From contig CAWVEQ010000012.1 of NCBI GenBank assembly GCA_963928385.1, forward strand, positions 32,957 to 96,956: DNA of 64,000 nucleotides, in the 5' to 3' direction. The notes under the pieces were generated by a model that saw nothing but the letters and a program-made list of their open reading frames with translations, had not been told where the DNA came from and did no database searches. Shown piece after piece: positions 1 to 64,000 of this stretch. Positions within the stretch are counted from its first letter, which is position 1. Every line of letters starts with the position of its first letter. This DNA is from Candidatus Saccharimonadota bacterium (lineage in GTDB: Bacteria > Patescibacteriota > Saccharimonadia > Saccharimonadales > Saccharimonadaceae). The translations under genes and the position numbers were made by a program.

Positions 1-854
1 ATACCCGGGTGGTGACTGCCGAGGTTGATAGCGGTAAGATTGCCGAACTGGTTGGTGCTGACCTGCAGGCGCGCGATACTACCGAGACGACGATGTCTAG
101 TGATTTTATCGAGACTGGTGGCGCTGGTCAGGAGCTACGCATTACCAGGGCGAAGACCGTGTCGCTCAAGCTATATGGCCAGAATCTAACCATCCGCACG
201 CAGAAACAGACTGTTGGTGATATGCTAACGGAATCTGGTATAGCCTTGGCAGATAACGACACTGTGAGTGTTGACCTAAGTACGCCAGTTACTGACGGCA
301 TGAGCGTTCAAGTCTGGCGCAACGGTATTCAGACTATTGAGGCAGAGGAGGAAGTGCCATTTGAGACTGAGGTTGTCGAGGATGCTACTAAGAAGGTAGG
401 TTATGTTGAGGTGCAAACAGCTGGTCAGGCGGGCAAGAAAACGGTTATTTACCAGGTTAATATGCAGAATGGTGTTGAGCTAAGTCGAGAGAAGATTTCT
501 GAGGTGATTACTGTTCCAGCTGTTAACCAGGTTGAAGTTCACGGTACTAAGGTCGACTTGCCGCCAGGCAGCCATACTGACTGGATGCGCATGGCTGGCA
601 TCCCCGAGAGTGATTTCGGTGCGGCTAATTATATCATTAGTCATGAGTCGGGCTGGCGTTATAATGCTACCAACTCTAGCAGTGGCGCCTATGGCCTACC
701 GCAGGCTCTACCAGGTAGAAAGATGGCTTCAGCTGGTTCAGACTGGCAAACTAATCCGATTACTCAGTTAAAGTGGTTCTATAGCTATTGTCTAAACAGA
801 TATGGTAGTGTCCAGGAGGCATACGAGTTTAAGATTGCCCATGGCTGGTACTAG
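1..854 (+). CDS. Cell-wall associated protein, 5'-truncated by the window edge: DUF348-like segment, G5 domain and a small C-terminal Apf/muralytic-type domain
   Basis: The ORF is open to the window start. There is a G5-like stretch VGYVEVQTAGQAGKKTVIYQV. The C-terminus HESGW..SGAYGLPQ..HGWY resembles the small peptidoglycan-hydrolase/aggregation-promoting-factor domain. Confidence 0.6.
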   Translation, partial: TRVVTAEVDSGKIAELVGADLQARDTTETTMSSDFIETGGAGQELRITRAKTVSLKLYGQNLTIRTQKQTVGDMLTESGIALADNDTVSVDLSTPVTDGMSVQVWRNGIQTIEAEEEVPFETEVVEDATKKVGYVEVQTAGQAGKKTVIYQVNMQNGVELSREKISEVITVPAVNQVEVHGTKVDLPPGSHTDWMRMAGIPESDFGAANYIISHESGWRYNATNSSSGAYGLPQALPGRKMASAGSDWQTNPITQLKWFYSYCLNRYGSVQEAYEFKIAHGWY

Positions 855-865
855 GGACTGGAGCT

Positions 866-1657
866 ATGCTAGTCAGACCAAAGAAAGAACTAGGCCAGAA
901 CTTTCTGTTTGATGACGGGGTGCTGTCAACAATTACTAGTTATGGCGAACTATCTGGTGATGATACTGTGCTGGAAATTGGGCCAGGCCTAGGTACGCTA
1001 ACCAGTAGGCTATGTCGACAGGCCGGTCAAGTAGTAGCTGTTGAATTTGATAGCGAGCTAGCGGATTTACTACCAGCCAATGTCACTGAACTGTCTGGGG
1101 GGGAGGTAGACAATCTGGCAGTTGTTAATGAAGATATCCTGTGCTACGACCTAAATAATTTAACCAGAGATTATAAGGTAATTGCTAATATTCCGTACAA
1201 CATTACCAGTAAAATTATTGAGAAGCTATGGGCAGCTGATAACAAGCCGTCGCTGGTGGTACTACTGGTGCAGCAGGAGGTAGCGGAGCGTTTGGCGGCA
1301 GAGCCGGGAAGACTTTCCATATTGGCAATATCGGCGCAGATCTTTGCTGAGATTAAGTTAGGTATTAAAGTGCCGGCGGAGCTATTCACGCCTGCTCCAA
1401 AGGTGGATTCACAGGTAGTCATTATGCGACGGCGCTCTGAGCAGCTAGTGGATGATGAACATTTGAAGCAATTCTTTTATGTGGTGAAGGCTGGTTTTAG
1501 TGAGAAACGGAAAAAATTGCGCAGTAGTTTGGCGGTCGGCCTGAGGACCAATAAGTCCGAGGCGGAGCGCTTGTTAGCTGAGGCCGGAGTCGATCCAAAC
1601 AAGCGGGCTCAGGAACTATCCATGGATGATTGGAGACGCCTAGCTAAGTGCGAGTAA
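866..1657 (+). CDS. rsmA: 16S rRNA (adenine1518/1519-N6)-dimethyltransferase RsmA/KsgA
   Basis: It has the N-terminal LGQNFL motif, the SAM-binding EIGPGLGTLT and NIPYNITS, and is 263 aa. Confidence 0.9.
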   Translation: MLVRPKKELGQNFLFDDGVLSTITSYGELSGDDTVLEIGPGLGTLTSRLCRQAGQVVAVEFDSELADLLPANVTELSGGEVDNLAVVNEDILCYDLNNLTRDYKVIANIPYNITSKIIEKLWAADNKPSLVVLLVQQEVAERLAAEPGRLSILAISAQIFAEIKLGIKVPAELFTPAPKVDSQVVIMRRRSEQLVDDEHLKQFFYVVKAGFSEKRKKLRSSLAVGLRTNKSEAERLLAEAGVDPNKRAQELSMDDWRRLAKCE

Positions 1658-1993
1658 GCTTTGGTGGGGTGGCGCTGCTAGGCTGATTTAGCTGGGCCGT
1701 CGTGAAGTTTGTGCGGTCGAACTTACAATATTGCGCCATGTTGGTGTGATTTGTTATTATAGTGTCGCACAAACTTGATAGATGAACAATGGATCGTCGT
1801 TGAGGCGTTTTGTTCGCGTCTGGAATAGGCGCCGTAAGGCGAATTAGACGAGAACTCGTTCCAACGACGTATCTATCTGGTTTGTGCACCCTTGCGGTGC
1901 CTATTTTAGTAATAAGAGACTGTTTCAACACTACATCTACTCGGAGTGGTATCTCGAGGGTTTTAAAACTAATAAACCATAAGCGAGGTATCC

Positions 1994-4744
1994 ATGGGTG
2001 GTATAAAGAACAAGCTAAAGCAATTATCTAATAAAGTAGCTAATCTTGTCTTCTCTGCTAGGCTGGGGAGCAGTGTTAGGCGAAGTCTGCTGGACGGGGT
2101 AGATAATAAAACATTTAACCTTGCCTCCACTGCTAGGGGAGGTGGCTTGCGTAGCAAGCCGGTAGGGTTATTAAGCATTACTAAGTATGCTAGTATTGCT
2201 TGTTTCACTTTAGCCCTCATTTCTACCATAGGCCTAAACCTATATAGAACTTATTCATCTAGCAATGTTAGGACTAACGCTGTAGATGGCAGTACCAATA
2301 GTGAACTAGCTGCCCAAGCAGACATAGACCCAGCTAGCATATCCATCTCTATATCTTCTTATCCTTCATCTTCGTCTACCGGTGGCAATAATCCTAATCT
2401 CTCCCTTTCGATACCTCAGGGAGGTGGGATTGCCACCGGTAGACACACCGTCACAATCAGTGTCGGTAGTGATGTTCAGGAGTATAGAGCAAGGTTCAGC
2501 AGTAAAACAGAAGAGACTGCCTTAGTCAATGAAAGCGATAGCAACACTAAGATACCAGCAATCGATACCTTCTATGTTGATGGTGATGGTAGCACTGAGG
2601 ATCTAGAAAGAGTCCTATCTGGCGTCTCTGGTAATGTATGGGCATACTCATACGAAGAGCATGGTAATGCTCCTGCTATTACCACGGCCCGTGTAGACGC
2701 TCTACCACCTGCTAGTGAGCCAGACATCTTTCAATATGACCTAAATGCAGTTGGCACTAGTAGTACAGATATTAACTATGGAGTCAAAGTAGAACACCCC
2801 GAATCTATGCCTGCAGGTAACTATATAGCTAACATTGTCTACACTGCTACTGTAGAACAACTACGCCAACCTATTCTAACCAGTGTTACGCCCAATACTT
2901 ATGAACTAGGTAGCGGTGCAGATAACACCATTACTATAACTGGTAAATATCTATCTACGGCCAGTAAAGCATACTTAGTTCACGCATCAACTGGCGAACA
3001 GTACTATTGCACTAATCTACAAGTAACTAGTACTGATGCTAGCGGTAATACTACTCTCACCTGTAATGTCCCAACTGACCAAAACCAAACAGACCCTAAT
3101 ATTGAACCAGGCGCTTACGGTGTATATGTCCTAACAAATGCCGGTAAAACAGCATATACCGGTGCAGCAACATTTACTTACACCAAACCCAGCATCTGTA
3201 GGAATGCCGATCCAGACAGTGATTGCCAAGTAGATATAGATGACAATATGATTCCAGTTGTCTACGAAGGCTACGATGGCAATGGTGGTGGTAACTGGCG
3301 CATTGTAACTAAGGAAGAGATAGAGAGCAACCCTGGTAGCTGGTACAATTATCGTTCTGGTCAGTGGGCTAACGCTATTACCCTTCGAGATGATAACGAG
3401 GGTGGTGTAATTTGTGCAAACAGCAGTAATGGCGTGGTTGGCTTTAGCTTTACTGGTGGCTGTGCTGGGCCAGGTGATACCGCAGCCTACACACCACTCA
3501 AGTATGCTAAGGCTGTGTATGAAGGTAGATTGCCTAATGGTGGCGTAGCTGGAAATAGCTTATTTACAGCAGATACCAGTAGTACTGAAAATGGTCATGG
3601 TGGAACAATTCTCGGCTACTGGGTTTACATACCCAGATATGCCTATCAAGTAATGCGTCGCGACGCATCGAACGGCGCAGTCTCAGCTCAGAACTTTAAC
3701 ATTGTCTTTGAAACAAAGGATAATCCAGTTAAACAACCCGTGGAATGTAGCGCTGGGAACTACCAATCTTGTGTCGAAAATCAATATGGTGAATCTGGCT
3801 TAACCTATCCTAATACTACATCTCAAAGCGATCCATTAAACAGTAAAACCGCTTGGGCCACTCATCCCGCGTTCACCTGGATGGATGCGGATGGCAACCC
3901 GGTTGAGCTCAACGGTATCTGGGTGGGGAAGTTTGAAACAACGGGGTCGACTAGCCAGCCAACAATATTGCCAAACCAGAAACATATGAGCCAGAGCTCG
4001 GGCAATATTGGCGACATGTATGATGTAGCCAAAAGCATTGGCGTAGAAGACAAGAACAACGTCTATGGCAACTCAGCTCAAACCAGCTATAACAATGGTA
4101 GGGGTTACCATAACCTAGCCATATCTACCTCACACATGCTAAAGAATAGCGAGTGGGGAGCCGTAGCCTATCTGTCCGCCAGTAGGTATGGTGCCGGGGT
4201 AAATAATGTACAAATTAACGCCAATGCATCCAGTGGAAATGATGGGAACGGTGACTCCAGCTATGGTGTAACGGGTTGTGGGCCTGATGGAAGCAGCCAG
4301 TACAACACAGGAAATGGCCAATTAGCCAGTACTACCAACAATATCTATGGTGTCTACGATATGGCAGGTGGTGCTTACGAGTACGTGATGGGTAGCTACG
4401 CCAATGATTCAACTCAATCGTATCCAAGTAATGACTACATAGTCAACAAGGTTAAACCACCATACGTAGACTTATACGTTAACCCACCATTCAATGGTAA
4501 CAAAGACACAAACAACAATCTGTGTACTTGGACCACCTGTGGTGGACATGCCCTATTTGAAACAGCTGGGTGGGGCGACGATTACTCCTACTTTGTCCAT
4601 TCGTCAAACCCATGGTTCTTGCGCGGTGGCTACGCAAATGCTGACTCCGCTGGTACGGGAGTGTTCTACTCAGGTGCCAGTAATGGCCGCACGCTCGGTA
4701 GTAATAGTTTTCGAGTGGGGCTGGCTGCATTATCGGCTATGTAG
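1994..4744 (+). CDS. Large secreted/surface protein with an N-terminal membrane anchor, an IPT/TIG-like Ig domain and a C-terminal FGE-sulfatase (SUMF1)-like domain
   Basis: The hydrophobic segment YASIACFTLALISTIGL follows basic residues. There is an IPT-like PILTSVTPNTYELGSG..ITITGKYL segment. C-terminal motifs GVYDMAGGAYEYV, FLRGG and SFRVGLA resemble the FGE-sulfatase fold. The true start may be the in-frame TTG at 2147, just after GGGGAGG. Confidence 0.7.
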   Translation: MGGIKNKLKQLSNKVANLVFSARLGSSVRRSLLDGVDNKTFNLASTARGGGLRSKPVGLLSITKYASIACFTLALISTIGLNLYRTYSSSNVRTNAVDGSTNSELAAQADIDPASISISISSYPSSSSTGGNNPNLSLSIPQGGGIATGRHTVTISVGSDVQEYRARFSSKTEETALVNESDSNTKIPAIDTFYVDGDGSTEDLERVLSGVSGNVWAYSYEEHGNAPAITTARVDALPPASEPDIFQYDLNAVGTSSTDINYGVKVEHPESMPAGNYIANIVYTATVEQLRQPILTSVTPNTYELGSGADNTITITGKYLSTASKAYLVHASTGEQYYCTNLQVTSTDASGNTTLTCNVPTDQNQTDPNIEPGAYGVYVLTNAGKTAYTGAATFTYTKPSICRNADPDSDCQVDIDDNMIPVVYEGYDGNGGGNWRIVTKEEIESNPGSWYNYRSGQWANAITLRDDNEGGVICANSSNGVVGFSFTGGCAGPGDTAAYTPLKYAKAVYEGRLPNGGVAGNSLFTADTSSTENGHGGTILGYWVYIPRYAYQVMRRDASNGAVSAQNFNIVFETKDNPVKQPVECSAGNYQSCVENQYGESGLTYPNTTSQSDPLNSKTAWATHPAFTWMDADGNPVELNGIWVGKFETTGSTSQPTILPNQKHMSQSSGNIGDMYDVAKSIGVEDKNNVYGNSAQTSYNNGRGYHNLAISTSHMLKNSEWGAVAYLSASRYGAGVNNVQINANASSGNDGNGDSSYGVTGCGPDGSSQYNTGNGQLASTTNNIYGVYDMAGGAYEYVMGSYANDSTQSYPSNDYIVNKVKPPYVDLYVNPPFNGNKDTNNNLCTWTTCGGHALFETAGWGDDYSYFVHSSNPWFLRGGYANADSAGTGVFYSGASNGRTLGSNSFRVGLAALSAM
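2120..2172 (+). repeat. Copy 1 of a 53-nt two-hairpin element (second copy at 59584-59636); overlaps the likely RBS and start of the surface protein gene
   Basis: By my manual alignment 48 of 53 positions are identical to 59584-59636. Hairpin 1 is CCUCC..GGAGG, and hairpin 2 is GGCUUGC-GUA-GCAAGCC. Confidence 0.55.
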
Positions 4745-4819
4745 TGGCGGCCGAGAAGGCAGTCTGGTCAACATGCCGGTCGTAACTAAGTCGTCGTTGT
4801 ACTGTAGTATAATTATCCT

Positions 4820-6370
4820 ATGACTAAATACTATCTGACTACTGCCATTCCGTATGCTAATGCGGCGCCGCATATTGGGACGGCGATGGATTATCTGTAT
4901 GGCGACATCCTCTTGCGTTATCAATTGCTACGAGGTAATGATGCTAAATTATCCATTGGTACTGATGAGCACGGTACTAAGGTAGAGCAAAAGGCGGCGG
5001 ACAATAACGTAACGCCACAAGAGTTTGTGGACAATTTGCAGCCAGAGTTTCAGAAAATGCGTCAGGCTCTAGACTTAAACTTTGGCGTACCAATTGAACA
5101 GATTGCCAAACCGCTATCCGAGCAGAGCTTTATTGAGCAAAACATTATCAGTGTTCGCACGTCAGACCCTGAACATGTGCGACGAGTGCAGGAAGTCTGG
5201 CGTAAATTGGATGCAGCGGGCGTAATCTACAAGTCTACCTATGAGGGATGGTATTGTTCAGGTTGTGAAGCCTTTGTGACTGAAACGGAGGCGCATGATA
5301 ACAATTACGTTTGCCCCGATCATCACAAACCATACGAAAAGCTAAGCGAGGATAACTATTACCTTGCCACTTCAAAATTTACCGACCAGATTCGCGAGTT
5401 CGTTGAAAATGCTGTGGTACCGGAATTTCGTGGCAAAGAATTACTGGGATTGCTAAAGGATGGAGCCAAGGATGTGTCTATTTCTCGCCCAGTCGACAAG
5501 CTGTCCTGGGGTGTACCAGTACCGGGCGATGAGTCGCAAGTGATGTATGTCTGGATTGATGCTCTGTCTAATTATCTGACAGCGCTGGGCTATCCTGATG
5601 AGGACTGGCATAGTGATTTCTGGCCAGCCAAGGTAGAAATTGTTGGCAAGGATATCCTGCGCTTTCATGCTATTATCTGGCCGGCTATGCTGCTGGCTTT
5701 GGGTTTGCCACTGCCAGAAAAACTGATGGTGCATGGTTTTATTAATGTTGACGGAGCTAAGATGAGCAAATCTCTAGGCAACGTCGTTAGCCCGCTAGAG
5801 ATCATTGATAGTTATGGCGTTGATGCGTTTCGTTATTACTTTACCAGTCATGTCACAACTTTTGACGATGGTGACTTTACTTGGGAAAAGTTTGAGGCGG
5901 CGTACAACGGTGAGCTAGCCAATGACTTAGGTAATTTAGTAGCACGCGTAGCGGCAATGATTCGTAAGTACTTTGATGGCGGCTTAACCTTTGTCGACGA
6001 CGTTAATGAGTTGCACGACCAGGCTGAAACGCTACTGGGTAGCTATCGCATTGCCATGGATGGATTAGATCTGAGTGCTGCCATGACGGCAATTATGGAG
6101 TATGTTCACGAGTTAAACCAATACATCGAGCGGTCAGCACCGTGGAAGGTAGCTAAATTGGATAACGATACAGAACGGCAAAAGCGGTTGATAGAAATCT
6201 TTTCAACTCTAGTCAATGGGCTGCTATTGGTAGCAAAGTATCTATCGCCCTTCTTGCCCGAAACAGCTCAGAAGATTAACGATATTTACAGCTATGATGA
6301 ATTGCCGACGACTGTGCCAATCATGTTCCCAAAGAAGTATCTGCACACTACAGAACCGGAGCGCAAGTAG
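4820..6370 (+). CDS. metG: Methionyl-tRNA synthetase
   Basis: It has the class I motifs PHIGT (HIGH-like) and KMSKS, and typical MetRS zinc-knuckle cysteines CSGCEAF..CPDH. Confidence 0.93.
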   Translation: MTKYYLTTAIPYANAAPHIGTAMDYLYGDILLRYQLLRGNDAKLSIGTDEHGTKVEQKAADNNVTPQEFVDNLQPEFQKMRQALDLNFGVPIEQIAKPLSEQSFIEQNIISVRTSDPEHVRRVQEVWRKLDAAGVIYKSTYEGWYCSGCEAFVTETEAHDNNYVCPDHHKPYEKLSEDNYYLATSKFTDQIREFVENAVVPEFRGKELLGLLKDGAKDVSISRPVDKLSWGVPVPGDESQVMYVWIDALSNYLTALGYPDEDWHSDFWPAKVEIVGKDILRFHAIIWPAMLLALGLPLPEKLMVHGFINVDGAKMSKSLGNVVSPLEIIDSYGVDAFRYYFTSHVTTFDDGDFTWEKFEAAYNGELANDLGNLVARVAAMIRKYFDGGLTFVDDVNELHDQAETLLGSYRIAMDGLDLSAAMTAIMEYVHELNQYIERSAPWKVAKLDNDTERQKRLIEIFSTLVNGLLLVAKYLSPFLPETAQKINDIYSYDELPTTVPIMFPKKYLHTTEPERK

Positions 6371-7191
6371 TGACTAGTGCTCTAGCGCTGTGTGATACGC
6401 ACTGTCATATTCACGATGACGACTATCCACTGGTGGCTGAGGAGGTGTTATCCGGGGCTAGTGTAGCGGGTGTTAGTCGATTAGTGACTATGGGCAGCGA
6501 CGTGACAAGTAGTCGCCAGGCCATCAAGTATGCCCAACAATATAGCAGGTGCCATGATGTAGTCATACGTGCTGGCGTGGGACTGTACCCGCACGAAGTT
6601 CCCGTAGAGGGATTAATAGCCGATACAATTAGCGAGTTGTGCGACTTAATTAAGGAGGGTGCTGAGCTAGTTGCTGGTGTTGGTGAGATAGGTCTGGATT
6701 ATTATTACGATACAGTACCGCGTCAGCGGCAAATTTCCGCTCTAGAGCGGCTAATCCAACTGGCAATAGATAATGATTTGCCGATGTCCTTTCACGTTCG
6801 CTCGGGTGAATGGGGTGACGCCTTTACGGACTTCTGGGCAATCATGCGGAACTTTCCAACTGCAAGGGGTGTTTTACATTCTTTTACTGACAGTATGGTC
6901 AATCTGGAAAGGGCCTTGACGGCTGGTTTATATATCGGTGTCAATGGTATTGTGACGTTTAATAAGGACGAGCGGCTAAACGAAGTGTATGACAATATTC
7001 CGCTAGAGCGGATGGTGCTAGAAACAGATGCACCATATTTGGCGCCGCGTCCGTACCGGGGTAAAGTTAACCAACCAGCCTATATTCGACAGATTGCCGA
7101 ACAGCTGGCCGGCAGACGTGGCCTAGAACTGGTGAGGCTGGCTGAATTAACAACTCGTAATGCAGTGGCCATTTATCCAGCGTTAGCATGA
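6370..7191 (+). CDS. TatD-family metal-dependent hydrolase/DNase
   Basis: It has an N-terminal DTHCH motif and the typical TatD segments GEIGLDYY and HSF. The GTG start overlaps the metG stop. Confidence 0.85.
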   Translation: MTSALALCDTHCHIHDDDYPLVAEEVLSGASVAGVSRLVTMGSDVTSSRQAIKYAQQYSRCHDVVIRAGVGLYPHEVPVEGLIADTISELCDLIKEGAELVAGVGEIGLDYYYDTVPRQRQISALERLIQLAIDNDLPMSFHVRSGEWGDAFTDFWAIMRNFPTARGVLHSFTDSMVNLERALTAGLYIGVNGIVTFNKDERLNEVYDNIPLERMVLETDAPYLAPRPYRGKVNQPAYIRQIAEQLAGRRGLELVRLAELTTRNAVAIYPALA

Positions 7192-7201
7192 TAAAATAGA
7201 T

Positions 7202-8356
7202 ATGATGATATATCTGGACAATGCGGCGGCTACGCCAGTTGATTCACGAGTACTAGCGGCTATGATGCCGTATTTTAGCGATGAGTTCTATAACCCGTCG
7301 GCTGCCTACTTGTCAGCCAGGAAAGTTCGAGCTGATGTTGAGGAGGCGCGTCACACCCTAGCTAAGCTGATAGGAGCAAAGTCGGCAGAAATTATTGTTA
7401 CTGCTGGGGCGACAGAGTCAATTAACCTGGCGTTAGGCGGCGTTGACGGTCGAATTGTGACGGTAGCTGTAGAACATGCGTCAGTCTTAGAAACAGCTAG
7501 GCAGCGTGATGGGCGTGTCCTGGCGGTTGATGACAAGGGCCGAATTAGTCTTGATGAATTGAGGGGCTCATTGACAGATGATGTAGCGTTGGTGTCTGTT
7601 GGCTATGTAAACAGTGAAACTGGCATAGCACAGAATATGCGCGCTATTGCCGAAATTGTCCAGACGGTTCGCAATGAACGCCAATCGCGTGGCGTGACCA
7701 CTCCGTTATATTTACACACGGATGCTTCGCAGGCGGCAGGTCTATTGGACTTGAACGCGTCCAGATTGGGCGTGGATTTGATGACGCTAAATGCTGGTAA
7801 GTGCTACGGACCTAAGCAAGTTGGCCTACTATATGTTCGCGCTGGCATTCACTTAAAACCGTTAATCCTGGGTGGTGGCCAGGAAATGGGTCTACGTAGT
7901 GGAACGGAAAATGTGACGGGGATGATTGGCTTTGCTAAGGCCCTGGAATTAGCAGAGAAATTACGTGGTAGCGAAGTGAAGCGCTTGAGCGAGTTGCGCT
8001 CCAAACTTAAGCAGTACCTAATCAATAATTTGCCTGATGTACGCATTAACGAAAATACTAAGGCTAACTCGCCAGCTATCTTAAACATATCTGTGCCTGG
8101 TGTTGACGGTGAACGTGTAGTGTTTGGGCTGGACGAACGCGGTGTGCAGGTGGCGACGGGATCGGCCTGTGCTGCCAATAAGGGAGTGCGTAGTCACGTG
8201 TTGACGGCAATGGGACTGGATGAGGCGGCGGTTGATGGGTCGCTAAGGATTTCTATGGGGCGATTTACTACTGAACAAGACATTAACCAAGCTGGCCAAA
8301 TAATTGTTGACGTTATTAACGAGCAGCGTCGATTCGGGGGTTTGAATGTGGCGTAG
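7202..8356 (+). CDS. Cysteine desulfurase (class V aminotransferase, NifS/IscS-like)
   Basis: It begins with a YLDNAATTP-like N-terminus (IYLDNAAATP). It also has an SGTEN motif and the active-site GSACAA cysteine. Confidence 0.85.
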   Translation: MMIYLDNAAATPVDSRVLAAMMPYFSDEFYNPSAAYLSARKVRADVEEARHTLAKLIGAKSAEIIVTAGATESINLALGGVDGRIVTVAVEHASVLETARQRDGRVLAVDDKGRISLDELRGSLTDDVALVSVGYVNSETGIAQNMRAIAEIVQTVRNERQSRGVTTPLYLHTDASQAAGLLDLNASRLGVDLMTLNAGKCYGPKQVGLLYVRAGIHLKPLILGGGQEMGLRSGTENVTGMIGFAKALELAEKLRGSEVKRLSELRSKLKQYLINNLPDVRINENTKANSPAILNISVPGVDGERVVFGLDERGVQVATGSACAANKGVRSHVLTAMGLDEAAVDGSLRISMGRFTTEQDINQAGQIIVDVINEQRRFGGLNVA

Positions 8357-8945
8357 GATTGCTATCGCTATTACGGCGATTGTTGTGGTTATCGCCCTAG
8401 TTGTTACGGCGTTGAACGTGGCCTTGGTCGAAAACGACATGGCTGGTTGCGACGCGCCGGGCAGTGGTCAGTGCGCGACGGCCGACGTGATTGTGGCGGT
8501 CAGTGGTGGCGACACTTTTGCTCGGGCGCAAAAGGCTATTGATATGTACAAAGCGGGCTGGGCAAGCAAGATTGTCTTTAGCGGCGCATCGGCCGATCCG
8601 GACTCTATTTCTAACGCCGAGGCGATGCGGCGCATTGCCGAGAGTGATGACATTCCGGCTGAGGATGTCTATCTGGATGAGCATAGCCAGGATACTAAAG
8701 AGAATGCGGCAAACGCGGTGGATATTTTGCATCGGTTGGAGGCTAAGAGTGCCATTTTGGTCAGCAGTCCGTATCATCTGCGACGGGTCAAGATGAATTT
8801 TATGGCGGTTGACGACAAGATTAGTTATCGGACGGCGGCAGCTGATGACGAGAATTGGCACTGGTGGTTTCTAAAGCCCAATGGCTGGATAATTGTGGTT
8901 AAGGAGCTGGCGGGAATTGCCGAGCTAGGTGCGGAGGTACATTAG
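8346..8945 (+). CDS. DUF218/YdcF (SanA/ElyC-like) membrane-anchored protein
   Basis: An N-terminal TM helix is followed by VAVSGG and a conserved SNAEAM-type core and SSPYHLRR. Confidence 0.6.
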   Translation: MWRRIAIAITAIVVVIALVVTALNVALVENDMAGCDAPGSGQCATADVIVAVSGGDTFARAQKAIDMYKAGWASKIVFSGASADPDSISNAEAMRRIAESDDIPAEDVYLDEHSQDTKENAANAVDILHRLEAKSAILVSSPYHLRRVKMNFMAVDDKISYRTAAADDENWHWWFLKPNGWIIVVKELAGIAELGAEVH

Positions 8946-8946
8946 G

Positions 8947-9990
8947 ATGGCCAAGGTTTACGTCGGCATGTCGGGTGGAGTGGATTCGTCAGTATCGGCG
9001 GCCTTGCTAGTTCGGCAGGGTTACGATGTGACAGGTGTCTATATGAAAAACTGGACGGTTGACGTGCCAGGTATGCGCTGTCCGTGGGCAGAGGATTTAG
9101 CAGACGCTAAACGCGTGGCAGTCCATCTAAATATCCCATTCAAAGTGTTCGACTTTCAAAATGAGTATAAGCAACTGGTGGTCGACTATATGATTCAAGA
9201 GTACCAGGCGGGGCGAACGCCCAATCCAGATATTATGTGTAACCAAGAGGTGAAGTTTGGGCTGTTCCTACGGGTCGCGTTGGCTGATGGCGCAGATATG
9301 ATTGCAACAGGACACTATGCCCGGTCGCAGGGGTCTAAATTATTGCGCGCAGCTAACGAAGACAAGGATCAGACGTATTTTCTGTATCGCGTGTCAGGCG
9401 AAGCGGTGGCTAAAACTATCTTTCCGATTGGTGATTATAAAACTAAGGATGAGGTGCGGACCAAGGCTGCTGAATTTGGCTTAAGCACGGCTACCAAACA
9501 TGACTCGCAGGGGATTTGCTTTATCGGGACCGTGGGCATTAAGGACTTTCTGAAACAGTATGTGCAAACTGAACCAGGGGATATTATTGAGCGTGAAACT
9601 GGCAAGGTGTTGGGTCATCATGACGGAGCGCTATTCTATACTTTTGGCCAGCGCCACGGGTTAAATGTTGGGGGTGGTTTACCATACTACGTGGTGGGCA
9701 AGGACATGGCTAAGAATGAGGTTTACGTCAGTAAAAACCTAAACAGCGATGGTTTCTGGCGTGACGAGATTAAGCTACACCAACTACACTGGATTAATCA
9801 GGCGCCGGTAGAGGGTGAGGTTTACCAGATTCGCACTCGTCACCGCGCTCCATTGATTGATGCTACGGTGCGATTTGATTCAGCCGCTCTTATTCTCCAT
9901 CTCTCTGCTCCCGAGCGCGCCGTTGCCCCTGGTCAATCTGTCGTTATCTACGACGGTGAGGAAGTGCTAGGTGGCGGGATAGTTGTGTAG
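8947..9990 (+). CDS. mnmA: tRNA-specific 2-thiouridylase MnmA
   Basis: The PP-loop SGGVDSS lies at the N-terminus after the ATG at 8947, which has a GGAGG upstream. It also has NPDI.CN and DQTYFL motifs. Confidence 0.9.
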   Translation: MAKVYVGMSGGVDSSVSAALLVRQGYDVTGVYMKNWTVDVPGMRCPWAEDLADAKRVAVHLNIPFKVFDFQNEYKQLVVDYMIQEYQAGRTPNPDIMCNQEVKFGLFLRVALADGADMIATGHYARSQGSKLLRAANEDKDQTYFLYRVSGEAVAKTIFPIGDYKTKDEVRTKAAEFGLSTATKHDSQGICFIGTVGIKDFLKQYVQTEPGDIIERETGKVLGHHDGALFYTFGQRHGLNVGGGLPYYVVGKDMAKNEVYVSKNLNSDGFWRDEIKLHQLHWINQAPVEGEVYQIRTRHRAPLIDATVRFDSAALILHLSAPERAVAPGQSVVIYDGEEVLGGGIVV

Positions 9991-10015
9991 CTACTGTGAA
10001 TCTGCGTTGAGCAAC

Positions 10016-10110
10016 AAAAAATGCGGCCCAATGCCGCTATGGTTTCGCTAATCCGTTTTTGCGGACGCTTATTTGAACTTGTCGTATAAATAATCGTTCT
10101 ACTGAACTGG
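10016..10110 (-). ncRNA. tracrRNA: tracrRNA (antisense to the cas operon, upstream of cas9)
   Basis: Plus strand 10071-10107 (ATTTGAACTTGTCGTATAAATAATCGTTCTACTGAAC) resembles the CRISPR repeat on the same strand. A minus-strand transcript would therefore carry a bulged anti-repeat. That is followed by AAGUUCAAAUAAGCGUCCG (compare the SpCas9 tracr AAGUUAAAAUAAGGCUAGUCCG) and a GCGGC-AUUGG-GCCGC hairpin with a U6 terminator. The exact ends are not determined. Confidence 0.75.
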
Positions 10111-10144
10111 CTAAAGTATATATCATTTTGTATAATTTAGGCAA
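10108..10144. promoter_or_regulatory. Overlapping divergent promoter candidates for tracrRNA (minus) and cas9 (plus)
   Basis: On the minus strand, TTGCCT (10139-10144) is 18 nt from TATACT (10115-10120), just upstream of the anti-repeat. On the plus strand, TATAAT lies at 10131-10136, 46 nt upstream of the cas9 ATG. Confidence 0.4.
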
Positions 10145-10182
10145 GTACTTTGACGAATTAGTTCTAATCAGGAGGATAGGCG

Positions 10183-13100
10183 ATGAGCGAAGATAAGAAA
10201 TACTATATTGGTTTAGACTGCGGAACTAATTCGGTTGGCTGGGCGGTGACGGATGAAGAATATCACTTGCTACGTCGTCGCGGTCAAACGTTGTGGGGCA
10301 TGCGACTATTTGACGAGGCTAAGACGGCGGCAGAGCGGCGGGGATATCGTTCGAATCGTCGGCGGATGGCTCGTGCAAAGCGTCGCGTTAAGTTGCTGCA
10401 GATGTTATTCAGCGAGGAAATTACCAAGGTTGACCCGGATTTTTATATCAGACTCCGCGAAAGTTTGTATCTAAAGGAAGACAAGCGAGGTTTTTCTAAT
10501 GCCGAAGCGGTGTCAAAGCATACGCTGTTTAACGACCCTGGATTTACTGATGTGGATTACCACAAACAATATCCAACTATCTGGCACCTGCGTCAGGCTA
10601 TTATTGATTCGATAAATGATAGCTCGAAGCATTTTGATGTTCGTTTGTATTATCTAGCGATTGAGCATATTGTTAAGCATCGCGGCCACTTCCTGCGTAG
10701 CGGTGAGATCAATAGTGGTGCTGGTGATTTTGGTGGGATATGGAATAATCTGTGCGATGCTGCGGGAACGTGCGGTATTACGGTTGACAAGGCCATTGCC
10801 GGCGAGGTGGAAACTCTGTTGAAGCAAAAAATGAGCAAAATCGATAAGAAAAAACAGCTTGAGAAAATAATGTTCGCTGATGTGCTGAGTAACGATGATT
10901 ATGAAGGTGACTATAAAGCTTTGGCGCATCTACTCTGTGGCAGTAATGTCTCGCTCAGCAAGTTATTTAATATCGAGGCTGATGAAGATCTAAAATTGGA
11001 GTTTTCTAGTGACGGCTTTGAAGATAAATATCCTGTGATTAGTGACTTTGTCTCAGATATTGATGGCGCTGAGGACTTAATTTTAGCAGCCAAGTCAATT
11101 TATGATTATATCTATCTATGTGATTTGCTGAAAGATAGCGATAACATATCGGCAGCCATGGTTCATAACTATGACGTACATCATCGCGATTTAGCTGAAA
11201 TTAAACAAGCGCTAAAGCCGTTCAAGGACGATTATAATCACTTCTTTAACACTGAGGTTGCTGATAGTGATGTATTTTACAATGCATATATTGGCAAAGG
11301 CTCAACTAAGAAGGACAAAGCACGCACCGTTAATCAGGAGGAAATTAACAAAGAACTAAAGCGTCTGTTTGAGAAGGACGGCATCGGCGGTGATTTGCTG
11401 ACGCGCGCAACTGAGGGAACATTGTTGCCTAAGCAGCGCGGCTATGCTAAGGGCACCATTCCGCAACAGCTTCACCATAATGAGCTGCGGCTGATTTTGC
11501 AGAAATTATGTCAAGACTACCCCAGCTTCGCTGTTGAAGTGCCCGGCGAGAATGATAAATATAATACTAAGGCAAAGAAAATTGAATACATCCATAGCTT
11601 TAGAATTCCTTACTACTGCGGACCACTGCTATCTAAAACGCAGAAAAGCGAGAAGTTTGCATGGGGCAAGGAAATTCATGAGATTGTTTATCCGTGGAAC
11701 TACGACGAGCTAGTGGACAAAGGTGGACTAGCTGGCGAGTTCATAAAAAGCATGACTAATAAATGTACGTACGTTGTTGGTGCAGATGTTCTACCAAAGA
11801 ATTCGCTATCCTATCAACGGTACATGGTGTTGAACGAATTGAATAACCTAAAAATTAATGGTTCGCGCATAGATAACGACGTAAAACAACGTATTTATAA
11901 CCAAGCTTACTTAGGTGGCGAACTGGGTGGCAATGTTACGCTTAAGAAATTGTCAGCTTGGATGAAATCGGTCGGTATTTTAGATAAGACCGATGAGTTA
12001 AGCGGTTCTTCCGAGCAGAAGATTTTGCCAAAGTTGTCTACCCATACCGATTTTTACCGTGTCTTGGGTGCTGATTACAACAAACGATACTGTGAAGAAA
12101 AGCTAGAAGAAGTGGTCAAACTAATAACCATCTTAAACAATGAACCAGCTATGTTGGCTGAGAAAATTAAGGAAACGCTAGATTGCACTGATGAGCAAGC
12201 TCGGCGGCTGGCCAGGTTGAATTATAAAGACTGGGGTAAATTTAGCCTAGATTTCTTGCGTGGTATTAGGTCTGATATGAATGGTCGCCAGATGTCAATC
12301 CTAGAGGCTCTAGAGGAAACGACAAATAATTTACAGGAACTGCTGAGTGGCGACTTTGGCTTTAAGGCTGAGCTAGACCGAACCAACGCCGAAAAAACAG
12401 ATAACGCTGATAATGCGGATGACGCTAGCAGTGAAATTACTTACGAGCGAGTCAATAAGCTGTACTGCTCGCCTGCGGTAAAGCGAACTGTTTGGCAAGC
12501 GATCAAAATTGTTAATGAGATTCGCAAGGTCATGGGCTGTGATCCAGCTAAAGTATTTATTGAGGTAACTCGTGGTGATGAAAAGGGTAAACCAAAGGTG
12601 AAATTGGCTCGGCGCAAGGAGCTACTGGATAAATACAAAGCCATTAAGGATGGCAAGGATGACTTCGCCAAGAAACTGTTTGAACAGCTAAATAGCCACG
12701 ATGACCGCGACTTACAGTCAAAGAAGTTGTTTCTGTATTACCAACAGATGGGTAAGTGTGCCTATACTGGCGAGCGGATTGAGCTGGACGAAATTAACAA
12801 TACCCGCCTATATGATATCGACCACATCTATCCACGGTCAAAGACTAAGGACGATAGTATTACGCGAAACCTAGTGCTAGTTAAGGCGGAGGTCAATCGT
12901 GAAAAGACTAATAAATATCCTATTAATCCAGACATCCAGGCGAAAATGCGTGGCCAGTGGGGGTTCTGGTATCGAAGTGGATTGATAACTAAAGAAAAAT
13001 ACGAACGACTAACGCGTACAACGCCACTAACGCCGGACGAACTGGCTGGCTTTATCCAGCGCCAGATTGTTGAGACTGGTCAGTCAACCAAAGCAATTGC

Positions 13101-14334
13101 TGAATTACTGAATCACGGCTTATCAAAAGATACTAGAGTAATTACTGTTAAGGCTGGTGGCGTATCGGATTTGCGTCATTATTATGGCTATAACGCCAAC
13201 CCACTGCGACCAGAGTTTATCAAGATTCGCGAGCTGAACGACCTACATCACGCCAAAGATGCTTATCTAAATATTGTAGTTGGCAATGTTATTAATTCAA
13301 CGTTTACCGATAATCCACGCCATTGGATTAAACAACAACAGGATAGCGGGTATAACTACTCAATTCGTACCAATCTAATCTTTCGTGATAGTGAAATTTA
13401 TACTAAGAAAGATGGTACGACTACCAAGTATCCAGTTGTCAAGGCGTGGAATTATACCGATAGCCTAGAGACTGTTTCATCGACTATGCGACGCAACGAC
13501 GTACTGTGGACTAGAATGAATCATAGGTTAAGTAGTAAGGGCGGTGGACTGATGGACGCACAATTGGTGCGCAAGGCGCCAGGATATATTCCGCGCAAGA
13601 AGGATTCTCGCTTGCAGGACACATCAAAATATGGTGGCTACAAAAGTCCAATGGGAGCCTATTTTGCTCTAATTGAGGCGCAAGATGGTTCGCGTAGGAT
13701 AATATCCATACCGTTGCTGGAAACAAGCAATGTTAATGGCTATATCAACCAAAAGTATGGTGGCGCCAAAGTGGTTATCTCTAGAATTGATTTCATGTCC
13801 AAGATGATTATAAACGGTTTCCCGGTGCACCTGACCGGAAGAACGGGCGATCAGCTTTCCTTCTATCCAGCAAAGCAACTCCATTTACCCGTGCAAGAAC
13901 TATCTTATCTTAAACGGGTTTGCGCTGTTGCAAATAAGCTGAACGATAAAAATTACAAGATTTCCGAGAAAGACAAAGTATCGAGGAACGAGAATACGGC
14001 ACTATTTAATGCTCTAGCGGGAAGGCTGCAGATAATGAGCGATGCTCCAAAGTTTGGCAAGAGGGTGGCTGAAGTTTCTGACTACGGCGATGTATTTGAG
14101 AACATGTCTTTGGAGGAGCAGTGTAGAACCGTGTCAATCCTGTTAGGCGTGGTAGGGTGTAATGCTAGCAAGGGCGATCTATCGTTGTTAATGCCAAGGG
14201 CACAGCAGCTTGGTGGCTGCACTGCTTCGAGCAATATATCGTCTTATGGGAGTTGTAAGCTCATCTATCAATCCGTCACTGGTCTATACAAAAAAGTTAT
14301 CGATCTAAAGACTGTTCAACCGGGCGAGGTGTAG
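10183..14334 (+). CDS. cas9: Cas9 endonuclease (type II-A, 1383 aa)
   Basis: It has the RuvC-I motif IGLDCGTNSVGWAV, the arginine-rich bridge helix RRGYRSNRRRMARAKRR and the HNH motif DIDHIYPRS..N. Its size is SpCas9-like. Confidence 0.95.
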   Translation: MSEDKKYYIGLDCGTNSVGWAVTDEEYHLLRRRGQTLWGMRLFDEAKTAAERRGYRSNRRRMARAKRRVKLLQMLFSEEITKVDPDFYIRLRESLYLKEDKRGFSNAEAVSKHTLFNDPGFTDVDYHKQYPTIWHLRQAIIDSINDSSKHFDVRLYYLAIEHIVKHRGHFLRSGEINSGAGDFGGIWNNLCDAAGTCGITVDKAIAGEVETLLKQKMSKIDKKKQLEKIMFADVLSNDDYEGDYKALAHLLCGSNVSLSKLFNIEADEDLKLEFSSDGFEDKYPVISDFVSDIDGAEDLILAAKSIYDYIYLCDLLKDSDNISAAMVHNYDVHHRDLAEIKQALKPFKDDYNHFFNTEVADSDVFYNAYIGKGSTKKDKARTVNQEEINKELKRLFEKDGIGGDLLTRATEGTLLPKQRGYAKGTIPQQLHHNELRLILQKLCQDYPSFAVEVPGENDKYNTKAKKIEYIHSFRIPYYCGPLLSKTQKSEKFAWGKEIHEIVYPWNYDELVDKGGLAGEFIKSMTNKCTYVVGADVLPKNSLSYQRYMVLNELNNLKINGSRIDNDVKQRIYNQAYLGGELGGNVTLKKLSAWMKSVGILDKTDELSGSSEQKILPKLSTHTDFYRVLGADYNKRYCEEKLEEVVKLITILNNEPAMLAEKIKETLDCTDEQARRLARLNYKDWGKFSLDFLRGIRSDMNGRQMSILEALEETTNNLQELLSGDFGFKAELDRTNAEKTDNADNADDASSEITYERVNKLYCSPAVKRTVWQAIKIVNEIRKVMGCDPAKVFIEVTRGDEKGKPKVKLARRKELLDKYKAIKDGKDDFAKKLFEQLNSHDDRDLQSKKLFLYYQQMGKCAYTGERIELDEINNTRLYDIDHIYPRSKTKDDSITRNLVLVKAEVNREKTNKYPINPDIQAKMRGQWGFWYRSGLITKEKYERLTRTTPLTPDELAGFIQRQIVETGQSTKAIAELLNHGLSKDTRVITVKAGGVSDLRHYYGYNANPLRPEFIKIRELNDLHHAKDAYLNIVVGNVINSTFTDNPRHWIKQQQDSGYNYSIRTNLIFRDSEIYTKKDGTTTKYPVVKAWNYTDSLETVSSTMRRNDVLWTRMNHRLSSKGGGLMDAQLVRKAPGYIPRKKDSRLQDTSKYGGYKSPMGAYFALIEAQDGSRRIISIPLLETSNVNGYINQKYGGAKVVISRIDFMSKMIINGFPVHLTGRTGDQLSFYPAKQLHLPVQELSYLKRVCAVANKLNDKNYKISEKDKVSRNENTALFNALAGRLQIMSDAPKFGKRVAEVSDYGDVFENMSLEEQCRTVSILLGVVGCNASKGDLSLLMPRAQQLGGCTASSNISSYGSCKLIYQSVTGLYKKVIDLKTVQPGEV

Positions 14335-14340
14335 AGCATT

Positions 14341-15216
14341 ATGTCCTGGCGGGTGGTGGTTATCCAGAAACGATGCAAACTAGACTATAAATTGGGTTCA
14401 ATAGTTATTCGTGACAGCGAAGACGAAAAACGCATTCACCTAGATGATGTGTCGGTGATTATGTGTGCCACCACTGCCATATCCTTGACAGCCTATCTGC
14501 TCGCTGAAATTGTTGAGCGAAAGATAAAGATAATATTTTGTGATAATCAGCATAATCCGACGGCAGAATTAGTGCCGATGTATGGTCACTATATTAGTTC
14601 GGGCAAGATTCGTCAGCAGATAAAGTGGGATGATGAGATCAAGGGACTAGTCTGGCAAGCAATTACTAGGCGCAAGATTCAGAATCAAGCAAACATCCTA
14701 CGCAAAATTGGCCAGGACGAGCGGGCTAAAATGCTGGACGGGTTTGCCGCTGAGGTAATGCCAGGTGATACAACCAACCGTGAAGGCCATGCAGCTAAGG
14801 TTTACTTTAACTCGCTATTCGGCATGGATTTTTATCGTAATAGTGCTGATGTCCGGAACGCGGTGTTAAATTATGGTTATTCCATTTTGCTGTCGTGCTT
14901 TAATCGCGAAATTGCTGCCAGTGGTTATTTGACTCAGTTGGGATTGTGGCACGACAACGCCAGTAATCCGTTTAATCTCGGCTCGGATTTGATGGAAACA
15001 TTTCGACCGATTATTGACTACTTTACTTATGGTTGTGGTTACACCGAGTTCGCCAAAGACGAGAAGTTGGACGTAGTAAATCTATTAAATATGAGGGTAA
15101 AAGTTAATGGTGCTGAGCAATACTTGAACAATGCTATTGGTACATACGTTAGAAGTGTATTTACTGCAATTGAAGAAAAAGACATTAGCAAGATAACGGA
15201 TTGGTATGAGCTATAG
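14341..15216 (+). CDS. cas1: Cas1 integrase (type II)
   Basis: It is a 291-aa protein immediately after cas9 with typical type II Cas1 organisation and a conserved acidic/His core (NYGYS..LWHD). Confidence 0.9.
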   Translation: MSWRVVVIQKRCKLDYKLGSIVIRDSEDEKRIHLDDVSVIMCATTAISLTAYLLAEIVERKIKIIFCDNQHNPTAELVPMYGHYISSGKIRQQIKWDDEIKGLVWQAITRRKIQNQANILRKIGQDERAKMLDGFAAEVMPGDTTNREGHAAKVYFNSLFGMDFYRNSADVRNAVLNYGYSILLSCFNREIAASGYLTQLGLWHDNASNPFNLGSDLMETFRPIIDYFTYGCGYTEFAKDEKLDVVNLLNMRVKVNGAEQYLNNAIGTYVRSVFTAIEEKDISKITDWYEL

Positions 15217-15526
15217 ATTTATGCGTGTAATTGTTATGTTTGATTTGCCGACCGATACATCGGCGCAGCGTAAACATTATCGGAACTTTCGCAAATACCT
15301 AATTGATGACGGGTTTGTAATGATGCAAGAATCTATTTACACGAAAATCTGCATTAATATGCATGCAGTCGACCAAGTCCAACGAAATATTGAGCGGAAT
15401 AAACCGCCCGAAGGGATTGTTCAAGTTATGAGTGTGACTGAACGCCAGTTTGCTAGCATTAAAGTGGTTGTCGGCGAACTAGATGATACGTATATTCAAA
15501 ATGATCAGAGGTTGATAGTGTTATGA
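15206..15526 (+). CDS. cas2: Cas2
   Basis: It is 106 aa with the N-terminal MSYRFMRVIVMFDLPT motif typical of type II Cas2, and it overlaps the cas1 stop. Confidence 0.85.
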   Translation: MSYRFMRVIVMFDLPTDTSAQRKHYRNFRKYLIDDGFVMMQESIYTKICINMHAVDQVQRNIERNKPPEGIVQVMSVTERQFASIKVVVGELDDTYIQNDQRLIVL

Positions 15527-16188
15527 GATTTTCGCATACGGAGCTGAATGGCGAACTGGAGTGGACTGATACGCGCCATATTAATGAGCTAGTAGTCGAG
15601 GCGCCTACTTTTCTGCGTGGCGTTTTGTGCGATTTGTTCGCTGATGAAGCAAATTGTGTTAAATTGACCAATGGTGGCAAACCGATGAACATGCCTAAAG
15701 AGATTGACTTAATTTGCAATCCGTTAGATCTAAATTTCAACAATCGGCGTGCTATGGCAACCCTGCTAAAAATGCTAGTGAAGGCCTCGCTATCTGATGA
15801 ACTATATATGGAGACCAATGAATTTAAATCTAGGGTGATTAAATATCTGGACGAGGTTGTCGACTCCGAGAACTTTGTTTTTGAAGTTGCTGCGGATGAC
15901 TTTGCGATAGATAATATTGCCAAAGCTGTTAATCTGCATATCGTTGACGACGAGGATGACTTTGTTGACTTACTGACTGATTATATGTCGATGATGGCGG
16001 AATTAGCTGGCATAAAATTATTCGTGTTTCTAAACTTGCGAACTATGCTGAGCGATGGGGAATTGGCTCGGTTGATTGGTAACATTAATAATCACCAGTT
16101 GGATATATTCTTGATAGAGGGTCGCCAGTTTGGTAAAGTCGAGAACTGTGGCCGGATTATTGTTGATGTTGATTTGTGCGAAATTTAG
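15523..16188 (+). CDS. csn2: Csn2 (short form), type II-A signature protein
   Basis: It is a 221-aa acidic protein between cas2 and the array. The C-terminal LFVFLNLRTMLSDGEL..LDIFLIEGR parallels S. pyogenes Csn2 (LLIFINSGAFLTKDEV..LTVLFLEPRE). Confidence 0.8.
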   Translation: MRFSHTELNGELEWTDTRHINELVVEAPTFLRGVLCDLFADEANCVKLTNGGKPMNMPKEIDLICNPLDLNFNNRRAMATLLKMLVKASLSDELYMETNEFKSRVIKYLDEVVDSENFVFEVAADDFAIDNIAKAVNLHIVDDEDDFVDLLTDYMSMMAELAGIKLFVFLNLRTMLSDGELARLIGNINNHQLDIFLIEGRQFGKVENCGRIIVDVDLCEI

Positions 16189-16275
16189 CCGGTTATGGTA
16201 GAATATCAGTAGTAGGTTGTACGGTTATTACGGTTAGTCGTAGACCGTCAAAATACGCGCTTAAGCCAATTTGAG
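16189..16275 (+). promoter_or_regulatory. CRISPR leader with an extended -10 promoter candidate and an ATTTGAG leader-repeat junction motif
   Basis: TGGTAGAAT (TGn + TAGAAT) lies at 16196-16204. ATTTGAG at 16269-16275 directly abuts the first repeat. Confidence 0.7.
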
Positions 16276-16772
16276 GTTTGAGAGTCGTGTTAAATAATCG
16301 TATAGCTGAACATTTTCGTGACTTCACGGAATTGATTCTGAGTTTGAGAGTCGTGTTAAATAATCGTATAGCTGAACTCCGCACTTCAAACGCACGCCAG
16401 TTAGACCGTTTGAGAGTCGTGTTAAATAATCGTATAGCTGAACTTCCATAGGTTACTCCTAAGCAGCGTCCTTGTTTGAGAGTCGTGTTAAATAATCGTA
16501 TAGCTGAACGGACAGCGCCTAGAACCTTCATGTACTTGGGTTTGAGAGTCGTGTTAAATAATCGTATAGCTGAACCGAATTATGCGCAATGTCGCTTTGC
16601 ATCAGTTTGAGAGTCGTGTTAAATAATCGTATAGCTGAACCTCTATCTGCTTAAACGTAGCTGGCTTCTGGTTTGAGAGTCGTGTTAAATAATCGTATAG
16701 CTGAACTTGTACTTGCTTGCGTTCTGCTTCGCTCATGTTTGAGAGTCGTGTTAAATAATCGTATAGCTGAAC
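16276..16772 (+). CRISPR. CRISPR array: 8 identical 36-nt repeats GTTTGAGAGTCGTGTTAAATAATCGTATAGCTGAAC and 7 spacers (six of 30 nt, one of 29 nt)
   Basis: Repeats start at 16276, 16342, 16408, 16474, 16540, 16605, 16671 and 16737. I counted these base by base from the sequence. Confidence 0.97.
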
Positions 16773-16826
16773 TATATAATATAATTCTAGTGTGGGAAAT
16801 AAGGAGCCCACTAGAAAGGAGCAAAT

Positions 16827-17120
16827 ATGCCAGTTGATAAGAACAAGACCTTGTTGAATGTTCCTAGAGTGGAACACAGTCAAGAAGTTGTTGATAGAAA
16901 CCTTGATTCAATGCAGGCTATGCTTGACGGCATTCTTCAGCGGATTCATGATGAATTACCTGAAGGCAAATACAGGGATTACTTTGATGCTCATCAAGAC
17001 GAGTTCTATGATTGGTTCTTGGATGGAGAGAACGACCTATACCCTGTTGCTAGTTGGTTTTATGACCAAGGGTTCAAGGAAGTTGCAAATCCTGAGATAT
17101 ACAAGCAATTAGACATATAG
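16827..17120 (+). CDS. Small acidic protein A (97 aa), repeat-linked, no recognisable domain
   Basis: The ORF starts 54 nt after the last array repeat. It is preceded by TATATAATATAAT, a hairpin and an AAAGGAG RBS. It is a paralog of 17331-17627. Confidence 0.7.
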   Translation: MPVDKNKTLLNVPRVEHSQEVVDRNLDSMQAMLDGILQRIHDELPEGKYRDYFDAHQDEFYDWFLDGENDLYPVASWFYDQGFKEVANPEIYKQLDI

Positions 17121-17132
17121 AAGTTGGAGAGA

Positions 17133-17241
17133 ATGAGCAAAACCAAAAACAACATAAAACTTAAAGCCACTAAGCTAGTCCATATATTAATGGACAATGG
17201 TGGAGTTGGTTCAGGAAACTGGGGTCATTCAGGCAGACCTG
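17133..17241 (+). pseudogene. 5' fragment of a phage-type gene (MSKTKNNIKLKATKLVHILMDNGGVGSGNWGHSGRPG...) truncated exactly at the orphan CRISPR repeat
   Basis: It has a GGAGA RBS and the ATG at 17133. The reading frame runs into the repeat at 17242 and terminates at 17300. As far as I recall, the GSGNWGHxGRPG motif is common in phage and MGE structural or polyvalent proteins. Confidence 0.5.
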
Positions 17242-17277
17242 GTTTGAGAGTCGTATCAAATAATCGTATAGCTGAAC
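17242..17277 (+). repeat. Orphan CRISPR repeat variant GTTTGAGAGTCGTATCAAATAATCGTATAGCTGAAC (G14A, T16C), 469 bp beyond the array
   Basis: 34 of 36 positions are identical to the array repeat. It is followed by the same 13 nt (TATATAATATAAT) as the last array repeat. Confidence 0.9.
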
Positions 17278-17330
17278 TATATAATATAATCTATATGTAG
17301 GAGATAATAGCCCTACGGGAAAGGAGCAAT

Positions 17331-17627
17331 ATGCATGTAGATAAGAATGCAACACTAGTCAACATTCCTCATGAACCTGTAGACCATGAGGTAGCGGTAA
17401 AAAACGTAGAAGCAATGCAGGCTATGGTCGATGACATCTTTCAGAAAATCCACGACGAGCTCCCAGAGGGCAAGTATCGGGATTACTATGACTCACATCG
17501 AGATGAGTTCTGGGACTGGTTTATGGATGGAGAGCACGACCTTTACCCAGTTGCAGCTTGGTTCTATGACCAAGGATTTACTGAGGCAATCGAAGACCCA
17601 GAGGTGTTCAAGCAGTTAGATTTGTAG
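17331..17627 (+). CDS. Small acidic protein B (98 aa), repeat-linked paralog of protein A
   Basis: By manual alignment about 63 of 98 residues are identical to 16827-17120. The shared core is IHDELPEGKYRDY..DEFxDWFxDGExDLYPVAxWFYDQGF. The upstream architecture is the same. Confidence 0.7.
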   Translation: MHVDKNATLVNIPHEPVDHEVAVKNVEAMQAMVDDIFQKIHDELPEGKYRDYYDSHRDEFWDWFMDGEHDLYPVAAWFYDQGFTEAIEDPEVFKQLDL

Positions 17628-18057
17628 GAAACAATTTAAGTCAAGCACCAATGAGTCAAAAAAATAAATAAAGGATTTTTATAAAAATATATTTAGTGAT
17701 GTCGAAGAGAAATAGAGTGTACCTGAAAAATAACGGTAGCTCGCTAGACAATGATAGGTCGGGCAGCTTGAGTGTGGACCTGAACAGTGATTATTTGCCT
17801 AAGTACGTTCGGTTTACGTTTAGGGATTGTAATATTATATTGGCGGTGACTATGAGGTCTGCAAAACACTGCGCGATCAGGGCGTAGCCAAAGATTTGTT
17901 TGGCACACTGAAAGAATTTGAAGGTATGAACTGGACTACCTTTATGAATCGATCGAGAAAAACGGGGCGGTCACAAGAGCAAAGGAACCAACCAAATTAT
18001 GCAAAGCTACGGGGGCGAGTTTCCTGACATCCAGCACACTTATCCCGGCGGTTGCAA

Positions 18058-18687
18058 CTAATCCAACTTTATCTTCTCTACAACATTAATTCCCGCATCG
18101 ACCAGAGATTTATACTTAACAAAATCGTCGTGGCTGCCGACGACCATGCCGTAGTGGGTGGGGATGGCGGTGGCGGGGCGAATTCTGTTGGTGAAGTTTG
18201 CCGCTTCGGTTGCATCCATGGTGTAAGTACCGCCAATGGGGATAAATAGTGTGTCGCAACGAATATTCTCGTTTTCTGGTAAGGCGTCGGTATCGCCCAT
18301 AATGTAGTAGATGGCGTTGTTAATGGTGACGACGTAGCCCACCCAATTATTAGCTTTGGGGTGGAAATCTTTATCGATGTTGTAGGCGGGAACGGCCTGG
18401 ACGTGAACACCGTCTAAATCTAACTCATCATTTGGCTGGACGCAGCGCAACTTATTGGCGTCAAAGCCTGTCTCTGCGAGCTTGTCATATACGTCACGCG
18501 GGGCGACGATTATAGTGCTCTCGTTGACGGCCTTTTGAATGTCCTCAGGCGAGAAGTGATCCCAATGGCTATGCGTAATGAAGACGTAATTCGCATCATG
18601 CTGCTCGGATATTTTTAGCGGGTCGAAATAAACCGCTAAACCACCGTTCTCGATTCGTATACTGCTCTGACAATTAACTGTTATCAT
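18058..18687 (-). CDS. MBL-fold metallo-hydrolase
   Basis: It has the HSHWDH (HxHxDH) motif and is 209 aa. Confidence 0.8.
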   Translation of the reverse strand: MITVNCQSSIRIENGGLAVYFDPLKISEQHDANYVFITHSHWDHFSPEDIQKAVNESTIIVAPRDVYDKLAETGFDANKLRCVQPNDELDLDGVHVQAVPAYNIDKDFHPKANNWVGYVVTINNAIYYIMGDTDALPENENIRCDTLFIPIGGTYTMDATEAANFTNRIRPATAIPTHYGMVVGSHDDFVKYKSLVDAGINVVEKIKLD

Positions 18688-18864
18688 GGCTCCTCCGATG
18701 TTGTGTAATAATCTAATTATAAATTGCCGAGCTATAAATAGCGAATAGAGGAAAGTCGCCGAATGAACTAAATAGCATCACCTCATAATTCAAGTAGCTT
18801 ATTTGGTCGGCATTTTTGCAATATTTGCCTAATGTGGTATTATCGTTACTGTAACTGGTGACGT

Positions 18865-18941
18865 GGGTTGCTAGCTCAGTTGGCTAGAGCACCTCGTTTA
18901 CACCGAGGGGGTCAGGGGTTCGAGTCCCTTGCGACCCACCA
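18865..18941 (+). tRNA. tRNA-Val (UAC), CCA encoded
   Basis: A cloverleaf can be drawn by hand: acceptor GGGTTGC/GCGACCC, anticodon loop TTTACAC, and T-loop TTCGAGT. Confidence 0.9.
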
Positions 18942-18960
18942 GATAACAATTTGACGGTAT

Positions 18961-19037
18961 GGGGCACTAGCTCATTTGGCTAGAGCGCTTCGCTGGCAGC
19001 GAAGAGGTGAGCGGTTCGAATCCGCTGTGCTCCACCA
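18961..19037 (+). tRNA. tRNA-Ala (GGC), CCA encoded
   Basis: The acceptor stem carries the G3:U70 identity pair and the anticodon loop is CTGGCAG. Confidence 0.9.
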
Positions 19038-19060
19038 GTTTTTATTGTCAGATTGTGTAT

Positions 19061-19137
19061 GGGCAGGTAGCTCAGCTGGCTAGAGCGCCACATTCACACT
19101 GTGGAGGTCGGGAGTTCGAGTCTCTTTCTGCCCACCA
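19061..19137 (+). tRNA. tRNA-Val (CAC), CCA encoded
   Basis: The acceptor is GGGCAGG/TCTGCCC, the anticodon stem is CCACA/TGTGG and the loop is TTCACAC. Confidence 0.9.
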
Positions 19138-19200
19138 GTTGCGAAATTATTATGTATGCTGCCTTAGCATACTATTTTTAATAAAGAATAGGCGCTAGCT

Positions 19201-20115
19201 ATGATTTCGTATTACCGTTCAACTATTCAGAGTCCACGGATGAAGAAACAGACCAAATTGCAACCTGGTTGCTGGATTAAATCCGAAAAGCCAACCGAGG
19301 CTAATTTGCAGTGGTTGGCTGGATTAAAGCTGGACGAGGATACTTTACGCGACGCTGTGGACCCGTATGAAGTGCCGCGCTTGGAGCGTGATGCTGTTTG
19401 GACGTATTATATTGCTCGCTTACCTGATACTAACGACGAACTAGGTGGCTTTACGACGCCAATTTTATTCGCTATCAGCGACAAGTATCTGGTGACGGTT
19501 AGTCGTGATAATCTGGGCTCGCTGTGGCAACCATTTATGGAACGTGACCGAATTCCAACAACCCAGCGGGGCAAGCTGTTCCTGGCTATTATCGGCGCAA
19601 TTATTGAGCAGTATGAGCGGCAGTTGGCGGTAATTAATCGGCGAATGCGGGCAATTATGCTAGATGTTTCGAATATTCGGGCGGGTGATGTGGCGATATT
19701 TACCGAGAACGAGCGCAAAGTAAACGACTATCTGGATGCTCTGGTGCCAATGAATTCATCATTAGAGAAGTTATTAAACAGCAATGCCTTAAAGTTGTTC
19801 GATAACGATGCGGACATGGTCGAGGACTTGTCGATTGACCTAGAGCAGTTGATTGCCCGGTGTAAGTCGCAGCTGCGTACCATTACTAATTTGCGCGATT
19901 CGTACCGAGCGATGATGGATAGCCAGCTGAACGCCACTATGCGCTTGCTGACAATTATCACGGTAGTTATGACTATTCCGACGGTAGTGGCAGGGATATT
20001 CGGCATGAATGTCCAGCTACCTGGTGGAGGAACCATTGCTGACTTTTGGTGGATTATTGGGCTAACTGGGTTGGCAGTGGTCGTCGTGGCGGTTTATTTA
20101 TTGAGAAAACGCTAG
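19201..20115 (+). CDS. corA: CorA-family Mg2+/Co2+ transporter
   Basis: Two C-terminal TM helices flank the GMN motif (GIFGMNV). Confidence 0.85.
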   Translation: MISYYRSTIQSPRMKKQTKLQPGCWIKSEKPTEANLQWLAGLKLDEDTLRDAVDPYEVPRLERDAVWTYYIARLPDTNDELGGFTTPILFAISDKYLVTVSRDNLGSLWQPFMERDRIPTTQRGKLFLAIIGAIIEQYERQLAVINRRMRAIMLDVSNIRAGDVAIFTENERKVNDYLDALVPMNSSLEKLLNSNALKLFDNDADMVEDLSIDLEQLIARCKSQLRTITNLRDSYRAMMDSQLNATMRLLTIITVVMTIPTVVAGIFGMNVQLPGGGTIADFWWIIGLTGLAVVVVAVYLLRKR

Positions 20116-20133
20116 GCTGACGCTATTGTGCTA

Positions 20134-20163
20134 TTGACAAATTAGGCTAATATGTGATAGTAT
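20134..20163 (+). promoter_or_regulatory. Strong sigma70-type promoter candidate upstream of the G+C-rich orphan gene
   Basis: TTGACA (20134-20139) is separated by 18 nt from TG-a-TAGTAT (20155-20163). Confidence 0.5.
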
Positions 20164-20214
20164 ATAAGCCGTTTCGCAGTAAGGGACTGCGATGTACCGA
20201 CGAAAGGTGGTTTT

Positions 20215-20862
20215 ATGGCACAGGCAAACAACATCGAGCTGTTCACCGTGGCAACGCCGGTTACGGCGTACAAGCTGGGCACTGTCCTGATGGTTGACAT
20301 GGGGCCGTTGCACGACATACCTCGAAGCGGGCTGGGTTCGACCGTCCTGATGGAGGATGGGGTGCGACTGGTTCGGACGCAGGAGAGGCCTGATGGTGCG
20401 CTGTATCGGCAGGGTTGGCATCTGATCGTTCGCCCGCTGATTAAGCCGTCGACCAGTGGCGTATCGATTGATGCGTACGCGGTTGATCCGGCTGATTTGC
20501 CGAATCTGCGTGGCAAGCCTCTGGCCGGTGATTTGGCCAACTACTTGGTCGACAGGGATCCGGCGGCTTATCGGCGGATTCGTCCGCTGTTGGATGACCT
20601 GCACCAGGCTGGCTTGGATTACCAGGTGTTCTGGTCGCGCGCTGAGAAGCGCCAGGTTATCCCGGTAACCGAGCAGCTGTTGGCTGACCCGCATCTGTGC
20701 AACCTGGGCTTGTCCGATGGCACCAGCCTGCGTATCCACAACGAGTGGGGCGAGGACTGCCTGGCAGTGCCGGGTGATGTGGTCGTTGTCACTGGTGCTA
20801 CGGATGGCACGGGCTATCGTGTGGAGGCGGCAGCCTTTGAGGCGAGCTACCAGCTGGCCTAG
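20215..20862 (+). CDS. Hypothetical protein (215 aa) in a compositionally atypical, G+C-rich segment
   Basis: It is a long ORF with an AAAGGTGG RBS. I recognise no domain. G+C-rich shadow ORFs occur on the opposite strand. Confidence 0.6.
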   Translation: MAQANNIELFTVATPVTAYKLGTVLMVDMGPLHDIPRSGLGSTVLMEDGVRLVRTQERPDGALYRQGWHLIVRPLIKPSTSGVSIDAYAVDPADLPNLRGKPLAGDLANYLVDRDPAAYRRIRPLLDDLHQAGLDYQVFWSRAEKRQVIPVTEQLLADPHLCNLGLSDGTSLRIHNEWGEDCLAVPGDVVVVTGATDGTGYRVEAAAFEASYQLA

Positions 20863-20891
20863 TTCATAACCATTTCGACGTAATGATTACA

Positions 20892-20918
20892 GGGGCGATC
20901 TGCGGGTCGCCCCTTTTT
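20892..20918 (+). terminator. Rho-independent terminator
   Basis: It forms a GGGGCGA-tctgcgg-TCGCCCC hairpin followed by TTTTT. Confidence 0.75.
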
Positions 20919-21025
20919 CTATGTCTACTATATCTAGTCCATGTTGAATTGTACTTTTTATCGGCGTTTTTTCAGTTTGTATGCATTATAATATAAATGT
21001 AATTGTAAGGAGAGGGGGAATTATT

Positions 21026-21703
21026 ATGAAGATACTGGTGATCGAGGATGAGCTAAAGCTGGCCAATGCCTTGAGTCGCGGGCTAAAGCAAGAAAACTAT
21101 GCTGTGGAGGTTTGCAATGATGGCAACGACGGATTGTCGGCCGCCTTACACGGCGAGTATGACTTGATGATCATTGACCGCATGTTGCCAGGCAAAGAGG
21201 GCGTTGAGATTGTTCGTGAGGTGCGAGCTAAGGGGATTAAAACGCCTATTATCATCCTGACCGCCAAGGGGCAAGTACGTAACCGAGTTGAGGGGCTTGA
21301 CGCTGGGGCGGATGACTACATGGTAAAGCCATTCAGCTTTGAGGAGCTGTTGGCACGCATGCGCGCTCTGCTTCGGCGTCCCACGGACACGGTAGATAAT
21401 ATTCTAAAGGTGGGCGACTTGACCTTGGACACTGGTCGTTTGGAAGTTCGCCGGGGTAAGAAACGAATTAAGTTAACCTCAACCGAGTATGCCTTACTAG
21501 AATATCTGATGCGTAACGAAGGTCGAACGCTTAGCAAAGACAAGATTATTGGTCATGTCTGGGACTTTGATGCCGATATTCTGCCGAATACCGTTGAGGC
21601 GTATATTGGTTCCCTGCGTCGCAAGATCGACAAGCCGTTTCCTGGCCCAGATCTAATCCACACTTTGCGCGGTTTTGGTTACCGATTGGAACTAGAGCAG
21701 TAA
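21026..21703 (+). CDS. OmpR-family response regulator
   Basis: The receiver domain is MKILVIEDE..DLMIIDRMLP, and the winged-helix C-terminus ends in RGFGYRL. The ATG at 21026 is preferred because of the upstream AGGAGAGGGGG. Confidence 0.9.
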   Translation: MKILVIEDELKLANALSRGLKQENYAVEVCNDGNDGLSAALHGEYDLMIIDRMLPGKEGVEIVREVRAKGIKTPIIILTAKGQVRNRVEGLDAGADDYMVKPFSFEELLARMRALLRRPTDTVDNILKVGDLTLDTGRLEVRRGKKRIKLTSTEYALLEYLMRNEGRTLSKDKIIGHVWDFDADILPNTVEAYIGSLRRKIDKPFPGPDLIHTLRGFGYRLELEQ

Positions 21704-21744
21704 TCTAACGGATTGTCTAAATGCGGCAGAACGGGAGGTAGTCA

Positions 21745-22713
21745 GTGAAGATATTTGATAAAGCCACCCTAAAGCTAACAGCTGTCTACACGGCTGTCAT
21801 TATGGTGATCTCGATTGGTTTCTCGGTCTGCCTGGGCATGGTAACAGTCGGCGAACTCAAGCGCCCATATGACGTACCTAGCTTGTTTAAGGAACTGCGA
21901 GTCGACGAGGACTTTACCAGAGTCTACCAAGTTAGATCAAAAAGTGTTGAGTCTAAAGTATGGGCTAGCCTGACGCTGATTAACATCAACATGCTAATCG
22001 TTGGCATAGCACTGTCGTACCTGCTGGCACGTTGGACGCTCAGGCCAATCGAGCGAGCCATGGATGATGAGACGCGCTTTGTATCGGACGCCAGCCACGA
22101 GCTAAGGACGCCACTGGCGACCATGCGCATGGAAAACGAAGTTCTACTGCGTGACACTGAGGCTAAGAAGTCTGATTATAAGGAGCAGTTGAAGAGCAAT
22201 CTCGAAGAGATCGACAAACTATGTCAATTGACGGACACGCTGTTGCGTCTGAGTGGTTCAAGTAAGCTGGAGATGGGCATTGTCGATGCTAGTAATGTTG
22301 TTGCTAGCGCCGTTGAGCGTATTAGCCATGTGGCAGAGGCCAAGAATATTGCGGTTGACAATAAAATAGGCCACTTTATGCTAAACACTAACGAGGATGC
22401 CCTATCTGAGATTGTCTATATCTTTCTAGATAATGCCGTGAAGTATGCGCCGGCTGACAGTACTGTGGAAATCTACAGTAGTGATAAGAAGAGTATCTCT
22501 GTGCGCGACCACGGCCCAGGTATAGCCGATAAGGATTTACCCAACATCTTTAACCGATTCTATCGTGCTGATGAATCACGTAATTCAGAAGGATTTGGCC
22601 TAGGTCTTAGCCTGGCTAGTCGAATGGCCGAGCAGTTAAATGGCAAGGTTCAAGCGGCCAACAACAGTGGTAAGAACGCCCCCGGAGCTACCTTTACGGT
22701 AAAACTGAAATAA
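21745..22713 (+). CDS. Sensor histidine kinase
   Basis: It has two N-terminal TM segments, the H-box SHELRTPL, and N and G boxes (DNAVKY, DHGPGI, GFGLGLS). Confidence 0.87.
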   Translation: MKIFDKATLKLTAVYTAVIMVISIGFSVCLGMVTVGELKRPYDVPSLFKELRVDEDFTRVYQVRSKSVESKVWASLTLININMLIVGIALSYLLARWTLRPIERAMDDETRFVSDASHELRTPLATMRMENEVLLRDTEAKKSDYKEQLKSNLEEIDKLCQLTDTLLRLSGSSKLEMGIVDASNVVASAVERISHVAEAKNIAVDNKIGHFMLNTNEDALSEIVYIFLDNAVKYAPADSTVEIYSSDKKSISVRDHGPGIADKDLPNIFNRFYRADESRNSEGFGLGLSLASRMAEQLNGKVQAANNSGKNAPGATFTVKLK

Positions 22714-22823
22714 TTGCAGGTAGATTAGATAATCAGAGCAAGGAGGCTGTGATGTAGCCACGTAGGCAACAAATACGGCCCAGTCACGGCTGGGCCGTAT
22801 TTGTTATGTTACAATTGAGTCAT

Positions 22824-22910
22824 GCGCTCGTGCTGGAATTGGTAGACAGGCATGCTTGAGGTGCATGTGTCGCTTGCGACGTGGAAGTTCAAGTCTTCTC
22901 GGGCGCACCA
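22824..22910 (+). tRNA. tRNA-Leu (GAG), long variable arm, CCA encoded
   Basis: The acceptor is GCGCTCG/CGGGCGC, the anticodon stem is CATGC/GCATG and the loop is TTGAGGT. Confidence 0.85.
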
Positions 22911-22918
22911 GAAATTAT

Positions 22919-24631
22919 TTAACTATCTTCTTTCATTAACTCGGTATAGGCAACTTTGCCAATTTTTGTTTTGGGCAGTGATTTGCGAAATTCTAGCTGT
23001 CGGGGCAGTTCAAACTTGGCTAGCTTTTCGCGACAGTGTTCCATAATTTTGTCACGCATTTCACCATTGGCCTTAACGCCGTCTTTTAGCACAACAAACG
23101 CCTTAGCGATATGACCACGATACTTATCTGGTATGCCGACGACTGTAGCAATTAGCACTTCAGGAACTTCGCAAATAACATGCTCTACCTGCGAGGGGTA
23201 GATGTTATAGCCACTGCTAATAATAATTCTCTTTAATCGCTGCTTAAAGTAGACAAAGCCATCGTTATCCATGTAGCCAATGTCTCCAGTGTGTAGCCAA
23301 ATATGACCGTCGTCGTGTAGGCGCAGAGCTTTGTTGGTCTCTTCTTGGTTATTGACGTAACCAGCCATCAGATTCGGGCCAGTGATGACAATTTCGCCCA
23401 GCTCGCCTACAGGCTTTTCAATATCCGTGCCTGGTTCAACTATTTTGTAATAGGCATCGGGACAGGGGACGCCAACGGTATTAGGACGATACATATCGTG
23501 CGGTGTTACGCATGACACGGATAAGCATTCGGCCAGTCCATAGCCCTGGATTAGATTAGCCTGACTGCCAGTTTTGCGCAGTAAATTCTCAATGTCTGTA
23601 TGTAAGGTATCGTCTAATAAATCTCCACCAGAAATGGCCAATTTAATACAGGATAGGTCTAGTTTGCGAATATGACGGTTGCGTAGCATGGCCTCAAATA
23701 GGGTGGGTACGCCAACCAATAGGTTGGGTTGGGCTTGGCGAAGCAGCCGGTCGAAGCGCTTAGCATCAAACTTGGGGTACATCTTGACCAGCATGTCGTT
23801 AACGAACATGGCATGGATGCCGACACCTAGGCCAAATCCGTGAAAGATGGGCATTATGCCTAAAATACTGTTGCCATGCATGGCAAACTCTGGGAACATC
23901 GCCTTGACCTGCATAGCCATCGAATTAAAGGCTAGGTTGCTCAGGGCGACTCCCTTAGGTGTGCCAGTTGTGCCACCACTGTAAATAATGGCCGCGATAT
24001 CTTTACTCTTGCCGTGTGTATTGACATCGCCGTAAAAGCGGGCGCCAGCGGCTAGCAGTTCCTGCCACAACATAACGTTGTTGCCGTGGGGACGCTCTTG
24101 CTTCTTATGTAGTAGTGGTATAAACGAGGCGATCTTCATGCCGGTTCTAGACACAAATGGTAGCGAGGCGGTGGGCGACAGGATGATAACCTGATTGAGG
24201 TTGACTTTGTCTAGAATTGGCTTAATTGCACTCCATGATACGTCAATGGCGACCAGATATTTGCTATCAGTTAAATTGATAGCATGTTCAATTTCCGCAG
24301 AGGCAGATAGTGGGTGAAAGATGTTGGCAACAGCCCCGATTTTATTGGCGGCGTAAATTGCGTAAATCGCTTCGGGTATGTTGGCACTGCAGATCGAGAT
24401 GACGTCGCCACGTTGGATGCCCAACGCCTTAAAGCCGCGCGCAGCCATATCCACTTGGCGCATCAACTCCTCATAACTAATCTGGTTGCCGAAATAATCA
24501 ATGGCAATATCTAGGGGATGCTGGTTGGCATTGCGCTCAACCAAGTCATACATAGAAATGTTAGGATAACGCAGTGACTTTTTGTGATGTCCGTAAAATT
24601 TCAGCCACGGCGCTTTTAAACGTTTAGCCAT
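22919..24631 (-). CDS. Long-chain fatty-acid--CoA ligase / AMP-dependent synthetase
   Basis: It has the AMP-binding motif IIYSGGTTGTPKGV and GYGLAE, TGDIG core motifs. Confidence 0.85.
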   Translation of the reverse strand: MAKRLKAPWLKFYGHHKKSLRYPNISMYDLVERNANQHPLDIAIDYFGNQISYEELMRQVDMAARGFKALGIQRGDVISICSANIPEAIYAIYAANKIGAVANIFHPLSASAEIEHAINLTDSKYLVAIDVSWSAIKPILDKVNLNQVIILSPTASLPFVSRTGMKIASFIPLLHKKQERPHGNNVMLWQELLAAGARFYGDVNTHGKSKDIAAIIYSGGTTGTPKGVALSNLAFNSMAMQVKAMFPEFAMHGNSILGIMPIFHGFGLGVGIHAMFVNDMLVKMYPKFDAKRFDRLLRQAQPNLLVGVPTLFEAMLRNRHIRKLDLSCIKLAISGGDLLDDTLHTDIENLLRKTGSQANLIQGYGLAECLSVSCVTPHDMYRPNTVGVPCPDAYYKIVEPGTDIEKPVGELGEIVITGPNLMAGYVNNQEETNKALRLHDDGHIWLHTGDIGYMDNDGFVYFKQRLKRIIISSGYNIYPSQVEHVICEVPEVLIATVVGIPDKYRGHIAKAFVVLKDGVKANGEMRDKIMEHCREKLAKFELPRQLEFRKSLPKTKIGKVAYTELMKEDS

Positions 24632-24638
24632 GGCTTAA

Positions 24639-25352
24639 TTATACAACAGGTCGTTCCTTACTAGGGTTGCGAGCGGGCTTGCCAGGCAGTAGTTTGGGGT
24701 GGGTGGCGCCAGCCTGGCGCATTAGTTGCAGTGTAAGTTGTTCGAGGTAATGTGTTGCACCGTCAACATCTGTCGCGCCGTCGGTATGGTAGCTGTGACC
24801 GACCTGGATACGACACCGGCCAAACCATAGTGGTCGTGGGCGTCCCATAATGGCAACGGGTAGGATAGGGGTGCCTGTCTCAATGGCTAGCTTGACGGCG
24901 CCATGCTTAAATGGCAGTAGTTCCTGCGTATCTTTGAACTTGGTTGTTCCTTCGGGGAAAATGACTATCACTTTATTGTCCTCTAAATACTTGCGCGCTT
25001 CAGCTAAGCCAGAGCCTGTTTTATTCCTATCTACGCGCACTAGGCCTAAATGGCGAAAGAACCAGCCGAAGCGCCCATCCAGCAGTTCGGATTTGGCTAG
25101 AAAATGTAAGTTGCGGTTAAAGCGGGCGACCAATAGGACAGGGTCGTGATGGCCAATATGGTTGCAAGTGATAATTAGCGGCTGATTGGTGGGTAGCGCG
25201 GAATAGTTCTCTATACCTTGGATGCGACTGGGGAATAGAGCTCGGTAAATCGTGTGGGCTAGTAGTCGCAGAACGGTCATTAGACAAGAATTAGCCATAA
25301 GCATATTATAATGATTAATTGTAGACATGGCAAATAAATGGTATAATACCAC
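24639..25352 (-). CDS. 1-acyl-sn-glycerol-3-phosphate acyltransferase (PlsC-like)
   Basis: It has the HX4D motif NHIGHHDP and the FPEGT motif. The true start is probably an internal Met (around 25304 or 25280), because the maximal ORF leaves only 5 bp to the divergent gene. Confidence 0.75.
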   Translation of the reverse strand: MVLYHLFAMSTINHYNMLMANSCLMTVLRLLAHTIYRALFPSRIQGIENYSALPTNQPLIITCNHIGHHDPVLLVARFNRNLHFLAKSELLDGRFGWFFRHLGLVRVDRNKTGSGLAEARKYLEDNKVIVIFPEGTTKFKDTQELLPFKHGAVKLAIETGTPILPVAIMGRPRPLWFGRCRIQVGHSYHTDGATDVDGATHYLEQLTLQLMRQAGATHPKLLPGKPARNPSKERPVV

Positions 25353-25357
25353 TGTTT

Positions 25358-27154
25358 ATGAGTGAGGCAACTATTGCTACACCAACTATTGATGCTACTA
25401 CTGGCGAGGTGGTAGGTGGCTTGGCAGGCTTGCGTGAGATAATGAAGATGCGCCAAGAGCTAAATGCTACTGGTAACAATGCTGTTACGCCGTCCACTGG
25501 GCACAGCAGTAACGCAGTCACGGAAACACCGGCATCTGCTGACACTACTGAGCAACCGCGCAAATCGCGACGGCGCAATCGTCGACGGCGTGATGGCGGA
25601 AACAGCCCTGAACAGTCCAGCTTTACTCTGCCGATTAAGCCGTCGCAGGTTGTTTATGCTGAAATCATCGGTCGGCCAGGTATGCCCGAGGATGTGCGCA
25701 TGTATGTCAGCGGAGACGAGCGATTATATGTGCATACCAGCGCTGTGTATATGGGGCGAGCTCGCGATTATTGTGTGGCGGCTAAGAAATTATTGACCAA
25801 CCAGTCTGTATTTGACATGGCTAAGGTAGCTGATGTGCAACTGTTTATCAATAAGCGAGCAGAGCTAATTGTGATGGATGACTTTCTGGTGTATATGGAC
25901 AAGTATCGGATAGATAGCAGTAATGAAAAGGTATTTAATATGGCAAAGAAATTGTTGGATGAGCGAGCAAAACGAAGTGAGAACGAACGCAAGACAACTA
26001 ACGAAGATAGTCAAGGTCAACAGTCGGGCGATGTGGTAGTTTATAGTCTAAAGGCCGAATCGCCTAACCAGGGCGGTAGCGAAATAAAGTTACCCAAAGA
26101 GAAGCTGAGCCAGGTTGCGCGGGAGATAGACGAACAAGCTAAGCAGACTGCGCCAGCTAAGTCAGCTACGGTGTCGGTAGCACAGAAAGCCAATAAGGCG
26201 GATGCAAAGCCGCAATTGAGCATTGTAGATAAGGTAACTCGTGTCCAGGAGTTGGCAGACCGAGCTGCTACTGGCGAAGTCAGTATTGCTGTAGCGATGG
26301 AGACTTTTCTGTTGGTGGGCGAGGCTTCGCCAGAGTTATTAGTACAGCTACTGCACCTAGATTATGCTGTGGCAGTGGACTTGGTTGGCCAGCTTCGCTT
26401 GATGCACGCTATTGGCCATCAGGTCGATGGTGAGAAGGTAACCTATCCAATTCTAATTGACGACCTAAAAGATTTGGGCAAGGATGTGGCCTATACTTTA
26501 CAATCAGCCGAAGAGAACTTTCATTCCGTGATAGACGTGGTTACCGTGCGGAACAAGGAACTGTACTATGACCTAGACGCAGTCCTAGCCGTGCAAATGG
26601 CTGACGAATATATCCATCGACTAGCGGAATTCTGTCGGGTAACCTGTAGCCACCGTATTGGTCAGTTATTTGGTGGTACTGCTAAGAGAGTGGCTGCGTC
26701 AGAAGTACTGCAAGCATTAAGTGATGATAAGGGTGACGTATATGGCGAGAAGTCTGGAGATTTTGCCCTATTCCACGACTATGTCACCAAGGGAATGTTA
26801 ACAGCTGGCTGGTTGGTTGGTAATCCCAGTGATGGTTATCCGTGGGTGCAGTTCCAAGTTGCTGGGACTCGTGAGCTAACTATTGATACGCTGCGATATG
26901 TTGTTGCTAATGCTGATTGGTTGGTTGCCAGCTATGATGTTGCCTGTGTGCGCAGCTTGATTGAGCAGGTAAGGCGTCTGAGTTTGTCCGACAATGACAA
27001 GCGTCTGCAGAAGGCGGTTATCATGCGGCTGCAGAAATTGTTAGAGCAGTATGATGCTAATCAGGCTGACAATATTGACGCCCGGCAGTTAAGTTTAGAT
27101 AATTACGATAGTAAAGTCACTCAGAATAAACATAATGAAACCAAACAAGATTGA
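25358..27154 (+). CDS. Hypothetical protein (598 aa) with a low-complexity, arginine-rich N-terminal region
   Basis: It is a long ORF. TATAAT lies at 25341-25346, just upstream. I recognise no domain. Confidence 0.5.
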   Translation: MSEATIATPTIDATTGEVVGGLAGLREIMKMRQELNATGNNAVTPSTGHSSNAVTETPASADTTEQPRKSRRRNRRRRDGGNSPEQSSFTLPIKPSQVVYAEIIGRPGMPEDVRMYVSGDERLYVHTSAVYMGRARDYCVAAKKLLTNQSVFDMAKVADVQLFINKRAELIVMDDFLVYMDKYRIDSSNEKVFNMAKKLLDERAKRSENERKTTNEDSQGQQSGDVVVYSLKAESPNQGGSEIKLPKEKLSQVAREIDEQAKQTAPAKSATVSVAQKANKADAKPQLSIVDKVTRVQELADRAATGEVSIAVAMETFLLVGEASPELLVQLLHLDYAVAVDLVGQLRLMHAIGHQVDGEKVTYPILIDDLKDLGKDVAYTLQSAEENFHSVIDVVTVRNKELYYDLDAVLAVQMADEYIHRLAEFCRVTCSHRIGQLFGGTAKRVAASEVLQALSDDKGDVYGEKSGDFALFHDYVTKGMLTAGWLVGNPSDGYPWVQFQVAGTRELTIDTLRYVVANADWLVASYDVACVRSLIEQVRRLSLSDNDKRLQKAVIMRLQKLLEQYDANQADNIDARQLSLDNYDSKVTQNKHNETKQD

Positions 27155-27956
27155 GTTTAGTCATAATTCAACTGATATAAAAGGTAGTGATGGCAATGAC
27201 GAGGTTGTCGAAACGACACCTGACCGCAACGTGGCCAGTCAACCAGCGCGCGACCCGGCCTTGATTCCCATGCCGCAGTTAGATGCCGCGGCTGGCCGTG
27301 AGTTGACTAGCCTGCAACAGACGGCGGAAAAGACGAATGGGGTCGTGACGCCTGCCAATGCCATTACTATGTTGGGCGTTGGTCTAACGGCGTTAGGTTG
27401 CCACGAGTTTGTTATGGGTAACCATAGTCTGGCGGTAGGCATTATTGCGGTTGGCGCGGTATGCGATGCTCTGGATGGGCAAGTGGCACGACGGACGCGG
27501 ACGGCCAATTACCAGGTGGGGCGATATTTAGATATCGGCGCCGATGGAGTCAAAGCAGCGATGCTGGGTGGCGCGTTATACAGTAGCGGTGTTTATTCAG
27601 GTGTTGAACTAGCTATGAATTATGGGCCTAAAGCTTTGGGATGGTTGGCTAACGGCGCATCAAAGTTTATTGCTAAAAATGATCCTAAAACTAGCCAGAC
27701 GGGTCGAGTTGCTGAGGTGGCGCGATGGGTGGCACCTGGTTTAGCGGTGGCATCCAGTTTACTGGTTGACAATGGGCAGTCAGCCGTAGGTGAGATTGTT
27801 CGACGAACCAGTCATGTAGCCACGGTTGCTTCGTGTGCTCTGGGGTTAACGGCGGCGGCGGGCTATGTTAAGGGGCTGGTGACGTCGCATAAACAAAAGG
27901 AGTCGGCTGCTTCATCGGCAATTGATAACGCGGCCGAATTCAATAACGGCAACTAG
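27135..27956 (+). CDS. CDP-alcohol phosphatidyltransferase family membrane protein
   Basis: The signature DG(x2)AR..G(x3)D(x3)D is seen as DALDGQVARRTRTANYQVGRYLDIGADGV. The start position is uncertain. Confidence 0.65.
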   Translation: MKPNKIEFSHNSTDIKGSDGNDEVVETTPDRNVASQPARDPALIPMPQLDAAAGRELTSLQQTAEKTNGVVTPANAITMLGVGLTALGCHEFVMGNHSLAVGIIAVGAVCDALDGQVARRTRTANYQVGRYLDIGADGVKAAMLGGALYSSGVYSGVELAMNYGPKALGWLANGASKFIAKNDPKTSQTGRVAEVARWVAPGLAVASSLLVDNGQSAVGEIVRRTSHVATVASCALGLTAAAGYVKGLVTSHKQKESAASSAIDNAAEFNNGN

Positions 27957-27962
27957 CCAACG

Positions 27963-28187
27963 TTAATCGGTCTTAATCTCAATTGTCTTATGGCGCGATG
28001 TGGCACCGTTCTTAATACGAATTCGCGATTTGGCGACGTGAAAGTGCTGCGATACTAGCTTGATAACAGCGATATTGGCTTGACCGTCAATTGGCTTAGC
28101 AGTAGTCCTGGCCAGGTAACTGCCGTCAGGCTGCTTGACTAACTCGTTTTTACTTCCACCAGGTTTGACTTGAACTCGAATTTCCAT
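27963..28187 (-). CDS. DUF167 (YggU-family) protein
   Basis: It is 74 aa with the pattern VKPGGSKNE..DGQAN..SRHKTIEI typical of YggU. Confidence 0.7.
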   Translation of the reverse strand: MEIRVQVKPGGSKNELVKQPDGSYLARTTAKPIDGQANIAVIKLVSQHFHVAKSRIRIKNGATSRHKTIEIKTD

Positions 28188-28188
28188 G

Positions 28189-29412
28189 TTAATTTACTGG
28201 TCCGTCGGTCGGTTTACCGCCTTTATCTATGAATGACTGTACATCATCTGGCAAGTAGCTGCCTGGTTGATGATAGCCAGCCTGCCATTTATATCCGTCA
28301 CCGTAACCCAAGTTGCGCATTAATTTAGTTACACCATTGCGGATGGATAATGGAATGGGGCTATCGGGAAATTGCTCGGCCAAGCGGCTGGCAACCATCC
28401 ATTCGTCGTACGACTCGCGGGATTTTTTTGACCGGCACAGGGCGACTACGACGTGGGATAGGATAATGCCGCCCTCGGGCAAACCAACCCGCTCAATCGC
28501 CATAAAGGCATTGAGCGCTAGGCCTAAGGCGCCGTTGCCAGCCAAGCCAATATCCTCGCTAGCGAATATGACCATACGCCGAGCGATAAATTTGGGGTCT
28601 TCGCCAGCCTGAATCATGCGAGCTAAGTAATACAGTGCAGCCTGTTCATCGCTGCCGCGCATCGATTTGATAAAGGCGCTGATAATGTCATAGTGTCCGT
28701 CGCCTTTCTTATCGTAACGGGGTAGCTTCTTGCCGACGGCCTGCTCGATAATCTCTGTTGTAATGTTGCCCTTGTCGCCCACTAAGTCCTCGGCCATCTC
28801 TAACGCCCCCAAGGCATAGCGAGCATCACCGTGGGCCAGATTGGATAGGTCGTCAATCGCCTCGTCGGTGATGCGCTGGTCTAATTGTTCAGCCGACACG
28901 GCGCGGCGCAGGATGGTTTTAATATTGTCGGGTGATAATTGTTCCAATATAACTACGCGTGAGCGGGAAATTAGGGGTGATATAACCTCGAACGACGGAT
29001 TTTCCGTAGTGGCCCCAATTAAGGAAATGAGTCCGCTTTCCACGTGGGGTAGGAAGGCGTCCTGCTGCGCTTTATTAAAGCGGTGGATTTCGTCAACAAA
29101 TAGGATGGTGCGGATATGCAGGTTCCAGTTTTGGCGAGCTCGTTCAATAACTTTTTCGACGTCAGCCTTTTTAGCTGAAACGGCGGATACCTCAACAAAG
29201 TCAGCCTTAACCTCGTTGGCGATAATGCGAGCCAGAGTTGTTTTACCGGTGCCAGGTGGCCCCCAGAAAATTAGGGAGACCGGGTCACCCTTGGCGACAA
29301 TCGGTCGTAAAATGGCCATAGCCTTGTCTTGCCCAACCACATCATCCAGTGATTTTGGTCGCATTCGTTCGGCTAATGGCTGCATCGGCTGACTAGCACT
29401 ACTTTGCATAGG
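28189..29412 (-). CDS. rarA: Replication-associated recombination protein A (RarA/MgsA AAA+ ATPase)
   Basis: It has LAERMRPKSLDDVVGQ, the Walker A GPPGTGKTT, and a C-terminal MgsA domain (GDGHYD, ALYYLARM). The start is taken at the Met preceding QSSASQP. Confidence 0.9.
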   Translation of the reverse strand, partial: PMQSSASQPMQPLAERMRPKSLDDVVGQDKAMAILRPIVAKGDPVSLIFWGPPGTGKTTLARIIANEVKADFVEVSAVSAKKADVEKVIERARQNWNLHIRTILFVDEIHRFNKAQQDAFLPHVESGLISLIGATTENPSFEVISPLISRSRVVILEQLSPDNIKTILRRAVSAEQLDQRITDEAIDDLSNLAHGDARYALGALEMAEDLVGDKGNITTEIIEQAVGKKLPRYDKKGDGHYDIISAFIKSMRGSDEQAALYYLARMIQAGEDPKFIARRMVIFASEDIGLAGNGALGLALNAFMAIERVGLPEGGIILSHVVVALCRSKKSRESYDEWMVASRLAEQFPDSPIPLSIRNGVTKLMRNLGYGDGYKWQAGYHQPGSYLPDDVQSFIDKGGKPTDGPVN

Positions 29413-29484
29413 GTAATTATAGCAAATCAATTGTTTTAGCTGAGTAGTAATGTATAATATTCCATATAATGTTAAGGAGGAACT

Positions 29485-30222
29485 ATGGGGTTGGTGATTA
29501 TGCTATTGGTGCTGTTGGCTATCTATATCGGCAGTGGTATTAAGGTGGTTAACCAATATGAACGCGGCATTATTTTAACGCTCGGTAAATATACTGGTAC
29601 AAAGGAGCCTGGGCTTCGAATCGTTTGGCCGGGGTTTCAGAAAATGGCGCGAGTGGACGTTCGTTCAACGCCGATTGATGTACCAAAGCAAGAGGTCATC
29701 ACTAAGGATAACGTGACAGTTAATATTGATGCGGTAGTTTATTTTCGCGTCATTAATCCTGAGCGGGCAGTGTTGGAAACTACTAACTACGTGGCGGCAA
29801 CTTCGCAGTTTGCCCAAGCGGCATTGCGTGATGTATCGGGTAACGTTAATTTAGACGATTTATTGAGTCGTCGTGACGAAATTTCTACGCAAATTAAGGC
29901 GATTGTCGACCAGCAGACTGACCCGTGGGGAATAGATGTCGAAATGGTGAAGCTGCAGAACATTGAGCTGCCACAAGATATGAAACGGGCTATGGCTAAA
30001 GAGGCTGAGGCAGAGCGTGAGCGACGCGCCAACATTATTAGTGCTGACGGCGAAAAGCAGGCGTCGCAGACGCTGGCCGAAGCAGCGCAGATCCTAGCTA
30101 ATTCGGCTGGTGCAATCAACCTGCGTACGCTAAATACTTTAGAGCGCATCTCGTCAGAGCCATCGCAAAAGACCTTGGTGCTAATGCCGACAGAGATCTT
30201 AAGCGCACTGACGAAGAAGTAG
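29485..30222 (+). CDS. SPFH/band-7 (stomatin/prohibitin-like) membrane protein
   Basis: An N-terminal TM helix is followed by the SPFH core (VVNQYERGIILTLGKY..) and a coiled-coil AEAERERRA segment. Confidence 0.85.
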   Translation: MGLVIMLLVLLAIYIGSGIKVVNQYERGIILTLGKYTGTKEPGLRIVWPGFQKMARVDVRSTPIDVPKQEVITKDNVTVNIDAVVYFRVINPERAVLETTNYVAATSQFAQAALRDVSGNVNLDDLLSRRDEISTQIKAIVDQQTDPWGIDVEMVKLQNIELPQDMKRAMAKEAEAERERRANIISADGEKQASQTLAEAAQILANSAGAINLRTLNTLERISSEPSQKTLVLMPTEILSALTKK

Positions 30223-30364
30223 TCAAACACTTTTTCAGAGACAGTAAAACCGCTCGGTATGATGGGCGGTTTTACTTGGCGCTATATGCTCTTACGGTGC
30301 ATGGTTGGCAAACAAAATACCTCTATGGATGTCCATAGAGGTATTAATGCTAAGCAATAAGTAA

Positions 30365-30441
30365 TGGTGCGGGTTAAGAGACTCTAACTCTCGACCTCAT
30401 CCTTGGCAAGGATGCGCTCTAAACAACTGAGCTAAACCCGC
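30365..30441 (-). tRNA. tRNA-Gly (GCC), CCA encoded
   Basis: The reverse complement gives acceptor GCGGGTT/AACCCGC, anticodon stem CATCC/GGATG and loop TTGCCAA. Confidence 0.88.
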
Positions 30442-30558
30442 AAATTGTAATATTCACTGCTTCAGCACTGTATATAGTATCAGACAGAGTACTGTTATGT
30501 CAACGGCTTGACGGTTATCATTTAGCGGTTCATAATCAGTAGTGATAACGGCTAGTTA

Positions 30559-31230
30559 TTGTACTTGCCAACTATACACCACGAGTACCACTGGGAGGTG
30601 GTTGAATTGGCTAAGAAGCCCAAACCAACCAGTAAGGAGCGTCGCCGCCGTAAACAGTTAGAGGAGGCGCGCCAGTCGCGCGTGGCTGACAGGCACCACA
30701 TCCTCTTTGACAAATGTCTGTGGGACAACAATGGGCACAGTGAATTGCGGCGCGATTTGGACATGATTGTCACTATGGATCGCAAGATTCACGATGAGCT
30801 ACACCGCAAGGTTCCGCCCATCCCGCCACTGGGAAACAGCCTGACTATGTGTGTCACCAAGTACTATCGTCAGCTGCAGAACAGCGCCAAACGTGAAGCT
30901 ATGGGTGGCGAAAGCAACCCAGTCATCGGCATTGCGCTACTGAAAATGGCGCTGGACATGATAGTCAAGCGTGACAAGGCTACCATGCTGGAGATTAGGC
31001 AAATCGAGCTAATGCAGGACAATCTGGATGCGCAGGTCGAGTTTATTCTGCGCAGTAATGAGATTCTGCGGCGGTGGCAGCAGGACGATCAGTGTGTGCC
31101 ACTGTCCATGTGTGCTGGCGGTCTGCCTGCTTGTCTTGCTGCTACACCGGTGGCACTTGGTGGCGAGCTGCGCCAATCCGACCCAGAGGATGACCTGGCG
31201 GTCATTCTGGGCAAAGGCGCATTTGAATAG
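30559..31230 (+). CDS. Hypothetical protein flanked by two tRNA genes; weak HNH-like His pattern
   Basis: It is a long ORF. A probable start is the TTG around 30605 after GGGAGGTG. The pattern RHHILFDKCLW..MDRKIHDELH only weakly recalls beta-beta-alpha-Me nucleases. Confidence 0.45.
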   Translation: MYLPTIHHEYHWEVVELAKKPKPTSKERRRRKQLEEARQSRVADRHHILFDKCLWDNNGHSELRRDLDMIVTMDRKIHDELHRKVPPIPPLGNSLTMCVTKYYRQLQNSAKREAMGGESNPVIGIALLKMALDMIVKRDKATMLEIRQIELMQDNLDAQVEFILRSNEILRRWQQDDQCVPLSMCAGGLPACLAATPVALGGELRQSDPEDDLAVILGKGAFE

Positions 31231-31382
31231 CTTGCGAGAGCTAGTTGGCATAAAACTCTAAAGCCCCGCTGGTGACAGCGGGGCACATTTTTGCCTAAGT
31301 TCGGACCAAAAGTAGAAAATAGCGCCTCATGTGAGGCGCTATTCCCAGAAAGAAATGAAAAACCAACAACTGTTTACAAAAC

Positions 31383-31458
31383 TGGTGGCTCCTCCCAGAC
31401 TTGAACTGGGGACACAAGGCTCTTCAGGCCTCTGCTCTACCAACTGAGCTAAAGAGCC
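31383..31458 (-). tRNA. tRNA-Phe (GAA), CCA encoded
   Basis: The reverse complement gives acceptor GGCTCTT/AGGAGCC, anticodon loop CTGAAGA and T-loop TTCAAGT. Confidence 0.88.
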
Positions 31459-31560
31459 ACATCTTGTAAACAGAAATCATTATAAGGAAAAAGTGATTGT
31501 TTTGCAAATTTAAAAGCGGTCACCCCTTAATGATCGGTGGTGACCGCTTAAGTTCAAGCT

Positions 31561-32409
31561 CTAGACGGCAATAGGGATGTTCGTAATCTGTGGCCCGTGC
31601 TGGTAGTTTTCGACGATTAAGTCATCGGTGGTAAAGTCGTAGAAATCGGTAATGTCGGGATTGAGCTTAACCGTTGGTGCAGGGTAGGTGGGTCGCTGGA
31701 TTAGCTCCTTAACAATGTCGACGTGGCGGTCGTAAATGTGCGCATCAACTATCATGTGTACCAGCTCTCCAGCATTCATATTGGAGACTTGCGCGACCAT
31801 CATCAACAGGATAGAGTACTGGCAGACATTCCAGTTGTTGGCGGCCAGCACATCTTGACTGCGCTGTACCAACACCATATTGAGGGTTGGGCGATTCTCA
31901 CCCGGCACCTGAGTCACGTTATAGATGGCGTTGTAGGCACACGGGTAGAGATGCATGTCGTGTAGATCATGCGGATTATACAGGTTAGTCATGATTCGAC
32001 GCGAGTATGGATTGTGGGTCAAATCGTAAAGGACTCGATCCATCTGGTCGAACTCACCTTCCGGATATAGACTCTTAACGCCAACTTGGTAGCCATAAGC
32101 CTTGCCAATGGAGCCAGTTTCATCTGCCCATTCATCCCAAATGTGACTATGCAAATCGTGGATGTTGTTGGACTTGCGCTGATAGATCCACAGGATTTCG
32201 TCCATGGCTGACTTTAGTGCGGTTCGGCGCAAGGTCAGAGCGGGAAACTCTTCGCGCAGATCATAGCGATTACATACGCCAAACTGCTTGATGGTGTACG
32301 CGGGTGTTCCATCCTCCCAGTGAGGGCGGACCTTTTGCCCCTGCGTGTCGGTGCCATTCTCGACAATGTTTTGGCACATGTCGATAAACAATTGATCGGC
32401 TTTGCTCAT
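31561..32409 (-). CDS. thyA: Thymidylate synthase ThyA
   Basis: It has the typical ThyA length and motifs (IWDEWAD, RRIMTNLYNP, LYPCA catalytic Cys, DAHIY). Confidence 0.93.
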   Translation of the reverse strand: MSKADQLFIDMCQNIVENGTDTQGQKVRPHWEDGTPAYTIKQFGVCNRYDLREEFPALTLRRTALKSAMDEILWIYQRKSNNIHDLHSHIWDEWADETGSIGKAYGYQVGVKSLYPEGEFDQMDRVLYDLTHNPYSRRIMTNLYNPHDLHDMHLYPCAYNAIYNVTQVPGENRPTLNMVLVQRSQDVLAANNWNVCQYSILLMMVAQVSNMNAGELVHMIVDAHIYDRHVDIVKELIQRPTYPAPTVKLNPDITDFYDFTTDDLIVENYQHGPQITNIPIAV

Positions 32410-32663
32410 GACTAATCCTTTCTGTATTCTAACGATGGAATCAGGCCGTTTATCCTGATATATCGCCTCCTAACTCTGGAACTTGCTTAAAGGTGCAAAA
32501 CAGTGGTAATTATATCACAGTAGTGGCGCAGGTAATCGTCAGGTTGTATGGTATAATTAGTGTAGGTTGTTACGGCGCCTTGGCGGAGCAGTTACGCAGC
32601 GGTCTGCAAAACCGCGTAGGTGGGTGCAACTCCCACAGGTGCCTCCACATTACAATCAGGTAT

Positions 32664-32750
32664 GGGCGAGTGGCGGAATTGGTAGACGCGCTAGACTCAA
32701 AATCTTGTGAGCATTCGCTCGTGAGGGTTCAAGTCCCTCCTCGCCCACCA
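32664..32750 (+). tRNA. tRNA-Leu (probably CAA), long variable arm, CCA encoded
   Basis: The acceptor is GGGCGAG/CTCGCCC and the anticodon loop reads CTCAAAA, with one mismatch in the anticodon stem. Confidence 0.8.
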
Positions 32751-32821
32751 CAGTGACATGCCGATGGTCTCGGCAATCGGCTAGCGAAGTATTTTTAAGC
32801 CGAGGTTAGGCGGTGTAATAA

Positions 32822-34057
32822 ATGATTAAAGCAGTTGGTATGGGTGGTCAGTACGACCAGGCAGCAGCCAAAGCAATTTTAAACCAAATTTTAGACTTTA
32901 TTGACCATGGCGAAATAAAAGCGGCCAATGGTGAGATATATGATGGACACCCTTGTCTGTATTTATTACATTCGCGTGACGAGGTGCAGGCTGAACTGGA
33001 TGCCAGCTTGGTTAAGGATGAGTACAACCGCTATGACATCTGCTATATAGCACGAAAATTATTAAAGTACTGCTTGGGCCAGTATGATATAAAAACCACA
33101 GTCAAGCTAATGCCGCGCGATATGACCATGCCAGCCGGTATTAAGATGCAGGATGGCAAACCGTATATTGTGGACGTGTCTAGCGACCTAAAGCGTTTCC
33201 TGGGCTGGGAAATTGCCACCATTAATCGAGTGCCAGTGGCTGAGTTGCTGGCAGATATTGAGGAAGTGACTGCGTATGCAACGCCTGAGTGGCTGGCGTA
33301 CAAGCAGGAAACCACGCTAGTTAGCCCAATGCTGGCGGCGTTACCGCACTTTAAGGGTGGCCTAGGTATGATGCGCTACGGCGTCAGCAAGGGCGGCGCC
33401 AAGGACGAGATATGCACCAGCATCCCCAATGACTATACGATAACTGGTTTTCAGGCGGGGCACGGTCGCAGTAAGAATTATTCGTATCGAGTAGTTGATG
33501 ACGTTATTGTTATTCAGTATTCAATGTGCCGGGATAAATATCGTATGGATCGGCTAATTGCCGATGCTGGTCGCGACGCCAAAAAGCATGGCATTTCCAA
33601 ATACGTTATTGACTTACGCCATAACAGTGGCGGTAACCCGTGCCTAACTAACCAACTGTTAGATTTTCTAAATGGAGCTAAGCTAGTGACCTTGACTAAC
33701 GGTAGTATTTATTCGTGTGGCGCTATGGCTTGCGCAGCACTGCGCAAACGGGGGTCGTACACAATTGGGACAGATATTGGCATGCCTCTGGATGGCTTTT
33801 GTTGCTCGCAGAAAATTGCTATGGACGAAGTTGGGCTAAGTGTGATTCGCAGTGTTGGTAATTATAATCATTGGGATAATGCTAAGGGCGAGTATGTCCA
33901 GCTGAGCCCCCAAGAGTTTAAGGATACGTACAATAAGGACAATCTGCCGACTCTGACATTCTTCCATCCAGATAAGTATGTGGCGCGAACAGTTGACGAC
34001 CTAGTGGATGGTTGCGATCCACAGCTGGAAGCGGCGTTGGCATATTTGGCTAAGTAG
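32822..34057 (+). CDS. S41 (C-terminal processing peptidase)-like protein without an obvious signal peptide
   Basis: It has a DLRHNSGGN motif and a downstream Ser/Lys region (NGSIYSCGAMACAALRK). Confidence 0.55.
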   Translation: MIKAVGMGGQYDQAAAKAILNQILDFIDHGEIKAANGEIYDGHPCLYLLHSRDEVQAELDASLVKDEYNRYDICYIARKLLKYCLGQYDIKTTVKLMPRDMTMPAGIKMQDGKPYIVDVSSDLKRFLGWEIATINRVPVAELLADIEEVTAYATPEWLAYKQETTLVSPMLAALPHFKGGLGMMRYGVSKGGAKDEICTSIPNDYTITGFQAGHGRSKNYSYRVVDDVIVIQYSMCRDKYRMDRLIADAGRDAKKHGISKYVIDLRHNSGGNPCLTNQLLDFLNGAKLVTLTNGSIYSCGAMACAALRKRGSYTIGTDIGMPLDGFCCSQKIAMDEVGLSVIRSVGNYNHWDNAKGEYVQLSPQEFKDTYNKDNLPTLTFFHPDKYVARTVDDLVDGCDPQLEAALAYLAK

Positions 34058-34189
34058 ACTGAGCGAATCCGTAATTCCAATCACTGTGCGCTCCGCTGAA
34101 GATTTATGTGAGGTGCGGCTTGCTGGTGTGGCCAGATTATTTTATAATAGTAGCTATTGGTGTACGCCACGTTCTTTCGGGAGGTTGCT

Positions 34190-34633
34190 ATGGGAAATAG
34201 CAAAGGTATCTATTGGTTGTCGACGCTGCAATATGCCATTGCCAGTTTGGCGATGGCGCTTGATCTGTTCGCCATCTTTGACTTAGCCAACTTTAGTGGC
34301 TATAACCACTACAACGCTGTCGTTGGCCCGACGGTGGCCGTCGCTGCCCTGGATCCTGCCCCACTTGCTTTGAGCCTGTGGCTGATTGGCATCGTTGCTG
34401 GTCCGGCAGCTTTCTGCGCGGTCCTGTGCAAGAATTATCGGCTAACCACGCGCCTAGCGGTGCTATCGGCGATTTGCATTGCCTTTGTTATGTTCATCGG
34501 CTGGGCTGACCTGGATGCTAAGTCAATCTTGGGCTTTGCGCCGACCAACTTTTATTTGGCCTACGTGATTTTGCACGGGTTGCTGGCTACTACCAGTGGT
34601 TGGCTGGCTCATCAGGCGCGCTTTGCCGCATAA
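34190..34633 (+). CDS. Small integral membrane protein (about 4 TM helices), unknown function
   Basis: Its hydrophobic profile supports this. The ATG at 34190 follows GGGAGG with 5 nt spacing. Confidence 0.5.
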   Translation: MGNSKGIYWLSTLQYAIASLAMALDLFAIFDLANFSGYNHYNAVVGPTVAVAALDPAPLALSLWLIGIVAGPAAFCAVLCKNYRLTTRLAVLSAICIAFVMFIGWADLDAKSILGFAPTNFYLAYVILHGLLATTSGWLAHQARFAA

Positions 34634-34732
34634 ACGAACTATTGACCTAAGGAATCTCTACTTTTGAGGTGAGCTGTTGGCTCACCTCTTTTCATGTTCA
34701 GAAAAGCTTAAGCTATTTGGTATAATCGGGTA

Positions 34733-35416
34733 GTGAGTCGAATGTCTGACAAGCCTAAGGATTTGCGTCCGCGTGAGAAACTACAACATCGCGGCGCTGC
34801 TAGCCTGAGCGATTATGAACTGATTATGGCAATTATCGGCAGCGGTAATGCAGTTGCCGACGTTACGCAAATATCTCGTGAAGTGCTAAAAGTCGTGAAG
34901 TCTAAGGGCAGTGAACTAGAATACAGCGACTTGATTGGGATTAAGGCGTTAGGCCCAGCCAAAGCTACTCAGTTGATGGCTAGTTATGAGCTGTGGCGGC
35001 GACGATTTGAAGTGCCCGACCGCCCAGTCATTGATGACATAGCCGACATCGTGGCTAGGCTAGACGACATTCGCAGTAAGAAACAGGAGTATTTTGTCTG
35101 TTTTAGCCTAGATGGCGCGAACCGATTGATTCAACGGCGGATTGTCAGCGTTGGTATACTGAATGCTAGTCTAGTCCATCCGCGCGAAGTCTTTGCTGAC
35201 GTCATCACTGATCGAGCTGCTGGTATTATTGTGGCGCATAACCATCCCAGCGGCACTGTGACGCCTAGTCCAGAGGATATTCAAACAACTCGGCGGCTAA
35301 AGCAAGCGGCAGAACTGCTAGGCATCGGTTTTTACGACCACATAATTGTGTCGGCGGATGACTATCGCTCTGTTCTTTCAACTACGGAATGGTATGCGGC
35401 AAATAATGCGGTCTAA
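34733..35416 (+). CDS. radC: RadC-like JAB/MPN domain protein
   Basis: It has the N-terminal RPREKL motif and the JAMM motif HNHPSG. Confidence 0.85.
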   Translation: MSRMSDKPKDLRPREKLQHRGAASLSDYELIMAIIGSGNAVADVTQISREVLKVVKSKGSELEYSDLIGIKALGPAKATQLMASYELWRRRFEVPDRPVIDDIADIVARLDDIRSKKQEYFVCFSLDGANRLIQRRIVSVGILNASLVHPREVFADVITDRAAGIIVAHNHPSGTVTPSPEDIQTTRRLKQAAELLGIGFYDHIIVSADDYRSVLSTTEWYAANNAV

Positions 35417-35438
35417 TGATGGTGATATGATATAGGCA

Positions 35439-36074
35439 ATGGGCAAACTGGGAAACAAAAAGGACTGGCAACGTCGACAAAGATTATTGAATAAATGGAT
35501 ACAAATAGTGTCGGTAATGATTTTGCTAGCCTATGGCGTTGTTAGCTTAATAGTTGGCATTATCCTGCGGTCGTGGTGGTATATCTCGCTTTCCATTTAT
35601 TATTTACTGCTATGGTACATGGAGGCGTCTATCACAAAAAATATTGCTCGGCGACGTCATCGTCAGACGAAATTGGAATATATGCGTATGCGGCAAATCG
35701 GTGTGGCGATTTTAATACTTAACTTTGTTCTGATCGGTATAGTCATTCTGGCGATAGTACTGGGGCGCCGGGTGCATTATCCAGGTATAACGATTCATAT
35801 TACTGCGATATACGATATTGTTGTGGTGATATTGGCAGCCAGCCGAGTGCTAAAGCATGGCACGACTGACAGTCCAGTGGTAATTTCCAGTAAATGCTTG
35901 AATCTAACGCTGGCCATGCTAGCTATTTTGTCACTAACCTCGGCAGCAGTAGTTCAATACGGCGCTAGCATCCTAGTCCGCCGCATCGTCGTTGGGATTG
36001 TCGGCGGTGCAATCTGCGTAATCAATATCCTGCTAGCTAGGCATATGATACGGTTGAGTGGTGCACCGCAGTGA
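35439..36074 (+). CDS. Multi-pass membrane protein, unknown function
   Basis: It has about 5-6 hydrophobic helices and no recognisable motif. Confidence 0.5.
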   Translation: MGKLGNKKDWQRRQRLLNKWIQIVSVMILLAYGVVSLIVGIILRSWWYISLSIYYLLLWYMEASITKNIARRRHRQTKLEYMRMRQIGVAILILNFVLIGIVILAIVLGRRVHYPGITIHITAIYDIVVVILAASRVLKHGTTDSPVVISSKCLNLTLAMLAILSLTSAAVVQYGASILVRRIVVGIVGGAICVINILLARHMIRLSGAPQ

Positions 36075-36193
36075 TAACGGTATGTTCTATTAAATGAAGA
36101 AATTGCATAATAATCTCAATATAATTGATTTTTGGAATGAATTAGGCTATAATTTAGGTATTATTAGATAATCTGGTAGAAGGAGCGGATGGG

Positions 36194-37378
36194 TTGCATA
36201 TGAGATTGATAAGTTTTGGAGTGTCCAACTTCCGATCTTTTCGGAACAAACAAGAGATAAGATTTGGCAAAGATGGCAATGTTGACGCCATGTTTGGACC
36301 TAATGGCTCAGGCAAGACTAACCTGTGCTTAGCTATGATGTTCTTTGGGAATTTTATTCGAATGTCTAGCAGGTATCAAGGTGGCCAATGGCCGTACCTT
36401 GCGCCGTTTGAGCTGTCGAAGGATATAAAGGAGGAGGTTGAGTTTGAGGCTGAATTTTCTTCTGATTTGCATCAATATAAATACGGTTTTTCCATTTGTA
36501 AGAACAGAGTGAGCAAGGAGCGTTTGCTTCGACTAAATAGTCTAGGCAAGTACGATACGATGTTTAGTCGGGCTTCGGTGTCAAAAAGAGCATATGACAA
36601 GTTTGGCTTTACCCCAGAGCTACTTCGTCAGACGCGTGATGAGACATTGTTACTAACCAAAGCATGGGAAAACAATAACGATATCGCTAAGGATGTGTTT
36701 AGTTGGCTGGACCATTTTCACATTATTCGCGGTGGGCAAGTAGCTGGAGCAACCGCCAGAAGGGTGTTTAAGGATGTAGATTTTAAGAAAAAGGTTCTTG
36801 AGTTTTTGCGTAACGCAGATTTAGGGATAGAAGATGTTAATGTGCGGGAGGTGGAAGTCCCGCCTGAGGTCTTAAAGGTTATTCGCGATCAGCTTCCTGA
36901 TGATCTCTTGGAATCACAATTGCCAACGGTGTCATACCAAGTACAAACTGCGCACCTAGTCAGAGACAATGACGGTGGCGTGGCTGGTGTCAAGCAATTT
37001 GATATGACTGATCGCGAATCGTCTGGTACGCAACAAATGTTTGGACTGTCTATGCCGATTATAGACACAATTGAAAGTGGCGGTATTCTATACGTCGATG
37101 AATTCGAAATGTATTTACACCCTAAGGAGTGTGAGTTCATAATTAGCCTTTTTGATAAGAATCGGAACCAAAAGGGAGCCCAGTTAATTCTGAATACTCA
37201 GAATACTGGATTAATGGACGTCGTAGGGCGAGAAGGTGTGCATCTGTTTGCTAAGGATGGCAATGGTGGGACCGTTATTGGCCAGGTTAGCAATACAATC
37301 GTCAGGCCGGGTGATAAATCGATTAGAAAAAAATATGACAACGGTTTGCTAGGGGCGGTGGTTAACATAAGATTGTAG
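36194..37378 (+). CDS. AAA_15/AAA_21-type ABC-like ATPase (AbiLi/RloA-like)
   Basis: It has SNFRSF followed by the Walker A GPNGSGKTN, and the Walker B/D-loop ILYVDEFEMYLHP. Confidence 0.8.
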   Translation: MHMRLISFGVSNFRSFRNKQEIRFGKDGNVDAMFGPNGSGKTNLCLAMMFFGNFIRMSSRYQGGQWPYLAPFELSKDIKEEVEFEAEFSSDLHQYKYGFSICKNRVSKERLLRLNSLGKYDTMFSRASVSKRAYDKFGFTPELLRQTRDETLLLTKAWENNNDIAKDVFSWLDHFHIIRGGQVAGATARRVFKDVDFKKKVLEFLRNADLGIEDVNVREVEVPPEVLKVIRDQLPDDLLESQLPTVSYQVQTAHLVRDNDGGVAGVKQFDMTDRESSGTQQMFGLSMPIIDTIESGGILYVDEFEMYLHPKECEFIISLFDKNRNQKGAQLILNTQNTGLMDVVGREGVHLFAKDGNGGTVIGQVSNTIVRPGDKSIRKKYDNGLLGAVVNIRL

Positions 37379-37379
37379 G

Positions 37380-38090
37380 GTGCTGCACATGGAGGATATA
37401 AAGTTTGTTTTTATATTCACTGAAGGAGAATGTAGCGAGCCTGCCTTTCTGGGCGAACTTGAGAGCTACCTACGTCGACAATCACCGGTTACTGAAGTTA
37501 GGTCAAAAGTGGAAGTTGTTAGATTTCCGCTAGGTGGCAACCAGGGCTATAATGTGAACGCAATTGATAGTTCGGCTGGTGCTATGATAAATGGCTTAAA
37601 AGAAGAGCTGGAGATAAATGGTGATATCTCTTATTGTGAAAAGTGGATAATTTGTGATTACGATGAGATGAATAGGTATGGGACCGACGTTAAGAACTTT
37701 CGTGAGGCTATGCATTTGAGAGGGTATGAAGTTGTTATCAGCAAGCCTAACTTTGAGTTTTTTGTTCTTGCATGTCTCATAACCGAGCAAGAAGCAGCGA
37801 AAGTGCGCCCCTGTGACTATCTGGTAAGAATCAATGAGGAAATTGATGCGATAAACCGTAAAAATGCCATTGATTTTGGATTTACTGATGCTATGCAGAT
37901 TCCGCACTATAGTCATAATGGTCACAAAAGTAAGCACCAAGCTCAACAATTTTTCGGCATGTTGTTTGAGTATGAAGGAAAGAATGTTATGCCAAATATT
38001 CACAATCTAGCTAGTGATCTCAAAAAAGATAAGTACACTCAAATCCAGAGCGTCGTAAAACTGTACGAGGATATATTTATAGCTAGTTAG
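37380..38090 (+). CDS. RloB-like protein (AbiLii-like)
   Basis: The N-terminal FVFIFTEGECSEPAFL matches the RloB-family CEGexTEpxYF signature. It is translationally coupled to the upstream ATPase. Confidence 0.7.
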   Translation: MLHMEDIKFVFIFTEGECSEPAFLGELESYLRRQSPVTEVRSKVEVVRFPLGGNQGYNVNAIDSSAGAMINGLKEELEINGDISYCEKWIICDYDEMNRYGTDVKNFREAMHLRGYEVVISKPNFEFFVLACLITEQEAAKVRPCDYLVRINEEIDAINRKNAIDFGFTDAMQIPHYSHNGHKSKHQAQQFFGMLFEYEGKNVMPNIHNLASDLKKDKYTQIQSVVKLYEDIFIAS

Positions 38091-38129
38091 CGTCTTTAAG
38101 AATATCGGGTGCTATAATAATGCATAGTT

Positions 38130-39710
38130 ATGGCAGGGACCAATGAACGAGCAGAATTACACAAAACTATCTGGCGAGCAGCCAATGAACTGCGTGGGGC
38201 AGTATCGGGCTGGGACTTTAAGCAATACGTACTGGGCTTTTTATTCTATCGGTTTATTTCGGAAAATATCACGGAATACATTAATGCTCAGGAGCACCAG
38301 GCGGGAAATGCTGACTTTGACTATGCCAGTATTTCTGACGAGATGGTGCGGTCGGCTGTCGGCATGCGCGAGGAGGTAATTAAGGATAAAGGATTCTTCA
38401 TCTACCCCAGTCAGTTATTTGTCAATGTGCGTCGGCGTGCTAGTGATGATCCAGATATTAACCAAACAATCAGCTATATCTTTGATGCCATCGAGGGGTC
38501 GGCCAAGGGAACTGACAGCGAGAAAGATATGGCTGGTCTGTTTGACGATATCGACGTCAATAGCACTAGGTTGGGTGGTACAGTGGCTGAACGCAACGAC
38601 AGGCTGGTCAAGATTCTCAACACTATCGGTGACTTGCCGCTGGGCGATTATCGCAGTAACAAGATCGATGCTTTCGGCGATGCCTATGAATATCTAATCA
38701 ACATGTATGCTAGTAATGCGGGCAAGAGTGGTGGTGAGTTCTTTACTCCGCAGGAGGTTAGCGACCTGCTGGCCAGACTGTCCATTGGCAACAAAACTCA
38801 GGTTAATAAAGTTTACGACCCTGCCTGTGGCTCGGGTGGATTACTATTAAAGTTTGCCAAGATTCTGGGCAAAGATAATGTCATTAACGGTTTCTACGGA
38901 CAGGAAATTAATCTGACTACCTATAACCTGGCCCGTTATAACATGTTCCTGCACGATATTAACTTTACTAAGTTCAATATTGCCCTGGGTGATACGTTAA
39001 TTAATCCACAACACTGGGATGATGAGCCGTTTGATGCCATTGTGTCTAATCCACCATACAGCATTAAGTGGGAGGGCGATGCCAATCCGGTACTGATCAA
39101 TGATCCGCGGTTCTGTCCGGCTGGCGTATTGGCGCCCAAGTCCAAGGCGGATTTAGCCTTTACTATGCATATCCTGTCGTGGTTATCGACTGATGGCACA
39201 GCAGCTATCGTTGAGTTCCCCGGCGTGCTGTACCGCGGTGGAGCTGAAAAGAAGATTCGCAAATATCTGGTGGACAATAACTATGTTGATTGTGTGATTC
39301 AATTGCCTGACAATCTATTCTTCGGCACAAGTATTACAACGTGCATAATTGTGCTTAAGAAGAGTAAAGTCGACAACTCTGTGCTGTATATCGATGCTAG
39401 CAAGCAATTCATCCACGAGGGCAACAAAAATAAGTTAAGTGACGATAATATTCGCTATATTCTGGATCTATATAATAATCGCCAGGATAAGGATCACGAG
39501 GCTAAGCTGGTAGCTAATTCGGATATTGCCGATAACGATTACAACATGGCGGTGACCAGCTATGTCGAAAAGGAAGATACTCGCGAAAAGATCAACATTC
39601 ATGAGTTAAACAAGCAAATAGCTGACGTTGTCGCCCACGAGCAGGAGTTGCGCCAGCAAATCGACCAGATTGTAGCCGAGCTGGAGAGTGATGATGGGCA
39701 AGTTGAATGA
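38130..39710 (+). CDS. hsdM: Type I restriction-modification system methyltransferase subunit HsdM
   Basis: It has the HsdM N-terminal domain, the SAM motif DPACGSGGLL and the catalytic NPPYS. Confidence 0.95.
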   Translation: MAGTNERAELHKTIWRAANELRGAVSGWDFKQYVLGFLFYRFISENITEYINAQEHQAGNADFDYASISDEMVRSAVGMREEVIKDKGFFIYPSQLFVNVRRRASDDPDINQTISYIFDAIEGSAKGTDSEKDMAGLFDDIDVNSTRLGGTVAERNDRLVKILNTIGDLPLGDYRSNKIDAFGDAYEYLINMYASNAGKSGGEFFTPQEVSDLLARLSIGNKTQVNKVYDPACGSGGLLLKFAKILGKDNVINGFYGQEINLTTYNLARYNMFLHDINFTKFNIALGDTLINPQHWDDEPFDAIVSNPPYSIKWEGDANPVLINDPRFCPAGVLAPKSKADLAFTMHILSWLSTDGTAAIVEFPGVLYRGGAEKKIRKYLVDNNYVDCVIQLPDNLFFGTSITTCIIVLKKSKVDNSVLYIDASKQFIHEGNKNKLSDDNIRYILDLYNNRQDKDHEAKLVANSDIADNDYNMAVTSYVEKEDTREKINIHELNKQIADVVAHEQELRQQIDQIVAELESDDGQVE

Positions 39711-40929
39711 TTTAATTAAGGAACTCTGCCCGAATGGGGTGGAGTATAAGAAGCTTGGTGATATATCTCAAGTTTGTAAGGTTAAAAATAAGTTTGGGTA
39801 TGATAATGTTGGGACTGTCAGTAATAAAAGCGCAGTGCTTGTCTCCACGACTGAATACTTTGGCAATGACGTATCGAGCTCCGACAAATCTGGATATACA
39901 GTTGTAGAAAAAGGGTGGTTCGTATATAACCCGTCGCGTATCAACGTAGGTTCTATTGCATATTCTAATAGCGATACGCCAGTTGTGGTCAGCCCAATGT
40001 ATGTTGTTTTTCGATTGGATGAAAATGTTGTTGATAGGAAATTTTTCATGTACTGGCTAAAATCGAGCGCATGTAAGGCTAAAATCCAAAATAGCGTTGA
40101 GATTGGTGCTAGATTTAGACTGCCGTTTGAAAAGCTTGCAAAATTTATTATGCCGTGTCCACCTATGGATGTCCAACGGGCTATAGTCTCTTACTTGGAT
40201 AAATTTATTGACATGCAAAATGCTCTGCAAGCAGAGCTTGAACTCCAGTTAAAAAGGCTAGAAGAAGTCAGGAACGATGTTCTGTGTCGCAGCTATATGA
40301 TGAGGGCGGACAAAAACAGCCATCTTGTCAGGCTGGGTGATATCGGGAAATTTGAAAGATGTACCGGATTGCAGAAAAATGATCTAGTCGACAATCCTGG
40401 CGATGGGTTTAGTCCATGTCTGCATTACGGGCAGATTTATACGTATTATAGGCAAGTAGCTGATGTGAGTAAATCCTATTGCGACAATGCCCTGGCAGAA
40501 AAAATGGTAAAAGCACATAAGGGTGATTTGGTCATTGCAACTACAAGCGAGAACTTGGAAGATGTTGGCACCCCGGTAGTTTGGAATGGAAATAGCGATT
40601 GGTCTATTGGCGGAGAAACTTATGTGTATAGACACAACCAGAACCCCGTATTCCTCGCCAACCAATTTATGACATATGATTTCTTTAAATACAAACAAAA
40701 GCGTCAAACTGGCACGAAGGTTGTTCGGTTGAACGATAAGGCGCTATCTGAGTACCAAATATGGCTTCCATCTATAGATGTTCAAAATAAGATTGCAAAA
40801 TTCTTGCATGCTTATGATCTACTTGTTAATGATATTTCAAATGGCCTCCCTGCTGAAATCAAACTTCGCCAGCAGCAGTATGAATACTACCGGGATGAAT
40901 TGCTATCGTTTAAGTTGACAAACGTCTAA
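39688..40929 (+). CDS. hsdS: Type I R-M specificity subunit HsdS
   Basis: It has two target-recognition domains separated by conserved coiled-coil regions, and it overlaps the hsdM stop. Confidence 0.9.
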   Translation: MMMGKLNDLIKELCPNGVEYKKLGDISQVCKVKNKFGYDNVGTVSNKSAVLVSTTEYFGNDVSSSDKSGYTVVEKGWFVYNPSRINVGSIAYSNSDTPVVVSPMYVVFRLDENVVDRKFFMYWLKSSACKAKIQNSVEIGARFRLPFEKLAKFIMPCPPMDVQRAIVSYLDKFIDMQNALQAELELQLKRLEEVRNDVLCRSYMMRADKNSHLVRLGDIGKFERCTGLQKNDLVDNPGDGFSPCLHYGQIYTYYRQVADVSKSYCDNALAEKMVKAHKGDLVIATTSENLEDVGTPVVWNGNSDWSIGGETYVYRHNQNPVFLANQFMTYDFFKYKQKRQTGTKVVRLNDKALSEYQIWLPSIDVQNKIAKFLHAYDLLVNDISNGLPAEIKLRQQQYEYYRDELLSFKLTNV

Positions 40930-41053
40930 CGTTATCTAAATCGGGTGTTTGTATAATTAAAGATTAACTTTGCTATTGGCGTGGACTTGCTTTAGTTGCC
41001 ACTATGTCATACTATTACGATAATGTGGGCGTACATTTAAGGAGGTGATATGC

Positions 41054-41263
41054 ATGCCTTGGCGCGATCAGACGAATGACGATAAGACTTACGTCGGAGT
41101 CTACTGTGGCGAAAGCGAGGATGACGAGCCTCGTATCGACCGCGATAGCGGACGCGAAGTTTTCGCGGAATTCATTATCCAGGATAAGGAGACTGGCGAC
41201 CATGTTCATATCGGACTAGATGAGTATGGTGACACCATCTTCGAGTCCCGTGGCAAGCGTTAG
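41054..41263 (+). CDS. Small acidic hypothetical protein (69 aa) between hsdS and hsdR
   Basis: The ATG at 41054 lies 8 nt after AAGGAGG. The protein is very rich in D/E. It is followed by a GCCCGC-ttacg-GCGGGC hairpin. Confidence 0.45.
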   Translation: MPWRDQTNDDKTYVGVYCGESEDDEPRIDRDSGREVFAEFIIQDKETGDHVHIGLDEYGDTIFESRGKR

Positions 41264-41330
41264 GTATCACTGGGCTGCCCGCTTACGGCGGGCGCCCCAC
41301 GCTTTAACGGAACGTGATTGAGGAATAATT

Positions 41331-41642
41331 ATGGACTATTTGCCTAAATTAGAGAAAGTTATAGATGATAGGTGGCCGCAGGCTGATGATGATGAGCGCC
41401 AGCTACTAATTGAGATTATGAAGGCTGTTCCAGATCCAAAATGGTCCGAATACGTGTTTGCCGCAGAAAAAGAGCAGATTCCTGGCAGCAATCTATTACT
41501 GATGAATCGCGAAGAAATAATGAATAACTCGGACGAAGGTATCGCAATGGCCGATGTCGACGCTAAACACAGTGAAGACTATTATTGCAGACAGATTGGC
41601 GCACTAGCCAGCTATGTCGCATTCATTGCTTCCCAGCAGTAG
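41331..41642 (+). CDS. Small acidic hypothetical protein (103 aa) between hsdS and hsdR
   Basis: The ORF has a GAGGAA RBS. I recognise no domain. Confidence 0.5.
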   Translation: MDYLPKLEKVIDDRWPQADDDERQLLIEIMKAVPDPKWSEYVFAAEKEQIPGSNLLLMNREEIMNNSDEGIAMADVDAKHSEDYYCRQIGALASYVAFIASQQ

Positions 41643-41697
41643 GGCTCTCTGGTGCTGTACGCAGTGCTCACCCTGACGGTGATAAAATAATAACAAT

Positions 41698-44600
41698 ATG
41701 ACTAAATACAATCCCATCATGGAAACGCCTGAGGCGACGGTGGTTGCTGAGTACTCTAGTGTGGCCGAGAAATCAGTGGCATATCAGAGCGAGGCGTCGC
41801 TAGAGTCGGCCTTTATTGGACAACTGCAAAAGCAGGCGTACGAGTACCTGCCGGTTAAATCAGAGCCAGAGCTAATTGCAAACCTAAAAATACAGCTGGA
41901 ACGGCTAAATAGTGTTAAATTTAGCGATAGTGAGTGGAAGCGTTTCTTTATCAATGAGATTGCCAATAAAAATGATGGAATTGTCGAGAAAACTCGCAAA
42001 ATTCAGATAAAGGATACGGCAATCAGCTTTAAGTTCGACGATGGGACTAGTCAAAACATCCGCTTGCTAGATAAGCGCAATATTCATAACAACAATCTGC
42101 AAGTCATTAACCAGTATGAAACTGAATCGGGCAATCATCCGAATCGTTACGACGTGACCATTCTAGTCAACGGTCTGCCGATGGTTCATGTCGAGCTGAA
42201 ACGTCGTGGTGTTAATATTCGTGAGGCCTTCAACCAAATCGACCGCTATCAGAGGGATAGTTTCTGGGCGGATAGTGGCTTGTTTGAATATATCCAGATC
42301 TTTGTTATTTCTAACGGCACTTACACTAAATACTACAGCAATACGACGCGCGACCAGCATATTCGCGAGTTTGCCAGTAGTAATAACAGGTCGACTAAGA
42401 AAACTAGTAATAGTTTCGAGTTTACGTGTTGGTGGGCTGATGCTAGCAATCAACCAATAACCGACTTGGTAGACTTTACTAAAACATTTCTAGCCAAACA
42501 TACCATCCTAAATATCCTGACCAAATATTGTGTGCTGACCTGCGACAATCTGCTGCTGGTAATGCGACCATACCAGATTGTGGCGGCAGAACGAATCCTA
42601 AATCAAATTGAGATAGCCCATAACTATAAATTACAGGGAACAATTAAGGCTGGTGGCTATATCTGGCATACTACTGGCTCCGGTAAAACACTTACGAGTT
42701 TTAAGACGGCTCAACTGGCCAGTCAGTTGGATTACATTGACAAGGTGCTATTCGTGGTCGACCGCAAAGATCTGGATTACCAAACGATGCGAGAATATGA
42801 CCGCTTTCAGAAGGGTGCTGCCAACGGCAATCGCAACACTAAAGTTCTAGAGAAACAACTATATAGTGATGCTCCTGACCAGAAGGTAATCGTCACGACA
42901 ATCCAGAAGCTAGATAATTTCATTAAACGCAATCAGGGCGAGGAAGTAATGTCTAAGCAGATTGTGATGATATTCGACGAATGTCATCGTAGCCAGTTTG
43001 GCGACATGGGCAAATCTATTCGCAAGCATTTTAAGAATTACTATATGTTTGGTTTTACTGGTACGCCGATTTTTGCAGCTAATGCTTCAACAGCTGGCCA
43101 ACCAGACTTTAAAACAACCGAGCAAACTTTTGGTCGTCAGCTACATTCCTACACAATTGTTAATGCCATTAACGACAAAAATGTTCTACCATTTCGGGTT
43201 GCATACATCAAAACTATCCAGCAAAAGGATGATATTGCCGATGAGAAGGTGCTGGGTATCGACGAGAATTCAGCATGGATGGCGCCAGGGCGAATATCTA
43301 TCGTTGTTAAGTACATACTAGAGCATTTTAATCAAAAGACGTTGCGCAATGTTGGCTCATACGAATTTAACAAATTGATTAATGTCAACGAGATGGTTCG
43401 GTCACGGAATAATGGCAATGCACATAAGGAGCGGCTACGGCTACGCGGCTTTAATTCAATTTTTGCGGTTAGTTCAACTGAGGCGGCGCAGAAATATTAT
43501 CAAGAATTCAAACGTCAGCAGGCGGATATCCCCGAGGGCCGACGCCTGAGGATTGCCACAATATTTAGTTATTTGCCAAATGAAGCAAATGATGGTGATG
43601 CCAGTAACGGCTTTTTGAGCGATGAGAACAGTGATGGCACTGAGGGATTGGATCAAGTATCACGTGATTTCCTGGATTCGGCAATTGATGACTACAACGC
43701 CATGTTCGGTACGCAGTATGATACATCGTCGGAAGGCTTCCAGAGTTATTACAAAGATGTGTCGCTGAGAATGAAAAATCGTGACTTAGACCTACTGATT
43801 GTTGTCAATATGTTTCTGACTGGTTTTGATGCCACAACGTTAAACACGCTGTGGGTGGATAAGAACTTGCGGATGCACGGGCTAATTCAGGCTTATTCGC
43901 GAACTAACCGCATTCTGAATTCAGTCAAGACCTACGGCAACATTGTGTCGTTCCGCAATTTGCAGAGGGCTACTGATGAGGCATTGGCCTTATTTGGTGA
44001 TAAGGATGCGAGCGGCATAGTGCTGCTACGCTCTTTCAACGATTATTTCAACGGTTACGAGCAAAATGGTCGGCATATCAAAGGATACGTTGAGCTAGTT
44101 GACCGATTGCGCACGGAATTTCCAGTTGGTGGCCAAATTATTGGCGAAGAAAACCAGAAGGAGTTTGTTAAACTGTTTGGAAATATCTTACGGGCGCGCA
44201 ACATTCTGACATCGTTTGACGAATTTGCCGAGTTGGATATGCTTGCCCCGCGGGAATTGCAGGATCAGCAGAGTCGATATATCGAGATGTATGATCGGAT
44301 TCGACCTAATCCAGCTGAACGAGAAAGCATTGCCGATGATGTTGTTTTTGAAATGGAACTCATTCGCGAGGTCGATATCAATATCGATTACATTCTGGCC
44401 TTGATTGAGAAATATCATGACAGCAATCAGCAGGATCGTGATATCAAGATTAATATTGATAAAGCGATTGAGTCTAGCTTGGAGCTGCGTAATAAGAAGG
44501 ATCTGATCGAGAAGTTTATTGCAACATTGGGCGACTCAACTAGCGATGTATTTAGTGATTGGCAAGAATTCATTAAAGGTGAAAAAGCCAGAGAACTGGA

Positions 44601-44823
44601 CAAGATTATTGACGAGGAACACCTAAATAAGGAAAAGACATACGAGTTTATGCGTCGTGCTTTTGCGAGTGGGGAGATTCGCGAATCTGGTACGGATATA
44701 ACTAAGATCTTGCCACCAGTTTCATTCTTTAACCCTGATGCAAAGCGTCCAGCAATGCGCCGGCGCGTACTAGTAAAGCTACGTAGCTTCTTTGACCGAT
44801 TCTTTGCGATATCAGACGAATAG
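41698..44823 (+). CDS. hsdR: Type I restriction endonuclease subunit HsdR
   Basis: It has an N-terminal nuclease region and the SF2 helicase motifs TGSGKT and DECHR. It is 1041 aa. Confidence 0.95.
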   Translation: MTKYNPIMETPEATVVAEYSSVAEKSVAYQSEASLESAFIGQLQKQAYEYLPVKSEPELIANLKIQLERLNSVKFSDSEWKRFFINEIANKNDGIVEKTRKIQIKDTAISFKFDDGTSQNIRLLDKRNIHNNNLQVINQYETESGNHPNRYDVTILVNGLPMVHVELKRRGVNIREAFNQIDRYQRDSFWADSGLFEYIQIFVISNGTYTKYYSNTTRDQHIREFASSNNRSTKKTSNSFEFTCWWADASNQPITDLVDFTKTFLAKHTILNILTKYCVLTCDNLLLVMRPYQIVAAERILNQIEIAHNYKLQGTIKAGGYIWHTTGSGKTLTSFKTAQLASQLDYIDKVLFVVDRKDLDYQTMREYDRFQKGAANGNRNTKVLEKQLYSDAPDQKVIVTTIQKLDNFIKRNQGEEVMSKQIVMIFDECHRSQFGDMGKSIRKHFKNYYMFGFTGTPIFAANASTAGQPDFKTTEQTFGRQLHSYTIVNAINDKNVLPFRVAYIKTIQQKDDIADEKVLGIDENSAWMAPGRISIVVKYILEHFNQKTLRNVGSYEFNKLINVNEMVRSRNNGNAHKERLRLRGFNSIFAVSSTEAAQKYYQEFKRQQADIPEGRRLRIATIFSYLPNEANDGDASNGFLSDENSDGTEGLDQVSRDFLDSAIDDYNAMFGTQYDTSSEGFQSYYKDVSLRMKNRDLDLLIVVNMFLTGFDATTLNTLWVDKNLRMHGLIQAYSRTNRILNSVKTYGNIVSFRNLQRATDEALALFGDKDASGIVLLRSFNDYFNGYEQNGRHIKGYVELVDRLRTEFPVGGQIIGEENQKEFVKLFGNILRARNILTSFDEFAELDMLAPRELQDQQSRYIEMYDRIRPNPAERESIADDVVFEMELIREVDINIDYILALIEKYHDSNQQDRDIKINIDKAIESSLELRNKKDLIEKFIATLGDSTSDVFSDWQEFIKGEKARELDKIIDEEHLNKEKTYEFMRRAFASGEIRESGTDITKILPPVSFFNPDAKRPAMRRRVLVKLRSFFDRFFAISDE

Positions 44824-44917
44824 CGTTGTGCTACATATAACATATCTCTGTCTCTTGAAAATTCGGTCACTGACAGGTAAACTGGTAGTGTTATCTAATT
44901 AAGGAGGAAACTAAATT

Positions 44918-45484
44918 ATGCCTGTATGGGGTTGGGTGATTATTGCAATCGTTGTCATCCTGATTATTGCAGTAGCCGCCATTTATAACGGATTGGTTAA
45001 ACTAAAGGTTCGTGTCGATGAGGCGTGGAGTGACATCACTGTCCAACTAAAGCGTCGTTCCGACCTGATTCCAAACCTAGTGGAAACAGTTAAGGGTTAT
45101 GCAGGCCATGAATCCAAAGTGTTTGAGGAAGTAGCTGCGGCGCGTTCGGCTGTTATGTCGGCTACCGAGCAGGGTCCAGCTGCCACTGCTAAGGCCGAGG
45201 GTGATTTCGAGCGCACTCTGAAGTCACTATTTGCTGTTAGTGAGGCTTATCCGCAACTACAAGCTTCGGCCAATTTCCAGCAGCTACAGGCGGAAATCAC
45301 TGATACTGAGGACAAAATCCAGGCGGCTCGCCGTTTCTACAATGGTGGTGTGCGCGAGCTAAACACTAAGATTCAGACGTTCCCCGACAACATCTTTGCT
45401 GGCATGTTCGGCTTTAAGCAGCGCGAATTCTTTGAAGTTGAGAATCGCGAAGAGCTAGAAAACGCTCCTGAGGTTAAATTCTAA
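44918..45484 (+). CDS. lemA: LemA family protein
   Basis: An N-terminal TM helix is followed by the typical LemA core (YNGLV, RRSDLIPNLV, ARRFYN). Confidence 0.9.
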   Translation: MPVWGWVIIAIVVILIIAVAAIYNGLVKLKVRVDEAWSDITVQLKRRSDLIPNLVETVKGYAGHESKVFEEVAAARSAVMSATEQGPAATAKAEGDFERTLKSLFAVSEAYPQLQASANFQQLQAEITDTEDKIQAARRFYNGGVRELNTKIQTFPDNIFAGMFGFKQREFFEVENREELENAPEVKF

Positions 45485-45526
45485 TAGGATTCTACGTGGG
45501 AGTGTTAGCTAGGAGTGTACTGCTAA

Positions 45527-46414
45527 ATGTATAGCGCCATTAAGGCTAATAAACGGAATACCGTCATTATTATGGCGGTATTCCTGATGATTATTTCGGC
45601 ACTGGGTTTTTTGGCTGGTTATCTATGGGATGATTATTTTATAACCATTATGGTTATCGTCATTGCGGCGATTTATGCATTAATCGAGTACTTCGCAGCC
45701 AGCCGGATGGCAATAGCTATCAGTGGCGGACGCGAAATCACTAAGGCGGATAATCCAGTATTATGGAACACTGTCGAGAATCTAGCTATTGCCAGTGGTA
45801 TACCGATGCCACGAGTATTCATTATTGACGATCCGGCGCCGAATGCATTTGCGACTGGTCGCGATCCTAGGCATTCCTATGTGGCGGCAACAACTGGTCT
45901 GTTGCAGATTATGGACAAACGTGAGCTGACTGGCGTAATGGCGCACGAGATGTCACATGTACAGAACTATGACATCCGTGTCAGTATGATTGTCTTTGGA
46001 CTAGTGGCGGCGATCGGTCTAATATCTAACATTTTGCTGCGAATGACCTTTCTGGGTGGTCGTGATCGGAATAACGACAACAAGTCCTCGTCGCCAGTTT
46101 TTCTGATCCTGGGGTTGGCAGCGGCTATTTTGGCGCCTATCATTGCTGCACTGGTGCAATTGGCAGTGTCGCGTCAGCGCGAGTATCTGGCTGACTCATC
46201 GGCAGCGCTATTAACACGTGATCCTGAGGGGTTAGCATCGGCTCTGAGTAAGCTACAACAGCATAGCCAGCCTATGCGCAAACAGAATGCTGATATGGCG
46301 CACATGTATATTAGCAATCCTCTGAAACCTGGTTTATTCAGTCGGATGTTTAGTACGCATCCACCAATTGATGATCGCATCGCCAGGCTACAACAAATGG
46401 GAGGTCAAATGTAA
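45527..46414 (+). CDS. htpX: Zn-dependent M48 protease HtpX
   Basis: It has the HEMSH zinc motif, four TM segments and the C-terminal THPP..RI. Confidence 0.9.
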   Translation: MYSAIKANKRNTVIIMAVFLMIISALGFLAGYLWDDYFITIMVIVIAAIYALIEYFAASRMAIAISGGREITKADNPVLWNTVENLAIASGIPMPRVFIIDDPAPNAFATGRDPRHSYVAATTGLLQIMDKRELTGVMAHEMSHVQNYDIRVSMIVFGLVAAIGLISNILLRMTFLGGRDRNNDNKSSSPVFLILGLAAAILAPIIAALVQLAVSRQREYLADSSAALLTRDPEGLASALSKLQQHSQPMRKQNADMAHMYISNPLKPGLFSRMFSTHPPIDDRIARLQQMGGQM

Positions 46415-47817
46415 TGGTTAAGGAAATGGTGCAAATTACACGGCGCGAACAGAGACTGCGTGAGCGTCTGCTGACGGTTGACGAGGATGTCATCCACGAC
46501 GAAAAGCGTCTGCATGATAATGGCGAACGCCGTAAGGCGCGCCTGACCAAGCGCATTAATCGTGTGCGCAGTCGCCAGGAGGCTAGGTTAAATCGGCGCG
46601 ACAACTCGCGTCTGTATCGTCGGTCGCATATCCTATATGCACTCACAACACCATTCCGTGCAATCGGTCGCGGTATCCGGGCAATCTATCGTAAACTGCG
46701 TGGTCGGGTTGAGCATCATCGTCAGGTGACGCCACATCGCAGCTTTTACTTAACTACTCACGCCCAGTCGGTGCGTCAGATTAACATTTCGGGTTATGGT
46801 CGATTTGTCCACGAGGTGGGCCGCCTGATTTGGGATAATAAGCGGTTGTATCTGAAGGTTCTACTAGTTCTAACAGTGGCTCTGTTGTTCATCATTGGTC
46901 TGGGGGCGCAAAGTAATTATATTGAGATGCGCAATTCGTTTGCCGAGGTTGGTATGGGCAAGTTCCTAACGCTGGTTGGCTTATTGACACAGGCCATCAT
47001 CACCAGTATGACGGTGACCGACGCTAATCGGCAGACATTTGCAATTGTCCTAATCCTGGTTGCCTGGATGGCTCTTATCTACATTGTTCGTCATATCTAT
47101 GGTGGCAAGACCAAGATGAAGCTACGCGATGCTCTATACAATTCATCGGGCGCATTGGTGCCGTTACTGACAATCCTAGCAGTGGTGTTGATCCAGATGT
47201 TACCGTTGGCTATTGGCTTGATTTCATATTCGGCCGTTACAGGCGCGGGCTATATTAACGAAGGAATTGAAATTGAGAACATGGCGGCTTGGTGTGTTAT
47301 CGCCGCGTTGGCCATCCTGACCATTTATTGGATGATAACCAGCCTGCTGACTTTGGTTACCGTTACTATTCCAGGAATTTATCCACTCAGGGCATACTTC
47401 GAAACCAGTGTTTTGGTATCCGGGCGCCGTGTCAAGATTTTGCTGCGCATTTTAATGATGTTGCTGCCGCTAGTCGTCCTGTGGCTGGTTGTTTTAATTC
47501 CAGTTGTCTTAATTGACCAAGCAGTTACGTTTGATTCGGTACCGTTCGTCCAACTATTTACCACCTTGTTGGTAGCGGCATCATTAATCTGGATTTCGGT
47601 TTATTTGTACATGCTGTATCGTCGTCTGTTGGACAGCCCCGAGCAGCCAGTGGGTACGCCGAATAGTCAGTTTGTCTGGCCTTGGTTAAGAAAGAAACGT
47701 GCTGCCGAGATAGCCGAGGCTGCTACCAGTCAGGATGCTGCAACTGACCGATCTGGCACTAAGAAGACTAAAAAGAATTCGGGCAAGACCAGAAAAACAG
47801 CCTCGCCATCAAATTAG
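46414..47817 (+). CDS. Multi-pass membrane protein with a highly basic N-terminal region, unknown function
   Basis: It is a long ORF whose start overlaps the htpX stop. It has an Arg-rich N-terminus followed by about 6 TM helices. Confidence 0.55.
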   Translation: MVKEMVQITRREQRLRERLLTVDEDVIHDEKRLHDNGERRKARLTKRINRVRSRQEARLNRRDNSRLYRRSHILYALTTPFRAIGRGIRAIYRKLRGRVEHHRQVTPHRSFYLTTHAQSVRQINISGYGRFVHEVGRLIWDNKRLYLKVLLVLTVALLFIIGLGAQSNYIEMRNSFAEVGMGKFLTLVGLLTQAIITSMTVTDANRQTFAIVLILVAWMALIYIVRHIYGGKTKMKLRDALYNSSGALVPLLTILAVVLIQMLPLAIGLISYSAVTGAGYINEGIEIENMAAWCVIAALAILTIYWMITSLLTLVTVTIPGIYPLRAYFETSVLVSGRRVKILLRILMMLLPLVVLWLVVLIPVVLIDQAVTFDSVPFVQLFTTLLVAASLIWISVYLYMLYRRLLDSPEQPVGTPNSQFVWPWLRKKRAAEIAEAATSQDAATDRSGTKKTKKNSGKTRKTASPSN

Positions 47818-47871
47818 CACCACTACTGAGCTTTGATGTAACTAAATTGCGATACTGTTTGTGCTAAAATA

Positions 47872-49302
47872 TTGGCAACAATGACACAAACAGCTTATTC
47901 GATGTACACATACCAAAGGTTACTGTCTGTAGTTTTACCGTGCGCAATTGCCTTGATTCTGATTGGATTTTTCCCTATATATTTGCTGGCGCGGCACTTT
48001 GCCGCACAACATCGTCTGACTCGTAATGAAGCTCTTCTCAAACAGGGTAAAATGCTGTGTATGCTAGTCGCCGTTGTCGTGGTGATTGCGGCAGCTCTGA
48101 CGACAGCGCTCGTTACGGGCTCTTTTAACGCGTCAAGTGTTGCCAATACTGTAGAACCAGTACTAAGCACCTTCATCGTAGCGGCAGTGCCAGTAATTAT
48201 TGGCGAACTGATTGGCGCTCGCGTTGGTTTTGACCTATATCGGCCTGTAGCTGACAAATGGGTGCGCAGCCAGCAGCTGGCTGAACTAGCTAGACAGGAT
48301 CCGATTTGGAACGAAGAGTATATGCTACAAGGCGTTCGCAACGTCTTTCGAGCTTATCAGCGAGATTGGTCAAATCTAAATATTGCGGCAACTCGATCAT
48401 ATTTAACGCCTCGGTATCATCGCCATGTTGAGCTAATGATGCGAGCTCTTCGCGATACTGGTCGACGCAATAAAGTAACCATTAGGCGAATTGAGCATAT
48501 CGAAATTGGTAGCTTTGTTGATATGCGTAACAATGAGCGCGATCGATTTGAAGCAGTTATATTTGCGGATGTCACTAGTCAATTGATTGACGTAGCTAGC
48601 GGGCGCATTATGGATAATAAGAAATTGTCCATAATGGAAAACTGGCAATTCCAACGTCATTACGATACCTGGTTGTTAAACCAAATTAGTCCGTTAGTCA
48701 GTATTGATGACGCGCGCGAGGCGGATATCCAGCTGTTTGCCAACCGCCATGGTGCCTATTATTCGCTGCACTGGGGAAGGATGCTGCTGCCGACGCGGGG
48801 TCAAATATTCGGTTCACACGCTTTTCGTACAGCCGATGTGAGCAACTATGTGATTGGGCAGATGAAATCAACCGGGCGAGCAACCCGTGATGATGCTGTT
48901 TACCAAATTTATACTTATGTGCGGCGCCCGTATATGGGTGTTAATCCGAGTGGCGAATATCTAATCGGTCAAATGCCCTTGCCTAAGGAGTACGGCAACA
49001 TTGTGGTGCGTCGACGGCAGCCGCTACAACCTAAAATTAGAGGTCTGCACAAGATTGAAATTGGGTATGATAGGTTTAATGACAAGTACGACGTCTATGC
49101 TGAGGCAAAGGAGCAAGTTACTGTATTCGAGTTATTACATCCAGTCATGATACAGACGTTAATTGATATACCATTCCCGATTAACCTAGAAGTGATTGAT
49201 CGCGCAGTGTACTTCTATGTGCCGTTATATCAGACTAACGCCGACAACTATAGTGCCATGTTGAAAGTTTTGCAGGCTGCCTATCGCGAATTAAAGATAT
49301 AG
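47872..49302 (+). CDS. Membrane protein with a Tim44-like domain and a DUF3137-like C-terminal domain (paralog 1)
   Basis: It has N-terminal TM helices. The middle segment NVFRAYQRDWSNLNI is Tim44-like. The C-terminal region is shared with the next gene. Confidence 0.6.
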   Translation: MATMTQTAYSMYTYQRLLSVVLPCAIALILIGFFPIYLLARHFAAQHRLTRNEALLKQGKMLCMLVAVVVVIAAALTTALVTGSFNASSVANTVEPVLSTFIVAAVPVIIGELIGARVGFDLYRPVADKWVRSQQLAELARQDPIWNEEYMLQGVRNVFRAYQRDWSNLNIAATRSYLTPRYHRHVELMMRALRDTGRRNKVTIRRIEHIEIGSFVDMRNNERDRFEAVIFADVTSQLIDVASGRIMDNKKLSIMENWQFQRHYDTWLLNQISPLVSIDDAREADIQLFANRHGAYYSLHWGRMLLPTRGQIFGSHAFRTADVSNYVIGQMKSTGRATRDDAVYQIYTYVRRPYMGVNPSGEYLIGQMPLPKEYGNIVVRRRQPLQPKIRGLHKIEIGYDRFNDKYDVYAEAKEQVTVFELLHPVMIQTLIDIPFPINLEVIDRAVYFYVPLYQTNADNYSAMLKVLQAAYRELKI

Positions 49303-49402
49303 CTAGTTAAAGCGATGTGGTTGCTCCGTGGTGGGTCGAATCAACCAGTTCACAATGGCTGGCACAGCACTGCCAATCAGCTTGTGTTAAAATTAACATA
49401 GG

Positions 49403-51004
49403 ATGTTGGAATTACTGACACAAATCTTTAGCTTTATCGCTTCGGCCGGTGGTGGCGGGTCTAGCTCAGGCGGAGGCGGTGGCGGTGGCGGAGGTAGCAG
49501 TGGCGGTTCGTCGGGCGGCGGATCAGGTAGCATGCCCTCGTTCATGGGCCTGTTTATGATAATAATGTTTCCGGTGGGCGCAATCGTCGGGCTGATTAAT
49601 GGTGCCTTTGCGTGGATTAGCTATCGACGCGAGGACTCTAAAATTGCTGAATACGGCAAAACTGCAGCCATAATTACTGGCGCAATCATTACAATTATTG
49701 GCGGCATTGTAGGGACGAACCTCTACGTAGATATGAAGGTTCAAGAGCGGCAAAGCTATAACGACGAACTGCGATTGGAAAATTCCCTGCGAACTATTAG
49801 CAACAAGAAACGATTAGAGTTAAAGGAAGTCGGCCCACATACTTATGATTACATCATCGGATTGGTGTTTTCTGTGCTGGGTAGTACTGCTGGTACGTGG
49901 CTTGGCATACGAACAGTCAAAATGCAGCTTGACAGTAAAATATCCACTCGTAACAGCCGACGACGTTTTCAGGCGCGGCTGGCGAATGCTGCTGCGGCTG
50001 ATCCGGCGTGGAATACCGAATACCTGCTTAACGGCGTTCGCAATGTCTTTCTGGCCTACCAACGAGATTGGTCAAACTTGGATATTGCGGCAACGCAAGT
50101 ATATCTAACGGAGCGTTATTACCAGCATGTCAATTTGATGTTAACGGCCTTTCGCGAATCAGGGCGAGTGAATAACACTATCGTTCACAGTGTTAATTCA
50201 ATAGTCATCACCAAGCTAACTAATTCGCCCGACGACACTCAGGATCAGTTTACGGCGCATGTAACGGCCGATATTACCGACCAGTTAATGAACTCGACTA
50301 ATGGCAAGTTAATGAGCAGTGCGCGTTTTGAGTTGGCCGAGGATTGGCAATTCATGCGTGACGGTAATACTTGGCGGCTGGATGGCATCAATCCATCAAC
50401 GGCAGCTGAAAATACTCGAGCTGGCAGCATTCAACGCTTTGCTGAAACTAGTGGCGCCTATTACTCGCTGGATTGGGGTCGGATGCTATTGCCTGAACGT
50501 GGACAAATCTTTGGTCGTAAAGTGTACCAGACGGCTGACGTAAACAACCACGTGATTGGTCGAATGCAGTCAACAGGGCGGATTTACGCTGATGACGTGA
50601 TTTATCAAATCTACACTTACTCCGAGCGTCCATACAATACTAGTAAGGTAGTGTATCTAGTCGGTCAAATGTTTGTGCCGAAAAGTTACGGCAATATTCT
50701 GTTGGCACGCACGGATAGCAAGCTGCGGCGTACTAAGCTATTTGGTCTAACCAAGGTGGAGCTAGAGTGGGGTGACTTTAATAGGACGTATCAGGTTTAC
50801 GCCACCTCGCCTGAGCAGGTTACGGCATTTGAGCTGCTACATCCAGCCATGATGCAAACCCTGGTTGATGCGCCATTCCAGATTAATATTGAGGTTATTG
50901 ATAATGCTATCTACTTCTATGCGCCGCTACGCAGCACTAAGGCCAAGGATTATCGAGCGATGTTGTCGGTTCTGCAGGCTGCCTATCGCGAGCTAAAGTT
51001 GTGA
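49403..51004 (+). CDS. Membrane protein with a Gly/Ser tract, a Tim44-like domain and a DUF3137-like C-terminal domain (paralog 2)
   Basis: By eye it is about half identical to 47872-49302 over the C-terminal 330 aa or so. The N-terminus carries a GGGGSSSGGGGGGGGSSGGSSGGGSGS tract. Confidence 0.6.
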   Translation: MLELLTQIFSFIASAGGGGSSSGGGGGGGGGSSGGSSGGGSGSMPSFMGLFMIIMFPVGAIVGLINGAFAWISYRREDSKIAEYGKTAAIITGAIITIIGGIVGTNLYVDMKVQERQSYNDELRLENSLRTISNKKRLELKEVGPHTYDYIIGLVFSVLGSTAGTWLGIRTVKMQLDSKISTRNSRRRFQARLANAAAADPAWNTEYLLNGVRNVFLAYQRDWSNLDIAATQVYLTERYYQHVNLMLTAFRESGRVNNTIVHSVNSIVITKLTNSPDDTQDQFTAHVTADITDQLMNSTNGKLMSSARFELAEDWQFMRDGNTWRLDGINPSTAAENTRAGSIQRFAETSGAYYSLDWGRMLLPERGQIFGRKVYQTADVNNHVIGRMQSTGRIYADDVIYQIYTYSERPYNTSKVVYLVGQMFVPKSYGNILLARTDSKLRRTKLFGLTKVELEWGDFNRTYQVYATSPEQVTAFELLHPAMMQTLVDAPFQINIEVIDNAIYFYAPLRSTKAKDYRAMLSVLQAAYRELKL

Positions 51005-51039
51005 TGGCGGTGCCGCAAGCCTGGATGGTGTAAAATTGA

Positions 51040-53088
<2,049 letters not shown>

Positions 53089-53261
53089 CTCACTTATGTT
53101 AATATTAATATAGCTGGTGTGCAGACGGGGCGGACCGTCTGGCGCAAGTAAAACAAAAACGTGTGATGCCCCAGGGTGGGCGCACAGCAGCTGAATAAAA
53201 ACATAAACTATGGAACCTCGTGGGCTTCTCCGGCGAGGTTTTGTAGTATAATAAAACGTAC

Positions 53262-53337
53262 GGGGTAGTAGCTCATCTGGTAGAGCGCAGCATTCGCATT
53301 GCTGAGGTGGTCGGTTCGAGTCCGATCTACTCCACCA
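53262..53337 (+). tRNA. tRNA-Ala (CGC), CCA encoded
   Basis: It has the G3:U70 pair, anticodon stem CAGCA/TGCTG and loop TTCGCAT. Confidence 0.9.
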
Positions 53338-53369
53338 CGAACTTATTTCATTTCGAATTATTTATACGT

Positions 53370-55691
53370 ATGGCGAAACTAACGGGGTTAACTAGTGCAG
53401 AAGTAGCTGATCGTCAGGCGCGGGGGCTGACCAACCAGCTGAACAGCACTACTTCACGTCGTCTGCGTGATATTATTCGCGCCAACGTTCTGACACCGTT
53501 TAATGGTTTGATTACGGCGTTAGCTGTGGCTACTTGGCTGGCTAATGGCAACCCGATTAACTCACTATTCTTTATCGCCATGTTACTCAATATTATTGTG
53601 GGTGTGGCACAGGAGGTGAAGGCTAAAATCGTACTAGACCGTTTGGCCATTATGGTTAAACCATCGGTCAAGGTAATCCGCGACGGGCATCGTCAAACAA
53701 TTGCCAGTAGTGAAGTGGTGCTGGGCGATTATATTGTCCTGGGGCTAGGCGACCAGATTGTGGCTGATGGACGGATATTGTGGTCGGGCGATTTGGAAAT
53801 TGATGAAAGTTTGCTAACAGGAGAAGCTGACGCAGTGGCTAAAGTGGTGGATGACGAAGTTTATTCGGGCTCATTCGTGACGTCGGGTAGTGGTGTTATG
53901 GAGGTGACTAAGGTGGGCGAGCAGTCATACTCGGCTAAATTGTCAACAGAGGCCAGGCAGTTCAAGCGCGTGTCGTCCGAGCTAATTAATGCTACCAACT
54001 GGATTATGCGCTGGATTGCTCGTGTTCTCATTGTAGTGGCGCCAATTCTAATTATTGGTCAGTTGAATATTGGCGACGATTGGCGTTCGGCGGTTACCCA
54101 CGTAGTAGCGGCAATAGTCGGCATGATCCCCGAGGGACTGGTGCTGCTGACCAGCATGGCATTCTTACTGGCGGTGTTAAAACTGGCTCGTCAAAAGGTA
54201 CTAGTCCAGCAATTGCCTGCCGTTGAAACATTGGCGCGGGTCAACACCTTATTATTGGATAAAACGGGAACTCTAACCGAGGGCAAAATGACCGTTCGCG
54301 ACCTGATTGTGGCGAATGATGCTGATCGCGACATAGTTCGTTCGATAGCGCTGACGATGGCTAGTCGGGGCAGCTCGCCCACTAACAACGCCATTAGGGA
54401 ATATCTGTCTAAGGCAAAGAAAGCGGCTTTTAGTGACGAGATTCCTTTCAATAGCCGACGCAAGTGGAGTGCCATTAACGTTGATGACGATATTTATATT
54501 ATGGGGGCACCAGAGATAGTTATCAGTGACTCAACAATGTCGGGGCAGGCAACTGAGTTGGCCGCTCAGGGGTATCGAGTGTTGGCATTGGCACGGGCTG
54601 ATGAATGGCCAGACGGCGACGAGCTGGCCATATCGACTCGGCCGTTGGCTCTGCTGGTGCTAGAGGAAAAGATTCGCTCTGATGCGCAAAAAACTTTACA
54701 ATACTTTGCTAAACAGGGCGTGGAAATTAAGGTAATTTCAGGTGATGCCCCAACCACAGTCCAGGCGGTAGCGCGCCAAGTAGGTCTTAAGGCGGTTGCA
54801 ATGGATGCTCGGGATTTACCCGATCCAGACAAGGACCCGACTAAATTTTTACACATGGTAAAGCAGCATAACGTCTTTGGTCGGGTTAAGCCCGAACAGA
54901 AACGCCAGATAGCGGCTGCGCTGCAAGCTGATGGCGACGTGGTGGCGATGACGGGTGACGGAGTTAATGATGCCCTAGCGTTAAAGAAGGCGGATTTGGG
55001 CATTGCCATGGCTAGTGGCAGCTCGGCGACGCGGTCAGTAGCCGAGGTGGTGTTGCTGGATAACCAATTTGCTCATCTGCCAGCAGTGTTGGGCGAGGGG
55101 CGGCGAGTGGTCGCCAATATCGAACGTGTGGCTAATCTGTTTATTATTAAAAATGTCTACACTACCATCCTAGCTTTAGCGGTAACGGCGCTGGGACTGG
55201 TTTATCCATTCTTGCCCGCACAGATGACCTTGATTGGCGCTCTGAGTATTGGTATCCCCGCCTTCTTCTTTGCCCTGGCGCCCAATAACCAACGTTACCA
55301 GCCGGGCTTTTTGCGTCGAGTGCTCGGTTTCTCGTTGCCGGTTGGGACGGTGATAGCGGCGGCGATGTTTGCCTGCTACTATCTGCTGATTGGCTGGCAA
55401 AACTTAGATGTGGCGGCGGCTGGCACCAGTGTGTCGGTGGTGGTAATGGCTATTGGCCTGGCGGTGTTGACTAAGTTGTCGCAGCCAGTTCATGGCTGGA
55501 AGCTGGCACTAATTTTGGCGTGCGAGGCTGTGTTTGTGGCCTGCGTTATGTGGCAACCATTGGCCAGTCTATTTGGCTTTGAATTTAATTGGGCAACTTT
55601 GCCGGTCATTGCTGTAATTGTTGCGCTGGCTGTTGTCGTCGCCGTCATCCTGCAAAAGCTCACCGACCGCATTATCGACCACTTTGAATAG
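53370..55691 (+). CDS. Cation-transporting P-type ATPase (HAD superfamily)
   Basis: It has the DKTGTLT phosphorylation motif, a TGEA-type actuator motif (LTGEAD) and the hinge GDGVNDALAL. The start is set at the ATG at 53370, because the longer ORF overlaps tRNA-Ala. Confidence 0.9.
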   Translation: MAKLTGLTSAEVADRQARGLTNQLNSTTSRRLRDIIRANVLTPFNGLITALAVATWLANGNPINSLFFIAMLLNIIVGVAQEVKAKIVLDRLAIMVKPSVKVIRDGHRQTIASSEVVLGDYIVLGLGDQIVADGRILWSGDLEIDESLLTGEADAVAKVVDDEVYSGSFVTSGSGVMEVTKVGEQSYSAKLSTEARQFKRVSSELINATNWIMRWIARVLIVVAPILIIGQLNIGDDWRSAVTHVVAAIVGMIPEGLVLLTSMAFLLAVLKLARQKVLVQQLPAVETLARVNTLLLDKTGTLTEGKMTVRDLIVANDADRDIVRSIALTMASRGSSPTNNAIREYLSKAKKAAFSDEIPFNSRRKWSAINVDDDIYIMGAPEIVISDSTMSGQATELAAQGYRVLALARADEWPDGDELAISTRPLALLVLEEKIRSDAQKTLQYFAKQGVEIKVISGDAPTTVQAVARQVGLKAVAMDARDLPDPDKDPTKFLHMVKQHNVFGRVKPEQKRQIAAALQADGDVVAMTGDGVNDALALKKADLGIAMASGSSATRSVAEVVLLDNQFAHLPAVLGEGRRVVANIERVANLFIIKNVYTTILALAVTALGLVYPFLPAQMTLIGALSIGIPAFFFALAPNNQRYQPGFLRRVLGFSLPVGTVIAAAMFACYYLLIGWQNLDVAAAGTSVSVVVMAIGLAVLTKLSQPVHGWKLALILACEAVFVACVMWQPLASLFGFEFNWATLPVIAVIVALAVVVAVILQKLTDRIIDHFE

Positions 55692-55740
55692 TCATTTCAG
55701 CAAGGGCTCTCAGCTGTAGCTAAAATGCTATAATAAACTT

Positions 55741-57057
55741 ATGTTCAGTAAATACGTTCAGTGGCGACTAGAGCGCTACGTAAAGAAATACTTCAAAAAG
55801 CATCATCCAACGCTAATTGCTGTGGTTGGTTCAGTTGGCAAAACCACTACTAAGACGGCCATTGGTACTGTTCTATCTGGTCAATTTCGCATCCAGTTGG
55901 AGCCCGAGAATCACAACAGCCCACTGAGTGTTCCGCTGGCTATCATGGGGGTTAAGTATCCACCACTAGAATTGGTCCATAGCGTTGGCACTTGGCGCAA
56001 AGTTTTTAAGGCGATGAAGCAACGTGTCAAAGCACCGCAAGGGGTGGATGTGATTATCCAGGAGCTTGGTACCGATCACCCCGGCGACCTAGCGACATAC
56101 CAAAAGTATTTAAAGCCAGATATTACCGTTGTAACATCAGTGTCGCCCGAACATATGGAGAACTTCCCCGGTGGCTTAGCTGAGGTAGCAAAGGAAGAGT
56201 TGTCTATTGCCGCCTACTCGGGATTGACGATTGTTAATCATGATGACGTTGATGGTAGCTTTGCTCAATATGCTAATACTAGCAATCTAACCGACTACGG
56301 CATTGATGGCGGTGAATACCGTATTGAGGTGACTGGTGGCTCACCGCTGCAGGGCTATCAAGTTAATTTATACGCGCCGGGGCTTCATCAGCCTGTGTCA
56401 ACTACGCTGCATCTATTGGGCAACCATATGCTAAAGGCAGCGTGTGCAGCCTTTACGGTTGGTATGCGGCTGGGGATGGCGCCATCAGCAATTGCTAACC
56501 AGCTAGCTCAGATAACGCCAGTGCCAGGGCGTATGAATCCATTACCGGGACGCAAAGGTTCAGTGTTGATTGATGATACCTATAATTCATCCCCCGTGGC
56601 GGCCATTGCTGCTTTGCAGACGCTATACCAGATTGAGGCGCCGCAGCGTATCGCTATTCTAGGTACGATGAACGAGCTGGGTAACTACAGTGCAGCTGCT
56701 CACCAGCAGGTTGGTCAATATTGCGACCCAATGTTATTGGACTGGGTGATTACGATTGGTGATATGGCGGGTCAGAACTTGGCGCCGATGGCACGTAAAA
56801 TGGGATGTCAAGTGCGTAGCTTTAATGATCCGTTGTCGGCGGGTACGTTTGCCAGTCAAGTACTAAAGGAAGGGGCCGCTGTCCTAATTAAGGGGTCGCA
56901 GAACAAAGTCTTTGCCGAGGAGGCTACTAAGGTGTTGCTACGTGACACCAACGACAAGGATAAACTAGTGCGCCAGGACGATTATTGGCTCAGGCGCAAA
57001 CAGGACTGGTACGCTGAGCTGCATAATCAAACTAGCGACGATTTAGATAACGAATAG
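55741..57057 (+). CDS. murF: Mur ligase family protein, MurF-like (UDP-MurNAc-tripeptide--D-Ala-D-Ala ligase)
   Basis: It has the P-loop GSVGKTTTK, the Mur ligase middle and C-terminal domains (DDTYNSSP) and is 438 aa. Confidence 0.7.
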   Translation: MFSKYVQWRLERYVKKYFKKHHPTLIAVVGSVGKTTTKTAIGTVLSGQFRIQLEPENHNSPLSVPLAIMGVKYPPLELVHSVGTWRKVFKAMKQRVKAPQGVDVIIQELGTDHPGDLATYQKYLKPDITVVTSVSPEHMENFPGGLAEVAKEELSIAAYSGLTIVNHDDVDGSFAQYANTSNLTDYGIDGGEYRIEVTGGSPLQGYQVNLYAPGLHQPVSTTLHLLGNHMLKAACAAFTVGMRLGMAPSAIANQLAQITPVPGRMNPLPGRKGSVLIDDTYNSSPVAAIAALQTLYQIEAPQRIAILGTMNELGNYSAAAHQQVGQYCDPMLLDWVITIGDMAGQNLAPMARKMGCQVRSFNDPLSAGTFASQVLKEGAAVLIKGSQNKVFAEEATKVLLRDTNDKDKLVRQDDYWLRRKQDWYAELHNQTSDDLDNE

Positions 57058-57102
57058 CTTTGATTCCCTAGCTAGTATGTCCATGGTGATATACTAGATA
57101 AC

Positions 57103-59559
57103 ATGAAACGATACGAACCACTAGCAATTGAGAAAAAGTGGCAGGATATTTGGGCGAACGAGCGCACCTATGCTGCTGTTGATGGCGACATAACTCGGCC
57201 CAAGCTATATGCTGCCGAGATGTTTCCTTATCCATCTGGGGCGGGTTTGCACGTTGGTCACGTGCGTAACTTTACCATTGTGGACGTAATTGCGCGATTC
57301 TATCGCCAGCAGGGCTATAACGTTTTGCGCCCTATTGGCTGGGATACCTTTGGTCTGCCAGCCGAGAATTACGCCATTAAAACGGGTGAATCACCAAAAA
57401 AGACTACGGCGCAGAACATCGCTAATTTTAAGAAGCAGTATCAGCGTCTAGGCATGGCGGTGGATTGGAGCCGTGAAATTAATACCTCTGACCCAGAATA
57501 CTATCGCTGGACCCAGTGGTGTTTCGAGCAGCTATTTAAGGCGGGCCTAGCCTATCAAAAGGAAAGCTATCAGTGGTGGTGTCCCGTGGATAAAACAGTC
57601 TTAGCTAACGAGCAGGTCGAGGGTGGCAAGTGCTGGCGCTGTGGCTCTGAGGTCGAAAAGAAAAAGATGAAGCAGTGGTTCTTTAAGATTACCGACTATG
57701 CCGACCAACTACTAGAGGGCCTAGACGAGATTGATTGGCCGACTAAGATTAAGACGATGCAGCGCAACTGGATTGGTCGCAGTCAAGGCGCCGAGGTCGA
57801 GTTTAAGGTTGATGGTGACGGCCAAGTCATTCGAGTCTTTACCACTCGCCCGGACACCTTGTTCGGTGCTACCTTCCTAGTCTTGGCACCAGAGCATAAA
57901 TTGGTGACTGAGCTGACAACTGACGATAATCGTGAAGCAGTGGAATCGTATTGCCGCGAAGCCATTCGCAAGTCAGAGATTGAACGCCAGGGCGACCATA
58001 ATAAGACAGGCGTCTTTACCGGTAGCTATGCGATTAATCCTGCCACTGGGGCAAAAATGCCTATTTGGGTGGCCGATTATGTTCTAGCAGGTTACGGCGA
58101 GGGCGCAATTATGGCAGTGCCTGCACATGATCAGCGCGATTATGACTTTGCTCGTAAATATGATTTACCAATTATTAAGGTCATCGACCCGACTGAGGAC
58201 GTTGATGATAACGATGTAATTGATTTCTACTCGGGCGAAGGGCAGCTAATTAACAGCGGTGACTTTGACGGCATATCAACCAGTGATGCGCGCGAACAAA
58301 TCGTAGCATGGCTAGAGGAGCGGGGTATCGGTCACGGTAAAGTGACTTACAAAATGCGCGATTGGCTGATTTCGCGCCAGCGGTATTGGGGTGCACCAAT
58401 CCCAATTATTCATTGCCCTCATTGTGGTAACGTAGCAGTACCTGAGGAAGACCTGCCGGTTATGCTGCCGGATATTGATGACTATCTACCATCAGGTGAC
58501 GGTCGGTCACCGCTGGCCAAGGTTGAATCATGGGTTAACACGACCTGTCCGCAGTGCGGTCGCCCAGCTAAGCGTGAGACGGACACAATGGACGGTTATG
58601 CCTGTTCGTCATGGTATCTGTGGCGCTACACTGATGCTCGTAATGATAAGCAGGCTTGGGACCCGGCCAAGGTTAACTACTGGGCGCCACTGGATTTTTA
58701 TGTTGGTGGTGATCACGCTGTGGCGCATTTACTGTATGTCCGTTTCTGGACCAAGTTCTTTGCCGAGCAGGACAAGCTGGGCTTTACCGAGCCGGTCAAA
58801 CGCTTGCTGTACAACGGGTACATTAACGCGCCAGACGGCCGCAAAATGAGCAAGAGTAAGGGGAATGTCATCGACCCATTGGACGTTATTGACAGCGGCT
58901 ACGGTGCCGATACCCTGCGTACCTACGAAATGTTTATCGGCCCGTACGATTTAGATGCGGCATGGAGTACTGGTGGCATCGGTGGTGTCTACCGCTTCCT
59001 AAACCGGTGCTGGAATCTGGTTCAGGAATTCCTGGATGATGATCGCACGGCAAAGTTGAATCAGGATGCTAAAACACAGTTGCTGCGTGCCCAACATATG
59101 GCGATCAAGCGAGTAACTAACGATTTATACAACGCTCAGTTTAATACCGCCGTGTCGGCGTTGATGGAGTATCTAAATGCGCTAACTAAGCTGAAGGCTG
59201 CTGGTTTTGACGATAAACTATGGCGTGGGGCGCTGGGTGATATGTGTCAGTTGTTGGCACCATTTGCACCACATATCGCTAACGAAATGTACGCCCAGAT
59301 GAACGGTGAGACTAGCCGACTGGACGCAGTTGAATGGCCTAAGTATGACGAGCAGTATCTGGTGGCGGATACTGTTAAGATCGCTGTTCAGGTTAACGGT
59401 AAGTTGCGCGGTGAAGTCGAAGTGGCTAAGGACGCCGACCAGGCGACGGTTGAGCGGCTAGCCTTAGAACAGGCTAACGTTGCCCGCTTTACCGATGGTA
59501 AGGAAATCGTCAAGAAGATCTACGTACCGGGCAAGATCCTCAACTTAGTTGTAAAATAG
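57103..59559 (+). CDS. leuS: Leucyl-tRNA synthetase
   Basis: It has the HVGH (HIGH) and KMSKS motifs, the CP1 editing domain, and is 818 aa. Confidence 0.95.
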   Translation: MKRYEPLAIEKKWQDIWANERTYAAVDGDITRPKLYAAEMFPYPSGAGLHVGHVRNFTIVDVIARFYRQQGYNVLRPIGWDTFGLPAENYAIKTGESPKKTTAQNIANFKKQYQRLGMAVDWSREINTSDPEYYRWTQWCFEQLFKAGLAYQKESYQWWCPVDKTVLANEQVEGGKCWRCGSEVEKKKMKQWFFKITDYADQLLEGLDEIDWPTKIKTMQRNWIGRSQGAEVEFKVDGDGQVIRVFTTRPDTLFGATFLVLAPEHKLVTELTTDDNREAVESYCREAIRKSEIERQGDHNKTGVFTGSYAINPATGAKMPIWVADYVLAGYGEGAIMAVPAHDQRDYDFARKYDLPIIKVIDPTEDVDDNDVIDFYSGEGQLINSGDFDGISTSDAREQIVAWLEERGIGHGKVTYKMRDWLISRQRYWGAPIPIIHCPHCGNVAVPEEDLPVMLPDIDDYLPSGDGRSPLAKVESWVNTTCPQCGRPAKRETDTMDGYACSSWYLWRYTDARNDKQAWDPAKVNYWAPLDFYVGGDHAVAHLLYVRFWTKFFAEQDKLGFTEPVKRLLYNGYINAPDGRKMSKSKGNVIDPLDVIDSGYGADTLRTYEMFIGPYDLDAAWSTGGIGGVYRFLNRCWNLVQEFLDDDRTAKLNQDAKTQLLRAQHMAIKRVTNDLYNAQFNTAVSALMEYLNALTKLKAAGFDDKLWRGALGDMCQLLAPFAPHIANEMYAQMNGETSRLDAVEWPKYDEQYLVADTVKIAVQVNGKLRGEVEVAKDADQATVERLALEQANVARFTDGKEIVKKIYVPGKILNLVVK

Positions 59560-59583
59560 CCGATAGCCCTATAAATAAATAAA

Positions 59584-59636
59584 CTTGCCTCCTCTGCTAG
59601 GGGAGGTGACTTGCGTAGTAAGTCGGTGGGGTTATT
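59584..59636 (+). repeat. Copy 2 of the 53-nt two-hairpin element (copy 1 at 2120-2172), here in a convergent intergenic region
   Basis: 48 of 53 positions are identical. Hairpin 2 reads GACUUGC-GUA-GUAAGUC, with paired changes relative to copy 1. Confidence 0.55.
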
Positions 59637-59787
59637 CAGGCTCTCGGCTACCTATAACTATAAAGTTCCCTTGAGATTCAAGGGGGAGCGGTGCCAGTGG
59701 CACTGCGAGTAGGAGTACCTCTGGCCAGCCAGAGGTACGACGATACCGTAGCGCGAGCATAGCGAGTGGCTGAGGGTTTGAGGTTAC

Positions 59788-60420
59788 TTACTCATTCCCA
59801 CCATTTTCACTATAATCTGGCGCATATAGGATGTCACCAGGATGAATCAGGTCCAAGTTGCCATCATGGTCGGGATCTAACACGTCCTGGTTGGCTTCCA
59901 TGCCCTGCATATCGCGGTAAATCTGATTGACGTCGCGTGGCGCGTTAGGATCATCATCGCGGACTTCGCCGGCAATGCTTAGTGGTGTATCGCCGTCACT
60001 TACCACATACTCCTTGCCGGGTTGCAAATCGTTTAGTTCTGGTCCGCGAGTCTCGGCCAGTTTGTTGGCTCCGACTACAATTCCTGTGGATGTTGCTATG
60101 ACGGCGAGTACGGTTAGGGCTTTGCGAAGTAACCCTCGTCTCGATTCTTGGTCACGTTCACGGTCAAAATCATCATGAAAGTCATCTATGTCGTTATCGG
60201 GGATATGAAAGTTGCCATCATCACCGCCATTACCGCGCCCACCTTCAATCACTTGCCAGCGGCTGGCGGGGTCGTAGTTATCGGTATCGCCAAAGTCATC
60301 GCCGCGCTCGGTGTCCTCTAATACACCGTCGGCGTTATCATCATAACCACGTATGTGGGCTAAATTCTGTTCGCGAGTAACTAAACGTGTTGGTTTCATG
60401 CGGTTGTTCATTCGTTCCAT
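59788..60420 (-). CDS. Membrane-anchored acidic protein with a LysM-like C-terminal domain
   Basis: It has a single TM segment (ALTVLAVIATSTGIVVGA). The pattern YVVSDGDTPLSIAGEV...HPGDILYAP is LysM-like. Confidence 0.5.
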   Translation of the reverse strand: MERMNNRMKPTRLVTREQNLAHIRGYDDNADGVLEDTERGDDFGDTDNYDPASRWQVIEGGRGNGGDDGNFHIPDNDIDDFHDDFDRERDQESRRGLLRKALTVLAVIATSTGIVVGANKLAETRGPELNDLQPGKEYVVSDGDTPLSIAGEVRDDDPNAPRDVNQIYRDMQGMEANQDVLDPDHDGNLDLIHPGDILYAPDYSENGGNE

Positions 60421-60566
60421 AATGACAACAGTTTACCATAAACGTAATATAAAGTCAACATATTGTCAACAATTAGACAATATAACGCCGATAATGGCAA
60501 CTTGAAATAATTAGCCACTACTGGTAGAATATAGCCAATCTGTGTAAATAAGTAAGGAGAATATAA

Positions 60567-60719
60567 ATGGGTAAACCAAAGAAGCAGACCAGCCCTCGTC
60601 GGACTGGCAACCGACGTAGCCATTTGATTCTAAAGCTGGCCCGCAAGGTCAACGCCAAGTCACCGGTCAAGGTCGTCACAACTAAGAATGACACCGGTAA
60701 AGCTGCGTTAACAAAATAG
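60567..60719 (+). CDS. rpmF: 50S ribosomal protein bL32
   Basis: It is a 50-aa ORF below the ORF-track cutoff. MGKPKKQTSPRRTGNRRSH matches the L32 N-terminal signature. The RBS is AAGGAG. Confidence 0.8.
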   Translation: MGKPKKQTSPRRTGNRRSHLILKLARKVNAKSPVKVVTTKNDTGKAALTK

Positions 60720-60757
60720 TCTACGTAATTTAACAGATAGAGGCGGGGAGTTTTAAA

Positions 60758-61267
60758 ATGGCAAGTAATCGGCATTTAGGTAGGATTATCGCACTGCAAA
60801 CGCTGTATGAATATGACTTTCGTGAACGTCTAGGCGACGATACGATTGACCTGCAGCAAATTCTGAACCGTAATTTAGAACGGTATCAGGATAAAATTGA
60901 GGACAAGGATTTTGTTAGCAAGCTAACCATTGGAGTCAACCGTGCTGGTCGGCAATTGGATGCAGTCATTGCACCAGTTGCTCCTGATTGGCCACTTAAC
61001 CAGATTGCTATCATTGATCGGGATATCCTGCGAATGGCAGTGTTTGAGCTAACCGAATTTGCTGGGGCTGTGCCGCCCAAAGTAGCCATCAACGAGGCTG
61101 TTGAACTGGCTAAGTCGTTTGGGTCCGAGAACTCCTCGCGCTTTATTAATGGCGTCTTAGGCACTATTTGGCGTCATATGAACGAGGAGAGCGATGAGCA
61201 GGGCAAGCAATCAGAACAAACGGCACCAGCAGCGGCGCCAGGCCAAGAATCGCCAACAACTAAGTAG
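60758..61267 (+). CDS. nusB: Transcription antitermination factor NusB
   Basis: Its N-terminus RIIALQTLYEYDF and the segment INEAVELAKSFG..S.RFINGVLG are typical of NusB. Confidence 0.85.
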   Translation: MASNRHLGRIIALQTLYEYDFRERLGDDTIDLQQILNRNLERYQDKIEDKDFVSKLTIGVNRAGRQLDAVIAPVAPDWPLNQIAIIDRDILRMAVFELTEFAGAVPPKVAINEAVELAKSFGSENSSRFINGVLGTIWRHMNEESDEQGKQSEQTAPAAAPGQESPTTK

Positions 61268-61940
61268 GGCTGATGCGCCGGCTCTGTCGGCTCGTATCCA
61301 TAAGGAGAACGGGCAGACGCGCAGTCGTCAGCGACGGGCCGATTGGATTAAGCGTAAAGAGGCTGAGCGCAAGGCTGCGGCCAAGAAGTCGCTAGCTAAC
61401 ACTAGTGCGGCAGCTAAGCCGTTAGTGCGTGGTAATTTGCAACGAGTTATGACACGATCGGGTAGTGGCCGATCGGCAATCTCGGAAATCTCGCGTGAGG
61501 CGACGGCTGGCGGTGTAATCTATCGGATCAATAAATATGGCGGTCTGGAAATTCTGTTGGTAGCCGACCACTTCGACCGATGGACCATCCCCAAGGGGCA
61601 CATTGAGGAGGGAGAAACCGCCCAGGAAACGGCTATTCGCGAAATTGGCGAGGAGGCTGGTGTTCACCAATTAGAGCCAGTCTGTTGGTTGGGTAAAATC
61701 CACTTTCGCTATCGTCGCGAGAATATCCTGGTGCTGATGAGCACGCAGATTTATCTGTTTAAGGCACTGGGCGATACCAATGACATCCAAAAGGAAGACT
61801 GGATGAATGGAATTAAATGGTTTAGTTATGATAAAGCGGTAGATATCATCGCCTATCGGGATATTGCTAAGTTAATTCGGCTGGGTCGACGCCGGCTAGA
61901 GCAGAGAGGAGAAATCGAAAGTCGTGATGAACGATACTAA
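61194..61940 (+). CDS. NUDIX hydrolase with a possible basic N-terminal extension
   Basis: It has the Nudix box GHIEEGETAQETAIREIGEEAGV. The maximal ORF overlaps nusB by 74 nt, and an alternative start is the ATG at 61449. Confidence 0.75.
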   Translation: MSRASNQNKRHQQRRQAKNRQQLSRADAPALSARIHKENGQTRSRQRRADWIKRKEAERKAAAKKSLANTSAAAKPLVRGNLQRVMTRSGSGRSAISEISREATAGGVIYRINKYGGLEILLVADHFDRWTIPKGHIEEGETAQETAIREIGEEAGVHQLEPVCWLGKIHFRYRRENILVLMSTQIYLFKALGDTNDIQKEDWMNGIKWFSYDKAVDIIAYRDIAKLIRLGRRRLEQRGEIESRDERY

Positions 61941-62778
61941 ACACAAACACGTTGAAATTGTGTCAACCGAACTTAGCGGAGTGCGCTATCGACGGGCTGA
62001 TGAGCCATATGTGCCGGCAATCGACGGCGTAGACTTTGCGCCATATCAGGAGTGGGCAGAGACGACACTGGGCTACACCTTTCACGACCCAACATTACTG
62101 GTTACAGCTCTGACTCACCGTAGCTACGTAAACGAGCATCGACGCTTGGCGCGGTCGCACAACGAGCGCCTAGAATTCCTGGGTGATGCTGTGCTGGAGT
62201 TGGTGGTCACGGACTACCTATTTCGCACTTTTGATGCGCCCGAGGGTATTATGACCGCTTGGCGTTCGGCGCTAGTGCGAACGGAATCAATTCGTGATGC
62301 TGGCGAAGAGTTGGGCTATGCGCCACTGGTGCGCATGTCGAAGGGTGAGCGCAGTGGTACTGAGCAGGCTAAGCTACATATTGTGGCGAACTGTTTTGAG
62401 GCGCTGGTTGGTGCGGTCTATCTAGATCAGGGCTATGCTGCTGCTACCAATTTGATCAAAAAGTATATTTTGAATAATATTGAGAAGATTCTGACTGAAG
62501 GGTCGTGGCGTGATTCCAAGTCCTACCTACAAGAAATTACCCAGCAGCAAGAGTCGGGTACGCCAGTTTATCATTTGCTGGACGAATCGGGGCCTGACCA
62601 TGCAAAGAGCTTTACAGTGGCAGTCTATATCGGCGAGCGTAAAATGGGCCAGGGTACCGGCAGCAGTAAGCAACATGCTCAGCAGGCCGCTGCCCGCGAG
62701 GCGATCAAAAAGTACGCCGCCGAGGGTGTCGTGCTGGTTGGCACTGGGCTGGCCCGACCAACGACTAAGACATCTTGA
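61924..62778 (+). CDS. rnc: Ribonuclease III
   Basis: It has the signature ERLEFLGDAVL and a C-terminal dsRBD (PDHAKSFTV..GSSKQHAQQAAA). Confidence 0.9.
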   Translation: MMNDTKHKHVEIVSTELSGVRYRRADEPYVPAIDGVDFAPYQEWAETTLGYTFHDPTLLVTALTHRSYVNEHRRLARSHNERLEFLGDAVLELVVTDYLFRTFDAPEGIMTAWRSALVRTESIRDAGEELGYAPLVRMSKGERSGTEQAKLHIVANCFEALVGAVYLDQGYAAATNLIKKYILNNIEKILTEGSWRDSKSYLQEITQQQESGTPVYHLLDESGPDHAKSFTVAVYIGERKMGQGTGSSKQHAQQAAAREAIKKYAAEGVVLVGTGLARPTTKTS

Positions 62779-62859
62779 TTTATACCACTGTTTCTAGTAG
62801 AATATGGACAATCCGTCATAGAGTAATCTAAATATATTAGTAGAACAATAAGGAGACTA

Positions 62860-63231
62860 ATGCTAACAATTCGTTTACAGCGTATGGGCAAGACCCACTA
62901 TGCAACCTATCGTGTAGTTGTTCAGGATGTTCGTCAACATCCATCTAGTGGTAAAGTCGTAGCCTACGTCGGCTCATACAATCCACACACTAAGGAAGTT
63001 CAGTTGGACAAGGAATCGGCAACCAAGTATCTGACCAATGGCGCTCAACCAACCGAGCGTGTAGCCAAGATTCTGGCGGGCGAGGGTATCGAGCTGCCTA
63101 AGTGGGTTAAGACTGGTAACACCGAGCGCAAGCGCGCTATTCGTAATCCAGAAAAGCTGCGCAAGAATCAGCCTAAGGAAGAGGAAGCTCCAGCCGAGGA
63201 GGCTGCCGAGGCTACTGAAGCGGCAGAGTAG
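62860..63231 (+). CDS. rpsP: 30S ribosomal protein bS16
   Basis: It begins with the typical S16 N-terminus MLTIRLQRMGKTHYATYRVVV. Confidence 0.93.
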   Translation: MLTIRLQRMGKTHYATYRVVVQDVRQHPSSGKVVAYVGSYNPHTKEVQLDKESATKYLTNGAQPTERVAKILAGEGIELPKWVKTGNTERKRAIRNPEKLRKNQPKEEEAPAEEAAEATEAAE

Positions 63232-63265
63232 CCGGGCTGAATAGCATAGGCACAATCAGTTGTTA

Positions 63266-63299
63266 CCACCTGAGTCAATTGCGCTCAGGTGGCTTTTTT
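63266..63299 (+). terminator. Rho-independent terminator/attenuator after rpsP
   Basis: A perfect 9-bp stem CCACCTGAG/CTCAGGTGG is followed by CTTTTTT. Confidence 0.75.
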
Positions 63300-63334
63300 G
63301 TTAGAATAACCATAGCATAAAACAGGAGGCGGAG

Positions 63335-63757
63335 ATGATTGAACAGCAGTTTGTTGAATATGTCGTGAAGGAGCTGGTAGATAATCCCGACCAGGTTCAT
63401 ATAGAGCGCAGTGAGGATAATCGCGGGGTGCTGCTAGAGTTGTCGGTTGCTCCAGAGGATTTAGGTCGTGTAATTGGTCGCCATGGTGCAACAGCTCAGA
63501 GTCTGCGTAGCCTGTTGCGAGCACTGGGCGTTAAGAATGGTGCGCGCTATAACCTAAAGATTGTTGATACTGATCAAGGCGCAGGGCAGGGTACCGCTGA
63601 CGAGCCTAATGTTGCCGGCGATAATGCAACTACAACAGAAAACGCTGAATCTGTCGACACTGTGGAAAAAGCCGACGGTGACAATGTGGAAAACACTCTG
63701 AGTCGCGCAGAAAAGTTACGCGAAGACCTTGCGGAATTGGATGACCTTGATATATAA
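63335..63757 (+). CDS. KH-domain RNA-binding protein (YlqC/UPF0109-like) with an acidic C-terminal tail
   Basis: It has the GRVIGRHGATAQSLRSL KH motif and the conserved position between rpsP and trmD. Confidence 0.75.
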   Translation: MIEQQFVEYVVKELVDNPDQVHIERSEDNRGVLLELSVAPEDLGRVIGRHGATAQSLRSLLRALGVKNGARYNLKIVDTDQGAGQGTADEPNVAGDNATTTENAESVDTVEKADGDNVENTLSRAEKLREDLAELDDLDI

Positions 63758-63820
63758 TACAGTCAGTTCGAAAATGTGCGCGAACTCAAAATAAAATGCG
63801 AGATTTATTTGTGCTAAAAA

Positions 63821-63845
63821 GCCACCCCATCGTGGGTGGCTTTTT
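63821..63845 (+). terminator. Rho-independent terminator
   Basis: It forms a GCCACCC-catcgt-GGGTGGC hairpin followed by TTTTT. Confidence 0.75.
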
Positions 63846-63866
63846 GGTGTACAATATTACCATCCT

Positions 63867-64000
63867 ATGAAAAAATTCCTAGTTATCACCCTATTCCCTG
63901 AAATGTTTGACGGCGTCCTGAATTCGTCCATGATGTGGAAAGCACAAAAGGACGGCGCGGTCGAGTTCCAGCTATTGAACCTGCGTGATTTTGGCCTGGG
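63867..64000 (+). CDS. trmD: tRNA (guanine37-N1)-methyltransferase TrmD, 3'-truncated by the window edge
   Basis: The N-terminus MKKFLVITLFPEMFDGVL matches the TrmD LFPEMF signature. It follows rpsP and the KH gene, as is typical. Confidence 0.85.
   Translation, partial: MKKFLVITLFPEMFDGVLNSSMMWKAQKDGAVEFQLLNLRDFGL

What the first reader, a model, noticed from the sequence alone, without database searches (positions are those of the whole stretch)
16773..17627. Duplicated cassette at the array trailer: CRISPR repeat, TATAAT box, hairpin and small acidic protein
The array does not end in a degenerate terminal repeat followed by unrelated DNA. The 8th repeat (16737-16772) is perfect. A 34/36 variant repeat lies 469 bp further on, at 17242-17277.

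Both repeats are followed immediately by the same 13 nt, TATATAATATAAT, which contains two overlapping consensus -10 hexamers. Next comes a short hairpin of different sequence at the same position: CTAGTGtGGG..CCCACTAG in one copy and GTAGG..CCTAC in the other. Then come an AAAGGAG RBS and a 97-aa or 98-aa ORF.

The two proteins are about two-thirds identical by my hand alignment (63/98). They are strongly acidic (roughly 20 D/E against about 9 K/R) and rich in aromatic residues. The shared core is IHDELPEGKYRDY..DEFxDWFxDGExDLYPVAxWFYDQGF. They match no family I recognise.

The coding regions have diverged by about a third, yet homology begins exactly at the repeat boundary. This suggests that the repeat-promoter junction is itself part of the conserved unit.

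Small, acidic, domain-less proteins attached to a Cas9 array fit DNA-mimic anti-CRISPRs. Solitary repeat units next to acr genes have been described on phages and plasmids as RNA anti-CRISPRs. I see three hypotheses:
(a) an MGE-derived repeat-plus-Acr cassette captured twice by repeat-mediated recombination;
(b) a host-encoded Cas9 or adaptation modulator expressed from the trailer or by read-through of the pre-crRNA;
(c) an inert prophage scar.
Basis: partly seen in the sequence, partly recalled or inferred. Interest (0 to 1): 0.88.

Follow-up and report, generated by a model that had tools for sequence, protein, structure and literature searches.

The report
Phage gene stored as giant spacer
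At the far end of a Cas9 CRISPR array in a Saccharibacteria genome, complete copies of a small phage gene sit where 30-base spacers normally sit, so an array can capture and keep gene-sized pieces of a virus; what the protein does is still unknown.

Summary
After the eighth perfect repeat come 469 bp, then a ninth full repeat (2 changes), then a second, diverged copy of the same cassette.

The cassettes are phage DNA. Nine phage contigs carry the same small acidic gene at one fixed place in a virion-gene module, behind a perfect TTGACA-17-TATAAT promoter. None carries a CRISPR repeat. In the host, homology to phage starts at the first base after each repeat, between the phage -35 and -10. In copy A it ends 36 codons into the next phage gene, flush against repeat 9. 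Copy A is therefore a 469-bp "spacer".

The 505-bp unit (fragment plus repeat) occurs in 1 to 3 copies among related Saccharibacteria. Its alleles are mosaics of phage alleles. It persists after the cas operon is deleted by tracrRNA anti-repeat x repeat recombination.

The anti-CRISPR reading is not supported:
- the gene is syntenic in every phage sampled;
- no aca gene and no match to solved structures was found;
- arrays turn over fully beside the cassette;
- cas-less genomes keep the ORF intact.

The solitary-repeat RNA reading fails. Protein function is unknown. How the fragment was captured is unresolved, because the PAM could not be determined.

The parts
10006..10107 (-). Candidate tracrRNA: an anti-repeat, an AAGTTCAAATAAG nexus-like segment and a terminator hairpin with a T-run.
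   Evidence: Read. It pairs with both repeat variants at -32.7 kcal/mol. Hybrid anti-repeat/repeat junctions mark the cas-operon deletions in L010, L005 and L014. No Rfam hit.
10183..16188 (+). Type II-A cas operon: cas9 10183-14334, cas1 14341-15216, cas2 15206-15526, csn2 15523-16188.
   Evidence: ORFs. Pfam domains of Cas9 and Csn2. Cas1 and Cas2 Pfam hits come from the homologous loci.
16276..16772 (+). CRISPR array proper: 8 identical 36-nt repeats (GTTTGAGAGTCGTGTTAAATAATCGTATAGCTGAAC) and 7 spacers of 29-30 nt.
16773..17241 (+). Cassette A: a 469-bp phage fragment in spacer position, bounded by full repeats 8 and 9.
   Evidence: Homology to phage loci L007, L011 and L015 starts at 16773 and runs to about 17233-17245. 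Junctions were read.
16773..16785 (+). TATATAATATAAT: two overlapping -10 hexamers, the 3' part of the phage promoter TTGAC(A/T)-17-TATAAT. The -35 is replaced by the repeat.
   Evidence: No sigma-70-like promoter with a -35 is scored at this site in the host.
16787..16814 (+). 5'-UTR hairpin CTAGTGtGGG...CCCACTAG, followed by the RBS AAAGGAG at 16815-16821.
   Evidence: Folding gives -10.9 kcal/mol, z = -2.2. The same variant occurs in phage L011.
16827..17120 (+). ORF97: small acidic protein, pI 4.34, predicted helical with a disordered N-terminus.
   Evidence: 100% identical to cassette 2 of L019.
17133..17241 (+). First 36 codons of the next phage gene (MSKTKNN...GSGNWGHSGRPG), cut off by repeat 9. 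Its last 20 nt would form the guide of a crRNA.
   Evidence: Matches the N-terminus of the 293-aa phage protein P0025. The last 40 nt are identical in the four host copies compared (window, L001, L010, L019 cassette 2); the last 28 nt are identical in all host copies scanned.
17242..17277 (+). Repeat 9 (variant GTCGTATCAAAT). It is full length and pairs with the tracrRNA as well as the array repeats do.
   Evidence: The same variant is the array repeat in L001, where the last repeat is the window's variant.
17278..17627 (+). Cassette B: a second phage fragment. It holds the -10 boxes (17278-17290), hairpin GTAGG..CCTAC (17297-17316), RBS (17320-17326) and ORF98 (17331-17627). Homology to phage ends at the stop codon.
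   Evidence: It is 86% identical to phage L015 and 83% to L012. No degenerate terminal repeat follows it.

Best explanation
Shown: each cassette is a fragment of a Saccharibacteria phage genome. It starts at the -10 box of the phage's only consensus promoter. It carries the 5'-UTR hairpin, the RBS and the complete gene for a 96-98-aa acidic protein. Copy A also carries 36 codons of the next phage gene. Copy A lies exactly between two full, tracrRNA-compatible repeats, so it is a 469-bp "spacer". Copy B follows the last repeat. The phages carry no repeat. The 505-bp unit (fragment plus repeat) is present in 1-3 copies in related strains. Its alleles are mosaics of alleles found in phages. It persists after the cas operon is deleted.

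Inferred, origin: the flush junctions with complete repeats point to capture at a trailer repeat. This could be a spacer-type integration of an oversized fragment, or recombination guided by earlier spacers. Repeat-mediated unequal crossing-over and gene conversion from infecting phages would follow.

Inferred, operation: I found no terminator-like site between the leader and the cassettes. The ORFs would therefore be transcribed by read-through of the pre-crRNA, and perhaps weakly from the -10-only promoter. tracrRNA/RNase III processing at repeat 9 would yield a crRNA whose guide is the last 20 nt of the fragment, which encode the GNWGHSGRPG motif.

Inferred, protein: it more probably acts on the phage than on Cas9. 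Candidate roles are as an antidote or decoy for the adjacent packaged papain-fold effector, or as an assembly poison. Its function remains unknown.
For: Phage origin and synteny:
- L007-L009, L011-L013, L015, L016 and L020 share the gene order portal-153-421-83-443-ORF-293....
- In 16 kb of L007, the only 12/12 promoter match is the one in front of the ORF.

Exact boundaries:
- BLAST homology of the window to phage starts at 16773 and 17278. Nothing else in the 64 kb is phage-like.
- The phage reads ...TTGACATTTAATTTAA|TATATAATATAAT. The host reads ...GCTGAAC|TATATAATATAAT.
- The right end of copy A reads ...GGCAGACCTG|GTTTGAGAG in all host copies.

No repeat in phages.

Copy number and rearrangement:
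- The L005, L014 and L017 lineage has 1 copy: inverted, with new upstream sequence, and no cas genes.
- The window, L001-4 and L010 have 2 copies.
- L019 has 3 copies.

Repeat 9 is functional-looking: it pairs with the tracrRNA as well as the array repeats do.

Divergence and constraint:
- dS between copies A and B is saturated and dN is 0.23.
- dN/dS is 0.05-0.56 in all pairs, including close host-host pairs.
- 10 of the 11 non-redundant host copies examined have an intact ORF.

Mosaic N- and C-terminal allele blocks are shared between hosts and phages.

Host-phage mismatches in the 3' fragment pile up in the last 20 nt: 5-6 of 20, against 5-7 of 87.

The neighbouring phage gene is a papain-fold enzyme:
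- invariant NCQ...GHT residues;
- weak PF15644 hits in two paralogues;
- top Foldseek hits to cysteine-protease effectors at E of about 0.04.

No terminator-like site was scored between the leader and the end of copy B; the only hit in 16150-18100 lies inside spacer 1.
Against: - The capture mechanism is not shown. A 469-bp insert is far outside the 29-30-nt ruler seen in all 54 ordinary spacers.
- Copy B has a repeat on one side only.
- The same left boundary in A and B may reflect one event plus duplication rather than two captures.
- The PAM could not be determined. No protospacer was found for any spacer. The right-hand phage flank GTCTTGT therefore cannot be tested.
- The right junction may rest on GT..TG microhomology.
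- Constraint on the ORF may have been inherited from phages and refreshed by gene conversion, rather than imposed in the host. The region from cas1 to the tRNAs looks recently exchanged between lineages: 95-100% identity, against 82-84% for cas9 and corA. Persistence in several lineages is therefore not independent evidence.
- Expression in the host is untested, and the -35 is missing.
- The clustering of mismatches in the last 20 nt can also come from gene conversion among the several GNWGH motif copies within one phage.
- The first cassette of L019 is decayed, so copies can be lost.
Confidence: 0.6

Rival explanations
1. Neutral scar. Phage DNA recombined into the trailer end of the array once or twice and was duplicated by repeat recombination. 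It has no role. The ORFs look intact only because they are young or are repeatedly overwritten by homologous phage DNA.
For: - Mosaic alleles shared with phages.
- The block from cas1 to the tRNAs is far more similar between lineages than the flanking genes, which suggests recent transfer.
- One decayed copy in L019.
- The host copies have no -35.
- None of 54 spacers targets the sampled phage DNA.
Against: - 10 of the 11 non-redundant host copies examined are intact, including in three cas-less lineages.
- The inverted single copy kept TATAAT, hairpin, RBS and ORF while everything upstream changed.
- dN/dS is 0.11-0.56 in close host-host pairs.
- Copy A is flanked by direct repeats and so is as deletable as any spacer. 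It is 100% conserved between two strains that share no spacer.
- It is also kept in a variant that lost five nearby spacers (L004).
Confidence: 0.27
2. Anti-CRISPR. The small acidic protein inhibits this Cas9. The phage uses it, and the copy in the array damps the host's own system.
For: - Small, pI 4.1-4.3, and phage-encoded behind its own consensus promoter inside a late-gene block.
- No known function.
- None of 54 spacers from three arrays matches the roughly 30 kb of phage DNA in hand. A well-protected phage could explain this.
Against: - Fixed synteny in all nine phage loci, including one whose protein matches the family profile only at E = 5e-16. It lies tightly next to the following virion/effector gene, unlike patchy accessory acr genes.
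- No HTH/aca gene follows it.
- No sequence or fold match in the PDB or BFVD.
- The window and L019 have identical cas operons but entirely different spacer sets, so adaptation and selection continue beside the cassette.
- Intact ORFs persist where cas9 is gone.
Confidence: 0.08
3. CRISPR-repressed toxin (CreTA/CrePA-like). A captured phage protein is toxic and is kept silent by a Cas effector guided by a crRNA-like RNA, which makes the cas genes addictive.
For: - A phage-derived small ORF inside a CRISPR locus next to repeats resembles CrePA in Acinetobacter in outline (bioRxiv 10.1101/2024.01.05.574328).
Against: - No spacer or guide shares 9 nt or more with either cassette promoter, the leader or the cas9 promoter.
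- Genomes that lost cas9 keep intact, promoter-bearing ORFs. This contradicts addiction.
Confidence: 0.02
4. Remnant of a prophage that used the CRISPR repeat as its attachment site. I recall this from Varble et al. 2021, Nat Microbiol (phage phiAP1.1 of S. pyogenes); that paper could not be read here.
For: - Phage DNA bounded by two repeats.
Against: - Phage contigs run uninterrupted across the junction site, and their sequence there has nothing in common with the repeat.
- There is no integrase, and only 0.35-0.47 kb of phage DNA is present.
Confidence: 0.03

Closest known systems
Ordinary type II-A spacer-repeat unit
   Same: Copy A is phage-derived, lies flush between two full repeats in the sense orientation, and sits in an array with a leader, a tracrRNA and cas9-cas1-cas2-csn2.
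   Different: It is 469 bp instead of 29-30 nt. It contains a complete gene with its expression signals. It sits at the trailer end, in 1-3 tandem units. A second copy has a repeat on one side only.
Recombination between phages and CRISPR loci (Varble et al. 2019, Nat Microbiol 4:956; cited from the reference list seen and from my own knowledge)
   Same: Homology between array content and phage DNA leads to exchange. Mosaic alleles and block transfer of the locus are seen here.
   Different: There the homology is a 30-35-nt spacer and the product is a transducing hybrid. Here hundreds of bp of phage DNA are resident in the array.
Solitary repeat units / RNA anti-CRISPRs on phages (Camara-Wilpert et al. 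2023, PMC10651486)
   Same: A CRISPR repeat lies next to phage-type DNA.
   Different: The repeat is in the host array, not on the phage. No sampled phage has the repeat.
Protein anti-CRISPR loci
   Same: A small acidic phage protein with its own promoter inside a structural-gene block.
   Different: It is a fixed syntenic gene. There is no aca gene. It resembles no solved structure, Acr or otherwise. The host copy coexists with an actively changing array and outlives cas9.
CrePA, a CRISPR-repressed phage-derived toxin (bioRxiv 10.1101/2024.01.05.574328)
   Same: A small phage-derived ORF domesticated inside a CRISPR-Cas locus.
   Different: There is no CreA-like guide against its promoter. 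The ORF is kept in cas-less genomes.
Phage-packaged polymorphic toxins with immunity genes (MuF toxins, Jamet et al. 2017, PMC5576092)
   Same: In the phage the small gene abuts genes for toxin-like enzymes (papain fold, ADP-ribosyltransferase). These carry a shared N-terminal motif that suggests packaging.
   Different: The small gene lies upstream, not downstream, of the enzyme. No binding or neutralisation has been shown. The MuF domain is absent.

Membership tests
CRISPR spacer (type II-A) | Bounded on both sides by complete repeats, in array orientation. | tested here: met
   Copy A lies between repeat 8 (16737-16772) and repeat 9 (17242-17277). Copy B has a repeat on the left only.
CRISPR spacer (type II-A) | Sequence derived from a mobile element. 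| tested here: met
   80-87% identity to phage loci over the whole fragment.
CRISPR spacer (type II-A) | Length fixed by the Cas1-Cas2 ruler (about 30 nt). | tested here: not met
   469 bp, against 29-30 nt for all 54 ordinary spacers.
CRISPR spacer (type II-A) | The protospacer in the donor is followed by the system's PAM. | tested here: inconclusive
   The phage flank is GTCTTGT. The PAM is unknown because no protospacer was found for any spacer.
Anti-CRISPR protein | Inhibits the cognate Cas effector. | not testable with these tools
   Needs an interference assay or a binding assay.
Anti-CRISPR protein | Sequence or fold related to a known Acr. | tested here: not met
   Searches compared against all solved and predicted-viral structures; no dedicated Acr library was used. 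PDB profile search best E = 0.23. Foldseek against PDB and BFVD gave no hit with E below 1. The model is only moderately confident (pLDDT 63.5).
Anti-CRISPR protein | Linked aca (HTH) regulator, and patchy accessory distribution among related phages. | tested here: not met
   Same position in all nine phage loci. The downstream genes are virion or effector genes with no HTH hit.
Solitary repeat unit / RNA anti-CRISPR | The repeat-like sequence is carried on the mobile element. | tested here: not met
   No full or half repeat in any phage locus. None in IMG/VR.
CreTA/CrePA module | A crRNA-like guide partly matches the toxin promoter. | tested here: not met
   No shared stretch of 9 nt or more between any guide and the cassette promoters.
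CreTA/CrePA module | Loss of the effector is not tolerated while the toxin gene is intact. | tested here: not met
   L010, L005, L014 and L017 lack cas9 and keep intact ORFs.
Prophage integrated at a CRISPR repeat | A shared att core between phage and repeat, with an integrase-bearing prophage between the repeat copies. | tested here: not met
   The phage sequence at the junction is the -35 box, unrelated to the repeat. Only 0.35-0.47 kb of phage DNA is present.
Toxin immunity protein (polymorphic-toxin type) | Encoded next to a toxin-domain gene. | tested here: inconclusive
   In L007, L015, L016 and L020 the next gene is a papain-fold enzyme. The support is invariant Cys and His residues, PF15644 hits at E = 0.002-0.007 that fall below the cut-off, and Foldseek hits at E of about 0.04. 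In L011 and L012 one gene intervenes.
Toxin immunity protein (polymorphic-toxin type) | Binds and neutralises the toxin. | not testable with these tools
   No complex prediction or assay is available here.

The most novel reading that the evidence does not exclude
The array stores whole phage genes as oversized spacers and uses them in two ways. The 3' end of the unit is processed into a crRNA against a conserved motif of the phage's packaged effectors. The embedded ORF is expressed from the pre-crRNA to give a protein that neutralises or decoys a phage effector. This would be a protein-level memory carried in a CRISPR array. In addition, or instead, the several hundred bp of phage homology would act as a handle that lets the phage transduce the CRISPR locus between Saccharibacteria lineages. 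That would fit the block of 95-100% identity seen.
Probability: 0.1. Interest if true: 0.9.

Novelty: new variant of a known kind. Interest (0 to 1): 0.62.

Why it matters
Spacers are taken to be about 30-nt memories with no coding capacity. Here a complete, expression-ready phage gene sits flush between functional-looking repeats. It recurs in 1-3 units across strains and outlives the cas genes.

If capture was done by the adaptation machinery or by spacer-guided recombination, arrays can be entry points for gene-sized foreign DNA.

If the protein is active, it may be one of three things: a new route by which hosts domesticate phage genes, an unusual anti-CRISPR, or an antidote to injected phage effectors.

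The locus also gives a concrete, testable case in Saccharibacteria, where phage-host biology is almost unknown. It further shows cas-operon loss through tracrRNA anti-repeat x repeat recombination.

Tried and rejected
- Family and fold searches on the small protein gave nothing useful. Pfam and PHROGs had no hit. The PDB profile search had none. The AlphaFold2 model had pLDDT 63.5, and Foldseek found nothing in PDB or BFVD.
- An exhaustive HMM search of 1.84 billion representatives found only 7 proteins. Two remote relatives sit on contigs too short to be informative.
- PAM inference failed. The 54 unique spacers from three arrays match nothing in the phage loci, the other loci or the window. 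They match nothing in INPHARED, IMG/VR or the JGI metagenomes.
- A metagenome scan with the 3' half of the repeat returned only chance single hits.
- IMG/VR and INPHARED hold no relative of the gene or of the phage portal.
- A degenerate terminal repeat after copy B was looked for and not found: score 20 against 18 +/- 2.5 in shuffles.
- A consensus hairpin by RNAalifold was not supported on the MAFFT alignment. Only the copy A variant is individually significant.
- A CreA-like guide was looked for and not found.
- A literature search for gene-sized spacers found no precedent. This does not prove that none exists.
Full report
**Observation.** The window holds a type II-A locus.
- cas9 is at 10183-14334, cas1 at 14341-15216, cas2 at 15206-15526 and csn2 at 15523-16188.
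- A leader follows, then eight identical 36-nt repeats at 16276-16772.
- After repeat 8 come 469 bp (16773-17241), then a ninth full-length repeat with two substitutions (17242-17277).
- Both repeats are followed at once by TATATAATATAAT. These are the only two matches in the window, where 0.35 are expected. A hairpin, AAAGGAG and an ORF of 97 or 98 aa follow.
- The proteins share 65 identical positions in 100 alignment columns. Both have pI 4.3 and are rich in aromatic residues.
- The copy A hairpin is significant (z = -2.2). The copy B hairpin is not (z = -0.3).
It missed that 17133-17241 is the start of a second gene (MSKTKNN...GSGNWGHSGRPG), which runs straight into repeat 9.

**What it is.** The protein has no Pfam or PHROG family. 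The family is tiny:
- 19 clusters at 90% identity among 5.8 billion proteins;
- 7 representatives at 50% identity among 1.84 billion;
- the clusters hold more than 100 alleles.

Genomic contexts split into two classes.

(i) Phage contigs: L007-L009, L011-L013, L015, L016 and the distant L020.
- The gene always sits at the same place: portal (840 aa) - 153 - 421 - 83 - 443 - ORF - next genes.
- In the eight loci other than the distant L020 it is preceded by TTGAC(A/T)-17-TATAAT. In 16 kb of L007 this is the only 12/12 promoter match.
- Both hairpin variants seen in the window occur in phages.
- No phage locus contains the CRISPR repeat or either half of it. IMG/VR has no copy of the repeat.

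(ii) Candidatus Saccharibacteria genomes. The taxon comes from L010, a MAG. Here the gene lies at the trailer end of the same CRISPR locus or of its remnants.

**Boundaries.**
- Homology of the window to phage DNA begins at 16773 and at 17278, the first base after each repeat. Nothing else in the 64 kb is phage-like.
- The repeat replaces the phage -35: the phage reads ...TTGACATTTAATTTAA|TATATAATATAAT and the host reads ...GCTGAAC|TATATAATATAAT.
- Copy A continues through the ORF and 36 codons of the next phage gene. It ends ...GGCAGACCTG|GTTTGAGAG, flush with repeat 9. The phage continues ...CCAG|GTCTTGTTGG.
- Copy B loses homology right after its stop codon. No degenerate repeat follows it.
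- Copy A therefore has the anatomy of a spacer, but it is 469 bp long and contains a whole gene.
- Repeat 9 pairs with the candidate tracrRNA (about 10006-10107, minus strand) as well as the array repeats do: -32.7 kcal/mol for both variants.

**Variation among strains.**
- L001-L004 have the same two-cassette layout. Their repeat variants are reversed relative to the window: the array uses TATCAAAT and the last repeat uses TGTTAAAT.
- L019 has a cas operon and leader 100% identical to the window. It has 16 spacers and shares none with the window's 7. It has three cassettes. The middle one is identical to copy A, and the first is decayed.
- L004 is the L001 strain minus five spacers near the trailer, with the cassette retained.
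- L010 has lost cas9 through the array. The junction is a hybrid of the tracrRNA anti-repeat and a repeat, and both cassettes remain.
- L005, L006, L014, L017 and L018 lack cas genes. They keep the tracrRNA remnant and one or two degenerate repeats. They carry a single inverted cassette that retains TATAAT, hairpin, RBS and an intact ORF behind new upstream sequence.

**Evolution of the ORF.**
- Copies A and B are not a recent duplication: dS is saturated and dN is 0.23.
- The alignment shows interchangeable N-terminal and C-terminal blocks around an invariant core. These blocks are shared between host and phage alleles.
- dN/dS is 0.05-0.56 throughout, including close host-host pairs.
- 10 of the 11 non-redundant host copies examined are intact.
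- Two caveats apply. Much of this constraint may have been inherited from phages. Also, the block from cas1 to the tRNAs is 95-100% identical between lineages whose cas9 and corA are 82-84% identical. Recent horizontal exchange could therefore explain its spread.

**The phage neighbourhood.**
- Several phage proteins around the ORF begin with a shared motif, GSGNWGHxGRPGxxGGS.
- One of them is an ADP-ribosyltransferase-like protein (PF03496).
- Another is the 293-aa protein whose first 36 codons lie in copy A. Its family has invariant NCQ...GHT residues. It gives weak hits to the papain-fold toxin family PF15644 (E = 0.002-0.007, below the cut-off).
- A low-confidence model of that protein (pLDDT 58.5) has cysteine-protease effectors as its best Foldseek hits: RavD, AvrRpt2 and GtgE, at E of about 0.04.
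- These look like packaged, ejected effectors. That is inference only.

**How it most likely works.**
- Shown: this is a phage fragment in spacer position. It is modular, variable in copy number, exchanged with phage alleles, and independent of cas9 for its persistence.
- Inferred, transcription: the only terminator-like hit in 16150-18100 lies inside spacer 1, and the host copies have a -10 but no -35. Expression would therefore come mainly from read-through of the pre-crRNA.
- Inferred, processing: cleavage at repeat 9 would give a crRNA guided by the last 20 nt of the fragment.
- Host-phage mismatches cluster there: 5-6 of 20 nt against 5-7 of 87 nt, Fisher p = 0.03-0.09. The four host copies compared are invariant there. 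This fits phage escape. It also fits gene conversion among the several motif copies within a phage; for example, L007 carries two nearly identical copies.
- The protein's role is unknown. Its position next to toxin-like genes, together with retention in hosts with or without Cas9, makes an effect on the phage more plausible than an effect on Cas9. It could be an antidote, a decoy or an assembly poison.

**Rivals.**
- Neutral scar: not excluded (about 0.27).
- Anti-CRISPR: weakly supported by size, charge, the promoter, and the lack of spacers against the sampled phage DNA. It is opposed by fixed synteny, the absence of an aca gene, the absence of any structural match, active array turnover beside the cassette, and retention without cas9 (about 0.08).
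- Solitary repeat / RNA anti-CRISPR (PMC10651486): fails because the phages lack the repeat.
- CrePA-like repressed toxin (bioRxiv 10.1101/2024.01.05.574328): fails because no guide matches the promoters and because cas-less genomes keep the ORF.
- Prophage integration at a repeat (Varble 2021, known to me only from the reference list): fails because the phage has no att-like sequence at the junction.

**Origin: unresolved.**
- Flush junctions with complete repeats favour either integration of an oversized fragment by the adaptation machinery or double recombination through earlier spacers. Phage-spacer recombination was reported by Varble et al. 2019; I cite it from the reference list and from my own knowledge.
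- The identical left boundary of A and B suggests one founding junction plus unequal crossing-over between repeats.
- The right junction could rest on GT..TG microhomology.
- The test I wanted was agreement of the phage flank with the PAM. It was impossible, because no protospacer was found for any of the 54 spacers in any collection.

**Verdict.** This is a real and unusual structure. It is a new variant of a known kind: array content derived from phage, but gene-sized and expression-ready. Interest is moderate to high because the anatomy is surprising and directly testable. It is tempered by the unknown function and the live neutral-scar alternative.

Noticed in passing
window 10006-10107 (minus strand); L010 9900-9946; L005 8340-8470; L014 8292-8400: A candidate tracrRNA lies between mnmA and cas9. 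In cas-less relatives the whole cas operon and array are missing. The junction there is a hybrid of the tracrRNA anti-repeat and a CRISPR repeat. Loss therefore occurred by anti-repeat x repeat recombination, in at least two lineages.
   Followed up: partly
window 16276-17277 compared with L001 5803-8448: The two repeat variants (GTCGTGTTAAAT and GTCGTATCAAAT) are swapped. Each is the array repeat in one strain and the last repeat in the other. Both pair equally well with the tracrRNA.
   Followed up: partly
window 10183-16772 compared with L019 826-7946: cas9, cas1, cas2, csn2 and the leader are 100% identical. The 7 and 16 spacers share nothing. This indicates complete and recent array turnover, or array replacement, in near-isogenic strains.
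   Followed up: partly
window 14341-19200 compared with L001 and L010: Identity is mosaic. Against L001: cas2 100%, cas1 and csn2 95%, trailer, MBL gene and tRNAs 96-97%, but cas9 84% and corA 82%. Against L010: mnmA 89% and iscS 74%. This suggests horizontal exchange of the adaptation-array-trailer block.
   Followed up: no
window 17628-18057 (ORF 17696-17887): The trailer region is 96-98% conserved across lineages. It encodes a 108-118-aa ORF in L001, L002 and L010. A 5-nt insertion breaks this ORF in the window and in L019. It has no Pfam family.
   Followed up: partly
L007 6540, 8391, 9531; L011 216, 2071, 2658, 4961, 5801 (and other phage loci): At least four or five phage proteins share the motif GSGNWGHxGRPGxxGGS. 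It lies near the N-terminus in most (about residue 80 in the 247-aa protein of L011). They include an ADP-ribosyltransferase-like protein and papain-fold proteins. It may be a packaging or cleavage signal for ejected effectors.
   Followed up: partly
window 16378-16407 and L001 6036-6064: Two independent arrays carry near-identical spacers: TCCGCACTTCAAACGCACGCCAGTTAGACC and CCGCACTTCAAATGCACGCCAGCTGGACC. The same protospacer was probably sampled from variant elements. No target was found. 16 nt of the L001 spacer match window 52265-52280, probably by chance.
   Followed up: partly
L019 7947-8317: The first of three cassettes is truncated (a 55-aa ORF). It contains an internal degenerate repeat-like stretch. 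This is either real decay or long-read assembly noise in a tandem region.
   Followed up: no
L005 7409-7445 and 7928-7965: In the cas-less lineage the inverted cassette sits behind a near-duplicate of a local sequence, CCTGAT(G/A)AATCGAATGGTT(T)ATA(T)AAT. In L005 that sequence also precedes a 61-aa ORF. It may be a recruited host promoter.
   Followed up: partly

Follow-up and report, generated by a model that had tools for sequence, protein, structure and literature searches.

Organization of the Type II-A Locus

The window, i.e., the whole stretch of 64,000 nt analyzed here, is part of a genome of 816 kb in 17 contigs (96% complete). [quoted passage not shown] Downstream of the array are two genes encoding small acidic proteins, A and B, which are separated by a truncated open reading frame (ORF), here called the fragment, and by a ninth repeat, the orphan repeat. 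We use unit A to refer to the 469 bp between the array and the orphan repeat, and unit B to refer to the sequence from the orphan repeat to the end of the second acidic gene. Downstream of unit B no repeat was found, and the search for a degenerate repeat there scored no better than shuffled sequence.

Table 1. Features of the type II-A locus and its surroundings, in window coordinates.
Feature	Position	Strand	Remarks
mnmA	8929-9990		
tracrRNA gene	10016-10108	-	antisense, upstream of cas9; anti-repeat, nexus-like stretch, hairpin, and terminator GCGGCATTGGGCCGC plus T-run
GC hairpin, then T-run	10037-10023	-	
Repeat-like sequence	10087-10108	+	in the tracrRNA gene
tracrRNA promoter-like site	10144-10115	-	
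Type II-A cas operon	10183-16188	+	ORFs and Pfam domains Cas9_REC, Cas9_PI, HNH, RuvC, Cas_Csn2
cas9	10183-14334	+	1383 aa
cas1	14341-15216	+	
cas2	15206-15526	+	
csn2	15523-16188	+	
CRISPR array	16276-16772	+	8 identical 36-nt repeats, 7 spacers of 29-30 nt
Last array repeat, bounding unit A	16737-16772	+	
Unit A	16773-17241	+	469 bp
Unit A, 5' region	16773-16826	+	54 nt, phage-derived; -10 box and 5'UTR hairpin; repeat replaces the -35 box
Acidic gene A	16827-17120	+	97 aa, pI 4.3; dN/dS 0.1-0.5; phage counterpart has its own promoter
Gap between acidic gene A and fragment	17121-17132		12 nt
Fragment	17133-17241	+	36 codons and 1 further nt from the start of a phage gene; the cut coincides with the repeat edge
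Would-be crRNA guide	17222-17241	+	20 nt, GGGTCATTCAGGCAGACCTG; predicted from the type II-A maturation pathway
Orphan (terminal, ninth) repeat, bounding unit A	17242-17277	+	variant GTCGTATCAAAT; 2 substitutions relative to the 8 array repeats
Unit B	17278-17627	+	second 5'UTR allele and acidic gene B
Unit B, 5'UTR	17278-17330	+	
Acidic gene B	17331-17627	+	98 aa, pI 4.3
Broken gene 3' of unit B	17696-18027		
MBL-fold hydrolase gene	18058-18687	-	
Three tandem tRNA genes	18864-19138		74 nt each, between the MBL hydrolase gene and corA

In the list of ORFs, the fragment is part of a frame on the plus strand (17124-17300, 58 aa from a TTG start). From the ATG at 17133, which is preceded by GGAGAGA and lies 12 nt past the TAG of acidic gene A, the translation is MSKTKNNIKLKATKLVHILMDNGGVGSGNWGHSGRPG followed by LRVVSNNRIAELYNIIYM. 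The frame reads through the orphan repeat and stops at 17300, and codon 37 (GGT) spans the junction, with its G at 17241 and its GT contributed by the orphan repeat. A preliminary description of this frame, made from the sequence alone, is confirmed in its start, its cut at the orphan repeat, and its stop. The gene 3' of unit B is broken by an extra 5-nt ATATT near 17835, which leaves ORFs of 63 and 43 aa. At the same position, G024 (a Candidatus Saccharibacteria MAG of the same genus) and L034 have an unbroken ORF of 108-118 aa, which matched no family.

Phage Origin of the Fragment

The first 37 residues of the frame are identical at 34 positions to the N-terminus of a 293-aa protein (P0020) found in siphophage contigs, and 96 of 108 nt agree with the start of the phage gene (12 differences). 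In one of these contigs (L038, 60.5 kb, with portal, ADP-ribosyltransferase, tape-measure, and Dit genes), a homolog of the acidic gene is present at 8001-8297, and the gene of the 293-aa protein, beginning MNKTKNNIKLKATKLVHMLMDNGGVGSGNWGHAGRPGLVGGS, follows after 12 nt, the same distance as in the window. The protein starts with MNKTKNNIKLKATKLVHMLMDNGGVGSGNWGHAGRPG and goes on beyond the host cut point with LVGGSRAY. The host copy ends at GRPG and is followed by the translated repeat (LRVVSNN...), whereas the phage homolog has LVGGS and about 250 further aa. Since the frame in the window ends exactly where the phage protein goes on as LVGGS, the transfer was from phage to host, at least for this unit. 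The phage origin that had been proposed for the fragment is borne out by this full-length gene in the same gene order, and the proposal that the junction is a scar of recombination or integration is supported as well.

The contigs with the full-length homolog encode portal, tape-measure, Dit, Gp10_C, and endolysin genes. Relatives of the acidic protein form only 19 database clusters, all 61-92% identical, and are found either in chromosomal loci like that of the window or in phage contigs, which also encode portal, ADP-ribosyltransferase, Gp10_C, HK97-gp10-like, 1900-aa tape-measure, Dit, and endolysin proteins. In the phages, the acidic gene is preceded by TTGAC(A/T), a spacer of about 17 nt, TATAAT, a 5'UTR hairpin, a Shine-Dalgarno (SD) sequence, and the ATG. 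From TATATAATATAAT onward, the host sequence that follows each repeat agrees with that of the phage (L041 for unit A), and the repeat occupies the place of the -35 box. Both phage alleles of the 5'UTR are present in the host, the L041 type before A and the L038/L042 type before B. As a whole, the 469 bp of unit A are a contiguous phage segment in which the -10 box and the 5'UTR precede the acidic gene, and to which the next gene contributes its first 36 codons.

Based on these comparisons, the fragment is very probably a dead stub of a siphophage gene, lying at the edge of a contiguous 469-bp phage segment that is held as the last unit of the array. The 109 nt are the remnant of the first 36-37 codons of a gene that lies 12 nt 3' of an acidic gene with its own promoter, in phages of this Candidatus Saccharibacteria genus. 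In the parent protein of 293 aa, the NGGxGSGNWGHxGRPGxxGGS motif is N-terminal and is accompanied by a weak toxin-like domain of the papain fold. The segment begins at the -10 box in the promoter of the acidic gene, ends at codon 37 of the gene that follows, and is the last type II-A array unit between intact repeats. The stub itself is a scar at the 3' edge of this giant unit with its gene, and the unit is the object of interest.

The 5'UTR hairpin occupies the same place in both alleles (16785-16816 and 17290-17320 in the window, 7960-7990 in L038, and also in L041). Its stems differ (GTGTGGG...CCCAC(T) versus GTAGG...CCTAC) in a compensatory pattern common to host and phage copies, and an SD-like AAGGAG is present in the loop of allele A.

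Two trivial explanations were rejected. A chance ORF is ruled out by the nucleotide and residue identities to the phage gene, and an assembly artefact is ruled out because the same architecture recurs in no fewer than 10 independent assemblies, from short and long reads alike, and is also present in the genome of a second species. The fragment and the acidic proteins had no match in PHROGs, Pfam, NCBIfam, or PADLOC. A tblastn search of GenBank phages with the fragment and protein A gave nothing useful, and comparison of the fragment with 400 genomes of the order gave chance matches only. No relatives were found for the 293-aa phage protein in IMG/VR, nor for the acidic protein in IMG/VR and the JGI metagenomes. 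A decayed counterpart of the fragment, which had been suspected after protein B at 17651-17671, was not recovered in this AT-rich sequence, where the alignment score was 34 against a mean of 37 for shuffled sequence.

The Truncated Frame and the GSGNWGH Motif

The truncated frame has some attributes of a gene. It possesses a good ribosome-binding site and an ATG, is annotated as a 55-aa gene in other assemblies, and is open in all host variants except L088_m16, whose deletion-scarred 370-nt unit, from a noisy long-read assembly, lacks the ORF start. However, because its C-terminal half is translated repeat and its length follows the downstream allele (55 aa in the window, 164-167 aa in other strains, where it is fused to B), it is unlikely to be a gene. 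In addition, dN/dS among host copies is about 0.4-1.1, a value from very few sites, and some strains have no unit at all. A real host protein of 55 aa is hardly credible, and the truncated ORF appears to be functionless as a protein.

The motif GSGNWGHxGRPG corresponds to residues 26-37 of the frame and occurs in a single copy in the window's genome, with no further copies. With the 37 residues as query, 201 proteins were matched by phmmer in the full library at E <= 1e-3; most of them are 500-2500 aa long with 3-10 copies of the motif, and polyvalent proteins have 5-10 copies. In P0022, the motif stands between Zeta-toxin, 2'-5' RNA ligase-like, and kinase-like domains. These matches agree with the earlier assignment of the motif to polyvalent or virion-associated proteins of mobile genetic elements (MGEs), and its expected continuation as GGS was recovered in the phage versions, which read LVGGS, KVGGS, or KRGGS. 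The host copy, without xxGGS and the following domain, is therefore a truncated member of this group.

The phage loci contain 3-5 copies of NGGxGSGNWGHxGRPGxxGGS each, and the motif sits towards the N-terminal end of consecutive proteins encoded between the portal and the capsid-side genes. Some of these proteins are ADP-ribosyltransferases above the Pfam threshold; others, including the 293-aa parent of the fragment, show a repeated sub-threshold match to the papain-fold Gln_amidase. The multi-domain design of P0022 is the polyvalent-protein architecture described by Iyer et al. (2017, PMC5512222). In such large MGE proteins, the motif of the fragment recurs between the domains. In the phages analyzed here, by contrast, the modules are separate genes and not parts of one polypeptide. 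The motif also heads consecutive toxin-like proteins adjoining the portal gene, a likeness to phage-packaged polymorphic toxins (MuF-toxin phage proteins). It may be a processing site or a packaging signal, although no description of such a role was seen in Iyer et al. (2017, PMC5512222).

Copy Number and Inheritance of the Unit

The unit is bounded by intact repeats on both sides in the window and likewise in five other host variants. Its length is 469 nt here and 467-469 nt in relatives, compared with about 30 nt for regular spacers. Related Saccharibacteria strains contain zero, one, or two units, each bounded by repeats. In L034-L037, 33 repeats are followed by a 467-nt unit, a repeat, and B; in L086, two tandem 469-nt units, each between repeats, precede B; L088 has the deletion-scarred unit of 370 nt and one of 469 nt; L087, L089, and L090 have one unit; and in L081, L082, L083, and L091, which have none, the array runs directly into the last repeat and B. 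The unit is therefore inherited, duplicated, and deleted like an array unit, which is in line with the suggestion of an insert that acts like a spacer of excessive length.

Between lineages, the repeat variants GTGTTAAAT and GTATCAAAT exchange roles: the array of L034 uses the variant that is the orphan one in the window, and the window does the reverse. Regular spacers at the trailer end are wholly different between strains with identical Csn2 (sets 1-7, 8-22, and 33-48), and the arrays are mosaic between strains. Spacer turnover and mosaic arrays indicate that the locus is active and recombining, yet the unit persists. Within L086-L093, where Csn2 is 100% identical to that of the window, the spacer sets are wholly different from those of the window or mosaic. 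The array of L087 contains the window's spacers 1-7, nine others, and then a second copy of 5-7, and therefore the window array looks like a deletion derivative. In several long-read assemblies (L087, L089, and L090), cas9 and cas1 are split into many short ORFs, which are probably sequencing frameshifts and not real decay.

The acidic genes were also found in genomes without the cas genes. G024 has neither cas genes nor array and keeps A, the fragment, a perfect repeat, and B; its deletion of cas9-csn2 and the array has a crossover in the 11-nt TAAATAATCGT that is common to the tracr locus and the last repeat. A tracr/repeat hybrid is left directly before unit A in this genome (L013, 9430-9500, minus strand). 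In two more cas-less lineages (L032/L033 and L044), one acidic gene is kept in each. In L032 (8295-8540), remnants of repeats in reverse complement come after the acidic gene, together with one spacer and a hybrid of repeat and tracr sequence, an arrangement that is inverted relative to mnmA and without cas genes. A related type II-A locus in the genus (G022, whose Csn2 is 70% identical) ends in a normal trailer and lacks an acidic gene.

The Acidic Protein and Allele Exchange With Phages

Each acidic protein is a mosaic built from a small set of N-terminal, middle, and C-terminal blocks, and these blocks occur in host and phage copies alike. Over the 5'UTR and the gene, host A alleles are nearer to phage L041 (up to 91%, for G024-A), and B alleles nearer to L038/L042 (87% for L034-B with L038, 83% for window-B with L042), than A is to B within one genome (74% in G024, 72% in the window). 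Both units begin at the same phage base despite their different alleles, which is read as one or few captures, after which homologous recombination replaced the alleles. At its two ends, the unit is invariant in all six host variants over the first 13 nt and the last 47 nt, and this reading accounts for both stretches neutrally, since conversion tracts cannot cross a junction that lacks phage homology on its far side.

With dN/dS values of 0.08-0.5, the acidic genes encode a protein under purifying selection. A profile search of the PDB with the acidic protein gave no match; the AF2 model is helical (pLDDT 63.5) and matched no PDB fold. The acidic protein appears to be the selected cargo of the unit, because it is kept even where the cas genes are lost. 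This retention by hosts after loss of CRISPR-Cas flags an uncharacterized family of phage proteins.

As a small acidic phage protein with a strong promoter of its own, it resembles the anti-CRISPR (Acr) proteins. However, no match to a known Acr was found by sequence or fold (Pfam, PHROGs, NCBIfam, PADLOC, and PDB), and no aca-like HTH gene is present beside the acidic gene in the phage loci. Unlike the setting of anti-CRISPRs, the neighboring host arrays look active, with complete spacer turnover between strains. The lone repeat beside the acidic gene also recalls the RNA anti-CRISPRs, the solitary repeat units of phages; here, in contrast, the lone repeat is in the host and not in the phage. 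In another reading, the acidic protein is a stolen antidote against a toxin-like effector delivered by the phage or another phage function, and the stub supplies a crRNA against the repeated motif of the effector genes. We consider this combination quite improbable. If it were true, the array would store a protein-based and an RNA-based memory of the same phage, and the one to three divergent acidic alleles would be refreshed via recombination with infecting phages.

The Putative Guide and Its Targets

The end of the fragment had been proposed to be processed into a guide. An array transcript would be expected to run through the unit, so that tracrRNA, RNase III, and Cas9 could release a crRNA whose guide is the last 20 nt of the unit. 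The orphan repeat can pair with the tracrRNA of the window, the computed duplex energy being -32.7 kcal/mol for both repeat variants. A protospacer for the 3' end of the fragment, however, was not recovered in the fetched phage loci. The guide has at least 4 mismatches over 20 nt to every motif copy in the fetched phage loci (16/20 in the best). The best phage matches have 4-5 mismatches, seed included, and every copy is mismatched 2 nt from the PAM end (CCAG versus CCTG).

The fetched phage loci comprise 241,660 nt in total, which overlap and cover part of each genome only. They were compared with 143 spacers from 10 arrays (123, plus 20 from the related locus in G022), and one of these, spacer 2 of L034, has a protospacer, a 30/30 match to the tape-measure gene in three phage contigs. 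This match makes the phage family a genuine target of the type II-A system. The 3' flank of this sole protospacer (n = 1) is GATATTTTCA, and the phage flank of the donor of the unit, a pseudo-protospacer, is GTCTTGTTGG. From its sequence, the Cas9 of the window lacks the RKR motif of SpCas9, so that an NGG PAM cannot be assumed. In further comparisons, 39 spacers had no match in GenBank phages and chance matches only in 400 genomes of the family, and four spacers of the window had no match in IMG/VR.

If the last 20-30 nt and the orphan repeat were kept by selection as a functional guide, the crRNA would direct Cas9 to the region coding for GNWGHxGRPG. The orphan repeat is intact, its pairing with the tracrRNA is as strong as that of the array repeats, no terminator-like site lies inside the unit, and the target motif occurs several times in each phage locus. 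The last 47 nt are unchanged in six distinct host variants while the rest is variable, and in L038, 5 differences, mostly synonymous, fall in the last 20 nt, compared with 7 in the preceding 88 nt, an escape-like pattern. The invariance, however, also has a neutral account, because conversion tracts cannot reach across the junction without phage homology beyond it, and G024 retains the same 47 nt and a perfect repeat without cas9 or the tracr promoter. Together with the mismatches in all sampled phage copies, and with one protospacer from which to derive a PAM, this makes a functional guide unlikely.

Origin of the Unit

Both junctions of the unit fall exactly on repeat edges, and for this reason we argue for an entry process that respects the geometry of the array, either the insertion of an oversized prespacer by the integrase or recombination with older spacers. 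The integrase route, recombination with older spacers, and a microhomology junction have roughly equal odds.

If Cas1-Cas2, with Csn2 and Cas9 possibly involved, integrated a 469-bp prespacer at a repeat and duplicated the repeat, the unit would be a true giant spacer. Such an event would leave full 36-nt repeats on each side, as observed. The unit also stands at the trailer end, the oldest position, it is duplicated and deleted as spacers are, and the phage family is one that the system does target. Its length, however, is 15 times the 30-nt norm, PAM adjacency has n = 1 protospacer to go by, and unit B, with the same start base as A, has no downstream repeat or remnant, so that an extra deletion or another mechanism would be needed. 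We regard this origin as possible but rather unlikely.

The unit may also have arisen by recombination without the integrase, either between phage DNA and older spacers at both ends or through a microhomology junction and tandem duplication via the repeats. This is a tentative possibility. The phage sequence ...CCAGGTCTTG and the host sequence ...CCTGGTTTGAG have GGT.T in common across the junction, and a TTG codon for Leu in the donor phage would raise the microhomology to 6 nt. Recombination is frequent between phage and host and between units, as seen in the mosaic alleles, and the arrays themselves are mosaic between strains. Against it, none of the 143 spacers from the 10 arrays matches the region of the acidic gene, and two independent illegitimate junctions that both fall on repeat edges are unlikely, at roughly 1 in 66 each.

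A third origin is suggested by the prophage phiAP1.1 of S. pyogenes, for which site-specific integration into type II-A repeats, with repeats then present on both sides of the phage DNA, is documented (Varble et al., bioRxiv 10.1101/2020.10.09.333658). The unit would then be the remnant of a prophage that was integrated in the CRISPR repeat and has since been mostly deleted. This is very improbable. The unit is a contiguous internal segment of the region of virion proteins rather than a pair of prophage ends. The 241,660 nt of overlapping, partial phage loci contain no repeat-like attP (chance matches of 8-10 nt only), and no integrase was seen in the phage loci read, from partly sampled genomes.

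Comparison With Known Array Elements

The unit resembles an ordinary type II-A spacer, as in the S. pyogenes and S. thermophilus CRISPR3 arrays, in several respects: it consists of phage DNA whose two ends abut full repeats exactly, its array is accompanied by cas9-cas1-cas2-csn2 and by an antisense tracrRNA, and it is duplicated or deleted via the repeats. Its 3' end abuts a repeat as that of an ordinary spacer does, so a crRNA could be cut from it. It differs in its length (469 nt versus 30 nt), in carrying a complete, conserved, and expressed-looking gene with a promoter remnant, and in its interior, which keeps exchanging alleles with phages. In phiAP1.1, phage DNA is likewise flanked by repeats in a type II-A array, and among the phage genes is one for a small protein, AcrIIA23, an anti-CRISPR under a promoter of its own (bioRxiv 10.1101/2020.10.09.333658); in contrast, there is here no attP-like repeat in the sampled phage loci, no whole prophage, and no integrase seen. 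The unit is a variation on known things, i.e., spacers and phage DNA in arrays, and not a new category.

Spacers are usually regarded as short, non-coding memories. A unit of 469 bp that has the geometry of a spacer, carries a conserved phage gene, and varies in copy number like a spacer is unusual, and it exchanges alleles with the very phage family that its CRISPR system targets. If the unit was made by the integrase, the range of what the adaptation machinery can insert would be wider. If it was made by recombination, arrays would serve as landing pads for the capture of phage genes in ultra-small CPR bacteria, for which there are few other ways to gain genes.

The match of L034 spacer 2 also provides a first link, through a protospacer, between a Cas9 system of Saccharibacteria and its phages. 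At this site in the tape-measure gene (L076, 19633-19662; L099-L102), phages of other sample series match the spacer 30/30, and phages from the sample series of the L034 host itself have 5 mismatches and a changed 3' flank, which are due either to escape or to plain divergence.
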